64,000 nucleotides of DNA from Squalus acanthias (lineage: Eukaryota): the NCBI GenBank assembly GCA_030390025.1, contig CM059427.1, positions 9,362,001 through 9,426,000 of the forward strand. Reading direction: 5' to 3'. The translations under genes were made by a program, and so were the position numbers. Shown here piece by piece: positions 1 to 64,000 of this stretch. Numbering within the stretch: position 1 is the first letter of the stretch; the number at the start of each line of letters is the position of its first letter. The notes under the pieces were generated by a model, which did not search any database, had not been told where the DNA came from, and was given only the letters and a program-made list of their open reading frames with translations.

Positions 1-539
1 GGCAAAGGGGGAGGGAATAAACAGTAAACATAAATTGAAGGAGGGCCGCGGGAATTCAACCTGTGCCATTCTCCTGAGTGGCCTAGATAAGGCCTGGGAG
101 TAGATCAGAGGCCCGTGCTCTCAATCAGTATCTAGTATTTGGCACCGGGAGAATGGAAGAGGGCTTAAAAATCTAAATAAAAATAAAAATATTCATTTTG
201 CAATCAAAACCACAATACAAATCTAAATATAGGCCCATGTTGCCTGGAACATTTTTGCCTAAACCCATACACTGATGTAGACCAACAGAAGGTCAAAATG
301 TGTGTTCTATTTACTGAATTGATATGATCTTACAGACTGGAAACTTAGAAATCATTAGGTTTTCAAAAAGAAACTCAGCAATAGATCCAAATTTAATTCA
401 GAACCTCATAATTGCATGTACTATACAATTCCCACCACATTTAGCAGCAGCCAATTACTGTAACTAAATTCCACAACGTGTAACATCTCATGCCAAGAAC
501 AGCTGCAGTCACTGGGCTGTTAATAAAAACAAAAGCTGC

Positions 540-1320
540 CAATGCTGAGCCATAGACCAGAACGGTCCCGGGTTCAAACCGAGTTGGCTGATCTCAGCCG
601 CTGCAGCACTGGGGTAGGACAAGTGGTCTCCGAGTTCGGAGTTAGGAAGGGATGTAATGGAGCTTCCGAATGCTGATTGCTATCCTGAGACTCCTACAGA
701 GAAGTGCATGTGTAACACGGTGGCATAGTGGTTAGCACTGGTGCCTCACAGCGCCAGAGACCCGGGTTCGAATCTGACCTCGGGTGACTGTCTGTGTGGA
801 GTTTGCACATTCTCCCCGTGTCTGCGTGGGTTTCCTCCGGGTGCTCCGGTTTCCTCCCACTGTCCAAAAATGTGCGGGTTAGGTTGATTTGGCTATGATA
901 AATTGACCCTTAGTGTTAGGGGGGGATTAAATATGTGGGGTTATGGGGATAGGATGGGATATGTTAGGGGGAATTAAATACGTGGGGTTACGGGGGTCGG
1001 GTGGGATATGTGTACTGTGGGGATTAAAGCAGGGACAGGGTACTGGATTTGAATGATCAGCCATGATCGTATTGAATGGTGTTGCAGGCTCGACGGGCCG
1101 AATGGCCTACTCCTGCTCCTAGATTCTATGTTTCTATGTAGATGCTGGAGAAGAACAGGATTGGACTTGGATGTGATGCCCCCGTCTAAAGTCCAATAAC
1201 CTACAGCTAGTCAGACACATGATGAAGAAATGCATTTGGGCAATGTACTGGAAGGTTATCAGCACTTGTAGAACTGTATCCCAGCACCACATTCTTCAGC
1301 TTCAGGAGAGGGAGAGGAAA
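540..1320 (+). mobile_element. Old SINE-like repeat (family unassigned), interrupted by an HE1/V-SINE
   Basis: Shares motifs (gagttagctgatctcagc; tgcatgtgt.gatg...gacaggat; ccttcaggagag) with diverged pieces near 8340-8540(-), 21170-21480, 38230-38330, 47710-47830 and 56950-57060. Confidence 0.5.
715..1136 (+). mobile_element. HE1-type V-SINE
   Basis: tRNA-like head (tggcatagtggtt...gggttcgaatc), V-domain (gtgtggagtttgcacattctccccgtgtctgcgtgggtttcctccgggtgctccggtttcctcccac), CR1/HER1-type tail ending ttctatgtttcta. Confidence 0.85.
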
Positions 1321-1399
1321 ACAGACAGAAAATTAGAAAATAAATCCCCTGCAATCAGTAGTAGACTCAGTTCAATATGTCCAAACAATGCAGAGCAAA

Positions 1400-1972
1400 C
1401 AAAACCAATGGAATTTTGAAATATATAAGCTAAACAGTAGGATACAAGTCAGAAGAAGTTGTGATCAAACTTTATAGTGTTCTGATCAGACCAGATCTTG
1501 ATTACTGTATCCAGTTCTGGTCACAGAGACACAAAGGAAACACTCAAGCATTAGAGGCAGTGCGAGAAGAGCCATGAGACTGATCCCTAAAGGTCTGTGT
1601 TTTGAGGAAAGACTGGATAAACTATAACTTTCCAGCCTCGAATGGAGGCGTCTTGACAGACGATCTTATAGAAGATAGTAAACGGTATGGAAAAGGTAAA
1701 TCCAGCAAACAATTTTAAATTAAATTGAGAGATTAGGACAAGGGGGGATATGTATTCAAACTAGTAAAAGGCAAATAGACATCAGAAAGTTCTTCACACA
1801 CAGAGTGATCAATATATGGAATGGTCGCCTGGATATAGTAATGGAGGCAAAAACCCCTGGAATCATTTACGAACCAATTGGATGCTGCAAGAGAGGACTT
1901 TAGGGCCATCTAGATGGATGAATTAACATGGGCCAAATGGCCTTCCTCATCCATGATTATCTTGTGATCTCA
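1400..1972 (+). mobile_element. Old CR1 3' fragment
   Basis: Degraded RT C-terminal motifs (RP.L.YC.QFWS; FFTQRV) and CR1-like tail. Confidence 0.7.
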
Positions 1973-2096
1973 CGAAGGATGCAGAGGGAATAACCAAAAG
2001 ATCGCTAACAATACTAAATCAAGAAAGATGAAAACGTGAAGTTTGTGGGAGACATGTTAGGGTAGTAGGCAGATATGCAGCAAATGCCTCCCACAA

Positions 2097-3077
2097 ACTT
2101 CAGCTTCCATACTAGTGCTTCCGATATGTCTTCCTTTATCCTCAACCGAGGATTCCCCTCTACCGTGGTTGACACGGCCCTCGACTGTGGTCGACACGGC
2201 CCTTGACCGTGTCCGTTTCATTTCCCGCACATCTGCTCTCACCCCTTCCCCTCCCTTCCAGAACCATGATAGGGTTCCCCTTGTCCTCACCTTTCACCCC
2301 ACTAGCCTCCACATTCAACGGATCATCCTCTGCCATTTCCGCCACCACCCCACCACCAAACACATCTCCCCCTCCCCTTCCCTTTTCAGCATTCCAAAGG
2401 GACTACTCCCTCCGCGACATCCTGGTCCACTCCTCCATCATCCCCAACACCCCCTCCCCTTCCCACAGCACCTTCCCATGTATGCGCAGGAGATGCAACA
2501 CGTGCCCTTTTATCTACTCCCTTCCCACTGTCCAGGGCCCCAAACACTCCTGCCAGGTGAAACAGATTTACTTGTACTTTTCAATTTAGTATACTGCATT
2601 CACTGCTCACGATGCGGTCCCCTCTACATTAGGGAGACCAAACGCAGATTGGGTGACCACTTTGCGAACACTTCCGTTCAGTCCATAAGCCTGACCCCAA
2701 GCTTCCGGTCGCCTGTCACTTTAATTCTCCGCTCCACTCCCACTCTGACCTCGGCCTCTTATACTGTTCCAACGAAGCTCAACATAAGCTCGAGGAACCT
2801 CATCTTTCTATTAGGCACTTTACAGCCTTCTGGACTCAACATCGAGTTCAACAATTTCAGACCATAACCTCTGCCCCTATTTTTTCACATGGCAGCTGTT
2901 GATGATTCTGCCATTCCTATTACACCTCTTCTAGACTCATCTTTTGTTTCTTTACTTGTCCCATTAACATCTCCTTTAGCTTTGTACTATCATAACTTTT
3001 GTCATTTAATCTCTCCTGCCTTCTACCCTATCACAGACCTTCCCCTTTTGTTCTTTCCTCCCGTCCCCCCTTTCCCT
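2097..3077 (+). mobile_element. Penelope-like retroelement 3' part (GIY-YIG endonuclease remnant), left piece
   Basis: RVPLVLTFHP, C-x-RRRCNTCP and NLVYCIHCSRCGPLYIRETKRRLGDHF...PSGLNIEF motifs across frameshifts; 3' UTR resumes at about 6088. Confidence 0.85.
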
Positions 3078-6000
3078 ATTGAATCATAGAATAATTACAG
3101 CATGGAAGGCGGCCATTTGGCCCGTTGAGCCTGTACCAACTCTCAGCTACTCCCACTCCCCTGCCCTTTCCCTGTAGCCCTGCAATTATTTTTCCTTCAG
3201 ATACATATCCAACTCCCTTTTGAAAGATAAAATTGAGTCTGCCCCCACCAGCCCTCTCAGGCAGTGCATTCCAGATCTTAACCATTCGCTGTGTAAAAAT
3301 GTTTTTTCTTGCGTCACCTTTGGTTCTTTTGCCAATCACCTTAAATCTGTGTCCTCTGGTTCTTGACCCTTCTGCCAATGGGAACAGTTTCTCTCTATCT
3401 ACAGTGTCCAGACCCCTCATGATTTTGAACACCTCTATCAAATCTCCTCTCAACCTTCTCTGCTCTAAGGAGAACAACCCCAGCTTCTCCAGTCTATCCA
3501 CGTAACTGAAGTCCCTCATTTCTGGAATCATTCTCGTAAATCTTTTCTGCACTCTCTCTAAGGCCTTCACATCCTTCCTAAGGTGTGGTGCCCAGAATTG
3601 GACACAGTGCCCAGAATTGGACACAGTGCCCAGAATTGGACACAGTACTCCAGTTGGGGCCGAACCAGTGTTTTATACAGGTTCATCATAATTTCCACAC
3701 TATTGTACTCCATACATGAAGCTCAGGATCCCGTAAGCCTTTTTAACTGCTTTCTCAACCTGCCCTGCCACCTTCAACGATTTATGCACACATACCCCCA
3801 GATCTCTCTGTTCGTGCACCCCCTTTAGGATTGTACCCATTTAGTTTATATGTCCTCTCCTCATTCTTTCTACCAAATGCATCACTTCACACTTTTCTGT
3901 GTTAAATTTCATCTGCCACGTGTTTGCCCATTTCACCAGCCTCTCTATGTCTTCCTGAAGTCTATCACTCTCCTCCTCACTGTTCGCTATACTTCCAAGT
4001 TTTGTGTCATCTGCAAATTTTGAAATTGTGCCCTGTACACCCACATCCAAGTCATTAATATATATCAAGAAAAGCAGTGGTCCTAGAACTGACCCCTGGG
4101 GAACACCACTGTATACCTTCCTCCAGTCTGAAAAACAACCATTCACCACTACTCTCTGTTTCCTGTCACTTAGCAAATTTCGTATCCATGCTGCCACTGT
4201 CCCTTTTATTCCATGGGCTTCAATTTTGCTGGCAAGCCTATTATGTGGCACTTTGTCGAACGGCCTTTTGGAAATCCATGTACACCACGTCAACCGCATT
4301 ACCCTCATCAACCCTCTCTGTTAACTCATCAAAAAACTCGATCAAGTTGGTTAAACACGATTTGCCTTTAACAAATCCGTGCTGGCTTTCCTTAATTAAT
4401 CCACCCCTATCCAAGTGACAGTTGATTTTGTCCCTGATTACTGTTTCTAAAAGCTTCCCTACTACCGAGGTTAAATTGACTGGCCTGTAGTTGCTGGGTT
4501 TATCTTTACACCCTTTTTGAACAATGCTGTAACATTTGCAATTCTTCAGTCCTCTGGCACCAGCCCCGTATCTATGGAGGATTGGAATATTATGGCCAGT
4601 ACCTCTGCGATTTCCGCCCCCAATTCCCTCAGCATCCTAGGATGCATCCTATCCGCTCCTGGTGATTTATCCACTTTAAGTACAGCCAGCCTGTCTAATA
4701 CCTCTTCTTTATCAATTTTTATCCTATCAAGTGTCTCTACTACCTCCTCCTTCACTATGTCTACTCTTCCTTGGTGAAGACAGATGCAAAGTACTCATTT
4801 AGTACCTCAGCTATACCCTCTGTCTCCATGCATAGGTCTCCTTTTTGGTCCCTAATCAGCCCCACCCCTCCTCTTACTACCCTTTTACTATTTATATGCC
4901 TATAGAAGACTTTTGGATTACCTTTTATGTTGGCTGCCATTCTATTCTTATATCCTCTCTTTGCCCCTCTTATTTTCTTTTTCACTTCTCCTCTGACCTT
5001 TCTATATATAGCCTGATTCTCAGATATATTTGCGACCTGACATCTGTCATACGCGCTCTTTTTCTGCTTCATCATATTCTCTATCTGTTTCATTATCCAG
5101 GGAGCTCTGATTTTAGTTGCCCTACCTTTCTCCCTCGTGGGAATGTACCTCGACTGTACCCGAAGTATTTCCTCTTTAAAGGCAGCCCATTGTTCCACTA
5201 CAGTTTTGCCTGTCAATCTTTGATTCCAGTTCTCATCTCACTGAAACTGGCCTTCCCCCAGTTAAACATTTTTACTCTAGATTCCTCCCTGTCCTTTCCA
5301 TAACTAATCTAAACCTCATGATATTATGATCACTGTTCCCTAAATGTTCACCTACTGACACTTGCTCCACTTGACCTACCTCATTCCCCAGAGCCAGATC
5401 CAGCAATGCCTCCTCCCTCGTCGAGCCAGAAACATACTGATCAAGAAAGTTCTCCTGAACACACTTCAGAAATTCTTCCCCTTCTCTGCCCTTAACACTA
5501 TTACGATCCCAGTCTACATTAGGATAGTTGAAGTCCTCCATTATTACTACGTGATAGTTCTTGCACCTCTCTGTAATTTCCCTGCAAATTTGCTCCTCCA
5601 TATCTTTACCACTATTTGGTGGTCTATAGAATACACCTAGTAGTGCAATGGCATCTCTATTATTTCTTAACTCTAGCCATATAGATTCTGTCCTTGACCC
5701 CTCCAGGACATCCTCTCTCTCTAGCACTGTAACATTCTCCTTAACCAATACTACCACACCACCTCCTATCTTTCCTTCCCTATCTTTCCTGAACACCTTA
5801 TAACCAGGAATATTTAAAACCCAATCCTGCCCTTTTTTGAGCCAGGTCTCAGTTACTGCCACAACATCTATATTCCCATGTGGCTATTTGTACCTGCAGC
5901 TCACTTACCTTGTTCACTATGCTTTGTGCGTTCATATGCATACACTGTAAACCTACCTTAGACCATCCTGTATTCTCTCTTAGTTGGACCCCACCAAATA

Positions 6001-6087
6001 CCTTACTATTTCTTACTTTAGTGCTCTCTGCCACTCCCAATCCTTTAAGCACTTTATTTCCCCTTTCGAATGTTACATCCTGGTGCA
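3078..6087 (-). mobile_element. CR1 LINE (APE endonuclease + RT ORF2, frameshifted) inserted in the Penelope element
   Basis: AVTETWL..YRPP..DFNYP endonuclease, [22 protein letters not shown]1 tail at the 3078 end; ccct at both junctions. Confidence 0.92.
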
Positions 6088-6230
6088 CCCTGCCCTGCAC
6101 TTGATTAAAACCTGTTACATCTCTAACTTTTTCCCGTTCTGACGAAAGGTCATCGACCTGAAACGTTAACTCTGTTTCTGTCTCCACAGAAATACCTGCG
6201 AAGTATTTCCAGCATTTTCTGTTTTTATTA
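6088..6230 (+). mobile_element. Penelope 3' end (pLTR) with hammerhead-like motif, right piece
   Basis: ctgacgaaaggtcatcgacctgaaacgttaactctg...atttccagcattttctgtttttatt; the same motif recurs at about 39445, 49176 and 50935. Confidence 0.8.
6136..6170 (+). ncRNA. Minimal hammerhead ribozyme motif (Penelope-associated)
   Basis: GUU-CUGACGA-A-AGGUC(auc)GACCU-GAAAC-GUU-AAC: both core boxes intact, 5-bp stem II, palindromic AACGUU stem III, stem I GUU/AAC. Confidence 0.65.
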
Positions 6231-6234
6231 ATGC

Positions 6235-6990
6235 AGTAAATGCAGCTCAACATAGATAAGAGTTGAAGTAGTACATTTTGAACACAGAGAATGGAAGTAT
6301 ACCCTGCAACACTCTCAATGGGGAGAGGAACGAGAGATCTTGGATGTAAATGCACAAATGTATAAAAGCAAGATTGCAGGTGAAAAAAGCCATAAAAAGG
6401 CCAAATTGGATTCTGAGTTTTATATACCCCAGCACTGAATACAAAGAAATGGTCAGGTATCTGTACTAGATATTGATTAGGCTGCAGTTGGAGTACTGCT
6501 TGCAGCTCTGGGCATTCCATTGTAGAAAGAATATTAGAACCATGGAAAAGGTGTGAAGTAGATTTACAAGAGTGCAACAATGTAGTTATGATGAGAGACT
6601 TGAAAACCCAGGACTGTGTCCACTGGAGCAGAAAAGGTGGAAAGGATCTCATAGAAATATTGAAAATTCTGAAAAGATTTAAGAGGATGAATAGAGAAAA
6701 TTATTTCCAGTGATCGAAAGAGTTGGTAACAAGGACCATAGTATCAGGTTAGTAACGAGCATAAGAGAGAGGATATAAGATTTTTTTCATGTAAAAGATT
6801 GATAGAACATGGAATGCATTAGCACAAGTGGCCATTAAGGCCAAGTTAATCACAACATTTAAGAGGGAATTGAACACTTTAATAATAAAAATATTAACGG
6901 GTACAAGGAAAGAGCAGGGAAGGGACATTAGAATAGAAAGGTCCAATATGGACCAAACACCACCACAGGCACTGTGCCAAATAGCTTCCA
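6235..6990 (+). mobile_element. Old CR1 3' fragment
   Basis: Degraded ERDLG / LEYC.Q.W / GL.SLE motifs. Confidence 0.65.
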
Positions 6991-7004
6991 TGTGTACTTC
7001 ACTT

Positions 7005-7302
7005 ACATTTTCCTCTCTCCTTCACTTCTATGTCCTCTCTGCCTTCACGTCAGTTTCTCTCTGCCTTCTTCCCTTCCATTTCCTTCCCTTCTGCTTCCCT
7101 CCAAACTTTCCATTCCATTTATCTCTCTCCCCTTCCATTTCTTTTTCCTCTCTTCTCCCCTTTCCATTTCTCCATCCTTCTCCTTTCCATTTCCCCCTCC
7201 TCCCCTTGTTTCTTCGGTTCTATTTCTCTCCTAATTTTCTTTCCTTCCCTTCTGTTTACCTCTCTCCCTTTAATTTCTCTCTCTCTCTCTCCCTTTCTCT
7301 TC
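7005..7302. repeat. Pyrimidine-rich low-complexity tract
   Basis: Almost only C/T, with a (ct)n run near the end. Confidence 0.85.
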
Positions 7303-8596
7303 AAAACAGAAGACAGTGCCAATATTCCTGTTGCTTTAGATGTGGAGGTTCCCTCATTCACATGTGAAAAGCTTGTATATTACAGATTTGTCAGTAATAA
7401 TGATGCAGATAAAATCTTTATGGAGACCTTTTTCTTTATTATTGGGATTGCTTTGCTCCTGAAACACAATAATTTGTAAACCTCTAAAACCCTGATGAGC
7501 AGTTTGATTATAGATATTCAAGGAAAATGAGCACCTCCCCAACACCACTGGTGTTAGGTGACAAAGCAAGCATTTAATCCTTGGTCAATGCACAGGGTGG
7601 AAAGAGAGAGAGAGCGAAACCCGAAACCCACAGTGACTCCAGTCTGACAAAACACACACTTAATTCTGTAATATAATCAACCAAAATGCAGGGCAGTGCT
7701 CTGGGCAAAGAGAGGGAAACACACATCTTACAATGACATTATTCAGAAAAATCAGAACTGCTGTGTAAAAGTGGGAGTGGCTGTGATATGACAGGGTGCT
7801 CAACTGTTTACAAAGGCTGGGGACGTTGGTGGGAACATGCAAATGGACGTTCCTAGCCGAAAGAAAGATGTCAGTTAATAAAATGAACAGATTCCACACA
7901 GCATTGTTAATATACTCCCAGCAAACGTGGCATAAGCAGCAGCTGCTCAACTATTGAAGATCCCTTTGTTCAATCACAGATTCCCACATCCCTCCCACCA
8001 ATCTGAGACAATCACTCAGAACCTTCACACAAAGTTAAAGCGAATCAAACCATTGTCTGATATAGACACAGGTGCATATTCAGGAGAAAAAGACATTCAA
8101 GTTGGTTCAGAGATTCTGGTATTCCTCACAGAGCCACCAACTTTCTCTCTCCTGATCAACTTAATTTCAAAAAGGTAATATGTTCATTGGAAAGGTTTAG
8201 AACACAAGACGGTGAATATTACAAATAAGCTGAAACAGAGGAGGAGCAGAGTCAACACAGCCCATTGTGTAATTAATAGGATATGTATTGTTAAGCAGCA
8301 TTTAACAAATAGTCCGAGAGAGAGTGAGCATCCATAGGCTATTCAGTTATTGGTGACGTCACAACTACACTCAATCCTCCCCTCATCAAACATCCACACA
8401 CATGCACTCTCTCTAGTCACTGAATTGCAATCAGGAACTGAAAGCCTGGCTGATTTTCTTCCCTACCCAGCACAATCCTAGCACATCAAGTACTGCCTCA
8501 GCACAGATCAGCTAACTCAGCACAGATCAGCGGAGATCACCTTCTTCCAATACTGATGAAACAAATGTCAGTGGCATGGCAAAGGTGGGTCATTAC

Positions 8597-8701
8597 CTCT
8601 TTGATGTACTCCTCCTGTTCTTCCTTCAGCGTGAGCTCGATGAAGATCTGCTGCAATTTCTCATTGCAGTAGTTAATGATGAACTGCTCAAAGCTATTGT
8701 T
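8597..8701 (-). CDS. MYO1B: Myosin-Ib exon (105 bp): [35 protein letters not shown] (relay helix)
   Basis: ttacag|AAC acceptor, GAG|gtaatg donor; [16 protein letters not shown] motif. Confidence 0.95.
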
Positions 8702-10565
8702 CTGTAACAAGAGAAGGGAAATAAAAATCCTGTTGATTTGATCTTTGCCTGTGCTACACATCAACATTTATTCCACTGCGAAAACTCAACAATCAGCTCA
8801 TAGCTTAGATTGAACACACACACAAGCAGCACGTGTCCTGGAAAGTACTTGCCACGACATTTCATTAAAGCGGTAGAGCCTAACAAATAAAGCAAACTGC
8901 AAATGCCATGAAGCAGATTTATACACAAAGGGTAGCTCAAAAGAGCTTTTGATCTCCAGGCTTCATTGTAGCAGTTTACAGGACTTAAATTATTATGAAT
9001 TAAGTAAATTAATGCCACATGCGGCAAAGCTGCCACTGCAAACAGGTCATACTTACAGAGTTCTGTTGCGAAAAAAAAGAAAATTAAAAAAGCATCAGAG
9101 ATTGTGCAAAACATCCAAATCAATAAACTTAAAATAATAATGCACCTTCGGAAACCAAATCATAAACATATTTCTCCTCATAGCAGCTACGTACAGAGCA
9201 TACCATGTCCCCAGCTGTTACAGAAGGAACTAGGCCACTTAGAGATGGTGAGGTAGAGGGAGGTTTCTAATTGCTTACCATAATGACAGTATTGGTGTAT
9301 CATCCATAGCGATGACACGTGGAAGGAGCTGTCTAGCACAATACTGATCAATAACATTAGCAATGACCAGTTGTCATTGGTAATGTGGTAATCCTCCATT
9401 TTCCCCCAAAAGATTAACTTTTTAGATTTAGTTTACAACACAGGAATTAAAGCGTCCTTTTCACTTCCTTGCATGCCAATCATCCGTGTTTGACACAGAG
9501 AGTCAGCATTTCGGGGGGCACCGCCCGCAGAAAATAATTCTCATTCGACATCCTGACCCTCACATCACTTGTCCCTGTTGCCTCGATGCTCCTCTTAAGA
9601 TGGAAAATATAACAATAGAAGTAATCATCTCAGAAGAGGAGTCTCCAACCTGCATCTCCCAAAGCAAGGTTATTCTCCGCACCCCCCCCACCCACCATTT
9701 TGTATATTCGGATGTATGGGTGCTGACGGAAGGATAGGGAACCTCTTGGTTGGCCTGACCTTCTTGCAGCCCTCCACTGCTTGCACTCTTCTGAACACAT
9801 CACCTCAGAGGATCCTCACTGGCAAACCCATTGGTGCTAGTAAAGGAAGCTGGAGGCAAAAAATAATTAATAACAGCTGGCACGAAGGTTCATAAAAGCC
9901 TAAAGTGTCAGCTGCAAAAAAGTACACAAAAAACATTTACAAGGAGGGCCCAGAAAAGTCCTAAAAACACTTACCTGAGCCAATGTGGGCCTCCTGTCTT
10001 AAGTCCTGTCCTAAAGTCCACTTCCAGCCAGGATTCCTGTGGACTTGTGTCCAGCACAGCCACAGACACTGCTCTTTCCCTCCCCTTTTGAATAGGTGAA
10101 TGAAACTTGCACCTGCTTTGGACAGTAACTACCAACGTCCACCCAGGCCTGATCGCACAATAGAATGAAGCCAGGATTAAGCAGGAATCCAGTAGAACTG
10201 ATTTCCCACTGGATTTCACCATCTGATATGCCTAGCCTGGTCTGCGTCCAAAAATGGAGTGCACCAGGCACTATAATCAGCCGCAATGTGTCAATAGACT
10301 AGAGGTTGGAAATGGACAGTACCTTTGCGAAGGGAAAAAAGGGTTCCTTGGCTGATAGATCATTTATTTCCCCCCAAAACTAACAGGCTTGTTGAAAATG
10401 CACTTTATTTGTTTTCTTTTAAAATTAAAAGTCTATCAATTGTGAAGTATAAAAATGCACTATTTTTAAATGTAAAAAAAATCTTAATTTCCAGAGGAGC
10501 GTGCCCTATACACCGCCTTAGAAAATAACTTCTTGTATTTCTATTCAGATTTTCATGTACTTATG

Positions 10566-10795
10566 GGGGTTACATTTTTTGTGTTTAGTGCTCCTGCTGC
10601 AAAGTTTTGCAAGGCAGGAACATATATTGGGAATTTGGGAGCGCATCTGATTCACAGGCCCGTGATTTCCCATCCATTAAAATCAATGCATGGAAAACGA
10701 TGGACCTGTGAATTGGGCACGTGCCCGAATTCACAATATACACTCTTGGTACATGGAGCGCTGCGCCAGGGGCTCTGAAGAATAAAATTTACCCC
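10566..10795. mobile_element. MITE, Harbinger-like
   Basis: Imperfect TIR ggggttacattt / aaaatttacccc with a 3-bp atg TSD on both sides. Confidence 0.6.
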
Positions 10796-11789
10796 ATGGT
10801 TTTATTTCTTCCAACATGATGGGAAGGAATGTTTGGTAAACCTGCAAAAGTAATGCCTCAATGCACTCTCGGTGGAATTACTTGTTTTCATATGCCATAA
10901 CCTTACATTCAGTGTCGTTTTCTGAGTGGTCAGCTTTTTGATGCTGTTGGTCAGCTTTTGCTAGGTTGGCTTGGCAACATCTGAATGGATCTGCCTATCT
11001 CACAAATTTTCACAACCGTTCTTTGTCTTAATAGATTAAACCGTGCTTGATCTGTCGGATGTACTTTACAAAATAGGAGGTCACTGAGAAACAGTTGGAA
11101 GCTATTGCTGCGACCGCTCTTCCACACATTAGCCTAGTGGCCATTTGATCACTACTTCATGATTCATCTTCTCCCCTATTCTTTTGAAATTTGACGCGTG
11201 TGCTGAACTAGAGGCATTGGTCCTTTGCCCGGGTTTCTCCCTATTTTGACTGGGCTACTGTGTGTATTGTTTTCCTCTGCTATTCACCTGCCTGGTATTA
11301 ACATCCAGAAATTAAGATTGTGTCAACTGACACAGCTTTGGTTTTATTGGCACAGCCATTTTTTTTTCTCAATTGCCAGTTGAAAGTTTTAATTAGTGGC
11401 TCCACTAATCCCCCAGCCTCACTGCTCTCTTATCCCACCCCCCACCCCCGCCTCTCACCTCCACCATATCTAAGCTCCTCTTCAGATGGACAAGCGTGAC
11501 AATGGAAGCACTCATCCTCTCACTAGTGATTCACAGCTGAACAGATCAATCCGAATAAAGAGCATCCTTTTTGACTGACAAGGCAGTCAACAATTAACAA
11601 TAGCCCAGCGGCAACATCCACCCAATAAACACAATCGTTCACCTTGTCCTATTTAGGGAATCCTCTCCAGCCAAACATCTGAGTTTGCACTCAACGTTCC
11701 TCTGACACGGGATTACTGCTCGTCCCCTCCCCGCTACACGCCGGCATATTTCAGCCTTTGCAACTCGGTTCCAAACTCATTACCTCTCT

Positions 11790-12005
11790 TATAGGAACAG
11801 GAGCAGACCATTCAGCCACTCGAGCCTATTCCGCCATTCAATTAGATAATAGCTGATCTGTATCTTAACTCCATCCACCCGCTTTGGTTCCGTAACCCTT
11901 AACACCCTTGCCTAGCAAAAATACATCAATCTCAGTTTTAAAATTTTCAATTGACCCCCAGCCTCAACAGCTTTTTGGGGGCAGGGACTGTTCCAGATTT
12001 CCACT
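11790..12005 (-). mobile_element. CR1 3' tail fragment
   Basis: ataggaacaggagcagaccattcagccactcgagcct... is the reverse complement of the CR1 tail. Confidence 0.75.
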
Positions 12006-12527
12006 GCTGGCAAAAGCCTCCGAAAAAAACAAATTATTCGATCATGTTTTTAATCGTTCTTCCTTCTTTTTCAAATTCCTTTACTTCATGCTGGCCATCC
12101 ATCTCTCTCCCTTGTAAATCACTCAGATATCTTACTACATGTGTATGAATCTACATTGTTGAATGTTTCTGTAGAAAAGGTTCACCGACACCATGTCACT
12201 GGCATTTAAATATAATTTTGTTCTACTTCTCAGATAAACGCAGCTCAAGTTTGATTATAATGTGTCATATACCACAGCTTTTAAAGTGTAATTAAACCAA
12301 AAATGTAATGGGAATTAACAGAACTTGCAGATTGAGAAAGCTATAAGGAACCCTCAACAGCAATAGCTGTAAATGCTAAGGTGATAATTCCTGCATTAAT
12401 AATGGATCAGAATGTCAACATTCATTGTGAACCAAAAGCAAAGAACAGCAGCATCTGAAAAAGAAGGCTTAATGTTTCAGTTGTCGTCCTTCACCAAAAT
12501 CCAAAGTATTAACCTTTCAATTTTTCT

Positions 12528-12992
12528 GTGTGTCAGCTGTGGCTCAGTGGGTAGCACACTCGCCTCTGGTTGTGGGTTCATAGTCCCACTCCAAGGGACT
12601 TGAGCACATAAAGCTCGGCTGATACTCCAGTGCAGTGCTGAGAGAGTGCTGCACTGTCGGAGGTGCCGTCTTTCAGATGAGACGTTAAACCGAGGCCCCG
12701 TCTGCCCTCTCAGGTGGACCTAAAAGATCCCATGGCACTATTTCGAAGAAGAGCAGGGGAGTTATCCCCGGTGTCCTGGCCAATATTTATCCCTCAATCA
12801 ACATAACAAAAACAGATTATCTGGTCATTATCACATTGCTGTTTGTGGGAGTTTGCTGTGCGCAAATTGGCTGCCGCGTTTCCCACATTACAACAGTGAC
12901 TACACTCCAAAAAAGTACTTCACTGGCTATAAAGCGCTTTGAGATGTCCAGTGGTCGTGAAAGGTGCTATATAAATGCAAGTCTTTCTTTCT
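12528..12992 (+). mobile_element. DeuSINE (SacSINE1-like), full length
   Basis: tRNA-like head, Deu-domain (gtcggaggtgccgtctttcagatgagacgttaaaccgaggccccgtctgcc...), L2-like tail; exact 13-bp TSD tttcaatttttct at 12515-12527 and 12993-13005. Confidence 0.85.
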
Positions 12993-13734
12993 TTTCAATT
13001 TTTCTTTCAGGTACTCTTTGGCCTACTGAGGATTTCGACAATTTCCTGTTTTTATTCCAGATTTCCACTATGTTTTAAAATCTCAGTGTAAGTATTACTA
13101 ATTATTAACCACAAGTGGTACCAAAGGGATCGAAACCTGCTTGCAAAAAAACAACTCAGAGTTATCAGCAGGAAACCCAGAATGTGCTTGATTGCTGAAT
13201 ATGATATTACATCCTAAGTAGCAGGTTGACCTACCACTGAAGTTCTGGCTGTACACGGTCCTCTGTGCACATCAAAGGCCTGTAAGTTTCTAAAATGTCT
13301 GCAGGGAAAAGTGCCCCTTTTTTGTATGAGATTTTCTCGTAAGAAATACTTTTTCAACGACATTGTTCACAGCTTAAAGACAAATCAGGGCCCAAGTCTT
13401 CAAAGCTTGGGATATGATTTAATGTGGCAGCTGTTTTAAGCTATTTAAATTTACTGCAATGGCCAAGGACAGAGTTGCAAGATGATCTACCTTTCAGAGA
13501 AATGGAATATGTACTTTACACTCCACTTCATTGTACAAGCATTTTAACATAGCTCGACACTAACTCCAATGATTAATGATTCAATATTAAATTGAAGAGC
13601 TGGATACACAGTCTGTTATGTGATTCTGTTGTAAAATGTTTTGCAATTTCATCGTTCAAAGGTGAACACCTATAATATGTTAGAAAGATTAACTGTAATC
13701 ATCTGGCAGTGTTCTCTGACCATATACGCTGTGC

Positions 13735-13840
13735 CTATATGCATTTCTTCACTTCACCTGACGAAGGAGCAGCGCTCCAAAAGCTTGTGATTTCAAATAA
13801 AGCTGTTGGACTATAACCTGGTGTTGTGCGACTTCTCACC
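13735..13840 (+). mobile_element. Penelope-type pLTR fragment, second family, with degenerate hammerhead
   Basis: tcac-ctgacga-a-ggagc(agc)gctcc-aaaagctt-gtga followed by aataaa. Confidence 0.6.
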
Positions 13841-13902
13841 TATAATTTGGGCTGTTAACAGTGCAATCTGGATTTTTAAAAGTTTCCACTGATGCAAAGT
13901 TA

Positions 13903-15210
13903 GCCACACAAAAGATTATTGCTTAAGGTAAAAAATCACGGGATTGGGGGTAATATTCTGGCATGGATAGAGGATTGGCTATCTAACAGAAAGCAAAGAG
14001 TTGGGATAAATGGTTCATTCTCAGACTGGCAATCAGTAACTAGTGGTGTTCCACAGGGGTCAGTGCTGGGTCCCCAACTCTTTACAATCTATATTAACGA
14101 TTTGGAGGAAGGGACCAAGTGTAACATATCAAAAGTTTGCAGATGATACAAAGATGGGAGGGAAAGTAGTGAGTGAGGAGGACATAAAAAACTTGCAAGG
14201 GGACATAGACAGGCTAAGTAAGTGGGCAGAGATTTGGCAGATGGAATACAACACTGGAAAGTGTGAGGTGATGCACTTTGGCAGGAAAAATCCTAGAGCA
14301 ATTTATTATCTTAATGGCAAGAAACTGGAGAGTACTGAAGTGCAAAGGGATCTGGGGGTCCTGGTGCACGAAACTCAAAAGGTTAGTATGCAGGTGCAGC
14401 AAGTGATTAAGAAGGCAAATGGAATGTTGGCTTTCATTGCTAGGGGGATAGAATATAAAAATAGGGAGGTATTGCTTCAGTTGTACAAGGTATTGGTGAG
14501 ACCGCACCTGGAATACTGCATACAGTTTTGGTGTCCTTACTTCAGGAAAGACATCCTTGCTCTCGAGGCAGTGCAAAAAAGGTTCACTCGGTTAATCCCG
14601 GGATGAGGGGGTGGTCATATGAGGAGAGGTTGGGTAGATTGGGACTCTACTCATTGGAGTTCAGAAGAATGAGAGGCGATCTTATTGAAACATATAAGAT
14701 TGTGAAGGGGTTGGATCGGGTGGATGCGGGGAGGATGTTCCCGATGACGGGTGAGACTAGAACTAGGGGACATAGTCTTAGAATAAGGGGCTGCTCTTTC
14801 AAAACTGAGATGAGGAGGAACTACTTCACTCAGAGGGTGGTAGGTCCATGGAATATGCTGCCACAAAAAGCTGTAGAAGCTACATCATTAAATAAATTTA
14901 AAACAGAAATAGACAGTTTCCTAGAAGTAAAGGGCATTAAGGGTTACGGGGAGTGGGCAGGAATTTGGACATGAGTCTAGGTTCGGATCGGTCATGGCCC
15001 TGTGGGTAGTGGAGCGGGCCCAGGGACCGTGTAGCCTGATTCTGCTCCTATTTCGTGTGTGCAATTCTGTTAGATGCAGGAGATGGTTCTGTGATAGATA
15101 GTAGATTGGCGGTTAGGATCAGATCAGCCATGATCTTATTGAATGGCGGAGCAGGCTCGAGAGGCCGATTGGCCTACTCCTGCTCCTATTTCTTATGTTC
15201 TTATGTTCTT
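13903..15210 (+). mobile_element. 5'-truncated CR1 (RT to 3' end, double-tail family)
   Basis: [28 protein letters not shown]; ends in (ttcttatg)n. Confidence 0.92.
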
Positions 15211-15725
15211 AAACCTGTTCAGTTAACAGGAGAGCATTCAGATAGAATAGATTTAAAAATATTTTGGGATTTTTCTAGTCCCGTTCCTCCAAAAACAACT
15301 TTTAAAACTCACATAGTAGACAGAGTCCCTATTTCTCAAGCTACTTTTATACTCCGCGACAGCCACATTAGTGCTACAAGCTGCTGAATCACAGGTTTTC
15401 TGCAGCTGGCTGCAGCTGAAAGTAAACTTGCCAAGATTCATTCAGGTCACTTCCCAGCTACCAGCCTCAGTTTATTGCAGCAACTTTACTTCCAGCAACC
15501 AACTGTATTAAGATCCACACGGCAGGAGCCAGTGCCACTCGCACAGGCAATTGATTTTGCTGACGTTTGTCAACAATGTTCGCAAGTTAATGCAACAATT
15601 TGTAAGGGATGGATTGGCAAGTCCATTAATTTCCTAGTCAACTGCACCCCCTTCCACTCCCCAAGTTTCCGAGTCCTCCTTCCCATGTTGATTTTTGGAC
15701 TCTGAGGGAGTGGTGCAGAGACAGC

Positions 15726-16478
15726 GGGCTGCATTTTGATACTGGGGCGGGTTGGGGTCGTGTCATCCGCATTTCGTGTTATCCACCCGCCTGCAATTGG
15801 ATGTGGGAGATTGTTGCAATTTTCACTTCATTGTGCAATTGAGTTCCAGCATGTGGGAACCCATGAACCAATTAGTGGTTTCAGTCTGAAAGTCGCCTCT
15901 GATGATGTCATCATTGCAGGTCAGAGACTGCCTGGTCTCAGAGATTGCCTGGCCTTTGCTGTGAGAGGACCTGGATGCAAACTGAGCAGCATCTCAGAGA
16001 ATCAGAGAGAGAGAGAATTTTTTTTGCAACCAATTCCTCCCAGGCAGTCTCTGAAGACATTCAATGCAGCAGCATCAGAGGCGACTTTCAGACCTAATAC
16101 TACTACTACCTTCATCACAATACTACTACTACCTTCATCACATCTCCGTTGTAATAGTGGACCTGCAGCTCATAGTCAGCTATCCACTTGTGCTCCCACC
16201 AGGTTTCACTGGCGTGTTTCACATCAGGCGTGCTTCACGTCGGAAAAGGGTTAAACTAGCTAAAACGTTTCAAAATGGCATTACAGAGCCAATTTAGGGC
16301 TTGTTAAGGGCTTTAATGGCCTCTCCCGCCTCTTGGAGGCAGGACGGAGTCGGGAACCCCGCGACCGATTTTGTCAAAATTGCGTGGAGGCGGGATGGGG
16401 TCGGGACCCCCGAATCTGCAACTTTAACCCCCCACACGCCTCCAAACCCGCCTCCACGGGTCAATGAAAATCCAGCCC
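15726..16478 (+). mobile_element. MITE family A copy 1 (Harbinger-like)
   Basis: TIR gggctgcatttt / aaaatccagccc; colinear with 37372-38071. Confidence 0.8.
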
Positions 16479-18332
16479 CTACAATTTCTGACTACCACTC
16501 TTACCTTTCTAATGCCCTGCTTGCTGGACTTCTTTGGAGGCCCAGAGTTTCTGTGCCTTTGACATCTGCAGGAACCACGAAAGTTGGCACTATCGGAGAT
16601 ATAGGATTCGCTCCCTTTATAGGTTGACTGGTGGTGGAGTAACTCACTATCAACACACCGTCAATGTAAAAGCACATACTAATCCTTGTTACTGATTTAC
16701 ATGTTAGCTTGGTTTATTTGGTAGCCCGCCTGAGCTAGAAAGTTTTGAGCGCTGGACTTGAGCACAGAATCTAGGCTGACACTTCAGCGCAGTCCTGTAT
16801 TATTGGAGGGGTCCATCTTTTGCACTACAGCAATTTGTATTGTGATTTACAGGATTGTTGCTCCTTAAGATTTTCTTTTGCACTATTTTTTTCTTATTGA
16901 AGTTTTGAAATGCTTAAGAAAATTTTGACTGTGATAAATAGAAGCAATCTGTGAGTAGGGTGACTGCTGACATTCTCCAGGGTCAACAGTGCTACAGCTC
17001 ATTTGTGCTGACACAGACTCTCTGCCTCCACTTCGCCCTACACATATTCCATTCATTCAATACACAACAGGCCAAATATGTTGATATTCTCCACATCATT
17101 TCTGAAGTTTATTAACTCAAAGCTTGATGGCAAGTTTTTCTCAATTGGTAAAATGGAGCCAAATGTTTGTTGTTCATCTCAACAAAGATTAAATTATAAC
17201 TCTCTGCAAGTCTACTCTTACACATTATGTGATTAAACTAGTCAAACGACAACTAAATGCATTCTTAAAAATAATGGGACATTACATACCAAAAATATGG
17301 AACAAACGTCAATTGATGAACCTGAAGAACTGGTTATATATTAAGCAAAGACTACATGTTAAAAAAAATCAGCTATACATATTTAACTTCATAATCCTAA
17401 ACTGCTGTGGCCGGAAGATACTATGTCAGTATCACAAGGTGAAGATCTTGGCTGTAGGGTATAGTTCACAAAAAGTGCCACCTAAAATGTGCATTCCAAG
17501 GCTGCAGTAACATTTCCATATCAAAACCTGCGGTAACTTCAGTTAATTTAAAAGGGGAAGAATAACTTGCTAAATTGCCCAATAGTTTCAGTGTTGTCCA
17601 ATAGAAAATCACTGACTACCTACAGGCATGGCTATAGCAACACCACTTTAGCCACATGCACTAATTTTAGTAGAAAACATCTTACACACAATACAGGTAA
17701 ATGTACTTCACATCTGTATATTTACTTCACATCTACCACCATTCAGTAACCAAGGAAATAAAGCACTCAACAATCAAAAAAACTCTCGTACTCTGCTTTT
17801 CGTCTTACCATTATACCAACACACAGAAAGGTTAAAGTACACATGCATACGGCCTGTAAATATAAATATTGAGATCACATGCCCAACGACAGTGTCTATT
17901 GCTCATTTTTGACTTACTAATAGAAATGCAATTTGTCCACATCTGGATTCCCAATTTGTCACATGTGGCTAGTGGCTAACTTTTTGGACAGCACTGTAAT
18001 ATTGCTGTGTGCATTGATCAGTGACTTTCAGTCACCTCTCATTACTGTACCTTGTTTTATATTATAAAACTGTCGGTTAGGAGCAGCCTGGATGCAGGCA
18101 TGTTAAGTCCACCCCCAAGCCCTACCCCCTACCCCCGGGCCTCCAGTAACACCCCTGGTACAATGAGAAAAACTGCCTCCCACAAGCAATAAGTCAAATC
18201 TGCAATTGCAAAGACTGGATTATTAACATTGCAATATGGTTCAATCAATTTTGACGTAATACAAGATATTTCCACATAGGAACAGGAGTAGGCCATTCAA
18301 CCCCTCAAGCCTGTTCTGCCATTCAATTAGAT

Positions 18333-18480
18333 CAGTGGTTCTCAAACGTTATTGGTTGAAGGGTCCTTTTTAAATCGATTAGTAATCACGGACCCCCATC
18401 TAAATTATACTATATAATACTCATTATATAAAAGTACAGCTCCCCTCCCGTGTTATAAAAATTCCACGGACCCCTGTAAC
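18333..18480 (+). mobile_element. hAT(Charlie)-like left-end fragment, after a short CR1 tail (18275-18332)
   Basis: Starts cagtggttctcaaac and carries repeated cacggacccc subterminal motifs; no right TIR found. Confidence 0.5.
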
Positions 18481-18552
18481 ACAACAAAAGTATTCTGTAT
18501 ATAAATTAGTTATACAATTAAACATATACATTTATTATTATTTTTGTTTTAC

Positions 18553-18759
18553 TTATATCCCGGACCATTCCCTGTGTTATGGCCCGGTTCAGTACATTCC
18601 CTGGAGTTTATATCCCACACCATTCCCTGTATTATGACCTGGTTCAGTACATTCCCTGGTGTTTATATCCCAGACCATTCCCTGTGTTATGGCCTGGTTC
18701 AGTACATTCCCTGGAGTTTATATCCCAGACCATTCCCTGTGTTATGACCTGGTTCAGTA
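18553..18759. repeat. 55-bp tandem repeat, about 3.8 copies
   Basis: Unit ttatatcccagaccattccctgtgttatggcctggttcagtacattccctggagt; starts at 18553, 18608, 18663, 18718. Confidence 0.9.
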
Positions 18760-19138
18760 AACCCAACTATAGATCAGAAACCTACCATGTGTGGAATCGC
18801 AGGCACAAATCATTCTGAGACACAGGGTTTGATGCATTGCTTCATCTCTGGACTGCCCTGGTAATCCCATTCTTATTTTTTTTTTTTAAAAAGGAGGGCC
18901 AAACTGATTGCAAAATAACTTCAATAGGACTTGTCCCATAAATGCGCAAGTTAAATGTGAATGGTCTGACCATCCTTAGTATGTACACTCCCAGTGCTAA
19001 GACCTAGCACCACAATATTACACCGTGCTGAAATTTCCAATGATCGATTCTCTTTCATCAATACCAAGAGAAACTTTACCTGTAAAACTAAGGAAAGGTT
19101 TCAAGATCAAATAATAAGTCATAAATTTTAAAACTTAC

Positions 19139-19204
19139 TTCAAAAATTTCAAAACCATATATATCTAACACTCCCATCACCTTCTTCCTCGCTTTGGTTT
19201 GTGC
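19139..19204 (-). CDS. MYO1B: Myosin-Ib exon (66 bp): AQTKARKKVMGVLDIYGFEIFE (switch II)
   Basis: aacag|GCA acceptor, GAA|gtaagt donor; DIYGFE switch-II motif. Confidence 0.95.
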
Positions 19205-20231
19205 CTGTTGAAAAGAACATCAGGCAAGTTAGAAAAATAAATGATTCATTTTATACCATCCAAAATAACCTGCTGTGCATACTTGTAAATGTTTTCCACG
19301 CACATACAAATCAGGTCAGAAACTTAACTGCTATTTATTCCCCCTTCCTATTCATGCAGATCAACCTCGTCTGTTAACCTCATGTCAAACATTGGCTTTA
19401 AGGAGTCTCCTTTCCATTTCTTACATTGTTAAAGGATTAGTTTCTGTAGCAGGAATGATCTAAACTGGCACCAAGTTAAAGATGTTTTGAGTGAGGGGAT
19501 GGAGGCAGAATTATTTTAAAACTCTTGTAGGCCGGATCTTAGTTTTAACTGTCTGTTTTCTCCCACTCCCCAGACCCCCACACCCACCTGCAGACATAGG
19601 TAGTGCTACATTTCAAGACGTTCCTTTAAGTCTAACAGCCGGAATCACAGATCTCTCGAGGACTATGGTAGAGAGACGCTAAAAGCAGAAGTTATTTTAC
19701 AGAGCAGCATAACTGAAATAACTAATCTCTTTTCCCTAACTACATGGAGGGAGTTAAATTTACACTGAAAATACTTTCTCAATCATCACTTTTTATGTAA
19801 GTAAATATTTTTGTGTGTCTAAATTAATAAGAGGTGATATGCTAGAGAATAGACAATGCATCTCACTTGGGAAGTAAAAACCTTTACACATGGTTTGTAA
19901 CTATCACTTTTACTAAAGAGATATTCCCCACTCCGGCAATAAACCCAGAACTCAGTTATTATGAAGGACAGATTTTGCAGGAGGCTAAAGCTTTGATCTC
20001 TTGAAACAAGACACAGGCCTTTGGGGCATTTCAGTTGATTAGGTTTAGAGTAAAAAGATATTCATAAATGGAACGTCACACTGAGACAGCGTGAACTTTT
20101 CATCCAAGTTCCTTTACGAAAATATTTAAATATATAATCTCACTGAAGCTATTCATTTGATAAGAAGGGACATTTGGTTGTTCACATTCTCGGGCACCAG
20201 TGCTCTGCCACCAGTGAACACTAGCCAGTAC

Positions 20232-20318
20232 CTTAATGCTCTCGTTGATTCTGCTCACAAGCCAAGTGAACAACCGATTGTAAAGGTTTTTTGCCAAGGC
20301 ATCACGTGCATAATAAGC
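20232..20318 (-). CDS. MYO1B: Myosin-Ib exon (87 bp): AYYARDALAKNLYNRLFTWLVSRINESIK
   Basis: tttcag|GCT acceptor, AAG|gtactg donor; conserved myosin motif RDALAK.LY.RLF.WLV.RIN. Confidence 0.95.
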
Positions 20319-20458
20319 CTGAAAGAGAGAAAAAACGATTGTTGGAATAGCAGCATTTTAGAACAAAGATCGACACGTTTACTTTTCTAAAGCTTCAATG
20401 AGCATCAGTGACCTCAGGCGGTGCTGCATTTAAAGTGTCAGCAAAATCAGAAGACATT

Positions 20459-20856
20459 GGGCCGTATTTTCCGATCGGAGGCTTCCCGCGTACGGAGGCC
20501 TCTGATCTGGGAAAAAATCTACGCACTTACCTGAGGGCTCCCGAGGTGCGTATAGTTCCGATGCTGGGCCTCTCCAACTCCAAGTGCGCAGGGGGCCTAC
20601 GTATCCCAGAGAGCTTTTACCAGGCGTAAGATTTCTAAGGGTTTTCTGCGGGCGGAGGTTCTCCAGAAAGCGGAACTATCCGCCTGCAGAGGCCCTTCGC
20701 CAGGGCAGGCGTCCGATCTGTCAAGTGCTTTCTTGACAGATCGGAAGTGTCGGTTTTCAGCGCATGCGCTGTGCATGCCTGAAACCGGCATTTCCGATGT
20801 CCCTACGGGTGTTTACACAGCGCGTACCCACCCGTAGGGATCGGAATATCCGGGCC
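20459..20856. mobile_element. CpG-rich MITE (Harbinger-like)
   Basis: 18-bp imperfect TIR gggccgtattttccgatc / gatcggaatatccgggcc; flanks att/atg. Confidence 0.75.
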
Positions 20857-21636
20857 ATGGTCTATACCCATCAAAACGTGACTGCATCCCTTAAAGCATC
20901 TTTCAGTTTTAATATTTTTGGAAATAAAAATTATTGTGAGAAATAAAGAAAATAAAAGAAAATTAAAACCGAATTTAAAATGGAAGAAAGTGTTCGTCTT
21001 GCACAAAATATATTATTTAAATCACCCCATGTCCCCATACATTACAAATTGGGTCATTCTAACAATTCATTCTTTGCCCTCAGCAAGTAAACTAATTGAA
21101 ACAAGTTGAGTTTTTTTTTAAAAAAAGAGTCAAAGTACAATAATGATGCCGGCACACTGCACACACATATGTCCAGGAAATAGCCAAATGGGTAAAGGTA
21201 TTGCTGGGTGTGGCACAAAGACAAGGAGGGCCTGGTGTTGTGCTGAGTTAGCTGATCTCAAACAAAGCAGTAGCTGGGGGGATGGTACAAACGGCCGTGG
21301 TGCCTGGGAGGAAATAAAATCAGTCAGATTGCTACTGCCGATTGCAATCTGGTGATTCCTGTTAGAACATATGTATGCAGATGTTGAGTGTGGACAAGAT
21401 AGGTTTTGGTGTGAAGTCCTTTAGGGCTGATGGCCTGCTGGCCGTCACTATCTCAGCTCACACATAAATAGGCCTTCTGAATGTCAGTGGGGCGGGGATG
21501 AGGGTGGGGCTTTCAGCCATATTCAGGAAAAAAAATATCAAGTCATAAATAAAACAAATGATTTGTAATCCAAAAATTTTAGGTATAATCAGTAAAACAA
21601 TTTTGGAGGCACAAATTAAATACTTTTAAGTAACTA

Positions 21637-22232
21637 ATGCTGCAGTTGTACAGGGCCTTGGTAAGACCACACCTTGAGTACTGTGTGCAGTTTTGGTCGC
21701 CTTATCTGAGGAAGGATGTTCTTGCCATGGAAGGAGTTCAGCGAAGATTCACAAGGCTGATACCTGGGATGGCAGGAATGACATATGAGGAGAGATTGGG
21801 TCGATTGGGCTTATACTCGCTAGAGTATAGAAGAATGAGAGGGCATCTCATCGAAACATATAAAATTCTGACAGGTCTGGACAAACTAGATGCAGGAAGA
21901 ATGTTCCTGATGGTCGGAGAGTCCAGAACCAGGGGTCATAATCTAAGGATAACGGGTAAGCCATTTAGGACAGAAATGAGGAAGAATTTCTTCACCCAGA
22001 GAGTGGTGAACCTGTGGAATTCTCTGCCACAGAAGGTAGTTGAGGCCAAGTCATTAAATATATTCAAGAATGAGTTAGATATATTTCTTAAAGCTAAAGG
22101 TATCAAGGGATATGGGGAGAAGGCAGGTACAGGGTACTGAGTTTGGATGATCAGCCATGATCTCATCGAATGGCGGAGCAGGCTCGAGGGGCCGAATGGC
22201 CTACTCCTGCTCCTATCTTCTATGTTTCTATG
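21637..22232 (+). mobile_element. Young 5'-truncated CR1 (family B)
   Basis: Open ORF2 C-terminus (167 aa) plus tail; near-identical to the copies at 41121 and 51628. Confidence 0.92.
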
Positions 22233-23008
22233 TTATGTAATAAATGTTTAAAACTGTCTTCACAAAGTACAATGCTAAAAAGTAGATGTGAAACGTTAGC
22301 TGCATCCTCAGCATCTCCTCTCCCATGGAACTTCATTCAACCGTCTGTACTTGAATCAGGCAACTAAAGGTACTCCTTGCATCAATGCTTCTCTTCAAGA
22401 TGGAGAAAGAGCTCCCTATGCCAATCAGGGAACGTGCCTGTGTGTGTCACACCATAACTGCAGTTTGCCGTCATTGACATTTATGGATTATAATTGGGGT
22501 ATAGCCCCAAATTTATTTGTTCATTTTTACGGGTGCAGCTATTGAATTTAACCCTAAAGGCAGAAGGTGTAAGTTACACAAGGAGGATGGCTACTTGGGT
22601 GAGGTTACTGGGGAACTGCCAGTGTCCACAGAACTGTGCCTCGGCAAGAGTCAGCATTTTCAGCGATGGGACAAATCGGGACAAACAAAAAAACATTTTT
22701 TTTTTTAAATGAAGTGAGAAAAGGCCATTTGCCATCAGGTCCGGTAGTTCCAAAATACAGTGTACAATCTGTTCCATCATGCAAACAATCCAATCCCGAA
22801 TGAAAGGTTTTGAAATGTTTTTCCCCCAACCCTAACCGTCAATCAAATAAAACTCCAGAATGCCAATCCAATATCCAAATTATTCAGCCTTAATTAGCTG
22901 CCTTCTCTGCCATGACATTGCCAGTGCTCCTGGCAGACAACAACCATCATGTTCTACACAATATTCAATCATCTTTATCTGTACTTAACTGTATTCTTTG
23001 GTGATTTC

Positions 23009-23179
23009 CAATGTTCCCTCTAAATTGTCTTTGTTGTGCACGGCCTGTTTATTTCAATGCGCGGTTCCCTTTAAATTTCCGCACGTGCGCTATTACAAAT
23101 GGAAAAGCTTGTGAGCGGCCTGCGCAGTCCCTTGCAGATTACTGCGGAGCCACGTAAGCGCAGCTTAGAGAAAACATAG
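23009..23179. mobile_element. hAT-superfamily MITE
   Basis: TIR caatgttccctctaa / ttagagaaaacatag; perfect 8-bp TSD gtgatttc at 23001-23008 and 23180-23187. Confidence 0.85.
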
Positions 23180-24011
23180 GTGATTTCCATCTCCATCTCA
23201 ACCATCTTGCCCTTTTTCCTCTGAATTCACTACCTTCCTGTCCTCCCTTAATCTCTCCCTCCCTATAAGCTCTCCAACCCATATTCACAGCCACCCCCTC
23301 AACATTGCCATCCCCTGTGGTCCCTCTACTCCAATGGTCTTTACCACAGACAAGGCCATTTCTTTATATCCCTCGCCACCTACATCCCGGTACCTCCTTC
23401 CCTTACTTCCTTCTATGTCTTTCTCTGGCAAAACTCTCCACCAAGCTGCCAAGTGCCTAAACTTTGGCCCTCTAATCATCACGATACTTCTGCTGCTGTA
23501 GATTCTCTCAATCGCTCCCTTACCCTCACACTTGATGCCCTTGCCTCTTGAAAAACCTTTACTCTTTCCCATCCTGGTAGTTCCCTCTGGTATCGGCCAC
23601 ATCTTCACTCCCTCACGCCCAAGGGGTGCAGACTTGAATGTATCTGGTGCACAACTGGTTTAGGCATCTATCACCAGACATGGTTGGACCTATCAAGCTT
23701 CACTCTCCTCTTCCAAAACTGCCTGCTACTCTAGCATCATCCTGCAGAACAAAAATAACCCCCAACGTCTTTTCTCCACTCACGATCATCTCCTTAAATC
23801 CCTTTCCTTTGCCTCCGCCATCCTCACCAACAAGTGCGAGGAACTCATGGACTTCTTCATCACTAAGATTGAGACCATCTGTTCAACTGCTTTTTGCCGA
23901 TTCCCCTCCTTCCCCTTGCCCACCAAACCAAACTTAGCCCAGGCTCCTAATTTCCCAAGCCCTGAATCTAGTTTCTTTCCTATCTCACCTCAAGACCTCT
24001 CCAAACTCATC

Positions 24012-24829
24012 CGGGGCAATTTTGCCAATGGGGGCACGGTGGAGGCGGGACTGCTGTTTGTCGGGTTTCAGTCCCGCCTCCATCAATTTGTGGCCAACCC
24101 ACGCTATTTTCCCTTGATTGACCTTGTTAAAGCTTAGCAGGCCAATTAAGGGGAAGCCGATTACAGAGAACGTCAGCGTATGACGTTTCATCTGTCAAAA
24201 ATTTTTGACAGATGAATTGTCATTGTTTGACAGCTCTGTGAAACTTATGTGTTGTCTGACTGCTTGCCCAACATGCTCCTAGGAGACGGGTCACTTACTT
24301 AAATATTTGAATGAGGCTGCATGCCTTTGATTTTATCTGTCTTCCAGCTTTCCTGGCAGCTACAGGGAGGCACGGGCTGCTGCATAGAAGAGGTAAGTGC
24401 CCTTCCACCACAGCTTGTGGGCCAAGAGGAGCAGGAGTGCTTCCTCCCGGTCTCCCAAGCAAACCTGTTTCCCACTCCACACGATCGGACCCCCCCACCG
24501 TGCGATGTCTGATCCCCATTCCCCACGATCATCGACACCCGATCTCTCTCCGACACACTGCGATCAACCTCCGACCCTCCAAACCACGCTGTACCCAAAC
24601 CCCCCCTCGTGATCTCTACCCCCAGCAGCAAGAAACCTACCTGCTCCTGGGCTGCGGCCTCCTCTGCTGTGTTCCCCGCCTGACAGGGAGCCGGTGGGGT
24701 ATCTGTTAAAAAAAAACTATGCACGCTGTCGCTGTGGAGTTAAAGCTCCACGCCATTCGACCCGACCAGAACTCCTCTCCCCTCTCCCCCATCCGGCTTG
24801 GAAATCCCCCCCCAGTAAATATCGGGGCC
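24012..24829 (+). mobile_element. Mosaic MITE inserted in L2
   Basis: Left arm matches the reverse complement of 55470-55676; right arm matches 53665-54542; ends ggggcaattttgcc / aaatatcggggcc; flanks atc/att. Confidence 0.75.
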
Positions 24830-25620
24830 ATTGTCTTCAGCCCTTGCTACTGATTCTATCCCCCTCCCTGGCCACGGTCTTGGGTTGAACCGCACTATTC
24901 CCAACCTTGAAGTGAGCTTCTGACCCCATATCCTCTCCATCACAAAGGCTACCTACTTCTAGAATATTGTTTGCATCTGCCCCTGCCTCAGCCTATATGC
25001 CGCTGAAACCCTCATTCATGCCTCTGTCACCTCCAGATTTGACTATTCCCACACTCTCCTGGATGACCTCCCATCCTTTAAGTTCTGTAACCCGCAGATT
25101 ATCCAAAACTCTGTTGCTTGTATGCTATCCTGCACCAAGTCCCACTTAGCCATAACCCATGTCCTTGCTGACCTACACTGGTTCCTGTCCCTCAACGTCC
25201 CTAAATCAAATTTTTCATTCTCAATCTCTTCATGGCCTTGCCCCTTCCTACTTCTGTAACTTCCTCGAGCCCTACAACCCCCGCCACCCCCACAATTCTC
25301 TGTTCTCCGACTCTGCCCTATTGTGCATCCCCCTCCTTTTGCCACACCATTGCCAGCAGTGCCTTTGGCCATCCAGGATACATGCTCTGGAATTCCCTCC
25401 ACCTCTCCTCCACCTCCTCTTTGACCAAGGTTTTGGTCATCCCTCCTACTATCTCCTTCTTTGTCTCATGTCCATTTGTGTCCAATTATGCCTCTGTGAT
25501 GTTTTCTACACTGAAGGTGTTATATAAATGCAAGTTGTTATTGTTATCTTATTTAACACAAAAACAAAGTGTAGCTTGGCTGGCATTACAATGCACATCG
25601 AGCGCCTTTGGCGCGCTTAC

Positions 25621-25739
25621 CTGGGCCACATTTAATGTTGTTGAAACCTTCTCTTGTTTTGCCTCCACAGTTCGGAAACTAAAGGCTCTCTCCAGCACAG
25701 CTTGATCCTGACCAAGCAACTCACAGATCTCCTTCAGCT
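25621..25739 (-). CDS. MYO1B: Myosin-Ib exon (119 bp): (E)LKEICELLGQDQAVLERAFSFRTVEAKQEKVSTTLNVAQ
   Basis: tttgcag|AG acceptor, CAG|gtaagc donor; phase 1/0; translated by hand (not in the ORF track). Confidence 0.95.
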
Positions 25740-26526
25740 CTGCAAATACAACAAATGAGTAACTACAACCCTAGAATCACTGGGATGAGACATTCAACAT
25801 GCTGAAGGCTAACTCACTAAATTTAATACTATGCCTCTACTGAACCACAGGTCCTAACATTCCATGATAAATCAATAATCAGTTTAACAGCTTCATCAAG
25901 TTTTATATCAAGCACAATGGGGTACCTTCAGAATTTACCTAAAATACCTCAGAAGCTCATAACCGGCAAAGGCTCTCTTCTATTCCCCTAATATTTCCCT
26001 CTTTTAGGTCCTAGTGTCCAAGCAGATCTCCCTCCTCTGCCCCCAGATCTTGGAGTAATTCTTGGCAATTATGCCTAATTTGCTTTGTCGGCAATGATCC
26101 CACTACCCTTCACCCCAGCCTAGCTCTTCCCACTGAGCTTCCACTCTCAGCAGGGGAGGGAATGTTCTGGGATGTGCACTTCTCTGTAGCTGCTGTCAAC
26201 GTTGCTTTGTGACCACCCAGTAGTTAATATAGATACCTCTGGAGAAAGGACTGTGCCAGATAATATTTTCCCTCCACTGTGATGTAGTCCTCCATCTCAT
26301 GGCTCAATCCCAAATTGCCAAAACTCAGTCAATGAGAACAGACAAATTTAAAAAGATAACCATGGCTAGAATCCTATTAACTAAATTCTGCAACACTACA
26401 TGAGCTTCTAATTCTCACAGTGCTAAGAAAGGGCTTCTACTTTCACAATGGCATGATACCGAGAGAAGATTCAAGCTGGCGCCAACGTTGCATTTCAAAG
26501 TCTAGGGGCAGCAGCATTCCTCCTAC

Positions 26527-26674
26527 CGTTTTTGTCTTGGATTCGGCTCTCATCTAAGCCATTTACTCGAGACTCTGGCTTGAATTCAATGTTTCCCAGC
26601 TTCAGCACCGCAGCCACCACCTCCAAAATCGACTCTGCTTCATCATCCATGAAACCAACAATCTGCATGGCATT
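26527..26674 (-). CDS. MYO1B: Myosin-Ib exon (148 bp): NAMQIVGFMDDEAESILEVVAAVLKLGNIEFKPESRVNGLDESRIQDKN
   Basis: ctgcag|AAT acceptor, G|gtagga donor; phase 0/1; KPESRVNGLDES is characteristic of MYO1B. Confidence 0.95.
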
Positions 26675-27773
26675 CTGCAGGAGGGGAAAAAGTGTAGAGA
26701 GCAGGAGAACTGTCAGAAGTGCAGACTCAAAGGCATGCGTCTGAAGGAGGGCTATAACTGGCATGTTTGGGCCTTATAATGAAAATTGGAAAGTGGTTTC
26801 TCACACCTTTAACTAAGACAGGAAATGATTCATTGCACAAGGACATGCAGCATGTCCTGATGTTTGTAATTCCCTGCGATTTACTGTGCCAGAACAGATG
26901 TAAAACTTAGATGGTCTCTTGGGACTAATGCAATCCCTGTATTTAGCTTCCAGATGTTAACTTCCCAGCCCAGTTAAAATTGTCCTAAAATGCTTGGAGA
27001 GAACAAATTGGCTGTGCACCTGGTAACAATGCTCCCTGCTGCTGGTCGGACAAGCTTAAATCAATACATTTTCGGAGATCAAAACATCATATGCAACAAA
27101 CAGAGAAAGCATGAAAGGATACAGATCTCAGACATCACTCTCTATCCTGTCCCCTAGTGCTACATGAATGAAACATTATTAAGGCCATTTTCCAGCACTT
27201 TGTGAATTTGAAAAGATTACCATTATGTAGTACCGACCGCTGTGTTACCTATTGACAGATAAATGTAGCATTGCATCATTAAACTACCTGAGCATTCCAT
27301 TACCCTATCACTATATACAATCCTCTCAGCAGAAATTAACGGTACAGTCACTACACCCTGTATTTTCACTCTGGCTGACAATGTTCAAATTGGAACAGGG
27401 GATGTCCTTCTTTAAAGAAAACAGAACACTCTGTGTTGCAGTATTTCTGTTAGGGGGCATCAATCATTTTGAGAAAGAAAACATGACCACTCATGTGGAA
27501 ATGAGAGAATAAAACACTTTTGAAAAGCATGTAGTATAGTTATTGCTGAGGACACAAAAAAATCCTGGCCAAGGTAGGCTCATTTCTATGAGTGGCATAT
27601 AACATAATTCGACATTTAAGATTGATGGGCAGGTGATGTGTGTAACCATTTCTCATATAAATCATCATATTTGCTAACTTCAGTATCCATTCATGCAGCA
27701 GCTCGTAAAACAGCTTCTTTTGCTCTGGCTGATTCTCACCTCTACAGCCCATTAGTGACATTTCAGCACCTGA

Positions 27774-28476
27774 ACACAAGGGGCAAGGGTGAGGGTGAGC
27801 CAGAGCTACACAAGGAGCAAGGGTGAGGGTGAGCCAGAGCCACTCAAGGGGCAAGGGTGAGGCAGAGCCACTCAAGGAGCAAGGGTGAGCCAGAGCCACT
27901 CAAGGGGCAAGGGTGAGGGTGAGCCAGAGCCACTCAAGGAGCAAGGGTGAGCCAGAGCCACTCAAGGGGCAAGGGTGAGGGTGAGCTACACAAGGGGCAA
28001 GGGTGAGGGTGAGCTACACAAGGGGCAAGGGTGAGCCAGAGCCACACAAGGGACAAGGGTGAGCCAGAGCCACTCAAGGGGCAAGGGTGAGCCAGAGCCA
28101 CTCAAGGAGCAAGGGTGAGGGTGAGCTACACAAGGGGCAAGGGTGAGCCAGAGCCACACAAGGGACAAGGGTGAGCCAGAGCCACACAAGGGGCAAGGGT
28201 GAGGGTGAGCCAGAGCCACACAAGGGGCAAGGGTGAGGGTGAGCCACACAAGGGGCAAGGGTGAGCCAGAGCCACACAAGGGACAAGGGTGAGCCAGAGC
28301 CACACAAGGGGCAAGGGTAAGCCAGAGCTACACAAGGGGCAAGGGTGAGCCAGAGCTACACAAGGGGCAAGGGTGAGCCAGAGCCGCTCAAGGGGCAAGG
28401 GTGAGCCAGAGCCACACAAGGGGCAAGGGTGAGCCAGAGCCGCTCAAGGGGCAAGGGTGAGCCAGAGCCACACAAG
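27774..28476. repeat. G-rich minisatellite, 28/34-bp variant units
   Basis: Core gggcaagggtgagccagagccacacaag, roughly two dozen copies with optional ggtgag/ccagag hexamers. Confidence 0.95.
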
Positions 28477-28507
28477 CTGTTTTAGGAGCTGCCACATGAT
28501 CGGATAT

Positions 28508-29205
28508 CATAAGAACATAAGGAATAGGAGCAGTAGTCGGCCATATGGCCTCTTGCGCCTGCTCCACCATTCAATAAGATCATGGCTGATCTACCTCAAC
28601 TCCACTTTATCGCACTATCCCCATATCCCTCGGTTCCCGTAGCGTCCAAAATCTATTGATCTCGGTCTTGAATAAACTCAACGACTGAGCATCCACAGCC
28701 TTCTGCAGTAGAGAATTCCAAAGATTCACAACCCTCCGAGTGAAGAAATTTCTACTCACCTCAGGATAAAGGGTCAGCCATTTAGGACTAAGACTATGAC
28801 CCCCCTAGTTCCAGTCTCTCCAGTCAGGGGAAACAACCTCTCAGCATCTACCCTGTCAAGCCCCCTAAGAATTTTATACATTTCACTGAGATCACCCCTC
28901 ATTCTTCTAAATGCCAGAGAACATAAGCCAATTCTACTCGATCTCTCCTCATAGGACAACCCTCTCATCCCAGGAATCAACCTAGTGAACCTTTGTTGCA
29001 CTCCCTCTAAGGTAAGTATATCTTTCCTTAGGTAAGGAGACCAAAACTATACACAGTACTCCAGGTGTGGTTCCCCCTTAGCTACCCAACTAGCTATAGT
29101 CTCAGAAAACTCTTAACAGATTTGACAAATGCGATTTCCCTTTCATAAAACGGTGTTGAATCTGCCTAATCATATTATGATTTTCTAAGTGCTCTGTTAC
29201 CATTA
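28508..29205 (-). mobile_element. CR1 3' fragment(s)
   Basis: QRFTRLIPGMRGLSYEER..., CR1 tail cataagaacataag at the low end. Confidence 0.85.
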
Positions 29206-29566
29206 TTATTAGGTATGTTTGACTCTCAAGTCTTACTGCTTGCCTCTCTTTCGCGCTCTCTCTTGCTGTGTGGACAGTCACTCAGCTCCAGCTCAAACCC
29301 ATGACTCCATCTCTTCAGCTTGTGCTGTGGCTCAATCTCATACACACACATGCCCCCTTCATCAACTGATAGTTTTAACTGGAGTATTGCCAGTGTGAGC
29401 AGTGGGGGAGGGGGGGGGGGAGAGGAGGGGGATGGTAAAATTTTTGTTTTTATTTCTTTTTTTACATCTCCTTTAGCCCTTGTTGGCCCTCGCCATTCTC
29501 CTTTTCATCACTTGCCCCCTGTCTCAGGTACTGTGGTTTGAATTTCGACTTGGTTTCTGTCTGGAT

Positions 29567-30683
29567 AGAAACATAGGAACACGAGGAGGCTATTCAGCCC
29601 CTCGAGCCTGTTCCGCCATTCAATGAGATCATGGCTGATCTGCGACCTAACTCCATATACCTGCCTTTGGCCCATATCCCTTATAACCTTTGGTTAACAA
29701 AAAGCTGTCAATCTCAAATTTAAAATTAACGATCAATCTAGCATCAATTGCCATTTGCGGAAGAGAGTTCCAAACCTCTACCACCCTTTGTGTGTAGAAG
29801 TGTTTCTTAATTTCATTCCTGAAAGGTTTGGCTCTAATTTTTAGACTCTGCCCCCTAGTCCTAGAATCCCCAATCAGTGGAAATAGTTTCTCTCTATCTA
29901 CCCTATCTGTTCCCCTTAATATCCTGAAAACTTCGATCAGATCATCCCTTAACCTTCTGAATTGTAGGGAATACAACCCTAATTTGTGTAATCTCTCCTC
30001 GTAATTTAACCCTTGAAGTCCAGGTATCATTCTGGTAAACCTACGCTGCATTCCCTCCAAGGCCAATATATCCTTCCTAAGGTGTGGTGCCCAGAACTGC
30101 TCACAGTCCTCCAGGTGTGGTCTAACCAGGGTTTTGTATGGCTACAGCACAACTTGTATTCTAGTCCTCTAGATATAAATGCCAGCATCCCATTAGCCTT
30201 TTTGAATATTTTCTCTACCTGATCATGATATTTTAATGATCTATGTACCTGAACCCCCCAAGTCACTTGGACCTCCACTGTTTTTAGCTTATCACCATTT
30301 AGAAAGTACCCAGCTCTATTCTTTTTAGATCCAAAGTGGATGACCTCACATTTTCTTACACTGAAATCCATTTGCCACAGTTTTGCCCATTCACTTAATC
30401 TATCAATATCCCTTTGTAATTTTATGCTTTCATCTACACTGCCTACAATACCGCCTATCTTTGTGTCGTTGGCAAATTTGAATATATGACTTACTATGCC
30501 ATGATCTAAGTCGTTAATAAATATTGTGAATAGTTGAGGCCCGAACACAGATCCCTGTGGGACACCACTAGTCACATCCTGCCAATTTGAGTACCTGCCC
30601 ATTATCCCTACTCTCTGTCTCCTGCCGCTCAGCCAATTTCCTAACCAGGTCAATAACTTGCCCTCAATTCCGTGGGCTTCTAA
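29567..30683 (-). mobile_element. CR1 3' half (RT C-terminus + tail) of the 5'-inverted element
   Basis: LEAHGIEGKLLTWLGNWL...SGVPQGSV...; tail ends next to ctggat at 29561-29566. Confidence 0.9.
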
Positions 30684-33600
30684 GCAGCGACAGCACCGGA
30701 GGGGGCAGCAGATAAAAACAGCGGGAGACCAAGGCAGCGCGGACCTGAGCGGCAGCAGCACAGAGGAGGCGGCACCTCCGACGGTCTCAACAACAACAAA
30801 TAACAAGGAGCGACGTCACAGGACAGCAGGTAGGTGATTGGTGGGTGAGTATTAACGTTTTTTCTCTCTAACCAAGGACAATGGTTTAAACTAGGAGCGG
30901 GAGACTATAATGTACTTTATTAAATTTATAACTTAACAAGTTAAACTAATTAATGTAACTATAAATAGTCGCTGAATAAAGACATTAACTAATTAAATAA
31001 ATAAAATAAGGTTAGACCAAGACATGGCAGGGACTGCAGTGTGTGGGAGTTTGTGGACGGTGAGACTGTCCCGAGCAAACACGTCTGCAGGAGATATCTC
31101 CGTCTCGAATCTCTCTGGCTCAGAGTCATTGAGCTGGAGTGTGAGTTGGAGACACTCCAACACAGAAGGGAGGGGAGGAGTATCTGGACAGTTTGCTCCA
31201 GACTTCGGTCACACCTCGTAGAGAGGTGCAGGATCAGATTGGGGTTGTTGTGACCGATAGTGTGCAGAGAAAGGGGAACCCAGGTAAGAAAGGGAACGAG
31301 GATCCACAGAAACTGATCCTATCCAACGGGTACAATGTACTTGCGACCTGTGAGGATAAAGACTGTTGGAAGGACAGCCAGAATGCAGACCATGGCACTT
31401 TGGAGCAGGAGGCTGTCTCAAGGCGGGAGGAGGAGGAAGTGTAATGTGGTAGTTGTAGGGGATTCTATAATTAGGGGGACAGATAGCATCCTTTGTAAGC
31501 AAGATCGAGAGTCCCGCATGATGTGTTGCCTACCTGGTGCCAGGGTAAGGGACATCTCAAACCAGCTTGAAAGGATATTGGAAAGGGAGGGGGAGGATAC
31601 AGTCATTGTGGTCCATGTTGGGACCAACAACATAGGGAAGAGTAGGCAAGAGGTCATGTATGGGGAGTGCCAGAAACTAGGAGCTAAATTAAAGAACAGG
31701 ACCTCAAGGGTTATAATCTCTGGATTAGTACCTGAGCCATGCGCAAATTGGCATAGAGATAAGCTGATTAGGGAAGTAAACACATGGCTAAATGAGTGGT
31801 GTGGGAAAGAGGGGTTCCATTTCCTGGGGCACTGGCACCAGTATTGGGACAGGAAGGAACTGTACCATTGGGACAGGCTTCACCTGAACCGGTCTGGGAC
31901 CAGGATCCCAGCGGAAAGGATAAATTGGGCGGTCACAAGGACTTTAAACTCATAAATAGGGGGGAGGGCTCAGGGGGAAATTGCAGTACAAATAGCAGTT
32001 CAAACACAAACTAAAGTGAAGAGAGTAGAGTAGCAGTCAGAAATTGTGCTTTAGGCACAACAGGGTAAGGGGAAAACTAAAAGATGTAAAGCGATTAAAC
32101 CAGGAGAGAGAAATAAGAAACATGTGAGTAAAACATCAGAGCTGAAGGACAGGCTACGGTGAGTGGCCCAAATAAGTGTTCTTTTACAAGCGCACGGAGT
32201 ATAAGGAATAAATTGAATGAACTGCAGGCGCAAATTCAAATTGGAGGGTATGACATGGCTGCAAGAGTCAGGACTGGGAACTAAATATACCAGGTTATAA
32301 GATCTACAGGACAAATAGGGAAAATGGCAGAGGGGGAGGAGTAGTCTTAGTGATTAAGGATGAAATCACTTCAATGATGAGAGAGGATTTAAAGAGAGGT
32401 AAGCAGGCAGTGGAGACCTTATGGGTCGAATTAAGAAATAGGAAAGGATCTAAGACTGTAGTGGGAGTTGTGTATAGGCCCCCTGATAGCAGCTCTGAAG
32501 TGCTAGATTGTATAAATGCAGAGATTAGTTAAGAATGTAGCAGAGGTAGAGTGGCTTTAATGGGGGATTTTAACTTTCATATAGATTGGGAAAAGCAGAC
32601 TAGCACCGGTCAGAAAGGTAGTGAATTTCTTGAGTGTGTCCAGGATAGTTTTCTACAACAATGGCCCAAAAATTCGGCCGTTCTCGGGTGAGTACTCAGT
32701 GCGTACTCACCCGTATTCATTCCCGAAGTGCCGGTTTCCTGCATGCACTGCGCAAGCGCGGGAAACCGGCACTTCCGGTATGGCGAAGGGGGCGGTTCCT
32801 AGGTGAACTGCGTGCGCACTAGAGGCTGCGCGCACGCAGCACACTTAGGTTTTTTTTCAGGTTTCAACGCGAGGGTAAGTATGGAAGATTCTACACAAGT
32901 AAAAAGGAGGCGTAAGACCCCTTTTGAACAAGGTAAGTAGTTAATTAAGTATAATTTTAAATTTTTTTCAACAGGTTTATCTTTTTTAGAGACTTTAAAG
33001 AAAGGTAAGTTTATTTTTATAACTTTTAAAAAGTATTTTAATTTTTTCAAAAATTTAAATTTTTGTTTAAAGTGGTTAATTTATTTAACTATAGTTATTT
33101 TATTAATGTGATGGTTTTTTAAAAAATTTATTTGAGGTTTAGCTGTTCTTTTGGGGCCGATTTCAATTCACAGATTTGACAGGTCTCCTGTCAAATCTAT
33201 GAATGAAAGATGGTCTGCTGCCATTGGCTCTCCATGGCCCACGTGATCCCAGGGGTCGCATCGCACTAACTGCGCCCCTGGAACACGCAAGCACTGCGCG
33301 CCGGCACTAGGGAGAGGCCCAGGACCCGAAGTTCCTGTGGGCCCGAAACACAACGGCAGGCGCGGTGGGTAAGAGCGCGCGCGATCCTTACCCCCGCGGC
33401 AAGCCGGCCACCCGAATTTCTAGGCCATTATGTCCTAAGGGCAACAAGGGGGCAAGCCATATTAGATTTAGTAATGAGTAATGAGCTAGATTTAGTTAAC
33501 AGCCTAACTGTGTGTGAACGCTTATCCAATAGTGATCATAACATGATCAAGTTCAACGTAGCGTTTGAAAGGGAGAATCGCGAAACAACTACAAAGATTC

Positions 33601-34647
33601 TAGACTTATGTAAGGCCGACTTGAACAGGATGAGGCAGAGACTGTCCACAGTAAACTGGGCAAGTCTGTTAATAGGTAATACGACACAAGAACAGTGGGA
33701 GATGTTTAAAAATGTGATACAGAACCAGTTTATACCCCTGAGGGGCAAGAGCTCTACTTGCCAAAAATACAGCCATGGGCAACTAAACAGCATAAAACTA
33801 AAGAAAAAGCATACAAAAATGCAAAAAGTAGCACAGATCCTGATGACTGGGAAAGATACAAAGAACAGCAAAGGGTCACAAAACAGATAGTAAGAGCTAG
33901 AACAAGGGAGTATGAAAATAAACTTGCAAGGGATATCAAAAATCAATACAAAGAATTTTACATTAGGAAAAAGAGGGTGGTCAGGAGCAATGTTGGCCCC
34001 TTAAAAACTGAAAGTGGTGATATTGTCAATGACAATGGGGAAATGGCAGACATGTTGAATACTGTATTTACTTTGTGTCAGTATTTACAGTAGAAGATGA
34101 TAGCATGTCGGAAATCCCAAAGAAACTAATATTGAATCGGGGACAGGGACTCAATAAAATTAATGTAAATAAAGTAACAGTAATGAAGAAAATAATGGCA
34201 CTAAAGAGTGACAAATCCCCAGGGCCAGATGGTTTCCATCCCAGGGTTTTAAAGGAAGTAGGTGAGCACATTGCAGATGCCCGAACTATAATCTTCCAAA
34301 GTTCTCTGGATTCAGGAACCATCCCTTTAGATTGGAAAATTGCGCATGTCACTCTGCTTTTTAAGAATGGCGAGAGAGCGAAACCAGGGAATTATAGACC
34401 GGTTAACCTAACATCTGTTGTCGGGAAATTGCTAGAGTCTATAATTAAGGATAGGGTGACTGAACACCTCGAAGATTTTCAGTTGATCAGAGAGAGCCAG
34501 CATGGATTTGTGAAAGGTAGGTCATGCCTGACAAAACCTGACTGAATTTTTTGAAGAGGTGACCAAAGTAGTGGACAGGGGAATGTCGATGGATGTTATT
34601 TATATGGACTTCCAGAGGCATTTGTTAAAATTCCACATAAGAGACTG
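30684..34647 (+). mobile_element. CR1 5' half (5' UTR, ORF1 zinc-finger/coiled-coil + SGNH esterase, endonuclease, RT N-terminus), inverted
   Basis: VVVVGDSIIRG...CLPGARV...HVGTNN...DRLHLN esterase; VYRPP; DKSPGPDGFHPRVLKE; SQHGFVKGRSCLT; ends at IPHKRL overlapping ctggat (34645-34650). Confidence 0.9.
32663..33426. mobile_element. MITE inserted in the CR1 endonuclease region
   Basis: TIR ggcccaaaaattcgg / ccgaatttctaggcc; flanks aat/att; removing it restores FLQQYVLRATRGQAILDLV. Confidence 0.85.
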
Positions 34648-35069
34648 GATGCACCGTAGGAGCAGGTGGTGGTGACAGGAATTGCCGAGAACTGACTTTA
34701 ACCTTGGAAATCACTCGGTGTAAATAACTCACCACAGTTTTGTGATGGGCCTTGGGGAACAAAGAGAAATCTGCAGTGGGCATCTAATGAGCAGGACCTG
34801 TGTAAGTTTGATTCTTCCAGTTAACCTGGAGCTGACCACAAGCAATTACTTTGTGACTCTTAATGGATGTGACTGGATGCTGAGTGAGAGTGGGGTTGGT
34901 TTAATTCCACCCTGTCTACACTAACATAACATCCAGACAGCCATAACCAGCCCAACATGTCTGCAAACATTATGTTCCAATTAGCCCACCAGAGCCCACC
35001 ATTCATAGCCAACCAGAATGTTAGTCGTTAAAGAGTTAAAACCAAAGACTGATTATCAGCATGCAAAAG

Positions 35070-35310
35070 AGCAATTCACATTTATATAGCACCTTTCATG
35101 ACCTCAGGACATCCCAAAAGTGCTTCACAGCCAATGAAGTACTTTTGAAGTGTACTTATCATTGTAATGTAGACAAATACGACAGCCACTGTGCACACAG
35201 CAAGATCCCACCAGCAACGATGAAATTAATGACCAGATAATTTGTTTTAGTGATGCTGGCTGAGGGATAAATATTGGCCAAGATACTGGAAGAACTCCCC
35301 TGCTCTTCCT
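35070..35310 (-). mobile_element. 5'-truncated DeuSINE (SacSINE1-like)
   Basis: Reverse-complement match to 12750-12985. Confidence 0.8.
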
Positions 35311-35494
35311 CAATGGATTCATGTTACATAGAATTACACAAAATTTACAGCACAGAAACAGGTCATTCGGCCCAACTGGTCTATGCCAGTGTTTATGCAC
35401 CACTCGAGCCTCCTCCCACCCTACTTCATCTAATTCTATCAGCATATCCTTCTATTCCTTTCTCGCTCATGTACTTAACTAGCCTCCCCTTAAA

Positions 35495-36934
35495 TTAATG
35501 TATGCTTATGGAGGGACTCACAGCACACAGGGAGATTCTCTTCCCGTCCCATGGGCGGAAGAGACCTCCCCAGGAGACCATCGCAGCCTGGTTTCACATT
35601 GCACAGGAGGACACAAGCAGGGATGTCGTCAGGAGGACCAGGCTGCAGTGGCGCAAACCTTTCAATGATCTCAGTAGATCACGAAACGTTACTGCAAAGC
35701 CACACTCAACCTCATCCTGCTGTGCCACTCATCACATCCCCATCACTCTACCTCCCCATCTCTACTCCTGCACATCCTTGCTCACACCAACTTAGCTTGC
35801 ACCTCCACCCATCTCTCTCTATCTACATTATCACTTCCCCATCTCACTAGCCACCCCTTATCCTAGTCCAATCATACCAACTAACAACACACAAGGGTAG
35901 GCACTTGGGTGTTTTAGCCAATGTTCATGTGAAGTTTCTGTTAATGTGCTGTGAAACATTGAAATCTTTATTTTCAACACTTTGCGTTCTTGGACAGATT
36001 TGTGTGCACCTTTGGAAGTGGCTTAGTGAGTTGCAGTGAATGGTGAGACATAACAGTATCCCCCACAATGGTGATGGGTGTGAAAGGAATGGCTTGGGCA
36101 TTGCAGGGATGCTTTATGGTGTTGGTGTGGGGTGGTGTCAACCTGGCACATCATGTGGCAGCCAGGGTGTGCAGTGTCAAGTGAAGTAAATCTGGTTATG
36201 GTGAGGCCATCCTTGGCGTCCCGGGCAGCAACATGATCGGGTGCTGATGCCCTGTGTCCTGTGCAGCATCAGTTGATTGCGGAGAAGGTTGGTGTTATTG
36301 TTGGTGCTGCTGGTGTGCCTGGTGCTGCTGGTGTTGGGGCTGATCGTGGTGGGATTCTGAGGGCCAAGGTGAGATTTTTTCAAGGGCACTGATGCTGATG
36401 TAATAGATGGCAGGTGAGGTTGAGATGACAGAAGCGATCTGTCAATGGTGAGAGAGGTTGTTCCAATGAGGTGACACTGGACAGAAAGTTTGATCCAAAC
36501 ACTTGCAAGTTGCATAAAGCTCAATCTGTCTTCCAAATGCAGTAAGCAAGAACCTGGAAAGTGAAGACCTATGAAATTGAGCTTTTATAGACGATTTGCA
36601 GCTGTCAAGTTCGTAAATCATCCCATGCTGACACAACACCCGACCTTCTTACCTGACGTGATCCCCGCGCAACGGGGAAGCCGTTGGCAAACTCTAAAAA
36701 TCTAAAGGTGAGCTTAAAATAAGACTTAATTGCCTTTTAACAATGCATTTAATGATCTAAATTGTCTCCCCCGCCGCTTGGTGTCGGGTCTGTTCAGCAC
36801 TGACAGGCCCGACACCTGGGAGACTCGCGTGGAGGCGGCTTGACAGCGGGTTCCCGACCCGCTCTCAATCCTTTCTATTTTGACAGCTGACCCGCCTCCG
36901 ATCCCGCCCTCTCAGCGCCGGTAAATTTCCGGCC
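35495..36934 (+). mobile_element. Non-autonomous Harbinger-type element with Myb/SANT remnant, copy 1 (left end lost)
   Basis: REILFPSHGRKRP...AAWFHIAQE...RRTRLQWRKPFNDL trihelix/SANT pattern; right terminus gtaaatttccggcc; inverted homology to 57953-61100. Confidence 0.75.
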
Positions 36935-37371
36935 TAGAGTTCAATGTACTAAAGCAAAGAAATCACCAAGTGTTGTAAACAAACCAAAATTAAATCAGCA
37001 AACAAATCTCTAGAGAACATTTTATAAGGCAGTTGAACTTTGCATGGAGTTCATCTCTGGTTAGGCAACACTTACGCCCCTTTATTTATTGACATCAAAT
37101 CACATGACTGAACTACTGCATGCAATAGAAGACCCCTATCAAATTATACAATGCAAACTCGCACTTATATTCAGTAAAGGTTTTCATTTACAAATGGGGG
37201 TGGGGGGTGGGGTGTTGCACTTTTACAACATGCTGAATTATGAGTGTATTGCAAAACTTGCAGGGCTATGAAGAAAGAGTGAGACTAATTGGATAGCTCT
37301 TTCAAAGAGCCAGCACAGGCATGATGGACTGAATGGCCTCCTTCTGTGTTGTATGATGCTATAAACTCTAA

Positions 37372-38071
37372 GGGCTGCATTTTGATACTGGGGCGGGTTG
37401 GGATTGTGTTATCCACCCGACTGCGATTGGATGTGGGAGATTGATGCGATTTTCACCTAATTGGGCAATTGAGTTCCAGCATGTGGGAACCCATGACCCA
37501 ATTAGTGTTTTCAGTCTGAAAGTCGCCTCTGATGATGTCATCATTGCTGCTGCATTGAAGGTCTGCAAAGACTGCCTGGCCTTTGCTGAGAGAGGACCTG
37601 GATGCACAAGTCTGCTGAGAGAGAGAGAGAGAGAGAGAGAAAAAGAGAGAAAGAGAAAAAGAAAGAGAGAAAGAAAGAGAGAAAGAGAGAGAAAAATGAG
37701 CAGCAGCAGCCCTAGGTCTCCTCCCAGATATTTTTCCTACTACTACTTCTCCATTGCAATAGTAGACCTGCAGCTGATAGTCAGCTTTCGAAATGTGTTA
37801 CACATTCGTGGTTCAGAACAGGCGTGCTTCCCGTAGAACAAGGGTTAAAATCACAAAGGCCTTTGAAAATGGCATTAGAGGCAATTTAGTGCTTGTTAAG
37901 GGCCTTAACAGCCTATCCCGCCTCTTAAAGGCGGGACGCAGTCGGGGACCAGCAGACACGATTTAATGAAAATTGCGTGGAGGCGGACTTGTGCCCGCCC
38001 GCCAGTTTTCGCAATATTAACCCCCCACACGCCTCCAAACCCGCCTCCACGGGTCAATGAAAATCCAGCCC
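37372..38071 (+). mobile_element. MITE family A copy 2 with an internal GA-rich microsatellite (37617-37695)
   Basis: Same TIRs and body as 15726-16478; flanks taa/caa. Confidence 0.8.
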
Positions 38072-38989
38072 CAAGACATTTATTTTTTAAAGGAGTTAGT
38101 TTGTATAACTATATTTTAAAGCTAAATATTGAAATCTATTATTATTTTGGGTAATGTAGCACATGCACAGCTGATAAACTTGATAAAGAATGTAGAGTTG
38201 GGAGCCCCCCTAATAGTTATGGGAATTTATCCAGTGGGTACTAAGCCATACAAACCACGGAGCTCCCATGTTTGGTCTCGATTCTGTGCTGATCTTAGCT
38301 GGGGTGATAGTGACAATTGCTTTCAGCTCCCCGGGTCTTTCTTTTATCATTATTAATTCTCGGGATATGGGCAACGTTGGCAAGGCCAGCATTTATTGCC
38401 CACCCCTACTTGCCCTTGGGAAAGTGGTGGCGGGCAACCTTATTGAACCGCTGCACTCCCGTTAGCGAGTGGAAGACTGGCTGGGGTTGCTGGCTCCGAT
38501 CACTATCCACTGATGGAAGTGCACCTGCGTGGAGCTCAGCGAGGAGTCGATGCCGTCAGGAGCGAAAGATGGAGAAGATATGGTGGAGAAAATTAGAGAT
38601 AAAATAAGAAACAATAACCACCGTCACGATCCATTTAAAAAAAAAAATCAGTTGCAAAGACTGATTTGAGCTTGAACGATGAGAGTTGAGGGGATGTGGT
38701 GCTGATTAATACCCTCAGGAACTGAGCCACTAAGTGAGACGACTGGGGTTCCAACTGTATTTCCCCCCCCCCACCGCCGGTGGCATCTCGAGCACTTCAA
38801 CAGAAGTGTTTCTTTTACAAGCAGGCTTTTGTGGTTGTGAATTTCAAACTAATGGTCCCGGTTTTATTGTACTGCCGAAGTGGGGACACCCCTCAATTCA
38901 TTTTGGAGCGGACATCCCTTTGAAATCTTGCAGTTTGCTCACAGGCGGTTGCACTGGCAATTGAGCAGAACTCAATACACAACAATCTA

Positions 38990-39413
38990 GGGCAACACGG
39001 TGGCATAGTGGTTAGCACTGGTGCCTCACAGCGCCAGGGACCTGGGTTCGAATCTGACCTCGGGTGACTGTCTGTGTGGAGTTTGCACATTCTCCCTGTG
39101 TCTGCGTGGGTTTCCTCCGGGTGCTCCCACAGTCCAAAAATGTGCGGGTTAGGTTGATTTGGCTATGATAAATTGAACCTTAGTGTTAGGGGGGGATTAA
39201 ATATGTGGGGTTATGGGGATAGGATGGGATATGTTAGGGAGAATTAAATACGTGGGGTTACGGGGGTAGGGTGGGATATGTGTACTGTGGGGATTAAAGC
39301 AGGGACAGGGTACTGGATTTGAATGATCAGCCATGATCGTATTGAATGGTGGAGCAGGCTCGATGGGCCGAATGGCCTACTCCTGCTCCTAGATTCTATG
39401 TTTCTATGTTTCT
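38990..39413 (+). mobile_element. HE1-type V-SINE, full length
   Basis: Near-identical to 715-1136. Confidence 0.85.
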
Positions 39414-41120
39414 AAATGGAGAAATGATCATTACATTTGCTGTAAAGTTAACTTTGTTTCTCTCTCCACAGATGCTATCTGACCTGCTGAGTATTTCCAG
39501 CAGTTTCAGTTTATATTACTGCTGCTGTGCTGGATCTGTTTTATGTGACCTTACTCCATCCAACTTATTTTCCTTTAGATCTGTGAGTTCTTACAACCAT
39601 TATTAGAAGGTTTGAGCAGCCTATTGCCATTAAAATTTCAAGCTGCCCTGTCAGCTGTAGTACATACTGGAAAAAACATGCGCTTGTTTTTTTTTTTAAA
39701 TCGCCTGTTGCTTCTCAGCTTCGGTGATTTAAAAGCTAAATTTACCAACTGAAAGCTAGCACGGAACAAACCAGCTCTCCCTCGTGGGACTACCCGAGAC
39801 CTGTTTCTTGGCATTACAATGTGTTTTCCCCGAATGATCAGGTTGGACGTGTTAAAATTTCCAAGCTACTTCATCAGTAAAAGCAGAGCGAGTCTAAACC
39901 AGTTCAGTCTGCTTACATCACCTGCTGCTGAGTGATCACACAATTCAGCGTCTGCAAATGAGTACATCTGAGGTAGATGTGAGTTCACTGTAAACACTCT
40001 CAGCCTAAAGACTGACTCGGTTGATTATTATTGTTTCCACTGCCGTATTTAGGAGATGATTTGAATGCGCGGTTATAAAGCACTTGTGGAAATGTACACC
40101 AGCAAGAGACAACAGGGACGATTTAAACTCGAGGCGCACAACAGCGGCTGAAGTCTTCCGGCCACTTGCCCGTTGTCGACAGCGTGAGGCCCCTGAGCCA
40201 TTTTGAGGCCCTGCTGGGCTCCACAAAAATTTTTCCCATCCACTACCAGACCCTCGGTGACCTCGCCTCACCCAGGATTACCTCATCCTCTTGAATAAGA
40301 AACTTTGCGCTTGGCTACGCAGAGGAGCCGGATTATCCCCCTCCCCAGGTCGACGAACTGTCCTTTGGCACTGGCAGCTTGCTGTGCACATTAGAGAGAG
40401 GCCAGACCATGAATATGGAATAAGCCTCCCAACTATGTCATCAGACAGAAGGCATAGGCGTCCAGCCACTGCCCGTCAAATGACAGTGCCCTGATTATAC
40501 ATCTGCTGCAGCTTTTGTTTCATGTTCTATGAACTCAAGAAAATGCAGACAGACACACATATATATATATATATACACACACATACACAGGTCAGAGTGA
40601 GAGAGACAGGGGTCATAGAGAGAGAGAGAAAGAGGGGAGAGTGTCTTTCTTCATTTAATGTTACTTCAATTTTCAAAAAAAAATGTTGCATTTTGAAGCC
40701 CACTAATGATCTTACCAGTGATTTGCTGATAATTAGGAAAAAGGTCATTGCCAATTTCTTATACCTATGAGACAAAGATTCTAATTTCTAACACAATTTA
40801 AGTGGGGAGAGGGAGAGACAAAGGCCCAGAAATTTAGGCTGGGTGCGCAGGGAGTGCTGTGTACATTCCCTGTGCCTGAATGGTGAGGCCCGAGGCACCC
40901 CAGATACTGGGCCTCGGGCCTTATTATGATGGAATCAGTGCGATGATTTGAGACCACCGGCAGAGTGCAAGATTGGGCCACTGCTAGCATCACAACAGCC
41001 CTCGGGTAAGTGGGTTTTAAAAAAACAAATTGAATTTTAAAACCATATAAAGCCTCTGAGGGAAACAGATAGAAAGGGAGGGTAGGAAGGAAGAAGTGAA
41101 GGGGAAGTTGTTTAGGGTGA

Positions 41121-41460
41121 GAGGAAGAATGTTCCCGATGGTCGGAGAGTCCAGAACCAGGGGTCATAATCTACGGATAACGGGTAAACCATTTAGGACA
41201 GAAATGAGGAAGAATTTCTTCACCCAGAGAGTGGTGAACCTGTGGAATTCTCTACCACAGAAGGTAGTTGAGGCCAAGTCATTAAATATATTCAAGGATG
41301 AGTTAGATATATTTCTTAAAGCTAAAGGTATCAAGGGATATGGGGAGAAGGCAGGGACAGGGTACTGAGTTTGGATGATCAGCCATGATCTCATCGAATG
41401 GCGGAGCAGGCTTGAGGGGCTGAATGGCCTACTCCTGCTCCTATCTTCTATGTTTCTATG
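41121..41460 (+). mobile_element. Young CR1 3' end (family B)
   Basis: GRMFPMVGESRTRGHNL..., tail ttctatgtttctatg. Confidence 0.9.
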
Positions 41461-42056
41461 TTTTCTGACCCCAGGAGTCTTACCATCTATCCTTGGATAG
41501 GCAAGTAGGAGTGGGGAGAGGGACAGTGAGTGGAGCTTAAGGATGAGGTGAGTGACAGTGGAGCAAGAGGGAGAGGAGGATATAGGGGTTGAGCAAGTAG
41601 GCAGGGGAAGAGGTAAGAGTAATGATAGGAGTGTGGGGGTGGCAAGATAGGGAAAGGGTAGTGGAAAGGTGAAGGGATGGGAACACAATGGGATCAAGGG
41701 GTTTGGCGGAACATATGAGTGGTTAGGGGAGGTGCTGGGAAGAGTCACCAAGGGCTACATTTCCCCCACAACCCTCATTCTCACATGCTGCCTGCAGCTG
41801 TTGATGGCTCCTTTCCCTGCTACACAATACCAGACCATGTCCCGCCTCCCGACTGAAAGGAGAGAAAATAAAAAGACAGAGAAGCAAAAGAGGACAGAGA
41901 GGGGAAACAATAGGAAGAGTTATGGGGAAAGCAGCGGGAGAGGAGAGACAGAGGGAAACAGCAACATGAGGGCAGCAGAGACAGGTAAGAGAGGGACTAT
42001 ATTCATCAACTGACTGTATGCAATGCTACAGGAGATATCATACATACAGATATAGA

Positions 42057-42654
42057 TAGTTCACTCGGTTAATCCCGGGGATGAGGGGGTGGACATATGA
42101 GGAGAGGTTGAGTAGATTGGGACTCTACTCATTAGAGTTCAGAAGAATGAGAGGCGATCTTATTGAAACATATAAGATTGTGAAGGGGCTTGATCGGGTG
42201 GATGCGGTAAGGATGTTCCCAAGGATGGGTGAAACTAGAACTAGGGGGCATAATCTTAGAATAAGGGGCTGCTCTTTCAAAACTGAGATGAGGAGAAACT
42301 TCTTCACTCAGAGGGTAGTAGGTCTGTGGAATTTGCTGCCCCAGGAAGCTGTGGAAGCTACATCATTAAATAAATTTAAAACAGAAATAGACAGTTTCCT
42401 AGAAGTAAAGGGAATTAGGGGTTACGGGGAGCGGGTAGGAAATTGGACATGAGGCTGAGTTCAGATCGGTCAAGGCCCTGTGGGTGGCGGAGCGGGCCCA
42501 GGGGCTGAGTGGCCGGGTCCTGCTCCTACTTCTTGTGTTCTTTAGATTTGAGGTTAGGATCAGATCAGCCATGATCTTATTGAATGGCGGAGCAGGCTCG
42601 AGGGGCCGATTGGCCTACTCCTGCTCCTATTTCTTATGTTCTTATGTTCTTATA
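42057..42654 (+). mobile_element. Young CR1 3' end (double-tail family)
   Basis: Open ORF2 C-terminus, duplicated tail, (ttcttatg)n end, about 170 bp from a MYO1B exon. Confidence 0.9.
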
Positions 42655-42826
42655 TAAAATATAGGAAGGATTTCAGGACTTTGTTCTCACAGTTCAGCTG
42701 AACCCTTCAGTGAGATTGCTGCCTTGCAGTAGATACTATTCCAATGAAAGTATTATATAATAAAGAAGTTATAATATTTCAACCAATAAAATTCTGGACT
42801 TTAAACCCCACTCCCAAGCGTCTTAC

Positions 42827-42930
42827 TTTGACTGTTCTAAAATTGGCAGCATCATCCACCCCATTCACTTTAGCCGAATCCAGGCCTAGGTAGTTGTATT
42901 GTTTGAAATCCCGCTCAAGCTTCAATCGTT
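42827..42930 (-). CDS. MYO1B: Myosin-Ib exon (104 bp): (K)RLKLERDFKQYNYLGLDSAKVNGVDDAANFRTVK
   Basis: ttccag|AA acceptor, AAA|gtaaga donor; phase 1/0 joins the previous exon in frame; DSAKVNGVDDAANFRTV is MYO1B-like. Confidence 0.95.
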
Positions 42931-43329
42931 CTGGAAGAGAAAAGTTAATATAATACAACATCAGTAAAATACCAACGTTTCAAAGCATTTACATTATCGC
43001 AGTGTTCTTTATTTGTTGCGTGGACATCGCACAGTCGACACCAGCTGATTGGCAGTGTCACAAATTTTGGATTGCTTTATATACTCATTTGGGTTTAGGG
43101 TCACTGGCCTCTTCTTTCAGCGGATCTGGTGCCCCTTATGATAAAGGAGTTTACCTTTACTGTCCAATATCTACTAATGCAGCAGTGTAACCTGGGGCTG
43201 TAATGATGGAAACGCCCTGCTGTGTGAACTGGATACTGTAATGGGTTCAGGGCTAGGGCAGCGTGGAACCTTGGGGGAAGTTTGGCTTAACTTGCAAGGG
43301 AAAGGGGGCAGAGGGGAAGCAGTCTTAGT

Positions 43330-44130
43330 GATATGAGCTCCTCGCACTTGTTGAAGGTAAGAGTGGAGGGAGCAGGGGAGAGGGGTGATTGGTAAGGACA
43401 TGATTGGTAATGATGAAAAGAAGGTGGGGGTTATCGTTGCTCTCCAGGATGATCCTGGAGTGGTGAGCAGCTTTGGCAGGGGAGAGCAAGGCCCAATAGC
43501 ACTTGATGTGAGCCAGCCAGATCTGGCTATGGATGGTTAAACTAGTTGTGCATCAGATAGTGCTCAGTCTGCACCCCTCGGATCTGAGGGACGAAATTGG
43601 TCGTCATACCAGGGGGAGAGAATAAAGGATTTGCAGGGGACAAGGGCATCCAAGGTGGATATGAGAGACTGTTTAAACAGATCAACAGTTGCAAAAACAG
43701 GGCCAAAGGCTAGGCAGTTGGGTTTTAGAAAGTGCACTTGTGATTTGGCGGGGTGGGGGGCGGGGGGGAGGTGGAAGAAATGTTTGCTAGGGACAGACAC
43801 AGAAGGAGCTGGGATTAGAAGTGGGTAGGGGAATGTGGGAGGTGACGGACACAAGGAACTGGTCAGAGATGGCCTTGTCTGTGATAGTAACTATGGGGGC
43901 AGGGTGGGCATGGGAAATGGCAAGATCCAGGCGGTTACCGTAAGTAGGGGGCGGGAGAATTTATATGGAAGGAGACATTTAGGGAGGCAAGGAGGTCAGT
44001 GAATTCAGAGGAGGGCGACGGCAGCGGAGATGAATATTGATATTACGGAGGATGAGGAGTCACTGTGTACAGAGGCTGAAGGAGAAAAGGATTGAGGATA
44101 AATCAGTGAGAAACTTGGGGCAGGATATGA
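43330..44130 (-). mobile_element. Degraded L2 fragment (endonuclease region)
   Basis: Reverse-complement similarity to 23190-23830. Confidence 0.6.
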
Positions 44131-45914
44131 TAAGAATTAAGATCAATGTTAATATGCTTGTGCTTTCCACCCCCCACACAATCTTATGAATCTTTGTGTT
44201 TAACCATCGAGTGCTGATGACGGATCAGGGGATCTGGCCTAGAGGAAGTACTTGAAACCAAGCATGTAAGGAAGCCGAATGAATAAATAATCCTTGGTTA
44301 ATGGCTGTATCTGTTCTGATGTCAAATCAGCCCCATATTATAAAGGTTCAGGATCCTCTAAATCTGTTCCTCTATTTAAATCACTGACATTCAGACCTTG
44401 ATTTGCTTTGTTGCTGCAAAGGACAGCAGATTTTCAGTTGGGCATGACTTCTTCTGCTTGCTCCTTTCCTGTAGCCTTGACCCAGCCCATTAGCTGGGGG
44501 TGGAGTAATTCAATTATTTAGAGTGGGCACTGGGGGGGTCAGCCAGTGACCACGCTGAGCCAGAAGACAGTCAGAGCCGGCACGGTCCCAGGGGATCGGG
44601 GGAGGTCTCTCACTTCTGGGAGGCAGCAGGCCAGAGGTTTTTTGTGGGCCTAAGAGGAGCATTCCTGTCCTCCTAGTCCCATTAAAAAAAAAATCCTAGG
44701 ATGTTTTCTGAGTGGCTTCCAGTGATCCCTTTAAGGAGCTGGTTAGCCATTCAACGTCTGGCACAAATGGGCGGAGCATCGGTGGCATATGCTCTGCCTA
44801 TTTGTACCTCAAAATTGCAGTTGGAGTCCTATGTACGTCAAAGGATGCTGATTTACATATTACAAGGGATCTTCTGCCTGAAACAGGCTCTAGTTGCCTC
44901 TTTCAGGACCCCATCTAAGATGGTAGTGGCAGGAGCGCTATTTTTAGGCCATTACCGCCCCATTTACACCAGTTGGAAGATCTTTAAATTGGCCTTAAGT
45001 TGTAACCACTAAGTTGTAATTAAATGCAGTTAGTTTTAGTCTCACTGCAGTTAATTAGTACATTTCTGGGCTTTGAATTCATCACAACAGGCTGAAATAC
45101 AAGTCACTGCCCAGCAGTTGGCCTGATGGACGTGGCTGGTATTGTGTGTGTTGGTCCAGGTTTAGGACCGCCAAGTCACAGGCTGCTGACACAGAACTCT
45201 GACACTACCAATGAGGGGACGCTGAATATTCTTGCTCATGGAGCACTCCTGTGAAGAGTGTTTTTAGGTTCTTCTCTCCCATTCTTTTCTCTAAAGCTCC
45301 TTGTACTGTTTTCTGTGTTAAAGACACTGTATAAATGCAAGTTGTTGTGGTTGTTACACAGAGATTTTAATGGTACCATTAGGCATCGTAACAAATAGAT
45401 CGGCATCAATAGTTATGCCACACAACATGGACAATGCAGTTTGAAGTCAGCCTAAACCGAGATTGAACTACTGCACAGCACAGCTCATATACTATCATTT
45501 AAACATGCTGGTTACTATGTGGGACTAGCTGAAGTGCTCTTGCAGAGAGCCAGCACAGGCTCAGCAGGCCGAATGGCCTCCTTCTGTGCTGTAACCATTC
45601 TATGACTCTATGATTCTAAAGGTCAATTAGTGACAGCAACAGGCTTATGTTGGAATATGCCTACCAATCCCATATGATGGGATTGCCCTCAAAGAAACAA
45701 TCAAGAAAGAAAGCTTATCGGTACTCAAATGTGGTGCAATGCACAATGGCAAAAGGGTTACAACTCTCATTGCCCCCAAATGCGAGTTCAAAATCTTGGC
45801 TTCTTCATTATGGACAGAAAATGCTAAAGTAAAGAGATAACTCCTGATAGTTTAGTTGGTAAATTCACTGTAGTGTGGAGATGAGCCATCCAGGCCAATG
45901 AGGTCCTTGGTTCA

Positions 45915-47100
45915 AGAACTACAGGAAGACATAGATAGGCTAGCAGGATGGGTAAATGGGTGGTAGATGCAGTTCTATACAGATAGATATGAAGTAATAG
46001 ATTTTGGAATTAAGAACAGGGAAGGAAATAGGCCTTAAATTGTGTGATTTTAAATGGAGTAGAACAGCAGAGAGACATTGGTGTTACAGATGAGCATTAA
46101 AAGTGGCAGTGCAAGCAGATTATGCCATAAAAAAAGGAAATACCAATCCTTGATCTTCTATTTAGAGGTATTTTCTGAGACCCCACACACAGTGAGGCCT
46201 TGCACACAATGGTTTATCAGAAAATCACTGGGGCACTAATCACAATTCTCCACCCGTTTCCAATGGACAGAAAATCAGGGTCAGTGTCTCCCCGATCTTC
46301 CAATAAACTGGAATACACATGCTGCCCATTTTTACTTGATATGTGCAGTAGTTTGCATTTGTCTGCATTAAATAGCACCTGGCATTATTCTACCCGCGCA
46401 CACAAACACTGTTTATGATATTTCAATTTGACTGTCTCTCCTAGTTTGGCATCATTTGCATTAAGTTTTTTGCGTCCAAGTCATAGATGTAAATTAGAAA
46501 CTGTAGCGGTCGCAGCACTGAGCCCTGGGGAATCCACCCACTACTTCCCTCTTCTAACTAGTGTCTGTTGTTTTCTATCCTTCAGGCAATCTCTTATCCT
46601 TTCTGAAGTTTTACCCTGAATCTCCACAGCTTGGAGCTCAACGAGCAGTCTTTTGTGTGGAACTTGTTTTTTTTGGAAGTCTAAGTACACAATGTATGTT
46701 TTCCACCATTCACTTGGGTGTCAAAGAAATCAAGAAGGTTGGTCAGGCAGGATTTTCCCCTTCTGAATCTATGCTGACTGCAGTTAACTGGGGTGTTGTT
46801 GTACAGATAATCCTCAAATTTACTCTGATAATCGATTACATAGTATTACTTAGTATTTACAGCACAGAAACAGGCCATTCGGCCCAACTGGTCTATGTCC
46901 ATAGGATTTAACTAAGATTAATGGATCTGTAGATGTCTATGTCTATTTTGCCATCCTCTCCAAATATAGCTACCATATTAGTCAGTTTCCAGTCTATTGG
47001 TATCTCCCCAGTGTCACTGACTTCCTCACAAAGATCACCAATGCCTCACAAATCTCCCTTGTGTCTCTCTCTCTGCACTCTGGGAATAAATACCATTTAG
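45915..47100. mobile_element. Old CR1 fragments in both orientations
   Basis: LQEDIDRL..W (plus strand), then degraded QGS.L / NYR-type RT remnants (minus strand). Confidence 0.55.
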
Positions 47101-47864
47101 CCCTTTTCAGCTTTTCTGGGGCTTCTATCTTTATATCAAAATTTTGCCTCAAGGTGATTCAGGCATCACATTGGCACCAACAGGCAGGCGGAGCAGCCAT
47201 TCCTCCGACTACCTGCCAGTTTGGGGTGCTACTTGAAAATCATCCCCACCAAGTCAAGAGGAGTGCTGCCTCTCGTGGCTTCCTTTACGCACTGAGTGAC
47301 TGAGCAATCATGCATTACATTTACCAACTCTGACGCAAAACTGCTAGGGTTTTACCAGTTTCTATTCAGTTGATTTAAGTCCCTTATTAAAATAGCTGTC
47401 CTGTTCTCACATACCCTCATTATCTCTTCATAGAGCAAACTGTCCTCTTTCTTGTGTTCACCGGGTGATCTATACAATCCCTCTAAGTAGTGGCTTGGAT
47501 TTCTTTTGCATTAGAGAGGTCTAATCAGAGTAGTTTATTATGTAGCTTACTCCCTCCCACAGGAGTAATTTAAATCATTTACTTCTCAGTTGTCCCTGAC
47601 ATATTTGGCTACACTACTTTCTTTTCTATCTACTCTGCCCTTTCTGAACTCTCAAAATCCCTGAATGTTAAATTCATTTCCATCCTCTGGGTCTTTTTGT
47701 ATAGCCTGCCAACACTCACCGTCAAGGCTCACACATGAACAACAACCACTTGGATAAGGTATCAGATAACTGGGTGTGAAATATGCTGTAGAATGCGTCA
47801 GTGCCTTCAGGAGAGACTTGGAGAAGAAAAAATAGGGGGGAAAACATTTGAAGATAGAATTTTA

Positions 47865-49440
47865 GACTCTCAGAAATTTACGGCACAGAAGGAGGCCATT
47901 CGGCCCATCGTGTCTGTGCCGGCCAAAAAAGAGCTATCCAGCCTAATCCCACTTCCCAGCTCTTGGTCTGTAGCCCTGTAGGTTCCGGCACTTCAAGTGC
48001 ATATCCAAGTACTTTTTAAATGTGATGAGGGTCTCTGCCTCTACCACCCTTTCAGGCAGTGAGTTCCAGACCCCCATCACCCTCTGGGTGAAAAAAGTTC
48101 TCCTCAACTCCCCTCTAATCCTTCTACCAATTACTTTAAATCTATGCCCCCTGGTTATTGACCTCTCTGCTAAAGGAAAAAAATAGGTCCTCCTATCCAC
48201 TCTATCTAGGCCCCTCAATTTTATACACCTCAATTAAGTCTCCCCTCAGCCTCCTCTGTTCCAAAGAAAACAACCCCAGCCTATCCAATCTTATTCCTCA
48301 AAGCTAAAATTCTCCAGTCCTGGCAACATCCTCGTAAATCTCCTCCGTACCCTCTCTAGTGCAATCATATCTCTCTCTAATGTGGTGACCAGAACTGTAC
48401 ACAGTACTCCAGCTGTGGCCTAACTAGTGTTTTATACAGTTCAAGCATAACCTCCCTGCTCTTATATTCAATGCTTGGCTAATAAAGGAAAGTATTCCCT
48501 ATGCCTTCTTAACCACCATATCTAACTGTCCTGCTACCTTCAGGAATCTGTGGACATGCAGTCCAAGGTCCCTCTGTTCCTCTACACTACTCAGTGTCCT
48601 ACCATTTATTGTGTATTCCCTTGCCTTGTTAGCCCTCCCCAAATGCATTACCTCACACTTCTCTGGGTTGAATTCCATTTGCCATGTTCTGCCCACCTGA
48701 CCAGCCCATTGATATCTTCCTGCAGTCTACAGCTTCCTTCTTCAGTATCAACCACACGGCCAATTTTTGTATCATCTGCAAACTTCTTAATCATAGCCCC
48801 TACATTGAAGTCTAAATCATTGCTATATACCACAAAAAGCAAGGGACCTAGTAATGAGCCCTGCGGAACCCCACTGGAAACAGCCTTCCAGTCGCAAAAC
48901 CAACCATTACCCTTTGCTTCCAGCCACTGAGCCAATTTTGGATCCAACTTGCCACTTTCCCATGGATCCCGTGAGCTTTTACTTTTCTGACCAGTTTGCC
49001 ATATAGGACTGGTCAAAAGCCTTGCTAAAATCCATGTAGACTACATCAAACGTGCTCCTTTGTTACCTCCTCAAAAAATTCAATCAAGTTAGTCAGACAT
49101 GACCTTCCCTTAACAAATCCAAAATAACAACAGAAAACGCTGGAAAAACTCAGCAGGCCAGGCAGCATCCGTGGAGACGAAAGGTCTTCGACCTGAAACG
49201 TTAACTCTGTTTCTCTCTCCACGGATGCTGCCTGGTCTGCTGAGTTTTTCCAGCGTTTTCTGTTGTTATTTCGGATTTCCAGCATCTGCAGTATTTTGCT
49301 ATCGCCTTAACAAATCCATGCTGACTGTCCTTGATTAATCCGTGCCTTTCTAAATGACAATTAATACTGTCCCTCAGAATTTTTTTACAATAATTTGCCT
49401 ACCACCAAGATTAGGCTGACTGGTCTGTAATTATTCGATT
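47865..49440 (-). mobile_element. 5'-truncated CR1 with a Penelope insertion
   Basis: [38 protein letters not shown], tail at the low end. Confidence 0.9.
49122..49304 (+). mobile_element. Short Penelope pLTR insertion with inverted 5' arm
   Basis: About 56-bp inverted repeat with 1 mismatch; 14-bp TSD ccttaacaaatcca at 49108-49121 and 49305-49318. Confidence 0.85.
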
Positions 49441-49594
49441 ATGAAGAGCATCTCTCTCTCTCTTAACAAGCCAATAGACACATATAATCTGATTTTACTC
49501 CAATATCCTTTGCATTGCTCACCTGTCAACAAAAAATGGTTCCAAAGGCTTGGAAATAAAATGTATCTAATTATCTGAACTACATAATGAACTA

Positions 49595-50095
49595 CTCTGC
49601 TACCTGTGTCCTAACTTGCACCAAGTCCCGTTCACCCATCACCCCTGTGTTCGCTGACCTACATTGGCTCCTGGTGTGGCAATGCCTCGATTTTAAAATT
49701 CTCATTCTTGTGTTCAAACCCTTCCATGGCCTCGCCCCTCCCTATCTCTAACCTCCTCCAGCCCTACAACCCTCCGAGATCTCTGTCCTCCTCCAATTCT
49801 GGCCTCTTGCACATCCCCGATTTTCAATCGCTCCACCATTGGTGGCCGTGCCTTCAGCTGCCTGGGCCCCGAGCTCTGGAATTCCCTCCCTACACCTCTC
49901 AGTCTCTCCCTCTCTCTCCTCCTTTAAGTCGCTCTTTAAAACCTACCTCCTTAACCAAGCCTTTGGTCACCTGTCCTAATATCTCTTTATGTGGCTCAGT
50001 GACAAATTTTGTCTGATAATCACTCCTGTGAAGCACCTTGGGACGTTTTTACTACGTTAAAGGCGCTGTATAAATGCAAGCTACTGTTGTTGTTG
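49595..50095 (+). mobile_element. L2 3' end
   Basis: PITPVFADLHWL...DFKIL; tail tataaatgcaag..(tgt)n. Confidence 0.85.
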
Positions 50096-50212
50096 TCATC
50101 AATGGAACAAAGCTTCTGGGTAGTCCCTTGAGCTACATGTACACACTGCAGAAGTCTTTAGTGCACCGATATTACAACTCATGACCCATCCACTTTCAAA
50201 AGTTGCACTTAC

Positions 50213-50311
50213 TCAGCAAATCATCGGAGCCACCGGACAACAGCTGATAAAAGATATGGAAATTCCGTTCACCTCTGGGCTGCTTGACAACACGCGATTT
50301 CTCCAGGAGAT
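50213..50311 (-). CDS. MYO1B: Myosin-Ib motor domain, internal exon (99 bp): (Y)[32 protein letters not shown]
   Basis: Myosin motor motif LLEKSRV...[10 protein letters not shown]; acceptor aaaag|AT, donor A|gtaagt; phase 1/1; peptide nearly identical to vertebrate MYO1B as recalled. Confidence 0.95.
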
Positions 50312-50931
50312 CTTTTAGAGAGGGGGGGGGGGGGAAAGAGTTTTTGAAACAAATTATTAAAAGTAGTGCGATATGTTTAAAATACATTTGGATCATTTAT
50401 CTTAAATTCCATAAATAAACCTTTTTATGAAATGCAGCGAGTAACAGATCTCCAGTGATGCGGATCAGGCATGGGAACGTCTAATGCTTTCCTCAGTATT
50501 TAAAAAAAGTGTTGTCATGAGACACCGAGAATTAAAACAAATATTATTTTGGTATGATATCAGGCATTCATAACCTACTGTGAACATAAAGTACATGCAT
50601 ATGTGTTCCAGATAACCATCAGGATGAAGTGAGTGAAGGGAATCGTTTGCTAATACAATCTTTCTAAAAACAGAAACATATTAGGGTCCATAAAGAATGA
50701 ATGCTGAAAATGATGATTTTTTTTGACCCCCCACTCCACCCATTGCCAATTGTACCCACCACAAAAAATGTTAAGTTCAATCTTAAGGAACAGAACACCT
50801 CAGTGCTTTTCACCCTGAATCCTGTCTAACTCTTTTTGCAGTCCACCTATTCCTGTCTCGCTCTCAACCTCACAGGGAGGCAGCCTCAGTGAGCCAATTC
50901 CCCTGCAATACTGAAGACGACAAGATAGGTG

Positions 50932-51030
50932 CAGTCCCGACGAAGGGTCACAGACCTGGAACGTTAACTCTGTTTCTCTCTCTGCACAGATGCTGCCTGA
51001 CCTGCTGAGTATTTCCAGCATTGTCTGTTT
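50932..51030 (+). mobile_element. Penelope pLTR fragment (mutated hammerhead core)
   Basis: ccgacgaagggtcacagacctggaacgttaactctg...gacctgctgagtatttccagc. Confidence 0.75.
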
Positions 51031-51627
51031 ATATGTAAGCAGAAACAATATTTTTTTTTTAAATTAAAGAAGGAAACAGCCACAGGGCAGTGTACTGCAG
51101 AATTTTACAGAAGCAGTATCTTGGACCTCATTTTGTTTCCTTCCTTCAGTCTTTCCTCACCCCAGCAGCAAATATAGGAAAACAAAAATAGATTTTATAG
51201 CTTGTCAAGAGTAACAACACATGATACCATCCAATCACGCATACCACCAGAGTTCCCCATTTCAGTCACAATGGCTGCAGGAGAGGGGGTGGCAAACAAA
51301 TCTGTCCCCACAGAAAGAGAAGTGTCAGAGGGGTACTGTCCCTTACTACTCTCACTTGTACCCCTCCCTCCGTCCCGCCCTCCCTCCCAGCCACTTCAAC
51401 GTGGCATTGGAGTACAGTCAGCCATCTCAGCACAGTTTGTGTGCAGCCTGGAGAAGCCAGGGCAAAGAAAAATGGGAAGGTGCTGCAGCTTGCACACTCT
51501 TGTGGGGTCGGGCACCATGGCAGTCCCAAATAGGGAGGTTACTGAATTTGTCCCTGTACAATTCACCACTACAGAAGGTATGAAAGTTATTAAAGGGGCA
51601 GGAGCATACAGCTACAGTTCATCTGTA

Positions 51628-52083
51628 CATGACCTATGAGGAGAGATTGGGTCGATTGGGCTTATACTCGCTGGAGTATAGAAGAATGAGAGGGGATCTC
51701 ATCGAAACATATAAAATTCTGACAGGTCTGGACAAACTAGATGCAGGAAGAATGTTCCCGATGGTCGGGGAGTCCAGAACCAGGGGTCATAATCTAAGGA
51801 TAACGGGTAAGCCATTTAGGACAGAAATGAGGAAGAATTTCTTCACCCAGAGAGTGGTGAACCTGTGGAATTCTCTACCACAGAAGGTAGTTGAGGCCAA
51901 GTCATTAAATATATTCAAGAATGAGTTAGATATATTTCTTAAAGCTAAAGGTATCAAGGGATATGGGGAGAAGGCAGGTACAGGTTACTGAGTTTGGATG
52001 ATCAGCCATGATCTCATCGAATGGCGGAGCAGGCTCGAGGGGCCGAATGGCCTACTCCTGCTCCTATCTTCTATGTTTCTATG
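51628..52083 (+). mobile_element. Young CR1 3' end (family B)
   Basis: Open 120-aa ORF2 C-terminus, near-identical to the 21637 copy. Confidence 0.92.
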
Positions 52084-53412
52084 TATCCCACTCAAAATTA
52101 AAAAAATAAACATTGCTTCTGACTGAGAAGCAGGACTGTCACTCTATTCTCTTTTGTTTCCTCCTAAATAGTACTGAGTTTGTTTTATTTTTGTGACTGT
52201 GCGTAGTTTGAATCTGTATTACTGTAATACATTATTAATTATCCTACTGTGCACAAGTTCAGCCTGAGGTACACACTGCTCCTTTAATTGAAAAGCTGTT
52301 TTCAGTAGGAGGTACTGTGTTAGTATATATTCACGTCTCCGATTCATTTGGTACATGCAGCTGAAGGCTCGGCTCTTAATTGGAACATCCTGGTCAGAAG
52401 CAAAACATTCCTCATATCCAACCAATCCCATTGATCATACAATGCAAATGAAGTAGGAATGAATTGGCATCTGTGCCAATGTTCCCTCTCTAAATTAAAA
52501 GCATGGCCATTAACCAACACGTACAGTAGTAAAAATGAATGCTGGGCACTATAAACAATCAAGAGCAAGAGGCATACATTATGAACAGCCCTTCACTCAG
52601 TCCAAGATATATTTACTGTACACAACAAAAATCCTGCTATGAGTCATAATATGGTATTAGTATGTGTGGCAGATCAAAATGTGCAACGTAAGGTTTTTAT
52701 GAAGAGCAAACTGTGCATTCACATTATTAAAACCACAAGCATTTTTAAAGAAAGAAACATCAAATAGTACTGTAACAGTATATTTAAGGTTTCCTATTTT
52801 CAGATATAGCTTTTAGACCCCAAATTACATGATTTACAAACCAGCAAAGGAAAGGATCAAACTTGGAGTGCAGCTAAAACGGCAATCCAGGCAAAGATTT
52901 ATATTTAACTTGGAACAAACCTTCAGGCAGGGCAGGAACAACATGCATCTCTCTCATTATTTAATGCTCCATTATTTAAGGCCATTAAACGGCCTATTGA
53001 ACACTGGAGGTGAAACAAGATGTTACACAATAGACTTCATGAAATGTTAACCGTGCACGACATGTGTTGTCAGCACATTTTCATGTCATCCTTTCATTCC
53101 GACTAATTACATGAGTGTGTCTAACTTCTTTCTTCTATTACATAAAACTGGCGAGTGTAACTCCACACACTGCATGTTTTCAACCATTCTGTTTAATAAT
53201 AAAACAGAACTGATCAAAATGCAAATTGCAGTTTGCTCATTAACCCCAAGAGGGTAACCGAAGAATTACTGGCATTAAAAAGCTCTTTGTGAACATACTG
53301 TGAATGAAGTGTTCTATCGCTCCGTGTACTGTTCTAAGTATATTTGATAATATAACATTCTGACATAGATATTTATAGAATTTTTTTGTCTATGTTTTGT
53401 AATGGAAAGAAT

Positions 53413-54542
53413 GGGGGTGATTTTAACCCCCAAGAAAGGGTGGGTTTGATTCAGGTGACAAGTTAAAACTTACAGTTTTAATGGAGGCGGTACGTGGCGC
53501 GGGCGACCAATTCGCTCTCGGGAGGCGGGTTGGTCGGTAACAGCTTTTAAGGAGGCTGCGTGCCTCCACTTTAACAGGCTTTTTATTTTTAACCCATTTT
53601 GGCTGGGTTTCCCTGGGCTCAGGAAACCCGGCAGGTAAAAGGAGGCGAGAAGGGCCGGATCTATAATGTAAGTACATTTACAGCACTGCTTGTGGGCCAG
53701 GAGGAGCAGGAGTGTTTCGCCCTAGTCCAACAAGCAAACCTGCTTCCAGCTCCACGATCGCTGACTCCACCCCCCCGATCTCACACCCTGCAATAGCCCT
53801 CACACCTCAACGCTCGCCCCCCCCTGCAATCTCTCCCCTCCCCGTGATCTCCCCCCACCTCCACGCTCTCCCCTCCCCGTGATCTCCCCCCACCTCCACG
53901 CTCTCCCCTCCCCGTGATCTCCCCCCACCTCCACGCTCTCCCCTCCCCGTGATCTCCCCCCACCTCCACGCTCTCCCCTCCCCGTGATCTCCCCCACCTC
54001 CATGCTCTCCCCTCCCCGTGATCTCCCCCCACCTCCACGCTCTCCCCTCCCCGTGATCTCCCCCCACCTCCACGCTCTCCCCCTCCCCGTGATCTCCCCC
54101 CACCTCCACGCTCTCCCCTCCCCGTGATCTCCCCCCCACCTCCACGCTCTCCCCTCCCCGTGATCTCCCCCCACCTCCACGCTCTCCCCCTCCCCGTGAT
54201 CTCCCCCCACCTCCACGCTCTCCCCCCTCCACGCTCTCCCCTCCCACGATCTCCCCACCGGCCCCCCCCCCCCCATCCCCCAACTACAATCTCCCCCCCC
54301 CCCGCCCCAGAGAGCCCCTGAACGCAATCTCCCTCCTGGACCATGAGACTCCCCCCCAATCTATCCCTCCCTCCCTACCTGCTTCTCGGCTATGGCCTTG
54401 TGCCACAGGCTTTCCTGCCTGACAGGTGGGAACGATGTCCTGCAATTAATATCTGCATGATATCCAGGAAACCCGTACTTCCAGGATTGCTGTCCAGAAC
54501 TCAGCTCCCCCCAAACCCCCTCACCCCGCAAATATCGAGACC
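53413..54542 (+). mobile_element. MITE (Harbinger-like) with internal minisatellite
   Basis: Ends gggggtgatttt / aaatatcgagacc with exact 3-bp TSD aat/aat. Confidence 0.8.
53831..54255. repeat. 35-bp C-rich minisatellite, about 12 copies
   Basis: Unit ctctcccctccccgtgatctccccccacctccacg. Confidence 0.95.
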
Positions 54543-54936
54543 AATGTGTATATTTTGAAACCTGTAAATGTCTATACTGAACTAACATTTTATTTATCCC
54601 CTTCTACAAGTCCTGGTTTACAGCTAGACACTCAAATCAAACAAAGTATTTAGCAGCACCGATTCCCTAATTCGACTTGCTACGGAGAGATAGCACACGG
54701 TTTGGTGCCAATGAATTTCCAGCATGTCAAGTTCTTGATCTCACCTGTAATCTTGGGGGAGGAGGTTGGGATGTACAAAGCTGAGGTCTCGTGCTTCGCC
54801 ACAGCCTGAAGAGTAGAGGTGGCAGAGGTACTGAAGCAGGGCCCCTGCACATCCTCTCGGCCGGGCAATAGAAAAAAAGGAGAGAACCGTTTTTTTCCCT
54901 CAAAATGCAAAATGACAGTGATGAGGAACTGAACCT

Positions 54937-55676
54937 GAACTGATTTTGCCAGCCCTGGGGAGGCGGGACTGCCGAGAAAATGGCAGAATCTGGGGGCGGG
55001 TACCCATCCCGCCTCCGTGCCATCTTCCCAGGAGGCAGGTACCCGACCCGCGCCGGGTCCTGTCTCCTGGAGGCGGGAAGGGGGTTAAGAGGATTATCCC
55101 CATTTTTCCATCAGAGGTGCGGGCTTCCCGACGTCGGGAAACCCTGCCAGGTTCAGCGAGGCGAGCAGTGGGTCTGTGGGGGTGAGAGGGGTCCAAAAGT
55201 GTGCTGTGGAGGTGAGTGATGGGTGCAAGTGTGGAGAGGTAAGTATGTGAGGCGAGTGAAAAGTATTAGAAAAAGTTTACTTACCTTTGTTTCTTCCTGC
55301 AGGCTTCAATCGTTGGGGATCCGGAGGCTCCCACATCTCAATGGTAGAGATGACAGAATGGCTGCTGCATTCTCCGATGCAACAGCCATCTGCTTTCTGC
55401 TCATAAAATAGGTTTGGTGAGCCTCGAGTACAAGAACTCACCAAACAACAGAGAATGTCAGTGTTTGACAAATTTTTTGACAGATGTAACGTCATACGCT
55501 GACGTTCTCTGTCACCGGCTTCCCCTTAATTGGCCTGCTAAGCCCGCTGGGCGGGCTTAACAAGGTCAATCAAGGGAAAATAGCGTGGGTTGGCCACAAG
55601 TCGATGGAGGCGGGACTAAAACCCGACAAGCAGCAGTCTCGCCTCCAAAGCGCCCCCATTGGCATAAATCACCCCC
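54937..55676 (-). mobile_element. MITE (Harbinger-like)
   Basis: Ends gaactgattttgcca / tggcataaatcacccc; shares an arm with the 24012 element. Confidence 0.7.
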
Positions 55677-55765
55677 TTAGTATCAGTACACCCATGCCAG
55701 TATCAAGTCAGGGATGGCATAAACTAAATAGAGTGCAACACTCCTCGATCAATGTCCTGACAGAG

Positions 55766-55884
55766 GAGTAGATTTTAACTTTCACCACCAGGCGGAATAC
55801 TGGTGGAAGCAGATGTATAATGGGCGGCTGATCAGATTCCGATACCGTCCATTTTCCACCATTGCCGACAGTTAAAATCAGCCC
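55766..55884. mobile_element. Small MITE
   Basis: TIR gagtagattttaact / agttaaaatcagccc. Confidence 0.55.
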
Positions 55885-57952
55885 TAAAGTGTCTAAAGCT
55901 CAACTACATCAATCTGACATTTTATTTCCCCACAGTATGTTTGTTATCCTGCATGAAGAAGTTGCCCAATCAAAGCAAATTATAAGCAGTTTTGTGTTGT
56001 GCTCTCATATTCCAGTGGAAAGTCCAATGACTGCTCAAACCTCTTCACCTGAACCTCTTAACTGACAGAGAAAAGAAATATCCATCCCTTCTGACCAATC
56101 TAGGTTTCCAGAGCTAAGAGAACAGTGTTCAAACCTGCACTGTTTCCCAGGCCTTTTACTTATCTTTTCTTTCCTTCAGAGCCACTCAACTCAAGGCTGT
56201 TCTCCTCCTGGCAAAAAAGAGTGGGAGAGCGATCTGGAACAAGCTCCTGAATGTTTTCCAACATTAAAACTGCTGCACTACTTAATCAGAAGAATGAAGC
56301 TTCCTTAGAGCATACCACACGTTTACGGTTGTTTCCTTATGTAGGAAACCCTGGCATGCAACTGAGGGTAGCTGATGCTGAACTCGCGTGATGACCTGCA
56401 CCAAAGTTCAGTGACCGGAAGCTTTTAATTACTGAGCTGGCCAAAATTCACCAATCTCAAGACTCAGTTTTAGTCTATGAGGATATCTTGGCAGAAATGT
56501 TTTTTTCCCAGATGGGTACGGCCCAAGTAAGACCCAAGTATTCACAAAAATAAGAACACAAGAAAGCGCAGAGTGAGAAAAGGCCAAATAAGCCCATTTT
56601 TTCCACAAATCAGTATCATTCACTTAACCCATTTAATCTCCTGAGGGAAGTTTCGGCAAAGTTTCTCCTAAAAAGTAAATAAAGAAAATACCTAGAGTAC
56701 CTAACGAACCTTGCACCATATATCAGTCAGCCTTGACATGGCATTTCCAAGATCCAAGCACCTCAGGAAGCCTCATATTCCACACAAAATTCAATTATTT
56801 TTAACTGTACTACTTCTTATTCTCCTCAAATTCATTCCTAACCAACTATTTAACACTGAATCATTCTCATTACTCTGATCTGAACCATCTCCAACACACC
56901 AATATCCTTTTGAAGGTAGACTACCCAAAATTGTATGCAATTTTCCTGCTCCTGATCACTACCCAGTGATGCTTGTTGGAAGGAGTGTATGTTTAAATAT
57001 TGGGTAAGGACAGGATTTTTGCTTCATATCCTGGGCTAGGGATGGAGGAGAGAAGGGGAAAAAAGACAAGATTCTTGATTCTCATTGCCGGAGCCACTGA
57101 TTTATAGTGACTGAATATAGGTCAGATTCCCTTCTTATTACATGCACATACAGGGTTTTTTAAGCTGGTGTCTCTAGGATTGAATTCTGCGATTCCATTC
57201 CTATTTCCATGAAAACCATAAATCAGTGGCCAAGCTTGTTGCCAACATGTGACCCATACTGGAAAATGTGCATGGGTGAACGAGGATTGAGAAGAGGCTT
57301 GGACTTAGCTGTAATGGCTCTTTGATCAGTATTAGGCCGCTGACAATCACTGTCTAGGCTCAAATACCACTTGGGTAAAGTATAGTTGATCTGGAAGCAG
57401 AGCCAAGGATCAGGCAACACCTCCTGAAGAGGGGGAAAATTGGAGGAGAGCAGGAAAAGATGCAATCATAGAAGAATGAAATCAAAACCTGAGCAATCAG
57501 CTTTCATAGCAATAGTATACCTGCACGATGAGCTCTGCATTGACATTTTCACTTCAGATTCAGTCCGATATGATCTTGTTAATAGAAATATACTGTAAAC
57601 CACCAATCTCCCTAGCCTGCCCATGTAGGGGTGTGCAATTGAAGGATATTGTGGTTTCTTATCTGTGGCATGCTTATGGTTGCAATGTTTTGAGTCAGGT
57701 GAATCACTGTCCGTCTAGGTTCTTATGAGACAGGCGCTTTGCTTTGTGTCTCATTCTGCAGGAGGCTGGGTAGTCATAATAACTTGTTTCACAAAACCCA
57801 AGCAACTTAATAATTTGGTCTTTGCGGAATTCATTAGTCAAAGAAATGTTTAAAAACAGTTTCAGACATGGAAGGGCAATCTTTGAGGTAAGCAGTGCAA
57901 CATTTTTTTAAATTTTGTGGCAGTGTCCTTCACTTAAATGAATAATCTCTTT

Positions 57953-60900
57953 GGCCAGAAATTTCCGGGGTGGTAGCGGGCGCGATTGGTGGTGGGTCGG
58001 GTGGGAAAGTTGTTATTTTTGACAGCGGGTCAGGAACCCGCCCCCACGCGCCTTTCCCCCAGGCACGTCTGACATCGCGGAGCCGACCTGACCGGCAGTG
58101 GCGGGGGACCCAGTTGAGATGATTAACAGCTAGTTGTCAGACCCTTAACAGGCTTTATTAAACTTACTTTTTAAATTTAACTGTATAGCCACGGCAACCA
58201 CGCTGCTCAGGAAGCACGTCTGTCGACCTGAGGCCGGAGTTCAGTGACCATTGCTCCAGCTGATTACTTGACGACAACAACAACTTGTATTTATATAGTG
58301 CCTTTAACGTAGTAAAACATCCCAAGGCGCAGCACAGGAGTATTTAAGACAAAAAATTTGACACCGAGCCACATAAGGATAAATTAGGGCAGGTGAGGAA
58401 AAGCTTGGTCAAGGAGGTAGGTTTTAAGGAACGTCTTAAAAGGAGGAAAGAGAGGTAGAGAGGCAGAGAGATTTAGGCAGGGAATTCCAGAGCTTAGGGC
58501 CTAGGTAACAGAAGGCACGGCCACCAAAGGTTGAGTGATTATAATCAGGGATGCTCAAGAGGGCAGAATTAGAGGAGCGCAGATATCTCAGGGGGTTGTG
58601 GGGCTGAAGGAGGTTACAGAGATAGGGAGGGGCGAGGCAATGGAGGGATGTGAAAACAAGGATGAGAATTTTGAAATCGAGGCGCTGCTTAACCAGGAGC
58701 CAATGTAGGTCAGCGAGCACAGGGGAGATGGCTGAACAGGACTTGGTGCGAGTTAGGACATGGGCAGCTGAGTTTTGGATGACCTCAAGTTTACGTAGGG
58801 TGGAATGTGGGAGGCCAGCCGGGAGTGCGTTGGAATAGTCAAGTCTAGAGGTATCAAAGGCATGGATGAGGGTTTCAGCAGTGGATGAGCTGAGGCAAGG
58901 GCGGAGACGGGCGATGTTACAGAGGTGGAAATAGGCGGTCTTTGTTATGCCGCGGATATGTGGTCGGAAGCTGATTTCAGGGTCAAATATGACACCAAGA
59001 TTTCGAACAGTGCGGTTCGGCCTCAGACAGATGTTAGGGAGAGGGATGGAGTCAGTGCCTAGGGAACGGAGTTTGTGGCGGTGACCAAAAAACAATGACT
59101 TCAGTCTTGCCAATATTTAATTGGAGAAAATTTTTGCTCATCCAGAACTGTATGTTGGACAAGCAGTCTGACAATTTAGACACCGTGGAGGGGTCGAGAG
59201 AAGAGGTAGTGAGGTAGAGCTGGGTGTCATCAGCGTACATGTGGAAACTGACGTCGTGTTTTTGGATGATGTCGCCAACTGGCAACATGTAGATGAGAAA
59301 TAGGAGGGGGCCAAGGATAGATCCTTGGGGGACACCAGAGGCAATGATGTGTGGGAGCAGGAAGAGAAGCTGTTGCAGGTGATTCTCTGGCTACGATTAG
59401 ATAGATAAGAATGGAACCAGGCGAGTGCAGTCCCACCCAACTGGACGAAGGTGAAGAGGCATTGGAGGAGGATGGAGTGGTCAACCATGCCAAAGGCTGC
59501 AGACAAGTCAAGAAGGACAAGGAGGGATAGTTTACCTTTGTCACAGTCACAAAGGATGTAATTTGTGACTTTGATGAGAGCCATTTCGGTACTGTGGCAA
59601 GGGCAGAAACCTGATTGGAGGGATTCAAACATGGAATTGCGGGAAAGGTGGATACGGATTTGGAAGGCAACAACACGTTCAAGGACTTTGGAGAGGAAAG
59701 GGTGGTTGGAGATGGGGCGGTAGTTTGCAAGGACGGAGGGATCAAGGGTTGGTTTTTTGAGGAGGGGGTGATGACGGCAGATTTGAGGGAGAGGGGGACA
59801 GTACCTGAGGCGAGAGAACCGTTAACAATATCAGTTAACATGGGAGCCAGAAAAGTAAGTTGGGTGTTCAGCAATTTGGTGGGAATAGGGTCGAGGGAGC
59901 AGGAGGTGGGTCTCATCAAAATGTACAGTAAAAGCTCCCACCTGACAGATGATCACTTTCCTCAGGCAGAAGCTGTTGCTCAGTCCATTTCCAGCACAGA
60001 TTCTGCAGGCTGCAAGTCTTTCCAGCAAAGTCTCCATCCAGTCTCACCTCATTGGAAGAACTCTCTTACCATTGACAGATTGCTTCTGTCATCTCTACTT
60101 AACCTGCCATCTATTCCATCAACATGGGTGCCGTTTATACTGTCTCACCTTGGTCCTCAGAATTGGACCACGATCAGCCCCAACACCAGCAGCACCAGGC
60201 ACACGAACAGCACCAACAACAATGCCAACCTTCTCCACAATCACCTGATGCTGCACAGGACAAAGGGCATCAGCACCCGAGCACATTGCTGCCCGGGACG
60301 CCAGGGATGACCTCATCATGGCCAAATTTAGTTAACTTTATGCTGTACACCCATATGGCTGCCACATGATGCGCCAAGTTGGTACCACCTCACACCAACA
60401 CCATAAAGCATCCCTACAATGACCAAGCCATTCCTTTCACACTCACCACCATTGCGGAGGGTATCATTATGTCTCACCATTCACTGAAACTCACTAAGCC
60501 ACTTCCAAAGGTGCACACACATCTGTCCAAGACCGGAAATTGTCGAAAATAAAGATTATGTTTGACAGCACATCAACAGAAACTTTACATAAACATTGGA
60601 TAAAACACCCAAGTGGCTACCCTTGTGTGTTGTTAGTTGGTATGATTGCACTAGGATGAGGGTGAGTGTGAGGGGTGGCTAGTGAGATGGGGGTGTGATA
60701 ATGTAGATAGAGAGAGAGGGATGGGTGGAGGTGCAAGGTAAGTTGGTGTGAGTAAGGATGTGTGGGAGTAGGGTAGGGAAGGCAGAGTGATGGAATGTGA
60801 GGAGTGGCACAGCAGGATGAAGTGGAGTGTGGCTTTGTACTAACGTTTCCTGATCGAATGAGATAATTGAAACGTTTGCAGCACTGCACCCAGGTCCTCC

Positions 60901-61100
60901 TGAACACATCCCTGCTTGTGACCTCCTCTGCAATCTACAACCAGGGTGTTTTGGTCTCCTGGGGAGGTCTCTTCCACCCATCGGTAGGGAAGAGGGCCTT
61001 CCCTGCATGCTCTGACTCCCTCCATAAGAATATGGAGGGAGTCATCAGAGAACCTGGGTGCAGCCCTCTGCCTCTGTGCAGTCATCATCAGTGTTTGCAG
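57953..61100 (-). mobile_element. Non-autonomous Harbinger-type element with Myb/SANT remnant, copy 2, interrupted by L2
   Basis: Terminus ggccagaaatttccgg; RAAPRFSDDSLHILMEGVRACRE...RRTWVQCCKRFNYL at about 61088-60845 (frameshifted). Confidence 0.75.
58271..59918 (-). mobile_element. L2 LINE RT + 3' end
   Basis: SCSLDPIPT, QSGF...HSTE.AL, LLDLSAAF, HMYADDTQLY, SRLDYSNAL; (ttg)n tail at the low end. Confidence 0.92.
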
Positions 61101-61517
61101 CACTATGTTAGATTAAACGTCAAATCTAATGGCTCCATGGTTGACATCTGGAAGTTTTAAATTGCTTAAAGTACTTTTTCAATTATTTTTTAAATTGAAC
61201 AATTTGTTTGTTGTCTCTGGTTCAACTGGGTCAGGGCATGAGGGGTCTGGCCTATTAGTCCTTTTGGTTGGGGGTGGGGGGAATGCTGTTATTGGTCTGC
61301 TTTCTCCTTCTAAGAGAGAGTAGGCCCTGCACGTTGTGAGTTAAATGCTCCAGAATGGACAGCTCATTATGATCCTTACGATCTCCTGCACCACTCTCCA
61401 GAATGGCTGAATGCAGGAGCATTACCAGAACGTGTGTAGGAGAGGCCTCCAGGAATAGACCTGCATGGAGGGTGAAATTTGAAAAGCTTGTGCGAGGTGA
61501 GATATATACAATGTACA

Positions 61518-61940
61518 GTAGCGTAGTGGTTTATGTTACTGGACTAATAAGCCAGAGGCCGACATAGAATTGCAGCACAGAAGCAGGCCATGCGGACCAA
61601 CGGGTTTATGCTGGTGTTTATGCTCCACACGAGCCTAAACCTGGCTTGGACTAATAATCCAGAGAATGAGAGTTCCACCACCATGGCAGTTCGAGAATTT
61701 GTATTCAATTAAAAAAATCTGCAGATTAAAAAGCTGGTATCAGTAAAAAAAGTAACCGTGAAGCTGTCCGATTGTCATAAAACTCAACTAATTCACGAAT
61801 GTCCTTTCGGGAAGGAAACCTGCTGTCCTTACCCAGTCTGGCCTATATGTGACTCCAGTCAAACACCAACATGGTTGGATCTTAGTTGCCCTCTAAAGCT
61901 CAAACTCTCTCCGGGCATCTAGGGGTGGGCAATAAATGGA
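61518..61940 (+). mobile_element. SINE-like repeat (family unassigned) containing a short CR1 tail
   Basis: tRNA-like start agcgtagtggtt; end ggggtgggcaataaatg also occurs inverted at about 38385-38415. Confidence 0.45.
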
Positions 61941-62205
61941 ATTCTTCTCCTAATCCCTGACAAAACTGAAATCGGTGCACAGTATGGAAATTTGTCTATG
62001 ACAAAAGGCAATACGGAGTGGGAAATTGTCCAAGAGCACACTGGCAGCGGGGAGCCTTACCCGACTCCGACCTGTTGTACACCTCCCCCATCTCTTCACC
62101 CTACATTGGCAGTTGTGTTCTCAGCTGTCTAGGCCCCACGCTCTATAATTCCCTCCCTAAAACTTTTCACCTCTTCACCTCCATCCCCTCCTTTAACACC
62201 CACCT

Positions 62206-62585
62206 CCTCTTTCAAAACTGAGATGAGGAGAAACTTTTTCACTCAGAGGGTAGTGGGTCTGTGGAATTTGCTGCCCCAGGAAGCTGTGGAAGCTACTTCA
62301 TTAAATAAATTTAAAACAGAAATAGACCGTTTCCTAGAAGTAAAGGGAATCAGGGGTTACGGGGAGCGGGCTGGAAATTGGACATGAGTGAGTTCGGATC
62401 GGTCAAGGCCCTGTGGGTGGCGGAGCGGGCCCAGGGGCCGAGTGGCCTGGTCCTGCTCCTGCTTCTTGTGTTCTTTAGAGTTGAGGTTGGATCAGATCAA
62501 CCATGATCTCATTGAATGGCGGAGCAATCTCGAGGGGCCGATTGGTCTACTCCTGCTCCTATTTCTTATGTTCTTATGTTCTTAT
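62206..62585 (+). mobile_element. CR1 3' end (double-tail family) nested in an L2 tail (about 62085-62680)
   Basis: Matches 42270-42654; the L2 motif cacctc...accaagc is split by the insertion. Confidence 0.88.
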
Positions 62586-64000
62586 ACCAAGCTTGAGGTC
62601 ACCCCTCCTTATATCTCCTTCTCGACTTGGCATCCAGCTTTGCCTGATTATGCCCCTGTGAAGTGCTGTTGTTGTTACTGCACTGCTGCCAGCGTCAGGG
62701 CTGACACTATTGTAAAGGAAGGGGGATTTATATCAGCATGACACAGGGTATGCCAGAAATGCACAGCAGTCATACAATATCAGCTACAGATATCTGCTCA
62801 GATTGCCTTCATTCACACTCTACTCCTCAGTACAAACTATCTTAAGCAAAATTATTCCCTTTAATTTACTTTATCCTGCTCTTCTCTTCTAAACTGTAAT
62901 TATATTTCTTTTCATAAATGCTTAATTATGGTCCCCAGCTAGAACATTAATATTTTCATTCTCCATTACGTTCAATTAAAAAAAAAAATCAAACCATATA
63001 CTCGGCAAATGAATGAAATATTTTGTTACATTTTATCTACGTACTCACCAAGGGAAGAAGTTGGATTGCTCGGAAATGGAGACTGTAACTGCATTTTCAT
63101 CCGTTAATCACATAATGTACTCCCAAATCAGACAAAGCAATCTCCAATGTTAGCCATCCCCTAAATCAACAATGCACTTTAACCCCAGCCTTCAAAAGGC
63201 ACCCTCAGTATGACATTTCCATTCCCTTTATTGTCTCGCAAAAGGATCAAGCTGTCAGTGCTGATTTTTTATAAGATGTGGGGCGGCGTGTCCTTTAGCT
63301 TGGATTGGACAAGTCTGCCAGCACTTTCATTGGTGACAGCTAACAGACCAAAAAATCTGTTTCTTTGAGGTACTAAGCATTGTTGAAAGACAACCTCTCC
63401 CCTTACAAGAAAAGCCTTGCCTGAAAACAAGTTGCTAAAATGCTTGTTGTATGAAAAAAAAATATAGCAAAGCAGGCAACTCCCTGAATATCACCAGCTG
63501 TACCCTGTAAGGAACACTGCAAATAAAACATTGCTAATGTCCTTCACAGAATAAGAGAATGCCAAGTCAAACTGTCCTGAACACACTGACAACATACATC
63601 TGCTTTAATATGTCCGTCCATTTTGCATTGTAACCGTCTTTAATAGTGTATTTTCATGAAGTTGTTAGCATTTACAATAAACGTTTGTGTGGGGTAAATA
63701 TTAGCACTATTATAGAGGTGGCAGAAATGCAAGCACCCACTTCAATAATGCTGGCTTAAGAGAGCTCTTTGTTTTCATGGTGCCCTTTTACTTTTGAAGA
63801 ATGCCAAGCTCCAAAGTAGTAATGAAGCAAGTCTCTCTGAATGTAAACATCGTGCATTTTGAATCAGACGTTCCTTTCACTGATGCTGTAATAATAAACT
63901 GCAGCATAAATTAGTTTCTGTAGCGAACTTGCAACACATTTCTCACATCTGCCCACAACATTAATGACTTGAAAACAGTGTTTACTATAACGCTTGTTTA

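Follow-up and report, generated by a model that had tools for sequence, protein, structure and literature searches.

A CR1 retrotransposon copy in Squalus acanthias with an inverted 5' part and the geometry of twin priming

Structure of the inverted CR1 copy

The window, a stretch of 64,000 nucleotides from the cartilaginous fish Squalus acanthias that was analysed at its full length, carries at one locus a single decayed CR1 copy of which the front three-quarters is inverted. The features of this locus are as follows (TSD, target-site duplication; RT, reverse transcriptase).

29561..29566, no strand: TSD copy at the 3' (tail) end of the element, ending in AT, 2 nt that extend the tail repeat as well (3' microhomology)
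29567..29646, minus strand: 3' UTR of CR1 and a short tail of TTCTATGT-type repeat units (non-poly-A), with a 3' UTR anchor common to other tails in the window
29647..30683, minus strand: non-inverted half, C-terminal part of ORF2 from LEAHG, second RT half to the stop
30681..30687, no strand: inner (inversion) junction, 5' end of the element against the internal RT breakpoint, exact joining base placed to within a few nt
30684..31023, plus strand: inverted half, putative 5' UTR, 340 nt, GC- and CAG-rich, assigned as UTR from its position
31024..31955, plus strand: inverted half, ORF1 of the SGNH/GDSL esterase type, two frameshifts (~31180, ~31421)
32150..32661, plus strand: inverted half, first part of the ORF2 N-terminal APE endonuclease, frameshift at ~32265 and stop at 32532
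32660..33429, no strand: nested MITE-like insertion of 770 bp in the endonuclease region, with terminal inverted arms
33434..34647, plus strand: inverted half, remaining endonuclease, linker and first RT half, to ...IPHKRL, four frameshifts
34645..34650, no strand: TSD copy bordering the inverted half on the outside; CTG doubles as the final codon of CR1

The plus-strand piece (30684-34647) runs from the 5' UTR through the esterase ORF1 and the endonuclease into the RT and ends at ...PHKRL, and the minus-strand piece (30683-29567) runs from LEAHG through to the tail. The putative 5' UTR directly precedes the ORF1 ATG at 31024. ORF1 matched Pfam PF13472 (E 5.6e-10) and was 62% identical to Scyliorhinus torazame P0236 across residues 10-318. 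The RT domain RVT_1 was recognised on both sides of the break, at domain positions 6-51 in the inverted half (33434..34647, E 8.6e-7) and at positions 92-194 in the non-inverted half (E 6.8e-9), which carries one frameshift near 30154 and one stop near 30142. Frameshifts and stops in both halves mark the copy as decayed. The 770-bp MITE-like insertion in the plus-strand piece, whose 18-nt terminal inverted arms match at 89% with the AAT/ATT flanks included, is an addition to the earlier description of this copy.

Both halves aligned to named CR1-type ORF2 proteins bearing PF03372, PF14529 and PF00078. These references are labelled as RT proteins in the database, and we take them to be CR1 from the LINE gene models of birds, turtles and sharks. 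The canonical features of CR1 were all found: an ORF2 with APE endonuclease and RT, an SGNH/GDSL esterase ORF1, and a conserved 3' UTR that ends in a short tandem repeat rather than poly-A. An esterase ORF1 belongs to the canonical vertebrate CR1 (PMC13343379). With the chondrichthyan CR1 elements represented by Callorhinchus P0041, Mobula P0057 and Scyliorhinus P0236 the copy shares the esterase ORF1, the APE-RT ORF2, the non-poly-A tail and the short TSD, at 52-62% protein identity; it differs from them in its split ORF2, flipped 5' part, decay and nested MITE. The first-pass annotation had called the copy full-length. This holds as far as a complete ORF1 plus 340 nt of GC-rich sequence upstream.

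The breakpoint and the relationship of the two halves

The proposal that the two pieces are complementary halves of one ORF2, back-to-back on opposite strands, was confirmed in both coordinates and geometry. On the named CR1 ORF2 protein P0057 of Mobula, the end of the plus-strand piece (34647) falls at residue 492 and the start of the minus-strand piece (30683) at residue 496, so that about 3 codons (9 nt) are missing between the halves and no sequence is duplicated. This gap, also put at about 3 codons in the earlier reading, was borne out by a protein motif and by a DNA copy in the window. Among 16 named CR1 ORF2 proteins scanned (12/16 matched), the two histidines at the breakpoint were 9 residues apart in 14/14 motif matches; the halves supply 3+3 of these residues, and hence 3 codons are missing. 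Comparison with an uninterrupted CR1 copy on the minus strand at 4150-4420 gave a 9-nt gap again, at the DNA level. The halves adjoin at 30683/30684 with no recognisable spacer. The geometry of a twin-primed insertion is present, with both parts from one template and the internal breakpoint at the outer end.

Family affinity of the halves was compared at the protein level. The best named relative of both, among 30, was Callorhinchus P0041 (61.5% and 61.4%), even the nearest named references being only ~60% identical, and for the plus-strand half Hemiscyllium P0080 was a near tie (61.0%). Lesions occurred at 3.0 per kb in one half and at 1.9 per kb in the other (binomial P = 0.74), with a count of 2 to 4 for the minus-strand half, where a compensated frameshift pair near 30250-30270 was probably missed by the aligner. 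In trees built with the 17/30 named references that span both halves, which are unclassified gene models, the terminal branches were 0.54 and 0.48, and these trees were poorly supported (37-78 at the relevant splits). Base composition and CpG depletion were alike and uninformative. A clear difference in subfamily or age, named beforehand as evidence against a single element, was not seen between the halves; their affinity and decay are compatible at low resolution. Membership of both in one subfamily would fit these comparisons, which test it weakly.

The window holds 15 loci with ORF2 matches, including the inverted copy, and complementary opposite halves were found in 0/14 of the others. The pieces at 3151-5874 (minus) and 6314-6751 (plus) were considered as a second inverted copy and rejected; they lie back-to-back, but their ORF2 coordinates overlap and their divergence differs. 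Within the window there was no copy of the same family (the nearest was 64-72% identical over the RT), no second copy of the UTR and ORF1 of the inverted element and no paralog of the flanks spanning the join. No long frame crosses the join in a six-frame reading of the modelled empty site, and Rfam gave zero matches in the window.

Target-site duplication and junction overlaps

CTGGAT was present as an exact 6-nt repeat at both outer ends (29561-29566 and 34645-34650), as first described. It could not be extended on either side, and a longer, decayed TSD was rejected. When up to 6 nt of register freedom was allowed at each end, 130/20000 random flank pairs (0.65%) reached at least 6 nt. A TSD of 6 nt is of normal length for CR1; in coelacanth, CR1 TSDs measure 2-10 nt in 12/15 listed insertions (PMC4255032 Table 2).

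Both ends of this TSD overlap the element. The Leu codon of HKRL forms the first 3 nt of the TSD, in agreement with the earlier observation that CTG overlaps the last CR1 codon, and the outer 5' junction thus has a microhomology of at least 3 nt, a length that by itself is weak (~1 in 64). At the 3' junction there is a 2-nt overlap (AT) between the TSD and the tail repeat. The 3' UTR anchor recurs in ten further tails of the window; the TTCTATGT-type unit occurs in 5/10, and all five of these run on into AT. The AT and CTG overlaps sit at opposite ends of the TSD, each at its predicted primer end. The new observation is that the TSD, at both of its ends, matches the element RNA at the positions where twin priming requires pairing. 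Another CTG occupies 30685-30687 on the minus strand, 1 nt away from where the non-inverted half starts.

Origin of the inversion

Twin priming is a copying error that has been described chiefly in mammalian L1. All the hallmarks of it that a single locus can reveal are present here (the TSD, the outer 5' microhomology, the 3' overlap, the breakpoint outside with the 5' end inside, and the 9-nt internal deletion), which supports the twin-priming reading of the first-pass annotation. We consider twin priming of one CR1 RNA to be the best explanation of the locus and a highly probable one. This is a known mechanism in an unexpected clade, at a single locus. Under twin priming, the endonuclease would have made staggered nicks 6 nt apart, as the TSD suggests. 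The first 3' end would have paired with the tail repeat through the 2 nt seen to overlap, and the first reverse transcription would have proceeded for ~1.1 kb, to the middle of the RT. The second 3' end, CAG on the element-sense strand, may then have paired, through the overlap at the outer junction, with a CUG codon of the same RNA located ~9 nt past the point where the first cDNA stopped, and have primed another cDNA, ~3.2 kb long, through ORF1 into the 5' UTR. Repair joining the two cDNA ends would leave the structure observed, in which the 5' part is inverted, 9 nt are deleted and the TSD is intact. The copy would have been dead on arrival because its ORF2 was split, with decay and the arrival of the MITE following later.

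Twin-primed L1 copies share with this one the order of parts (an inverted 5' part that begins at an internal breakpoint, then a non-inverted, tailed 3' part, the whole between two TSD copies), an outer-junction microhomology of 2-5 nt, a short internal deletion and a non-inverted part of ~1 kb. In L1, ~70% of 5'-inverted copies have 2-5 bp of microhomology at the 5' junction (PMC2912911), short deletions occur at the inner breakpoints of 22/32 de novo inversions (PMC11702581), and the median internal deletion is 14.5 bp with a median inversion point ~0.9 kb from the 3' end (bioRxiv 2024.08.27.596794). The copy differs from L1 in its clade, its 6-nt TSD (10-20 in L1), its short repeat tail in place of poly-A and its lack of the T-rich L1 target motif. 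The internally primed part is also the longer of the two and extends beyond ORF1 into the putative 5' UTR, whereas inverted L1 copies typically carry a 5' deletion as well. Two points from L1 run counter to twin priming here. Among inverted L1 copies whose TSD was short and perfect, 0/10 kept a short TSD under a relaxed definition (PMC2912911 Table 6), and of the two L1 cDNAs the internally primed one is usually shorter (medians 0.54 vs 1.51 kb; bioRxiv 2024.08.27.596794), while in the CR1 copy it is about three times longer than the other. Twin priming in the narrow L1 sense (L1 clade, poly-A, 10-20 bp TSD) does not apply; the copy is L1-like in its working and is not an L1.

The main rival is a normal full-length CR1 insertion followed by a genomic inversion through a 3-nt inverted microhomology, CAG at the TSD end and CTG inside the RT, with ~8 nt lost. 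CTG does occur at both breakpoints in the expected orientation (34645-34647, plus; 30685-30687, minus), and a copy old enough to have gathered a MITE and lesions has had time for later events. However, CAG occurs in 42% of 7-nt windows over the first 100 nt of the putative 5' UTR, so the second CTG is unremarkable in such a CAG-rich sequence. A random inversion would have no reason to strike within a few nt of the 5'/TSD boundary, and a separate small deletion would still be required; we regard a later inversion as unlikely. That the outer breakpoint coincides with the TSD would be accounted for if the inversion arose during integration without internal priming on the same RNA. Examples are a completed cDNA that broke within the RT, with end-joining reattaching its 5' part in reverse orientation, and priming of another RNA of this family from the opposite end. 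Such an event avoids priming from a 6-nt overhang, end-joining too uses microhomologies of 2-3 nt, and two-RNA insertions have been described for L1 (PMC11702581). However, nothing would make two RNAs begin and end at points within 9 nt of one another, and breaking and flipping involves additional steps, after which an intact TSD would be less expected, which leaves an integration-time event of this kind quite improbable.

Two unrelated insertions or remnants adjacent by chance, or a misassembly, can be entertained in a window this dense in LINEs, with its 15 ORF2-match loci counting the inverted copy itself, and where the halves are weakly shown to be of the same subfamily. Chance would nevertheless need endpoints that agree within ~10 nt of ~4.3 kb (of the order of 0.5% by simple arithmetic), together with a chance 6-nt repeat (0.65%) and zero spacer, and the missing half of either piece is absent elsewhere in the window. 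Fold-back read artefacts duplicate sequence, whereas the halves seen here are complementary. Chance adjacency or misassembly is very improbable.

Previous experiments bear directly on twin priming outside L1. In an experimental comparison, 5' inversions were nearly confined to human L1 in human cells; ZfL2-1, a CR1-group element with a ~5-bp TSD, gave zero in HeLa or DT40 cells, 5'-inverted L1s had TSDs of 10-20 bp, and the ~5-nt overhang of the CR1-group LINE was proposed to be too short for internal priming (PMC4245944). The same study recovered one 5'-inverted insert of zebrafish Nimb-2_DR in DT40 cells (1/~30 inserts, ~12-bp TSD). Nimb-2_DR shares with our copy a 5' inversion from a non-L1 LINE, an outcome that is thus not strictly L1-only; it belongs to another clade and was a cell-culture event, whereas the CR1 is a natural germline copy with a 6-nt TSD. 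In literature searches, one of which was blind to the usual spelling with a prime, neither twin priming nor a 5' inversion came up for any CR1. The inverted copy looks like a counter-example to the argument from overhang length, and if the empty site confirms it, a natural CR1 that combines the complete twin-priming signature with a 6-nt TSD would directly contradict the proposal in PMC4245944.

For this single dead copy a host function is not evident. More tentatively, and with somewhat less than even confidence, we suggest that CR1 elements of chondrichthyans recurrently integrate through twin priming, for which a 6-nt overhang and 3-4 paired bases suffice and which can yield near-complete inverted copies. 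If so, it would be mistaken to hold that 5' inversion requires L1 and a long overhang, and shark genomes rich in CR1 should contain many such events, split into two elements by repeat annotation. In such genomes inversion frequency can be tested against overhang length, clade or host, with the warning that inverted copies of this kind are recorded as two separate fragments.

Structure of the split CR1 copy

The CR1 copy at 29561..34650 is split into two back-to-back pieces, with its front part inverted and the halves of ORF2 on opposite strands. It comprises the following features:

30684-31023, + strand: putative 5' UTR, GC-rich
ATG at 31024, + strand: ORF1, SGNH/GDSL esterase (PF13472, E 5.6e-10), with two frameshifts
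from ~32150, + strand: start of ORF2, endonuclease
32660-33429: 770-bp element interrupting the ORF2 endonuclease, with 18-nt inverted ends
to 34647, + strand: ORF2 after the 770-bp element, ending ...IPHKRL (residue 492 of the Mobula protein P0057)
30683 to stop at ~29647, - strand: remainder of ORF2, starting LEAHG (residue 496 of P0057)
stop at ~29647 to tail end at 29567, - strand: 3' UTR and repeat tail

Without the 770-bp element the copy measures ~4.3 kb, of which 3194 nt are inverted and 1117 nt are not. The histidines flanking the breakpoint enclosed 9 residues in all 14 motif matches, which came from 12 of the 16 named proteins scanned. The two halves supply 6 of the 9 intervening residues, and thus three codons are missing; the same 9-nt gap was obtained against the continuous CR1 at 4150-4420 in the window. 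This confirms the first-pass annotation, which had described the pieces as complementary ORF2 halves about 3 codons apart.

The 770-bp element is non-coding. Its ends begin GGCC, its core is AT-rich and several hairpins lie within it. The AAT/ATT flanks can be read as a 3-bp target-site duplication (TSD) bearing a single change, or as AT with a base added, and a partial relative (76%) lies at 20742-20834. We take the element to resemble a MITE of the PIF/Harbinger group.

Relationship of the two halves

Of the 30 named references, Callorhinchus milii P0041 gave the top score for each half (61.5% and 61.4%), although Hemiscyllium P0080 scored almost as high with the + half (61.0%). The highest-identity full-coverage match for both halves, among the matches listed, was P0045 (62% and 59%). 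The control was the copy at 3150-5880 (-), a long continuous CR1 of a different lineage that retains nearly the whole ORF2 and carries, within that ORF, a short tandem triplication at 3588-3646; both of its halves favoured Hemiscyllium and Scyliorhinus proteins instead. Per-half trees, which took in 17 of the 30 references, set each focal half apart from this control at support values of 68 and 78; the terminal branches were of similar length (0.54 and 0.48), and finer placement differed between the halves without support (37-45). Lesions numbered 8 in 2641 nt and 2, possibly 4, in 1029 nt (P = 0.74 with the count of 2). Affinity, trees and lesion counts are compatible with one element, at a resolution too low for subfamilies. 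The first-pass annotation held that halves of different subfamily or age would contradict its interpretation; similar decay and a shared best reference were found, and subfamily identity lies beyond the resolution of the data.

The closest named protein was Scyliorhinus torazame P0236 for ORF1 (62%) and P0041 for the RT (~61%). Bird, turtle and frog models were only 43-53% identical, and the nearest named proteins all came from cartilaginous fishes, which makes a chondrichthyan host probable.

Target-site duplication and origin of the inversion

CTGGAT flanks both outer ends, as first proposed (29561-29566 and 34645-34650), and the repeat cannot be extended. A repeat of at least 6 nt arose in 130 of 20000 trials in which the flanks were swapped for random window sequence, with up to 6 nt of overlap permitted per end. 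Such a length is normal for CR1: coelacanth CR1 TSDs measured 2-10 nt in 12 of 15 insertions (PMC4255032 Table 2), and a peak of 3-5 bp is cited for L2 and CR1 (PMC4245944). The earlier observation that the CTG of the TSD overlaps the last CR1 codon was upheld. We additionally found that the TSD, in element orientation, starts with AT and overlaps the tail; AT continues all five other window tails having the focal repeat unit (10 other tails were found). Primers from the first and second nicks could therefore both pair with the RNA, and the two overlaps lie where twin priming predicts them. Overlap at the 3' end is usual for any CR1 (PMC6007223) and so supports a true insertion boundary, whereas the overlap specific to twin priming is the internal CTG.

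Most probably, twin priming on a single CR1 RNA produced the locus. The first-nick primer would pair with the tail through 2 nt, and at least 3 nt would join the second-nick primer to the internal CUG. TSD, overlaps and gap agree with this interpretation of the first-pass annotation, which we retain as the best explanation for this single locus. A later genomic inversion guided by CAG/CTG microhomology would leave almost identical sequence, and a second CTG is present at 30685-30687 (-); however, where the focal UTR begins, 42% of 7-nt windows contain CAG, and a random inversion would have no reason to stop at the TSD boundary, which makes this origin unlikely. Repair during integration may instead have flipped the front part, or a second RNA may have been primed; either needs more coincidences and is quite unlikely, while chance adjacency or misassembly, needing two independent sub-1% coincidences, is highly improbable.

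Twin priming itself is known from mammalian L1; what is unusual is its occurrence in a CR1 with a 6-nt TSD. According to PMC2912911, ~31% of species-specific L1 insertions are 5'-inverted, ~70% of these with 2-5 bp of microhomology at the 5' junction. The inner breakpoints of L1 inversions lie close together: short deletions are described for 22 of 32 de novo events (PMC11702581), and another study gives a share of 66% and a median of 14.5 bp (bioRxiv 2024.08.27.596794). The focal copy agrees in 5'-junction microhomology, close inner breakpoints and a short deletion, but differs in TSD length (6 versus 10-20) and tail type. The part primed internally is also ~3x longer than the one primed at the tail, whereas in L1 the internally primed part is the shorter (medians 0.54 kb against 1.51 kb; bioRxiv 2024.08.27.596794). 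According to PMC4245944, 5' inversions in cultured cells were confined to human L1 acting in human cells and a single Nimb-2_DR insert. ZfL2-1, with TSDs of ~5 bp, gave none, and the paper suggests that 5 nt of overhang would not suffice. These observations lower the prior for twin priming at this locus, and they are why the finding matters.

No report of CR1 twin priming was found in the literature searched, provisionally, as subscription papers on CR1 junctions may describe cases. The words "inversion" and "inverted" are absent from the main text of a 2026 survey of CR1-group elements (PMC13343379), and in PMC5389967, PMC3747384 and PMC2718515 term matches were confined to reference lists. 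A bolder reading, offered tentatively, is that shark CR1 elements integrate by twin priming repeatedly.

Other repeats in the window

The window is repeat-dense, with 15 loci matching LINE ORF2 references; the focal geometry was seen at one of the 15 and the esterase ORF1 match in the focal copy only, both anecdotal counts. Rfam gave no match anywhere in the window. A 5'-truncated CR1 at 13904-14968 (+) has its alignable start, PHKRL, no more than a few codons away from where the focal copy breaks, probably by chance, and no inverted partner was seen in the window. The CR1 at 28500-29200 (-), which ends ~360 bp to the left of the focal TSD, has an apparent large internal deletion that brings reference residues 460 and 687 together. 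Three 5'-truncated CR1 3' ends (21778-22233, 41122-41462 and 51629-52084) are mutually 97.6-98.5% identical, a family much younger than the focal copy. Minisatellites occupy 27792-28476 (28-nt unit, 24 copies) and 53817-54302 (C-rich 35-nt unit, 12 copies). A 1-kb repeat pair lies in inverted orientation at 35501-36507 and 60011-61032 (85%), and a 426-nt pair at 714-1139 and 38994-39409 (95%) ends in a CR1-type tail.
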